Shown here in pieces: positions 1-64,000 of a DNA stretch of 64,000 bases (position 1 is its first letter; every line of letters starts with the position of its first letter). The notes under the pieces are model-generated. The model did not search any database. It saw only the letters and a list, made by a program, of their open reading frames with translations, and was not told the DNA's origin. Source of the stretch: Magallana gigas (lineage: Eukaryota); contig NC_088855.1 of NCBI RefSeq assembly GCF_963853765.1, positions 45,198,001 to 45,262,000 on the forward strand, read 5' to 3'. The position numbers and the translations under genes were made by a program.

Positions 1-3000
1 GGTAATTACAAATATCATCAACCAAGAATTTACATCTTTAAAAGCAGTCATTTGATCGGCAAGCCAAAGAGACAGCCCTGATTCCTAACAAAACAGTTTT
101 AAATTTGAGCAAAAAGTATATTTCAACAATCAACATTTAATCAAATGTTTCAGTCAGAATACTTTAAAAGGCTGTATCATGTAGTCCATACCGTACATGC
201 TTTGGCTAAAGCAAATCCCCCGCCCAGCAAAAGAGTTATATTCCAAGGCATGCGCGCTGCAACCGTTTTCCAGTCTAGTAAACTTGGAATTTCCATGACG
301 TCATCAAGAGGATTACCTGCAAAAATTGATTTTGTCTCGACCTTCTCTGGTGTCTGTTACCTCCGACATTAGTCGCTGCGGCACATATTTATCCTCATGA
401 ATACGTGTAAACATTGTTTGAAAATTAAGATTTGTAATTAAGAAGATGAAATTAACCCCTCTCTCTCTTTCTGCTGGGAAACATGAACAAACTGGTCATA
501 ATCATCACAGCAGGAACTGAATCTCCAATATACCTTGATGTAATTGATAAATGAAACAGTAAATCATAGCACATAACTTTTAACAATGTGAGTTAGCAAT
601 GCCTTGTTACATTTACAACACCTAATCTAATAAATGTGGTTTAAGGCCATCATAATGAATTATTTATATACATGTGTTACCCATGTTAGTACGCAAATAT
701 GGAGTTTGTTCATCATTGCTTTTCTCTACAAAAAAATTACCCATCTTTGAAGAGAGAGCCCCAGCCAGGAATAAACTCTGGTTCCCGGGTAAACCATAAA
801 AGGACCATCAAAATGAAGTGAAATAAGACGGCTTTCTCTGCAAATCTGTTATACGAAAAATGTTGTACAAAGCTGATGAATTGAATGTCAAAAACTAATT
901 TTAAAGTATTAAATTTTTAATATGCAAAAATGGCTGTCAACAATTCTATTTAATGGACAATTGAAAATGAGTATGCCGTTGTTTTCGAAAATGGCTGTGA
1001 ACAATTCTAATTAATGGACAATTGAAAATGAGCATGCCGTTGTTTCCAAAAAATGCTGTCAACAATTCTGTTTAATGGACAATTAAAAATGAGCACTAGT
1101 ATGCCGTTGATTTTTTTTTTTATCTTTTTCGTTACATCCATTTTATAATACAAAAAATAAAAGTTGTCTAAAGTTTTTTCCAAAATAAGCTTATTTTACG
1201 TTATATGTCCGAGTTTGTTGTATTCCGTTCTGATTACATCTTGCACTTGGGTAGAATCTTCTCTATAACAACTAAACAGTGGTCTGGAACAAGAAAAGAA
1301 TAATTTTGATACTAGTTAAAAACACATTATTTAAATTTTGTCTTTTATTTGTTTAAACATAATATCATTGCTAGATTATGTTTATAAAATGTGCTCGTGC
1401 ATTGCAAAAGATGGGCTGTGTTAATTTTAATTTTTTTTTGAAAATTGATACATGTATATATGCATACGTCGTCAACGAAATGGAGAACTGGATTTGCATC
1501 TTGATGAAAAGCCTTTTTTTCTTAAAGTATAATCTTGTCCTCTCTTTACTAAATTATGTTTGAATGCATCTGCACAATACTTACTTAACTCCAAAGAAAT
1601 ATATCTGAAGAACCAGCCACGATATAAAGCACGATATCAGAGCAAGAGGAAACCCGAACATGAACCAGGATGTGAAGGTGACAATCGATTGTCCATTAGA
1701 CAGCCTGGTCAATAAAACGAAAGCTTTTAGTTTAACAAATNNNNNNNNNNNNNNNNNNNNNNNNNNNNNNNNNNNNNNNNNNNNNNNNNNNNNNNNNNNN
1801 NNNNNNNNNNNNNNNNNNNNNNNNNNNNNNNNNNNNNNNNNNNNNNNNNNNNNNNNNNNNNNNNNNNNNNNNNNNNNNNNTTTTTAATGACCTTCTTAAT
1901 TGTAAAAATTGTCCACAGAACCCCTCCAGCCTTTTCACAATGCAAAATTCTACAATCCAATAGTTATAAGATACATACCCTGTTATAATTATTTCTTTCG
2001 ACATCCACTGAGAGCAATATGTTAATTTATTTTCATACTTCAATGAACAACATATCTTTTATTGGCATAGAAAAAAATATATTAAGGATATCACTGGCGA
2101 AGATAATCATAACTTTGCACCGTTTACTATAGGGTACAACAGAATAAAAAATAAAATGAAGCAATATCCTTTTTTATTTTCTAAAATAAAAAATGTATGT
2201 AGTAAGAAGATGAGCACGTCGTAAATGAAATTGGTACGATATTTTTTGCAATTCAAATAAAATGTATGTCTTAATAAGGTGTTTTTCTTATACAATATGT
2301 ATACTCTTTTTTCATAAAACTTTTATTAGCCATTTTCAAATGTTGCTAAAAGTATTATTTTACTTTAAAAAAAAAAACAAGTTTTAAATCTATATTTTTA
2401 AAATCAAGTATTATGTGAGAAACACATAACAGTTGTCTTATTATGTATATGGTAATAAAAAAAAAAACAAATTGTAGGGATATAATACAAAAAAGGATTT
2501 CTTACAAAATAAATATAGGAATGCTGAAAGTGAAAGACTTACAAGTCCGCCAGTCCTTTCATCACTAGATTAGGACCCGTACCGGTCAGGGTTCCAATTC
2601 CGCCACAGTTTGCTGCATAACAGATACTCAGGCAAAACGCTTTAGCCAGCTTCTTAGAAGGAGGGTCTAAACTCTCAAAGTCAAAACTGTATTCAGATTC
2701 CTTCTTTTCTGTTTTTACAACTGCATTGCTGTTTCTGAATTTCAATAAAAGTATCGCCCTTGTTATAAGATGAAGGATACGTCAGATGGTTTGATTATTT
2801 AAAAATCGGAAATCAACGATCAGTCTAGCACACGTTTCTTCAAAAAAGGTCGTTGCTGATAGATACATATATATTTACGCTACTGGTTCGATTTTCTTAG
2901 CAAGCATATAAAGGAACCAATCGGGATATGCCATTAGGCTGCAAACGTTGTACGAATATTTATTAAAATGTCAGATACTTAATTTTAACAATAGAAATCT

Positions 3001-6000
3001 TTTTGTATAAAGAGAGAGACCAACTGGCATAGTTTGAGAAAGGCGTAGGTTGTCGTCAGTGGCGACTTTTGTTGCACGACCTCATTTGTCCTCTGTTACA
3101 CAAAGAGGATCAGTAAGTACAAGTAAGTCATTTCATATAACACTGTGTTAATACATGTTTATTGAAAATATCAAGATTTACATTTATTGTGTACGTGTAC
3201 ATGTGTCACCATTTCATTTCAACCTTACTTAGTTTTCATGGAACCATTCTGATGATTGTTTTCGTCTCTGCATTCGATACAAACGCCGTCTTTTTCTAAT
3301 AAGGCCTCTGTCACAGGTTTATCAATACCTTAAAAAGAGAAAAGCTATCTCCGTAAATAACTGATACACATTAATTGTTGTGTGTAAAAAAACTCACATG
3401 AAATTGGCATATCTATCATGTATTGTGCCTAAATTTTAGTCACATATTTTGCTTGACCTGGAGTCTACCTTTATTTCAAGCACAACTTTGCCTCGCATTG
3501 ATTCCTCTGAAGAATTTCTCAAATATCATTAAAGTCTCTACACTTGATTCAAAGTAGAAATATTCACACAAATTTCCTTCAAATTCACAAAATTAAGAAA
3601 GATACTGATACATAATAATTTGTAAAATACAACACTTTGACCCAAAAATTCATTCCCTATTTACATGTGTCATGTACAGAAATTAACCTTCTTTGCTCTC
3701 TTTATGTTTAGTCTCCATGAGCTGGACGAGGACAGCTTGTGCTATGGGAATCATCATGGCGGTTGTAGCAGTGTTGCTTATCCACATGGACAAGAAACAC
3801 GTGATCAGCATGAAACCCAGCATCAACCTGCAAGAACAGGAATGTTTAGTTACAAATTAAACAAGTAATTTGTCAAAGTGTGGTTTTATTTGACAATACA
3901 ATCTGCCTTACTAAAGTAATTTGGTTTTGCATTGCCTTTCAACATACATTTTCAAAAACAGACGTTTTCCAAGTTGAAACGTCAAGTACGCAAAAATAAA
4001 TGTAAGTTTTACACACACCATTTTGGCTGGGATCCCATTGAGAGGAGCAGCCTCAGAGCAATCCGTTTATGTACATTCCATTTTTCTATAGCTATGGCTA
4101 CACTGAGTCCACCAATCATAACAAAGGTAATATTCTGTAAGTAAGTTTAAAAAGCATCAATGCAGAGACCATATCACTATCTATACAAAGACAAAGGGAA
4201 AGAGGGAGAGAGAATGTAAATTTTATATTTATTGCAATCTAATTAGATTGATGCTTATTGTTGATTTAATTCAAATATAATTGAAATATATTCAGAGTAT
4301 CTCTGACTTGAACAGTTCGACATTTATGACAAGCTTCCTCAATGAGTTATGAATTACGTGTACCTTACTTTTAGAATTATGGAAGATCTTTTGTAAAAGG
4401 TTATCTATGACGAGTAATTCAAGAGACAATTAAAATGTTGTTCATTGCTTTTGTACTTATGAAACACATGTGTGTATTGAAAAAATAACACATTCAACAC
4501 TATTGTGCGCAAACCAATTACGAAAGCAAAAGCTTGTAGTTTAAGTCTGAAATTGTAAGCATCCTTTTAATGACAGTCTCTCCATTTTCCAGTCTTACTT
4601 ACATTCGTGTATGTGGACGCCAGCGTCTTGACCTTGCTGACCCCCAACAACGGAAACAAAAATATGGGTAAAAGGGCGGTCACTGCTAAAGGTAGTGCCT
4701 CAGTGATCCAAAATATGGCCATCAAAAGGAGACCATAGGCGCAGTTTCCCATCTACAGAAAAATAATCATATCGTCTCACAATCAAATTATCGTTCAATT
4801 ATTAATTATCAGTAAATGTACTTTTTATTAAGTCTCCCAAACGAAGTTTGGAGACATTGGAGACATTGTTTTTGTACGGTTCTTCTTTTTCCTCTTTCCA
4901 GCTCTGAAAGTATCAGTCCGTCGCGTTTCTCAGAGATGGCTGAACAGAATTGTACAAAACTCTAGGATACGATAGGACTGCATATCTAGATATGCAAACT
5001 GGTTTGATTTTTCTCATTTCGGGTTGACCAACCACTTTTCTGGGGGTCAAAAGGTCGTGGGGTCTAACAATGAACCTAATGGGGAAAATCGTAGACTCTA
5101 TTGTAAATGGTTATAACTTGAAAACGAACAAAGATAATAATATAGGGTTTTCAGAATCATGTTAAAGGCAATATATAGGGTTTATTAGATCTGACCCCTG
5201 GGGTCATCCCCACCCCCACCCCCAGGAATCCCAGGAATTGGAAATGACCATATATCACAGAAACTTGTAGAATCCTAACCCTTAATCCATATATATTCTT
5301 GTCCCATGTGTTAAGGGGCATCAAATGATATGTAGGTCGTGGGCCCAGGGGGTGGTCCTGACCCCCCCTAAAACAATTGCAGCTTCTCGGGCCTTTCCTG
5401 CAAGCTCGGAAAAACATCGCGAATGTATTACCTAGGCGTCCATGATAACCCCCCTTTTTATAGAACTTGATATTGATACAACATATTTTACGATCTGTTG
5501 AAATGTGGGCTATACTTCATTAAAGTAAACGATATACACTAAAATATAACACAAAAGCGACATAAAAGACTGTCTAGCCGATACTTATTTTAATGGGAAG
5601 CGACTCCATTTTGTATAAAATTCTAACATCCGGTGATGTTAATACATTCGAGGTGTTTTTCCGAGCCTGCCAGAAAGGCCCGAGAAGTTGCGATTGCCCC
5701 CTCAAACAGGAAGTGCCCAAAAAACTTGAAAACGGTCGAGATCCCCACCCCATTCTTGTTCCTTGTGTTAAGGGGCATCAAATGGTATATAGGTCATGGG
5801 CCCCGGGGTGGTCCTGACCCCCTCAAACAGGAAGTGCCCGAATATCTTGAAAACGGTCGAAATCCCCACCCCTAAACCATATATATTCTTGTTCCTTGTG
5901 TTAAGGGAAACCACATGGTATGTAGGTCATGGCCCCTGGGGGTGGTCCTGACCCCCTTAAACAGGAAGTGCCCGAATATCTTGAAAACGGTCGAGATCCC

Positions 6001-6603
6001 CATCCCTTAACCATATATATTCTTGTTCCTTGGCTCGTGTTGGTTCACCTGATATATAGTAAAGGACCCCTGGGGAACATCATGAAACTTCAGAAATTTC
6101 TAAATCTTTTTGTCTGTAAAGTTTGACCCATGTGGGTTATCCCTTCTCCCAATGATTGTCTCGTACGTTTGGGAGACTTTATAATCGCCCCGATTATAAT
6201 TACATCTTGTTTCCTTTTGTGTTTCCATTTGTCAAAATCACACTTAATAGACAATGTTGCCAAGGATTATAGCTTTGAATCAGTTGTTGTTTTTTTAAAA
6301 AAGAGTGCCCTTGGGAACTGACGATAACTCTGCAAGGCATCATTAAGAAAACAAGCTTGAGGTAAGTAAATAATTCAGATAATATTCACTAGATGTTTAA
6401 ATGAATCAGAGCGTGAATTTTCTAATTGCAAGCAGGTTTTGGTTAATTTCTTATTTAATACATTGCATGAAAGCTTGTCAAACTGTAAACTAAGCACAAA
6501 CCTGAGACTGCAATGCAATAGGCAAAGGAAGCAACAAAATAGGACTTGTCAGAAAAATAATTTTCCTGAAGTTTCTCCTTATGAACAGCCTTAAACCTCC
6601 CAT
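1..6603 (-). CDS. SLC13: SLC13-family Na+/dicarboxylate (citrate/sulfate) cotransporter, exons 1-12; the 3' end lies outside the window
   Basis: Phase-consistent GT-AG exons on the minus strand: 6502-6603 ([34 protein letters not shown]), 4603-4752 ([26 protein letters not shown]), 4019-4134 ([15 protein letters not shown]), 3688-3827 ([32 protein letters not shown]), 3229-3328, 2543-2734 ([22 protein letters not shown]), 1585-1704, 1200-1283, 741-845 ([13 protein letters not shown]), 457-533, 192-316 ([16 protein letters not shown]), <1-84 (ESGLSLW). These are hallmark SLC13/DASS motifs. The paralogue (A2/A3/A5) cannot be resolved by eye. Confidence 0.95.
927..1110. repeat. About 62-bp tandem repeat, ~3 copies, in SLC13 intron 8
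   Basis: Unit ggctgtcaacaattctatttaatggacaattgaaaatgagtatgccgttg recurs at ~931, ~993 and ~1054. Confidence 0.85.
1741..1880. other. Assembly gap (N run) in SLC13 intron 6
   Basis: 140 consecutive N. Confidence 1.
4822..6201 (+). mobile_element. Non-autonomous Helentron-like (HINE-type) element with internal ~121-134-bp tandem units, in SLC13 intron 1
   Basis: 5' hairpin/subTIR gtctcccaaacgaagtttggagac (4832-4855), matching 3' subTIR cgtttgggagac (6166-6177), then a 3' palindrome ataatcg-ccc-cgattat (6181-6197). T-rich ends. Internal repeats are anchored by aaacaggaagtgccc at 5704, 5825 and 5959. Confidence 0.75.
5374..5696. mobile_element. MITE with ~43-bp or longer TIRs and a 10-bp TSD (Mutator/MULE-like), copy 1, nested in the Helentron-like element
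   Basis: TIR caattgcagcttctcgggcctttcctgcaagctcggaaaaaca ... tgtttttccgagcctgccagaaaggcccgagaagttgcgattg. Flanks ccccctaaaa (5364-5373) and ccccctcaaa (5697-5706) differ at one position. Same family as 30985-31323. Confidence 0.85.
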
Positions 6604-8850
6604 GGTTGTTGGTCAATGCTGTGGTCTGTCTTTGACGCTCTGAAGTGTTAATCTCACTAATTTAGCATCTTGCTTATTCATCGACATATACTAGTATACC
6701 AAGTCTAGCCAAACTCATAGTTGACATTAACCATCTGACAAGTTTAGACGTATATCATGGCCTGGGTTTGCTCATGGACGAGATGTTGAATAAATTAATA
6801 TTAAATATCTGTGGGTTTTCTATTTCCATTTATTCAACAACAGATTTATGACGACATTTCTGACCAGCAGCTGTATTTACTGTTTAAATAAGATTTTCAT
6901 TCTTATTACAAAGGCTTTCTTAATCGATGGCGATCTTCATAAAAACCACCAATTTTCGACAAACCCAAAACAGTATATTCTTGTGTAATATTATGTCCGG
7001 ATGAATGAGACAGGTGGAGGTCAAATTTGTAAAGATGCCTTAAAAATCCGTTCTAGATAGTGTCTGAATAATTGGCCTTCGGGTAAAAGAAATTATACTG
7101 TATATATTATTCGTGAGTAACAAAGACAATTTTTTGGCTTTTAGAAATCATGCTTCAGATCAAGAAAACAGGATTATTGTCAGTGGAGCATTTAGTAGAT
7201 ACGAGTATGTATCTATATGTAAAATATAAAAAAATTAAGTTAAATGATAGATATTTTACCACTTTTCTGTTTAATGCTGGTTTTAAAAGAAGAGAAAACA
7301 ATGTCCCACTTGAATAACAATTTTTGTGTGAATTTTTGAATGTGTTGTATTTTTTTCTGAAATAAAACTGTTATTTTCAGTTTCAGACAGATCCTTCTTC
7401 CGAGTATAATGACTAATACCAAGCATATTTGAAACTAAATAAAAGCATTCTTTAAGGATATTCTGCATGTTCCTCAAGTGATAATACTATATTGGTTAAG
7501 GGGTAAAAGTTAAACAGTCTTATGCTTTCGATATGAGAACGCTTCCAAGCGTAAATAATATCACTTTTTGTAGATGTGGAGGTTTTTTTTAAAAGATTTT
7601 GAGATATATTCCTATATAATTGTATTATCTTGACATAAAATTATTGGTCTAGGGTCACAAATGCCCATATGCATCCTATATATTTCTTGGGAGCAAAATT
7701 TTTCTTCTATTTTATCCCAATGGGAGCCAATAGTTGTTTATTCTAATATACGCTATACTACGATATTTATATTGTTTTATCATAAACTAGTACCCTAGCT
7801 CCAGTAAAGTAGAGCTAAGGTAGTACTACATATCCGTGAAATTCGTTTTTTGAATATTTTCTCAAATACACAAACTAATGAAAAAGTATTTATATAAGTT
7901 ACTCTCAGTTTTACACATTATAAATAACACCTCTAGTGAAAATGAGATATCACGTACATGTATTTTGAACAATAAAAAAACTTCATTTGATTGGCGTTCA
8001 TATATTCTTTATGAATATTAGCCTTCTACCATTAAAGAATTCTCTAGTATTACATAACATGTATTAGTTCAATTACATGTAATTTATTAACGACATTATA
8101 GTAAAGCAACATAAAATTCCCGGAAAGTTGTCATATTTCAACTCTTTTTAAATGCCGATACATCACCTTGTGTCATTACTTCTACAACTAAGCCTTGTGT
8201 ATCCAGTAGGGAGGCCTATACCAAATTGTAAGATGCAGTACTCCTGGTATATGGGTTCTTCGAATAGAGTAATTTTAGCTCACTAAGATAGTCGGGGAGA
8301 TTATGCTACATGCTATACCGTCGGTGTTAATGCCCAGCTTTGTTTTAGTATGTCCTATATTAATTTTTTACTGATCTTTTGCCAAACTTGCTTGGGTGCT
8401 GCATTGGAAATACGCAAGGTCTTAAAGTTTGTACAAGCTTGACATTATGTATCCATTCTGTCCATGTGTCCCTCATAAACACAAAACCTTCATTCATTTA
8501 AAATTTTATTAATTAAAACTTGTTAATAATCATATAACATTGTAATAGTGTAGAAATTATTTTGTATAAAAGAAAATAACAAATCATATACATGTATAAA
8601 TAAATATGTGTAATCATAGTACCCCTTTTGATTACTATAATGTATATAGTTGATATGTATTGTAAATAATATCTTTGGAACTATATGGTAAAAGTTAGAT
8701 CATGTAAGAGCATTTGATTATAGCACCAATTATTGTAATAAATCATACTTGAATAAAATTCCCACAAACAATAACAATAATATCAATCTTTATCATTGAA
8801 CAACAACCTATATATCAATGTCTGAACAACGACATTAATGCTGTGTCTGT

Positions 8851-11619
8851 CTAGTACCAGGGTAGGTGGTTGATATCCACATTGCCCCCACACAGAATGA
8901 CCCCCACATTTCTGAGGGTGGGGTCCATAGCGGCCAATCTCTCTGACATCACAGCAGCAACTCCTGCCCCAGAGGCTGGCTCTATCACCAGCTGTCAAAA
9001 TAAAATTAACAGACATATAATCTACATCACTTCACAGTAGTTAATTGATCATATTTTTCATTTTATTTAGCTTTTAAATTTTTAAAACAAGAAATCCTTC
9101 CCTTTCATGATTTGTGTGATCTTACAAACCATATAGATAATATACACAATACAGTTAAACAGACCTTCATTCTCTCAAAGACAAACTTCATTGCTTTAAC
9201 AATGTCCTCATCTTTCTACAATAAAAACAAAACAAAACATATTAGTTAAGATTTTGTTTATAAAAAGAATCAATTACCCCGTTAAAACTATTTTATTTCA
9301 TCAAATTCATACAACTATCATCTCCATGATTTCAGATAAAAAATCCCAAACCAAAATTACTTTCAATAAACTGGTGGAAAAAAATTTCATAGATCCTTTT
9401 GTTAATGTACACTCAAACGAGTGATATATTTCCCTTACCACAGAGAAGACCTCTTTTTCTACAAGCTCGAGGATGATTGGCCACGTCAGTTCTCCCAGCT
9501 GTTGCAGTCTGATGCCATCAGCAATGGTGTTCAGAAATCTTGGAGGGTTTGGCCAAAGCCTTTCTCCTGGAATTGTTTACACAGAATTATAACCTCTTGC
9601 AAGACCTAGAGAGTGTACAGATACATGTACTTGTTATTTGTCAATCAGAATTAATGCATTTATTGCCAAGATGTTACCTGCTCTAAGACATTCTTCACAC
9701 ATCTTTCCTTCTACTTCAACCATGAACACTAGAAAAGAGAAAAAAAAAAACTTTTATGATTTAAAAAAAAATAAAAATGGGTACCTGTAAGTTAATTCTA
9801 GACAACAAAAGAGATGTATACTACCTAAGACAACCTGCACTTTCTTTAATGCAGCTATTTTGAACGGAAGTTAATAATACTGTATGTGCATGAATAATCA
9901 GATCTAGAGGGAAAGGGGGCCAAGAGTTCCCAACCCCCTTTTTGAAAACCCAAACAAACAAAATGGTCCTTTGGACCTCCCCCCCCCCCCCCCCCCCAAA
10001 AAAAATATTTTGATCCGCATATTACAAGATATCCCAATTGATTGACATAATTGCTACAGCAGCAATACTGACCTTTTATATCTGGTTTGATGGTTTTAGC
10101 TGCTATTGCTATCCCTGAGGTCATTCCCCCACCGCTAACTGGAACCAAGATGGCATCCAGATCTGGAACTTGTTTCAAAAACTCTACTGCTATTGTACCC
10201 TAAAATTCATTAACTTGAAAATAAAATCATATTAAAAAGTAACTTTGAGCAGAGTTTAGAAACGATACATCTTGCTTTTTTTTTTTAACCATAAGTCTAC
10301 CAGTATTACCTGTCCTCCGATAACATCATTGTGATCATACGGTGGAATGATGGTGTAGCCACGCTCTTTGGCCACTCTCTCACATGTCCCTTGTCTGCAA
10401 ATTAACATGAGTTTGAGGAATTAAACTATGCTAAATCCAATCAATGCTTTCAGTTTCATCCAACTAAGAGAATCAACATACGGTAACATATTAGAAAACT
10501 ATATAGCTAAAGTTATTTAAGGTAACTCTTCCATTTTAAGACCACTCTCCAGATGCCAATTATGATGAAAAAGAGACTGCCTTATTGTTTGTCCAATCAT
10601 ATGGCTGTCAATCTGTATGTTTATCTGTCCATCTTTCGAAAGAATCTACATGAATGCATGCACATACCTGTCAGCTGGAGTGGGCTCACAAAACACTAAT
10701 TCTGCACCATAGCCTTCTATAGCCTGGGATTTGATCTTTGGTGAGTTGTTTGGCACCACCACACTACACTTAATGTTGGCTGTCTTGGCAGCCCAGGCCA
10801 AGGCCTGTCCATGATTTCCACTGCTGTGGGTTACCTGTATTCAGGTGAGCAAAGAGAAATGTCATTTAATTTTATAATTTTTTTATTTTCCTTTTCTTTC
10901 ACTAATGATCGAGATTCAATTACTATTGTTGTATGAATGATAAACTTTTAATATACATACAACTCCTCTGACATCTGGATTGCTTGATTTCAATGATATA
11001 ACCTATTAATGAAAAGTGTCACATTATACAATTAATAATTTCAAAGTCAATTAATTAAAGGCAGTGAAATTGTTGTTGCAAAATTCTCCCAAAAAAAAAA
11101 AAAAAAAAAATCAGCCAACTTATTTAATGCTAAGCCATCACATATACATATACAAAATATGTTTATTTCGAAATCAGTATGCAGAATTTTAAGCAAAAAA
11201 AAAAAAATTCAGCAAAAATCATTCAAAAATTTATGATGAAAAAGAGACTGCCTTATTGTTTGTCCAATCATATGGCTGTCAATCTGTATATCGATCTGTC
11301 CATCTTTCGAAAGAATCTACATGAATGCATGCACATACCTGTCAGCAAAAATTATGTTTCACAAAATAAATCTTCAAAAATCTTTAAAAAGTCATGTTTA
11401 ACTGTTTAATATAATCATGATAATACTTGCTGCATTCAATGCCCCTCTGGCTTTAAAAGAGCCTGTCTTTTGCAGATTTTCTGCTTTAAAGAACACATTC
11501 CTTCCAACGATTGAATCAAGGGTAGAACTTGTAAAGTACGGTGTAAAATGAATGTACGGTGAAATCCTTTCATGTGCTTTTTTGATGTCCGAAAGTGCAA
11601 TCTTTATACGGCTTGTCAT
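8851..11619 (-). CDS. SRR: Serine racemase / fold-type II PLP enzyme, 9 coding exons, 326 aa
   Basis: Exons 11431-11619 (FKAENLQKTGSFKARGALNA, PLP lysine; GC donor), 10961-11002, 10668-10834 (VTHSSGNHGQA), 10310-10394 (IPPYDHNDVIGGQ), 10073-10199 (VPVSGGGMTSG), 9678-9728, 9439-9566 (TIADGI), 9165-9215, 8851-8991 (LVIEPASGAGVAA...LCGGNVD, TAG stop). Total 981 nt, in frame throughout. Confidence 0.93.
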
Positions 11620-12011
11620 ATTGCTCTCTACCCTCCTTTCACATTCCCTTACTTAGAGTTATGGCCCTTTGTAGGAAGTCCATCGGGATCGAACTGATGG
11701 ACAATCTCTTTCGTTTTGTTGAAAAGCAATTCTGGTATTTTAAATGTGAAAGGAAAAAGGGAAAACTGAATATATTCATAATTCAAACTCTGTAAGAAGT
11801 TTGTTTTTAATCAATAACAGCAACTAAGACATACTTGTGCTCTTGCATTTTTAAAAATAATTTAGCTTCTTCAAACACCTGAAGAAAAAAATTCGAAGCT
11901 GGCGGTTGGAATGGCCTTGACCTTTCCACTGTTAACAAGTTCTTGCACAGTCGACGATTGCTCACCATAACACAATGATGTTTTGTTGACAACAATGGAT
12001 TACACGTGAGG
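11620..12011. promoter_or_regulatory. Putative bidirectional promoter/5' UTR region shared by SRR and TRIM37
   Basis: The divergent ATGs (11619 on -, 12012 on +) are separated by only 392 bp. TSSs are not determinable from sequence. Confidence 0.6.
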
Positions 12012-23852
<11,841 letters not shown>

Positions 23853-36600: not shown

Positions 36601-39600
36601 CTAGATGTCAATGCCACAGCAAAAGAAATCTCCACCGGACACTTCCCACACTATTTACCTAGAGCTCGCGCAACAGACAAAATGGCATTGACCCTCCAAA
36701 TGCCCCTGACACAAAGAACAAACCCTCCTAAGCGTTCAATCCTAGCTCTCTCGTCCTGTCAAAATAAGATTACATAACTTCAAGGACACAGTAAATATCA
36801 AAGGGAAACAAAGTCTAAAATAAGGATTTGAGTCTTCCTTGTTTTTTTTTTAAATATACATGTATTGCATTTAAATTCTTTCTAAAATTACTTGAGTACA
36901 GCTGGTAAAAATGTCTACTCATCGAAAACTACAAAAAAAATTAAAATAAAGACTTCAATCCTTAGTTTGGACCCTGTTTTCCCATGCTATGTTTCCATGG
37001 TTACCTATTGCCCTTGAAACGGCCAGATTGCCATTGACGCGCCATGTTCCCATGTACAGAACAACTCCACCGAGAGCCTCTATACGACTTTTCTCATCCT
37101 GAAAAATTTCTTGTTTATATTGTTTTTTGAATATGAAAACAGGCACTGTCTGTTACACCTTTAAAGTATCATTTGAGTCCATTACATCAAATATTATCTA
37201 TCAAATTGAGTATCAAAGTCAAACTGAAATGAAATTCATATGCATTCATATAAATAGCAGTAAAATAAACTTCACTTTTGAAAGCCATGAATTTTCAAAG
37301 AGAGTGAATTTATCATTGACAAATTTAATATTTTGATAGATAGAGGAGAAGTATGATTCCAAATCTGTCTACCTGTCTCTCTGGTTTGTGCGGGTTCATG
37401 ATACTCAGCGCATGGCCGTCTCGGACCAGACAGGCCTGCGAGTCTCCCAGCCAGGCCAGATAGAGCATCTTATCCCTAATAAACACAGTCACTCCCGTAC
37501 AGCCACTCTTTATTCCCTATCAAAAAGAATTGTGTAAAAAAGTCTTAGAACAAAAATTAAAAAATGCGAAGGGAGGTAACTTAAATTTCCATGTATCACA
37601 TGCAAGAATATTTTATATATACATGTATGCTTTTGGAATCCATTCATTTGCTGGATTACTGATTTAAATGGTACCAATATCTTTCCTTATTAACTAATTG
37701 CATAGGTACAAACACTAGAAACAAGATATCTTTGAGCCAATGCTCACTCTGATTCCCCCATTCTGATGTGAATATACAAAAAAGCAAAGTCGTCATTTAA
37801 CAGGAAGTTGACATTGATTTTGTTCAATAATGATTCCCACTATAGGGCATGCCTAAACAAAGAGTGTGTTAAATTTCAACCATCTGTAATGAATAATTTA
37901 TGAGAAATCTTTGACAAAAATTTGATGGAAAATTTAGGCTAAAAATAAACAAAGTTGTCATTTAACAGGAAGCTTATGTCTGATTGGTACAAAAATGAAC
38001 CCACCATATGGCATACTTTAACAAAGAGTGTGTTCAAATATTAAGCATCTGCAATTAATAGCTGCTGATAAAAATGCATCCAAAATTTGTTACGGATAGA
38101 CAGACACACAGGTAAAACAGTATAGTGCCCCTCTCCATCAGAGTAGGGTATATCTAAAAATGTTAAAGATGGTAACCAACTATGTATATGGCTACTGCAC
38201 CTCTCTTTGTGCTTTTCTAATGAAGTAATCATCTGTGGCTTTGTAGGAACACTTGAGGGCAGCTTCTGGATCACTGGAGAACTTCTCACAGGTCGGCAGA
38301 TGTATATGTAAGTGATTGGCGGCATATACAGCTGCTTCAATACCAGCATGGCCATCAAACACACTGTAGTAGGACTGCTGGGGATAATCCTGCAAAACAA
38401 CAATGGGTTGTCAAACTCACCATGTGAATTATTGATCTAATTTACATTCACAGATGTACTTTTTTTCTGCCTCCATGTAAATGTTAACAACCAGAAGAAA
38501 GTATATTCAAATGAAATGACTCACTCTTGGAAAAAAAAACCTTTAATTACTTTTCTATATCTTGCACTGTAATTTTTGTCTTTCTCTATCTCTTAATAGT
38601 ATTTAAACTCAAACAGGAATGAAATGTACGTTGGATAATTACGTAGTAACAGAAGTCAGTAACTTTATTCTGTGGGCGTGTGATAGTATTTATGAGGTTG
38701 ACCATTAGTACCTGTACCTTGAGATCAAATAAGGTATTCATGTCTTGGAGCATCACATGCTTGTCCTCCATTTTTCTTCGAGTATTCTTGATTTCATAGT
38801 GGTAGCACTCATGAACCTGAGCTGGAATGGGTATTACTGGCAAGTCTTTATTCCACTTTTGGCACACCTCATCCACCATATCAATGATGTGTTCCATCAG
38901 TGTGGAGGCATCCAGTACTAGGAAATAACAAATATCAACATGTAATATTTTCCCTCAGTCAACATGTAATATCTATTCCTGCATTAATTCCCCATTATAT
39001 GATCTATTCTATTTATTATATGACTGTTGCAGATACACTGTGTCATTGTAGTACATGTACTTTAATATGTTTCCCTACATGATTTTTTTCTCGTTTATAA
39101 CAGAATAATATATACCCATATGAATTTGACATCAAAGGAAAGCAATTAAAATTTCCTTTTTATCACATCTGCAGCTTTTCACTAGTACATTGTAATCACT
39201 TTGCTTTACTGATATATCTACAGAATAATCTTTACAACTACATGTATTAAATGAGGAAAGATAAGAGAGGCAAATTATCTCATAAAACAGAAAAACAAAG
39301 AGCAAGTTGTGTAATCTAATTATGATGGATGTTTTGGTGATTAAGACATGAATGGATCTGAGGAGTCTCTACCAGATTCTGGGCGCTGGATTTCATTACT
39401 GGAGTTCTCCTCCTTGGCTTCCACTTCATTAGAGCCTTCAGGTCTCTCTTCAAACTCTCTGAAGTCAATCTTCTTGGCCTGTTCATATACCTCTCTTGTG
39501 ATAGCTGCCGCTAGTGTGGGAGGGCATTTTCTGAAATGGATGAGAAATTCAAAAAATTTGTTTTTGTGTAAAATCTATCATTGTATTAATTAAATAAAAC

Positions 39601-42600
39601 ATGGAGATATTCGACAAAACTTAAATATGATTGGGAGGGTTCTTTCGACATAAATGCTTTCACCAATTTGTTCACACATTACCAGACAAATATCATAGGA
39701 TTCCCTTTAAATATGAACATATACCCAATATGTACATCCATTAGGGTAATGCATACTCATTCACATACTGGTACATGGACATGCATAACAATGCACATCT
39801 GCATAATATATTAAGCAATCTTAACAATGTTCTTACACTGCAGGGATTGCAAGTAAAGGTAGTTTATTTTCATAACTAAAATACCTGCACTTAAAAGTGT
39901 TTTAAGATGAACACCTTTTTAAAAGCTCTTTTTAAAATGGCATCTATAAAATGTTCTAGTGTAACAGTACCGGTAATTTACATGAGATGTATACATAGAT
40001 ATCATAAATAATTTTGTTGAAAGTTGGAGAAAATCATGGAATACCGAAAACCATAAAGAGAAAACATGGGATAGGTTTGGTAGCCCATTGGTGGAACACT
40101 TTTACTGAGAGACTCTAGTTTAAGCTCCATATGCAGCAGAAATGAGACATCATTACATAAGTGGCAACAGCTGAACTCTTCTTCCACCCATTCAGACAAA
40201 AATTAAGGAAACTCAATAACCATGTGCGTTTCCTTTGCGGAACTAAAAATTCTATTAGTGTTCTTTAAACTGTATAACTACCAAACAAAGAGTAAAATCA
40301 TTGACTCCGATTAACTGTGTTACAGTAGTACTCATGCATGCTTGCCTATGTTTTGTTTGTTAATTAAGTACAGTTGAATGTTATTTTGATTTTTAAAATA
40401 TTCCATTGAAACAGCCATTTTTGGGTCTGTTCATGACTATATTCAAAGCTTAAATAAGAGGACATTTATCTGGGGGAATACTGGTACCTAATATGCCCCC
40501 AAATTCAATATAAACTTCATACCCCCTAAAAAGATCAAGGGTTAATCTCTGATTTGCTATACAAACTTTACTCTGTTCTGATGTATTGCAATCACTAACA
40601 AATGCCTCCTTAACCAAGCTCCAAATATTGAAACCAGATCCATTATGTAAATGGAAAGGTATACAAGGCTCTGAATTTATGGGGAGATAGGTACCTCCAC
40701 TCCCTGCACTTGGTTGTAGTAAACTTTGAGGTCATGCACATCTACACCCCTCAAGAACCAGAGATACAAATATGCTCAGCAGGGGGTATACACAAAGAGC
40801 AGTGGTTTGATTCATGTGTTACTTTGAAGTTGAACAGAATTTATAATTTCTTCACACTTTTATGCAAAAACTTTCACAGTGAGATTCTGGACATCAGATT
40901 TATTTAACCCATTAGTGATTTTCCGTATACTTGTATACGTACTACTGAATGTACATATCCAAAAAAGTTTTGGATGATCCATCAAAAAACATATGCCCTT
41001 GAAATCTATTACTTCAAGATCTCCATGTGCGATAAACATTAGGCATGACTCCAATGCCTTGCTCTCTAATCTTCTTTGAAGAGCTGCTGGTTTGAAAAAA
41101 AAAATCTGAGGTTAGGGTCAAAGGAGTCCTTTATTTTATCTGTATAAACATTGGAAATAATCTACAAAGTAGGTCGGCAGATATGTTCTTGATTAAAACT
41201 TCTGATCCCCTCAGTACATCTCCTACCTCTGCATAATTTGCTCATCCGAAATTTAAACCTTTTTTTCCCTTCATGCTAGGCTATGGTCCAGTGCAGGAGA
41301 ATGAAAATAGCAAATGTCTAACAAATGTCAAAACTTCTGATAGGGAAACTTTCCAAGAGATCTCAATATTTTGTAACAGATAAACATACGGACAGACAAA
41401 AAGATAAAACCTGTTGAGAAGAAACATAAGGAAACTACAGAATAAAACAATATCCTACTTCATTGATTTTACTCACATAGCACAGCCTAGCTTGTAAAAT
41501 GGCTATGACTTTACCAGTACAGGTATTGATTTAGTACCACAGAATGAAAACCATCTCCTCGAACTTAACAATTCAAAATTATTCATTCATGTTTATTGAA
41601 CGATCAGTGATTTTCCTTTCAATTTTTGCAGATAGAACTTGAAGCTAAGGACCTTCTAAAACAAAAAGCAGATGACTTGTTGGAGATGAAAACTGAATTT
41701 ATATGGCTGTTGGTGGATATATTTGGAAACTAATTAATATATTTTATGTTTTTATTAGGTAATTTTTTACACAAATTAACAATTGCATGGTGCTGCATTT
41801 TGCAAGTATTGCATCAAACATAAAGGCCCAAAATAAATTACTACCTTGCTTGCTTATGAATTCAGAATTCAGAATGCTTACGAATCTGAAGTTGCATTTC
41901 TAATTTAAATTTGCAACTTGTTCTTGAAACTAGATTATCAGCATTTTGATCTAAATATATCTCTTAATGAAATTGGAAAGTGTTAAAATCTTTACTGTAA
42001 TACTGTTCCAAAGTCCATTGCACACAATAAGCTGTCTGCATACCTAAGTGTTAAATACATTGCATAAATGTGCACTTCAACTTTATGACATATCCATATC
42101 AAAATATGAAGAGCTTCATTAAATTCGGAAGCATTAACAAATTTTGAATTTGAAATATTCTTGTTTTGATATAGCCATTTTCAAAATGAGCATTAAAATT
42201 GAACCATATAACTTTTTGAACTTTAGGTATTGACTGAATAACTACAAAATTCTTGCTTTGTTATCAAAGTTGGACAATTGATGTAAAAAGCCAGCACTAA
42301 TGCAGCTTCACTACTGCCATATACATGTAAATATGTACCTTGCTTTTCAACTATTAAGAGCACTGACCCTACATATATTTTACAGTCTACACCAGTAAAT
42401 CAGGACAAGCACCTGCCCCGAGCAAGCAAAAAATTATCTACTTCTTGACACAGAAAATTAGTACACCAGCTTGCCAAGCCTTATTTCACTTGACAATTGT
42501 AGACATACTGTATAATTCTCTTCAGATAAATAGTGACTGCAATTTCTTGGCTGTTAATTAAAGCAGAATGGAAATATGTTCAGGTCAATATCAAGGATAT

Positions 42601-44411
42601 AAATAGCAACTGCTGGATTGCTTGTCAAAAGGTGTCTCATATTCCTCTTCCTTTTACGGGGGAAACTGAGTGTAAGGATCTCTAAATACACAGGAAATCC
42701 CCCTTCAAAGTGGCATATCTCTGTACGCTCGTATAATTATGCACAAACAGACTCAGTTTTGTTTGTTTCAAAAACTGCAATGCAATATTTCATTTACAAT
42801 ATATGTATTAATAAAATGCTGATGATTTCAAATGTGACCTTTTCTGAGCTTTAATGTGCCCAAATTAGGAAACAATTTGATATACAAGTTGAATCCTCAG
42901 AAATAGCTCAATGATCAGTAAATGTTCAGTGAAAACAATTAACAAGGTAAATAGTAAAGCTGCTATTATCTTCTTCCTCACCCACCTAGCCCCACAACAG
43001 AATTTTTATATGTGGATACCTAGTGGAGAAAATGAAATGGGAAGTAAGGACAAATAAAATTTGAATTACAATTATTCAATTATACTTATACATCATAATT
43101 TGATAAGTTCAAAATCAATCAGTTAAATATCATAATTTGATAAGTTCAAAATCAATCAATGCAATTTAATGTGTGGTCCAAAGGATTCTCCATCTGACAG
43201 TTCTACACGAGAATGATCGTTACACCTATAGATTTCTGGAATTATTTAAAAGCTGGTCATGGAGTTATTCTAATATTTAATTCTTATTTTAATATCTCAT
43301 CAAACTTGCTCACAATTTGCAAAGACAACTGGTTCTCAAATCATTTGCAAAAGACAGGTTATTTGATCAATTTCATACATACTTATTCTAAAGAGAAGCC
43401 TTAATTTAAGCCTTAACTGCTACTGAGAAGACAACAACTTGGAGTGATAAAGAATACAGATATATATATGTTGAATCTGCAAATCAAAAGACCATGGGGA
43501 CATCCAAGCTATAACACACTGCACCCCACCCTGATAAACATAAAGAAGTATGACGCTATGTGCACGATTCTTTATGTAAAGTGTATTGACGGATATAGCA
43601 GAAAACAGAAGTGTACCTCGATAATCCCACTAGACTGGACCTATACTAAATCTATACATAAACTTTGACCATACTTTGTTTAAAACATGCAGTTGAATAA
43701 ATATTGTTATTTTTTTTTAATTATATTGTTATGGCATGTTCTTCTTCCTTGTTTGAGCCAAATCAACAAATATGTTCTAGGATATCATGTTAACACTCTA
43801 TTTGTAACAGGCAAGAATGTCACCCAATCTCACTAACATCAGAACATTGCATGGTCACCGCATATATAGGGCCTACACTACAAACAAAGGGAATTTATGT
43901 TTGGAGGTACTAATATGCACGGTTCCACTATTATACTTCAATGAAACACTGGATGAATTTTATTATGCTTGCAAATTAAAAGGACATTATTTTCATAGTT
44001 CTCATTCCAATAGCTTCTTATGCAAAAGGACCCTATGACGGATTGAATTTTTTATGAATATTGAGTGGAGTTGAAAATAAACTTATCAGTTCTGCAAGCT
44101 TAACTTCCTACTACAGACCGACTGTTACAAAAAACACCTGTGAAATGACAAGCTCTCCGGGTTACATCTATGCACTTGCACAAAACACAATTGGATCAAA
44201 CTCACTGTAATCCCAAGTAACGCAAACTCCAATCAAAACATTCCCCTTGTAATTCCTCTAGTGTTAAATGACGGTTGGGAGGTCTAAATGGTAAAAAGTC
44301 ACTATCGTCTTCATTGTCGTTGATGCGTTTACAAAATGCTGCCAGGAACCGCTGAAACGATTCTCTGTCATTCGTAAAGGGCTCCTCCATCTCGACTGCT
44401 ATGTTTGTCAT
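33683..44411 (-). CDS. PPM1E: PP2C-family phosphatase PPM1E/PPM1F (POPX/CaMKP) with a long C-terminal tail, about 847 aa
   Basis: Exons 44206-44411 (start could be 44432, 44411 or 44390), 39373-39530, 38718-38917 ([13 protein letters not shown]), 38201-38389 ([10 protein letters not shown]), 37373-37516 (KSGCTG...LAWLGDSQ...PHKPE), 37005-37098 (exon 6a: RIEALGG...[14 protein letters not shown]) or 36659-36755 (exon 6b), and 33683-35235 ([12 protein letters not shown]...STDNITV, then the tail). All phases are compatible. Confidence 0.93.
36659..36755 (-). CDS. PPM1E: Alternative duplicated PPM1E exon 6b (97 nt; [33 protein letters not shown])
   Basis: Acceptor atcttattttgacag and donor CTAG|gtaaat. 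No stop codon, same phases (0 to 1) as exon 6a, and clear protein homology to 6a. Confidence 0.85.
37718..38155 (-). mobile_element. Helentron/HINE-like remnant with two ~165-bp internal units, in PPM1E intron 4
   Basis: gtcatttaacaggaag and aacaaagagtgtgtt each occur twice at ~165-bp spacing. There is a short acggatagacagac microsatellite and a terminal ccc...ggg hairpin-like segment. Confidence 0.5.
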
Positions 44412-44429
44412 GCCATGAATATTATTGTG

Positions 44430-44520
44430 CACATAAATTGTGACGTAGAACTCTTGTGTATTTACCCGGAAGTAAAACAGTGAATGCTTGGCGGGGAAAT
44501 CTAAAAGAACGCACCTGCCG
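44430..44520 (-). promoter_or_regulatory. Putative PPM1E core promoter with an ETS-type motif
   Basis: CCGGAAGT at 44466-44473 and GC-rich ggcggggaaa nearby, immediately upstream of exon 1. Confidence 0.3.
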
Positions 44521-45363
44521 CAGGTTTACCTAAGCGAAACCAGTTGGAATTTCAGCTCTTAAAAAACTAGTAGAAATTAGGTGTAAGGACGAGGGAAGGT
44601 TTCGCCGCCCTATTTTATACACATCAAAGAAAGGAAAGTTTCGGGATAAGTGTTACAAATACACATGATACATATTCATAAAATCTACACTTTTATAATA
44701 AATATACTTATATTGTCTTGATTTATATTGATCCGCCCTATTTGTGAAAAAGCGAACTATTCCTGAATCATCCAGCAACTGCATGTATAACCTTCACCAT
44801 GTTCACAGTCACTAAAACTAGTAAAACTGAAGGTTATATCTTCCCCATCCATCCTAATTCTTTCACTGCTACTATATCATCTCACTCCGATGTTAACTAT
44901 ACGGTAAATATTAGTAAGTTGCATTGATTGTATCTGAACCTAGGCATGGTTCATAATTTTGATCTAGAAATAATATTTTCATGGTTAACTTTTTCTGCAT
45001 TCTTTACATGTATTACTATATATAATTGCTACCGATGCCTTCCATGTAATTACGACGGTATCTAGCAGGACTTGTAAAATTCATATTTATTTTATCAAAG
45101 AACCTGCTATGCAGTTTGTTTTTGTTCTGCAAAGAAATGAAATTCAAACTTTTGATATGTACAAGGTACATGTTTATATATCTAATTTATTTATTATTCC
45201 AACAAAGTCAATCATACCAAGCACACACTTATATGATTTCTTACTCGTTTGTCGCATACATATGTGTAATTCCTATTATTTCTTATCAAATAAATAGCTA
45301 TGTACAAATATATACAATTCAAGTCTTTACAAATGCAATATATCAGTTCTCGGATCTTCACTT

Positions 45364-46892
45364 TCACCATGGCCTCCAGACTCCATTTTCTCCGTTGGAT
45401 CCGCCACTGCTTCCTGATGACGATGATATGGAATATCCAGAATAAGATCTTCTCTCTAGGCTTCCATCAGACGATTCCTCGCTACTGGTAAACAGACGGA
45501 CTCGGAGATCCGGAGATGTGTTTAGATTAATGTCGTATCTTCCAGACATGATCAGTTCTTCGGGGGAGAGGAATCCCTTGGACAGGGACGGGAGACCGAG
45601 GGGTGTAGAGGTCCTGATGGGTTTAGCAGCACTAAATTCGACTGGGGTAGAGGTAAACAGAGGTTTATTGGTGTGGGAGGGGTGGATCCATTCTTTGGGC
45701 GAATCGTGGTCATATGGGGAAAGTTCTTTCAAACCTCTCATCTTCTCACTTCTTGTGGCGGTGTCATCTTCACCAAATACGAACACACGTGATGCAGAGC
45801 CACACATGATGCTGTCCGACTCCATGTAATCGTCTGCTTCGAATTTGACGTCCTTGATGGCTCTCTCGCCGCTGTACCCACACTTGTAGGCAGGGGTCGG
45901 GAAAAGATGACCCGGGTAAAAACTCTGATTAGTGTTGGTACGAACTTCTTGTGGGTTGTCTACAGCTTGTGTTCTTCTGGTGCAACTGAACGGATCAGAC
46001 GGATTTTCTGTGCCCGGTGTAGCAATGCCCCAGTGGTCCACAAAACGTTTACCTAGAATATTGGAATATAAGATGAAAACACATAAAACGTTTGTCATAG
46101 TTTTTATTATTTTCATTACCATAGAATATACTCACAACCAGGATACAAAATAGTCTCACCGAGTCGGCATAGTATGCACGTCGTTGTAACTCTATCATAA
46201 GACGACATAAAGTTATTTACAATTCATCTGATATTTATAACAAAGATATAGAATATGTAAATATCCACTTAGAAAGTATCAACACTTACCGATATTCTGC
46301 TGATGCATCTCAATCAAGTGACCGATCGTCATTTCTAAAATATCAGCCTTCTCCATTTTTGCAAATCGTTTTTCCTGTAAAACAAAAAAATAATCATCAA
46401 CAAAACGTCATGACATTATCATCATACATTTATGAAGACAATATTACTATAAAAAAATTGCACTTTTGAATTGATAGGAATGATTGCTTAAGAAAATGAC
46501 TCACGTCTTTGCCTGTGGCTCTCATCACGATGTTCTTCAACTGGACCAGACATTTGTTGATCCTGTCCCTTCTCCTCTTTTCTGTGACTGGTTTGTTGGC
46601 CTGTATAGAAATAAGAAAATATTTTTTATATATATTCAAAATCAAAGTCTATTTGGTTTCTATTAAGAGACAAGCAGGATAATTACTGAATGGCAATAAG
46701 ATTTGTAAAAATCGTAGACTCTTTGCACGTATATAAGCATCAATTTTAATTAACATCAGTTAGTCTGAATTAATTTATCCACTTTTTTTTTTTTTTTACC
46801 TTTTTGCCGACCATTGGAATTGCACCCTCACGGACAGAAAACTGTTTCAACAGCTTCCCCCCGACAGGTTTTTTAACTTTCTGAGCCTCCAT
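45364..46892 (-). CDS. HES: HES/hairy-family bHLH repressor with C-terminal WRPW, copy A (320 aa)
   Basis: Exons 46800-46892, 46505-46600 (ANKPVTEKRRRDRINKCLVQLK), 46290-46374 (KMEKADILEMTIGHL), 45364-46052 (...GVWRPW*). Proline in the basic region; intron phases 0,0,1 as typical of HES genes. Confidence 0.93.
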
Positions 46893-48453
46893 CGTATACT
46901 TGTAATTATGTTTCGAAATATATTTTATTGGAGAGTGAGAGTTGATTGTGATTTGCATTGACCATGTCTCCGTTATTTATAATACCCAAGAAGTATATTT
47001 CGTTAGTACTAGTACTAGGTGAGAGTACTGTATGCCAGGTGATGTATGTACAGTTTGTTTACCTGTGTGGACTGGGTGACTCATTAAGACATCGACATAA
47101 TAATTACTGTTAATTACTTACCATGTATTGTTTTTATGCTGATTGGGGTACTCATTGATTAATCTTTTGTTTTCACTGTATCTAATTAATGATCATATCG
47201 ATAATCGAGTTTTGATCAGAGAGTAACAGTTTATGATGAGTGTTATTGAGATAAATTATTCTTCTGGTAAATTATTCTTCCTTAACATTTTCCATATATA
47301 CAAATACACAATTTGATTCTCTAATTTACTGATATTTTGAATCAAAGAATCTAATATGCAACGACTTATAGATGAATGGGCAATCGGTCATGGAATTTAT
47401 ACTTGTAATAATGTGGTGTGTTGTTTTTTTATGACACATTTAGTCTGAAATCTCCATTGGGAGGGAATAAATGAAAATTGTGTCATGATTATTGATCGAA
47501 TGCATTACATATTTGATTATTTCTTAAATACATATCACGAACGGTAGATGTCTGAAACAGAGGCAGTGCTAGTGATTGTTGGAGACGGGCGTTAATCAGT
47601 CACAGATAGATCGATCTAATTTCCGACACACAATACATGTAAAGTACATATGTAGGATATGTAAAACGAATATGAATTGAACATCAGTGAAAATATCCAG
47701 ATATATAAATGACATTGTACTTGTGTCCAATATGGTCCAAAAGTACAGGTATCACTGTCTTTTTTTTTTAAGTCTATATGCCAACAAATTAATAAACTAC
47801 TTGCAGTAAAGACCCTATTGTTGGATTTCAAATATCAATATTTAATAGATTATTTTATGCTATCATCTAGCTGTTTATTGTAAAGTAATTAGGAAATGAG
47901 TAAATGAGGCAAAAATGATAACTTGTAATGCGTCCATTAATAACCATATCCATGCGCTATTTAGGAAATCTTTTTGTCGGATTCCTATCTTTTTTATACA
48001 CATGTTAATTATAACATTCATTTAGGTGTAGGTCTATCTCTTTGGGTTTTCCACTCTATTAAAGGTTAAGCACACGATAAATCGAGGAAAGTATATAACA
48101 GAATCTCATTATAATATCAAGTGCAGTGTCTTGTATTCGAAGTGTATGTATGCCCGAAACTGTGTAATACCATTTTTGACCAAACTGTCTAAACTTTTCG
48201 ACCAGGCGACAAAGTTGGATGTTAAAAAATCAATGAACTAACTACGTATTTTTTTAATTTGTCCGTGCTCTATGATTGCAATATTATTTCCCCTTTCTGC
48301 TCAGTTTCATTGGTGTAAATAAATGTACACTGTATTTAAATTTTGTAAGATGTCTTTTCATTGTCCTTCTGTACCATAGTTTTACCATATACATGCTTAA
48401 AACATGGTTCTGTGAATAAATGATCCGATCGATATTCGACATGCATGTTGTTT

Positions 48454-48618
48454 NNNNNNNNNNNNNNNNNNNNNNNNNNNNNNNNNNNNNNNNNNNNNNN
48501 NNNNNNNNNNNNNNNNNNNNNNNNNNNNNNNNNNNNNNNNNNNNNNNNNNNNNNNNNNNNNNNNNNNNNNNNNNNNNNNNNNNNNNNNNNNNNNNNNNNN
48601 NNNNNNNNNNNNNNNNNN
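48454..48618. other. Assembly gap (N run) in the spacer between the two HES copies
   Basis: About 165 consecutive N. Confidence 1.
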
Positions 48619-49217
48619 TACAAATATGAAACTTTAACTATTTATTTTCCGTTGACTAATGATTTTTATTAATATTGTCAATTTCCAATAAAACAAATTC
48701 ACAAAGTATTTTACTGCATTGAACTTCAATTGACTTGCAGTAGGCCTAAGTCTATATTTGTGAATGAACGAAACACACAATACAAAGGAGAATGTCTGTA
48801 AAAGATAATAATATTAAATATATTCATTCAAATTGATTATTGATATTATCACCATAATTGGCTAGTTTTCTTTTCTTTTCTTTCTTTCTGACCAAAACTC
48901 GATTAATGATATGATCATTAATTATGAATACATGTATACAGAGAAAACAACAGATTTATCAATGAGTACCCCAATCAGCATGAAAACAATACATTGTCAC
49001 TAATCAACACTAATTATTATGTCGATGTCTTAATGAGTCACCCAGTCCACACAGGTAAACTAACTGTACATACATCACCTGGCATACAGTACTCTCACCT
49101 AGTACTAACGAAATATACTTCTTGGACAGTATAAGTACTGGAGACATGGTCATTGCAAATCACAATCAACTCTCATTCTCCAATAAAATATATTTCGAAT
49201 ATTATTACAAGTATACG

Positions 49218-61800: not shown

Positions 61801-64000
61801 GAAACTTGTGTGGAAGCATCCTCAGGTAGTGTAGATTCAAAGTTGTGAAATTCATGACCCCCGGGGGTAGGATAGGGCCACAATGAGGGGTCAAAGTTTT
61901 ACATAGGAGTATATAGAGTAAATCTTTAAAAATCTTCTTCTCAGAAACTAATCAGCCAGGAAAGCTGAAACTTGTGTGGAAGCATCCTCAGGTAGTGTAG
62001 ATTCAAAGTTGTGAAAATCATGAACCCCGGGGGTAGGGTGGGGTCACATTGGGGGGATGTTAAAGTTTTACATAGGAATATATAGAGTAAATCTTTAAAA
62101 ATCTTCTTCTCAGAAACTAATCAGCCAGGAAAGCTGAAACTTGTGTGGAAGCATCCTCAGGTAGTGTAGATTCAAAGTTGTGAAATTCATGATCCCTGGG
62201 GGTAGGTTGGGGCCACAATGGGGGGGGGGGGTCGAAGTTTTACATAGGAATAAATAGAGTAAATATTTAAAAATCTTCTTCTCAGAAACTAATCAGCCAG
62301 GAAAGCTAAAACTTGTGTGGAAGCATCCTCAGGTAGTGGAAATTCAAAATTGTGAAATTCATGACCCCCGGGGGTAAGGTGGGGCCACAATGGGGGTCAA
62401 AGTTTTACATAGGAATATATATAGTAAATCTTTAAAAATCTTCTTCTCAGAAACTAATCAGCCAGGAAAGCTGAAACTTGTGTGGAAGCATCCTCAGGTA
62501 GTGTAGATTCAAAGTTGTGAAAATCATGAACCCCAGGGGTACGTTGGGGCCACAATGAGGGGTCAAAGTTTTACATAGGAATATATATAGTAAATCTTTA
62601 AAAATCTTCTTCTCAGAAACTAATCAGCCAGGAAAGCTGAAACTTGTGTGGAAGCATCCTCAGGTAGTGTAGATTCAAAGTTGTGAAAATCATGAACCCC
62701 AGGGGTACGTTGGGGCCACAATGAGGGGTCAAAGTTTTACATAGGAATATATATAGTAAATCTTTAAAAATCTTCTTCTCAGAAACTAATCAGCCAGGAA
62801 AGCTGAAACTTGTGTGGAAGCATCCTCAGGTAGTGTAGATTCAAAGTTGTGAAAATCATGAACCCCAGGGGTACGTTGGGGCCACAATGAGGGGTCAAAG
62901 TTTTACATAGGAATATATATAGTAAATCTTTAAAAATCTTCTTCTCAGAAACTAATCAGCCAGGAAAGCTGAAACTTGTGTGGAAGCATCCTCAGGTATT
63001 GGAAATTTAAAATTGTGAAAATCATGACCCCTGGGGGTAAGGTGGGGCCACAATGGGGGTCAAAGTTTTACATAGGAATATATAGAGTAAATATTTAAAA
63101 ATCTTCTTCTCAGAAACTAATCAGCCAGGAAAGCTAAAACTTGTGTGGAAGCATCCTCAGGTAGTGGAGATTCAAAATTGTGAAAATCATGAACCCCAGG
63201 GGTACGTTGGGGCCACAATGAGGGGTCAAAGTTTTACATAGGAATATATATAGTAAATCTTTAAAAATCTTCTTCTCAGAAACTAATCAGCCAGGAAAGC
63301 TGAAACTTGTGTGGAAGCATCCTCAGGTAGTGTAGATTCAAAGTTGTGAAAATCATGAACCCCAGGGGTACGTTGGGGCCACAATGAGGGGTCAAAGTTT
63401 TACATAGGAATATATATAGTAAATCTTTAAAAATCTTCTTCTCAGAAACTAATCAGCCAGGAAAGCTAAAACTTGTGTGGAAGCATCCTCAGGTAGTGGA
63501 AATTCAAAATTGTGAAATTCATGACCCCCGGGGGTAAGGTGGGGCCACAATGGGGGTCAAAGTTTTACATAGGAATATATATAGTAAATCTTTAAAAATC
63601 TTCTTCTCAGAAACTAATCAGCCAGGAAAGCTGAAACTTGTGTTGAAGTATCCTCAGGTAGTGTAGATTCAAAGTTGTGAAAATCATGAACTCCGGGGGT
63701 AGGGTGGGGCCACATTGGGGGGATGTTAAAGTTTTACATAGGAATATATAGAGTAAATCTTTAAAAATCTTCTTCTCAGAAACTAATCAGCCAGGAAAGC
63801 TGAAACTTGTGTGGAAGCATCCTCAGGTAGTGTAGATTCAAAGTTGTGAAATTCATGATCCCTGGGGGTAGGTTGGGGCCACAATGGGGGGGGGGGGGGT
63901 CGAAGTTTTACATAGGAATAAATAGAGTAAATATTTAAAAATCTTCTTCTCAGAAACTAATCAGCCAGGAAAGCTAAAACTTGTGTGGAAGCATCCTCAG
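58842..64000 (+). mobile_element. Helentron-type non-autonomous element (oyster Helitron-N2/HINE-like) carrying the satellite array; right end outside the window
   Basis: Starts ttttt-agctcacctgagct-gaa-agctcaagtgagct (5' subTIR hairpin), followed by a (gtcc/ctgtcc)n microsatellite and then tandem monomers. This is the known architecture of oyster Helentron non-autonomous elements. Confidence 0.85.
59105..64000 (+). repeat. Cg170-like satellite array, ~165-168-bp monomers, about 29 or more copies
   Basis: The anchor aaaaatcttcttctcagaaact recurs at 59271, 59437, 59602, 59768 and onward (period 165-166) to the window end. Confidence 0.92.

Follow-up and report, generated by a model that had tools for sequence, protein, structure and literature searches.

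A tandem-duplicated, very probably mutually exclusive exon pair in an oyster phosphatase gene of the PPM1E/PPM1F type

Does an oyster PP2C phosphatase gene carry two interchangeable versions of one exon of its catalytic domain? The question arises in a PPM1E/F-like PP2C gene on the minus strand of the window, by which we mean the whole 64,000-nucleotide stretch of Magallana gigas DNA that was analyzed (coordinates are window positions). A sequence-only reading had pointed to two neighboring, similar exons, 6a and 6b, of which just one could be used at a time. We conclude that 6a and 6b very probably arose by tandem duplication and are mutually exclusive exons of the oyster's PPM1E/PPM1F orthologue.

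Judging from sequence similarity, the host gene appears to be an orthologue, putatively one-to-one, of PPM1E/PPM1F (the CaM-kinase phosphatase or POPX type of PP2C). In protein searches, PPM1E or PPM1F were the best named matches in molluscs, brachiopods, nemerteans, and vertebrates; same-species full-length proteins were absent among the matches. HMMER's best sequence match in the PDB was deposited as a CaM-kinase phosphatase. Precomputed Pfam results place PF00481 in all of the orthologues and in the product of the window's last exon. A fold search with the AlphaFold model matched PP2C structures (E = 2e-27, TM 0.76-0.83), and its best fold matches included plant PP2Cs. When 48 sequences, both isoforms among them, were aligned, the columns D62-G63-H64, G194-D195, D225-G226, D229, and D269 were invariant.

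Exon 4 (38201..38395, minus strand) encodes the FDGHAG metal-binding motif, and its joint to exon 5 (37516|38201) was found in RNA runs X32 and X33 and in seven raw reads of run X21. Exon 5 (37373..37516, minus strand) is constitutive. It was located by tblastn with the Saccostrea protein and by its joints (37516|38201, 37373|37098, and 37373|36755); its product ends in NPHKPERQ, and its last codon, CAG at 37373, leaves phase 0. The last exon, exon 7 (33683..35235, minus strand, placed by its joints to 6a and 6b), encodes the rest of the catalytic domain from a metal-binding Asp onwards, then a C-terminal tail that is long and of low complexity, and it contains the stop codon. It begins at 35235 with GT GAC. 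The codon split across the joint of exons 6 and 7 is G|GT (Gly), just before the metal-binding Asp, and 6a and 6b complete the same GD.

Exon 6a (37005..37098, minus strand; 94 nt, or 31 codons plus 1 nt) is of the ancestral type, encodes 31 residues ending in AVSRAI, plus the extra G, and has joints to exons 5 and 7 in runs X32, X33, and X25. Exon 6b (36659..36755, minus strand; 97 nt, or 32 codons plus 1 nt) is the derived copy, and its 32 residues end in SVARAL, again plus the extra G. Within the window, tblastn aligns the two peptides at 59% identity (E = 6e-8) with a single gap, which is the one-residue insertion that had been claimed for 6b. Both exons are preceded by cag and followed by gtaa, with AG/GT splice sites in the same phase, so the description of a homologous, phase-matched pair with good splice sites was correct, coordinates included. 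Between them lies a GT..AG intron of 249 nt (36756..37004, minus strand), which folds with a stem that closes its ends. The donors are gtagac (exon 5), gtaacc (6a), and gtaaat (6b), and every acceptor ends in cag; none has the U12-type (A/G)TATCCTT consensus, and we rejected U2/U12 incompatibility of the splice sites on these grounds.

The combined 94 + 97 nt shift the frame, as the sequence-only reading had noted. When exons 5, 6a, 6b, and 7 are read together, there is a stop inside 6b, 83 nt upstream of the 6b|7 junction, which is the last junction; when exon 5 is joined to exon 7, there is a stop after two codons. Exclusivity would thus be enforced at least by the reading frame: a transcript with both exons would be a substrate for nonsense-mediated decay, and skipping both would truncate the enzyme ahead of two metal-binding Asp residues.

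All four junctions that the sequence-only reading had predicted were found as GT..AG joints in RNA contigs. In run X33, exon 5 is joined to 6a (37373|37098) at a depth of 16.3 and 6a to exon 7 (37005|35235) at depths of 9.6 and 5.7, while the joint from exon 5 to 6b (37373|36755) has a depth of 5.6 and the joint from 6b to exon 7 (36659|35235) has a depth of 7.4. The joint 37373|36755 leads from exon 5 directly to 6b and skips 6a. Exon 6b accounts for roughly a quarter to a third of the junction-contig depth in X33, the only one of four RNA runs that yielded spliced 6b, and 6a is the major form. The contigs concerned are short k-mer contigs in which the shorter side of the joint spans 24-26 nt, a length that fits the 30-nt overlap expected from the assembler but falls below the 31-nt rule for joints. 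Runs X32 and X25 gave joints to 6a only, and 6b appears there only in unspliced contigs. The raw poly(A) run X21 covers the exons to a depth of about 3-6 and gave just the exon 4|5 junction (7 reads), which is too shallow for junctions of 6a or 6b. Neither 6a|6b nor 5|7 is among the joints listed for the RNA contigs, a listing that covers all but three of the joints; the contigs drop rare forms, and decay would hide such transcripts.

The pair is also old. We found the 94/97-nt pair, with AG/GT sites, in six other pteriomorph species (from Saccostrea, C. virginica, Mizuhopecten, Pecten, Mytilus, and Tegillarca), so a search for 6b in other molluscs shows it to be conserved across Pteriomorphia with an open frame. 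In all, 6b keeps its open frame, its length of 97 nt, and its splice sites in seven species of four orders. Every copy of 6b falls in one clade of the tree (support 96/94), which implies a single ancient duplication that predates the split of oysters, scallops, mussels, and ark shells. In heteroconch bivalves, a single exon encodes 32 residues; the best tree places it apart from 6b, but the test does not reject a clade that unites the two (p-AU 0.22). Caenogastropods also have a form of 32 residues.

Between oysters, the DNA identity of 6b is 0.91, 0.82, and 0.82. Identities for exons 5 and 7 are 0.77-0.85, and those for the introns are 0.10-0.59 with gaps counted, so that 6b is a conserved island within introns that cannot be aligned. 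Ratios of dN/dS for 6b are 0.14, 0.28, 0.11, and 0.095. In 6a, dS is 0.3-1.2 with dN near 0, and three oysters share one and the same peptide although 6-15 synonymous differences separate their 6a sequences. These substitution patterns show purifying selection on both exons, as had been proposed from silent and replacement changes in the one genome. The PP2C-invariant residues DE, RI, GG, WRVN, and R-A are all retained in 6b.

The pair is not unannotated, as it had first seemed: RefSeq already models both forms in sister species. Isoforms with 6a and with 6b, differing only in exon 6, exist for Crassostrea virginica and three Mytilus species. For instance, isoforms X1 (847 aa, with 6b) and X2 (846 aa, with 6a) of C. 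virginica differ only within residues 297-323, and X1 and X2 from Mytilus show the same kind of difference. The annotated proteins of Saccostrea, scallops, Pinctada, and Tegillarca have 6a only. When the 6b region of the isoform from C. virginica was used in a word-indexed search of proteins, it returned one unrelated protein of the 31-residue type and nothing more. In the literature, we found no paper on this exon pair or on mutually exclusive exons in PPM1E/F or in PP2C. The event is an ordinary kind of alternative splicing; the gene and the lineage are a previously undescribed case.

Could 6b instead be a leftover of the duplication, a dead or unused pseudo-exon that enters no productive mRNA? 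The 6a-only annotations of Saccostrea, scallops, Pinctada, and Tegillarca would fit, as would the unspliced 6b contigs of X32 and X25. But both 6b junctions are present in X33, RefSeq has 6b isoforms from C. virginica and three Mytilus species, and 6b is a conserved island with its frame, length, and splice sites intact in seven species and with dN/dS of 0.1-0.3. The pseudo-exon reading is already contradicted by these observations, and we give it almost no credence. It is also quite improbable that 6b acts chiefly as a "poison" exon added to 6a under regulation, whose premature stop would tune the amount of phosphatase through decay and yield no second isoform. The position of the stop in the double-inclusion transcript is right for this, decay would conceal such transcripts from RNA-seq, and a stem that brings the 6a donor to the 6b acceptor could equally favor joining them. 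Breaking the frame needs no conserved protein, however, and 6b has both the invariant residues and the low dN/dS of one; also, what was observed is exon 5 joined to 6b without 6a, while 6a|6b is absent among the joints listed. The proposal of probable mutually exclusive splicing is therefore supported: 6b replaces 6a in X33, and RefSeq has the corresponding isoform pairs elsewhere.

Pairs of tandem-duplicated, mutually exclusive exons that are kept apart by frame and nonsense-mediated decay are a common type among animals, and their mechanisms have been reviewed (PMC6071210). The oyster pair resembles that type in that the exons are adjacent, homologous, nearly equal in length, and in the same phase, with a sum that is not a multiple of three. 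Unlike the usual pairs of this type, it alters a loop beside the PP2C active site and is conserved across a whole bivalve subclass.

Is there also an RNA structure that keeps 6a and 6b from being joined? An inverted-repeat search that covered the region between exons 5 and 7 of three oysters, in which weak or gapped pairings could escape, found no docking site shared by two selectors, a pairing that the sequence-only reading had suggested looking for. It found a conserved stem within the 6a-6b intron and a helix between exon 6b and the intron that follows. The 5' arm of the closing stem (core 36948..36983, minus strand; 36934-36990 in the inverted-repeat search) begins 22 nt downstream of the 6a 5' splice site. 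The 3' arm (36803..36837, minus strand; 36795-36851 in the search) contains GACTTTGTTTCCC and ends 47 nt upstream of the 6b 3' splice site. Folding of the intron gives this end-closing stem with z = -3.15, and 0 of 200 shuffles fold as well; three species have fold z-scores near -3.2. Formation of the predicted stem would leave about 21 + 47 nt of the intron unenclosed. By a script count, 66 of 72 positions pair in the correct register, as compared to 25-49 of 72 in slid registers. Among the three oyster sequences, the stem has no double compensatory changes, just one-sided G-U changes, so the conservation of the arms could reflect protein-binding sites rather than pairing. Logan contigs from two further oyster lineages (L005 and L012-L014) end before 6b and added no sequences for covariation. 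In scallops, an analogous helix of unrelated sequence closes the 6a-6b intron. The 6a-6b introns of oysters and scallops are 249-360 nt long, that of Tegillarca is 60 nt, and that of Mytilus, at 723 nt, has no clear end-closing stem.

The conserved stem may, tentatively, bring the donor of 6a so near to the branch region of 6b that the 6a-6b intron cannot be spliced. In the fuller form of this idea, which we consider doubtful, RNA structure mimics a short intron: in oysters and scallops, by unrelated sequences, a region about 20-35 nt past the 6a donor would pair with one about 45 nt before the 6b acceptor, which would leave an effective intron of about 65-80 nt, near the 60 nt of the ark shell, and the donor and branch point would not be jointly occupied. 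The sequence-only reading had held that this intron is too long for steric exclusion. That stands for the intron's 249 nt taken linearly, but its effective length may be less, as a conserved stem closes it.

It has slightly less than an even chance of being right, in our estimation, that the intron elements are instead binding sites for regulators or local structures that set the ratio of 6a to 6b, for example by masking the 6b donor, with exclusivity coming from frame and decay alone. The missing double changes would fit this, as would the Mytilus intron and a second conserved block (described below), whose pairing with exon 6b encloses the 6b donor; also, the arms are G-rich and pyrimidine-rich and resemble known protein-binding elements. 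On the other hand, the register dependence of the pairing and the z-scores in three species argue for the stem itself, and a helix of unrelated sequence in scallops and an intron of 60 nt in the ark shell occur at the same place.

In exons 2 and 3 of alpha-tropomyosin, steric exclusion arises because a donor is too near a branch point. Exons 4a and 4b of OGDH are likewise sterically excluded by a short distance between donor and branch point (PMC7969005). The stem hypothesis has this closeness, and an intron made unspliceable by it, in common with these cases, and Tegillarca has the short intron of 60 nt. In oysters and scallops, unlike in OGDH and tropomyosin, closeness would require an RNA stem rather than a short intron or a distant branch point. 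Complementary conserved intronic elements also adjoin exons 7a/7b of ATE1 and the exons with competing docking/selector RNA structures of the Dscam type (PMC7797038, PMC6071210). There, an element has alternative partners beside different exons, and its pairing puts one exon in a loop, whereas both arms of the oyster stem lie within the 6a-6b intron, so that it loops out neither exon. If the stem does act as proposed, it would be a case of steric exclusion imposed by structure, a variant that is neither docking/selector competition nor the use of a distant branch point. Together with the ark shell's intron, the conserved stem offers a testable model for how two exons stay unjoined across a long intron.

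The second conserved block is a 23-nt stretch of intron (36605..36627, minus strand), 32-54 nt after the 6b 5' splice site, that the alignment of three oysters shows to be conserved. Within it, TGGCATTGAC (36607-36616) is the exact complement of GTCAATGCCA (36683..36692, minus strand) in the RVNA codons of 6b, which would form the exonic half of a predicted helix enclosing the 6b 5' splice site. When whole introns were compared to each other with RNAduplex, the global duplexes were no better than those of shuffles. Rfam has no match at E <= 1 in 35200-38450, and we do not favor a snoRNA, miRNA, or other known RNA in the introns. A MITE or transposon origin of the stem is disfavored as well: each arm occurs just once in the window and, unlike the remainder of the intron, is conserved.

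What does the swap change in the protein? Exon 6 is predicted to encode a helix, a beta-hairpin, and then the strand that leads to the metal-binding Asp. In AlphaFold models of both isoforms (pLDDT 94-95), the helix is at 161-169 and the hairpin at 174-183. The swap alters the tip of the hairpin (an extra residue, and Arg/Gly/Ile for Met/Gly/Thr) and the residues that follow RVN. In a HMMER alignment to ABI1, PPM1B, and FEM-2, the variable hairpin matches the loop of ABI1 that holds a Trp, and the hairpin tip, where 6b has its insertion, aligns with the Trp of the "flap loop" of plant PP2Cs. In HAB1, Trp385 lies in this loop and contacts the cleft of SnRK2.6 (PMC10380758). Thus the claim that the exons swap the flap region is right if flap is understood as for plant PP2Cs. 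The part that varies between 6a and 6b, a hairpin flanked by the GG-strand and the RV(N/F)G strand, is the same structural element as the flap loop of clade-A PP2Cs, whose Trp (Trp300 of ABI1, Trp385 of HAB1) docks into PYL receptors and the SnRK2.6 cleft (PMC10380758, PMC4592019). In plants, each gene has one version of the flap loop, which varies among paralogues, whereas splicing gives the oyster two versions from one gene. From the helix-hairpin-strand content of the exon and the swap at the tip, we lean slightly towards isoforms that keep the catalytic machinery and differ in the substrates or regulators that dock beside the active site; substrate selection, in particular, may differ between them.

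In plants, receptors and kinases grip the loop that this exon encodes. To our knowledge, PP2C phosphatases have no regulatory subunits, which makes their choice of substrate a standing question. Because one gene has two spliced versions of the loop, both kept by selection since before oysters, scallops, mussels, and ark shells split, it amounts to a natural experiment on how a loop directs specificity among phosphatases of the CaM-kinase/PAK branch. We consider its importance moderate rather than high, since such events are well known and both isoforms are already present in the automatic annotation of related species.

FEM-2 of C. elegans is a sex-determination phosphatase. Its structure (PDB 4JND) is the closest solved one and the best match by both sequence and fold, with an identity of only 27%. 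In the data examined here, we saw no exon pair for FEM-2. Like 6b, FEM-2 has a one-residue insertion at the same hairpin tip.

When the Saccostrea cucullata protein P0004 was aligned to the window, the PPM1E/F-like PP2C gene on the minus strand resolved into exon 1 (about 44411-44205), exon 2 (about 39541-39359), exon 3 (about 38918-38718), exon 4 (38395-38201), exon 5 (37516-37373), two alternative matches, and a long last exon 7 (35235-33686). The alternative matches are exon 6a (37098-37005, 31 residues) and exon 6b (36755-36659, 32 residues). Direct reading of the sequence agrees with the coordinates proposed by the sequence-only reading and gives lengths of 94 nt for 6a and 97 nt for 6b. 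Both exons are preceded by an acceptor (...cag) and followed by a donor (gtaa..), and both start in phase 0, directly after exon 5 (...PHKPERQ). The last G of either exon joins the first two bases of exon 7 to form GGT, and this split-codon glycine immediately precedes a conserved Asp. The two peptides are 59% identical, with one gap of one residue.

The claim that including both exons or neither breaks the frame held up when we joined the exons in silico. With both 6a and 6b, translation stops five codons into 6b, which is 83 nt upstream of the junction of 6b with exon 7. Such a placement of the stop ahead of the last junction is classical for substrates of nonsense-mediated decay. With neither exon, translation stops after two codons of exon 7, ahead of two metal-binding Asp residues.

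We compared three RNA-like contig sets from oyster runs (X32, X33, and X25) and a raw poly(A) run (X21) to positions 34900-38450. All of the exon junctions are CT..AC on the plus strand, or GT..AG on the gene strand, and they include all four joints that had been predicted around the exon pair. The joint of exons 4 and 5 is found in both X32 and X33 and is also crossed by seven raw X21 reads; the joint of exon 5 to 6a (37373-37098) is found in X32 and X33; and the joint of 6a to exon 7 (37005-35235) is found in X32, X33, and X25. For 6b, X33 contains the joint from exon 5 that skips 6a (36755|37373, depth 5.6) as well as the joint to exon 7 (35235|36659, depth 7.4). Because of its spliced joints, X33 is cDNA. 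On their shorter side, the 6b joints have 24-26 nt plus 3-6 ambiguous letters, which is below the 31-nt bridging rule of the tool. This length equals the 30-nt overlap used by the assembler, which means that the k-mers across the junctions derive from reads. The share of 6b in the junction signal of X33 is roughly a quarter to a third, as judged from contig depth, which is a poor measure of expression. In X32 and X25, 6b is seen in unspliced contigs only. No joint of 6a to 6b is among the joints listed for this region in the four data sets, a listing of all but three of them.

Annotated isoforms are available from other bivalves. In RefSeq, Crassostrea virginica XP_078338622.1 (isoform X1, 847 amino acids) contains the 6b peptide and XP_022340256.2 (isoform X2, 846 amino acids) contains the 6a peptide. 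These proteins differ only within residues 297-323, and both full-length proteins share a protein cluster with the product of the C. virginica last exon. Three species of Mytilus (M. californianus, M. galloprovincialis, and M. trossulus) likewise have X1 and X2 isoforms that differ in length by one residue, with the difference confined to the exon 6 segment. Thus, both isoforms are already in RefSeq's automatic models for C. virginica and Mytilus. In an older M. galloprovincialis model, VDI41469.1 (P0143, 862 amino acids), part of 6a runs directly into 6b; this is probably an annotation error to which the exon pair gave rise.

In six further species, a 94-nt exon is likewise followed by one of 97 nt, and both have AG/GT sites. 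The intron between 6a and 6b is 360 nt in Saccostrea cucullata, 292 nt in C. virginica, 353 nt in Mizuhopecten yessoensis, 342 nt in Pecten maximus, 723 nt in M. californianus, and 60 nt in Tegillarca granosa (L011 28318-28377). The search for 6b in other molluscs was therefore positive for oysters, two scallops, Mytilus, and Tegillarca. Solemya and Haliotis have one exon only, of 31 codons, and Mercenaria (L007 19179-19275) and Sinanodonta (L010 41867-41963) have one exon only, of 32 codons. When the exon peptides were placed on a tree, all seven copies of 6b fell into a single clade (ultrafast bootstrap 96, SH-aLRT 94), which implies one duplication before the pteriomorph orders split.

The single 32-codon exon of heteroconchs reads ..GD-x-WRVGG.., and a 32-residue form also occurs in two caenogastropods, Batillaria and Nucella (we compared P0044, P0078, P0054, and P0059). 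The best exon-peptide tree places the heteroconch exon elsewhere than with 6b, but grouping the two is not rejected (p-AU 0.22). These 32-residue forms may be retained 6b-type exons, or they may be independent insertions at the same hairpin tip.

Selection on both exons, as the sequence-only reading had proposed, is borne out. DNA identity between oysters is 0.91, 0.82, and 0.82 for 6b, 0.77-0.85 for exons 5 and 7, and 0.10-0.59 (gaps counted) for the flanking introns. For 6b, comparisons among oysters give dN/dS values of 0.14, 0.28, and 0.11, and the comparison of the two scallops gives 0.095. The 6a protein does not differ across the three oysters, with dS up to 1.2. The protein-level rate of 6b is about double that of 6a. 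By these comparisons, 6b is clearly under constraint. Together, the 6b joints that skip 6a, the frame, the conservation, and the RefSeq isoforms support mutually exclusive splicing.

To see what the swap changes, we modeled the C. virginica catalytic domain with AlphaFold in its 6a and 6b forms, and both models were confident (pLDDT 94-95, pTM 0.90). In the models, exon 6 accounts for a helix at residues 161-169, a beta-hairpin at residues 174-183, and the strand leading into the Gly-Asp metal ligand. The additional residue of 6b is at the tip of the hairpin (..V-R-G-I-W.. in 6b versus ..M-G-T-W.. in 6a), and there are more differences after RVN. The closest match in structure and sequence is FEM-2 from Caenorhabditis elegans (4JND); plant clade-A PP2Cs and PPM1B/PPM1A/PPM1K come next. 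In HMMER alignments, the hairpin corresponds to the segment ..VIQWNGARV.. of ABI1; it is three residues shorter in PPM1B and, as in 6b, one residue longer in FEM-2. At the counterpart position, Trp385 of HAB1 lies in a "flap loop" that inserts into the catalytic cleft of SnRK2.6 (PMC10380758), and PYL binding requires the flap-region Trp (PMC4592019). So the exon pair does cover the flap region, in the plant-PP2C sense. Because 6a and 6b both retain all of the PP2C-invariant residues, it is reasonable to suppose that catalysis is common to the two isoforms and that they differ in the docking of substrates or regulators.

Tandem exon duplication that yields mutually exclusive exons, with a frame that forbids both or neither, is a textbook event. 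The 6a/6b pair is of this kind, in a gene and lineage for which our literature search found no published description. Its interest lies in its deep conservation, its location in the flap loop, and a lead as to how 6a-6b joining could be blocked.

As for that lead, all of the donors are of ordinary GT types, with no U12 consensus. Docking-site/selector pairings, which the sequence-only reading had suggested looking for, were not found among the inverted repeats between exon 5 and exon 7 of the three oysters. Tegillarca, with its short intron, is the sole species here where classical steric exclusion could apply without RNA structure. The 6a-6b intron of each of the three oysters contains an inverted repeat that is the longest, or nearly the longest, between exon 5 and exon 7. 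One arm of this closing stem begins about 15-22 nt downstream of the 6a donor, and the other ends about 40-47 nt upstream of the 6b acceptor. The stem is present in the minimum-energy and centroid folds of each intron (z-scores of -3.15, -3.17, and -3.24) and is retained in the consensus fold. In the aligned stem, 66/72 positions are paired, versus 25-49/72 in registers shifted by one to four columns, and 37/48 columns are invariant in the arms, versus 44/279 in the remaining intron. Changes within the stem are one-sided (A-U to G-U). Since there are no double compensatory changes among the three oyster sequences, the support for the stem is from conservation and complementarity, not covariation. 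In the two scallops, a helix whose sequence is unrelated to that of the oyster stem closes the intron at corresponding positions. Folding and inverted-repeat searches of the Mytilus intron gave no clear equivalent. The predicted stem would shorten the effective donor-to-branch distance and might thereby block 6a-6b joining, which we consider possible but somewhat doubtful.

The M. californianus intron contains a 51-nt inverted repeat (L006 18201-18393; 78-93% complementary, arms separated by 91 nt) that includes poly-C/G and poly-A/T runs, and the intron folds at z = -6 due to this repeat. It looks like a miniature inverted-repeat transposon.

Another element conserved in the three oysters is a 23-nt block at 36605-36627, which is 32-54 nt past the 6b donor. 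It includes a 10-mer that is the exact complement of 36683-36692 in exon 6b (the RVNA codons), and the resulting helix encloses the 6b donor in the fold predicted for each of the three oysters. This predicted helix may keep 6b as the minor form. The same 10-mer would pair with the homologous sequence of 6a with one mismatch. Neither this element nor the closing stem has a match in Rfam, and each is single-copy in the window.

Two other parts of the window look repetitive. Within intron 4 of the PP2C gene, the summed contig depth of 37637-37993 is in the thousands in X32 and in the hundreds in X33. Raw poly(A) reads cover the two strands there unequally, at 45-51 and 16-18 per bin, and loose ends and joints that go back are numerous. 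The stretch has the appearance of a transcribed, high-copy repeat or transposon fragment. At about 59200-63950 on the plus strand, a repeated peptide (GGSKFYIGI-Y/N-RVN, IGGMLKFYIGIYRVN) has several weak tblastn matches, and GC skew and AT skew are both strongly positive. A tandem array of some element or gene seems to occupy this end of the window.
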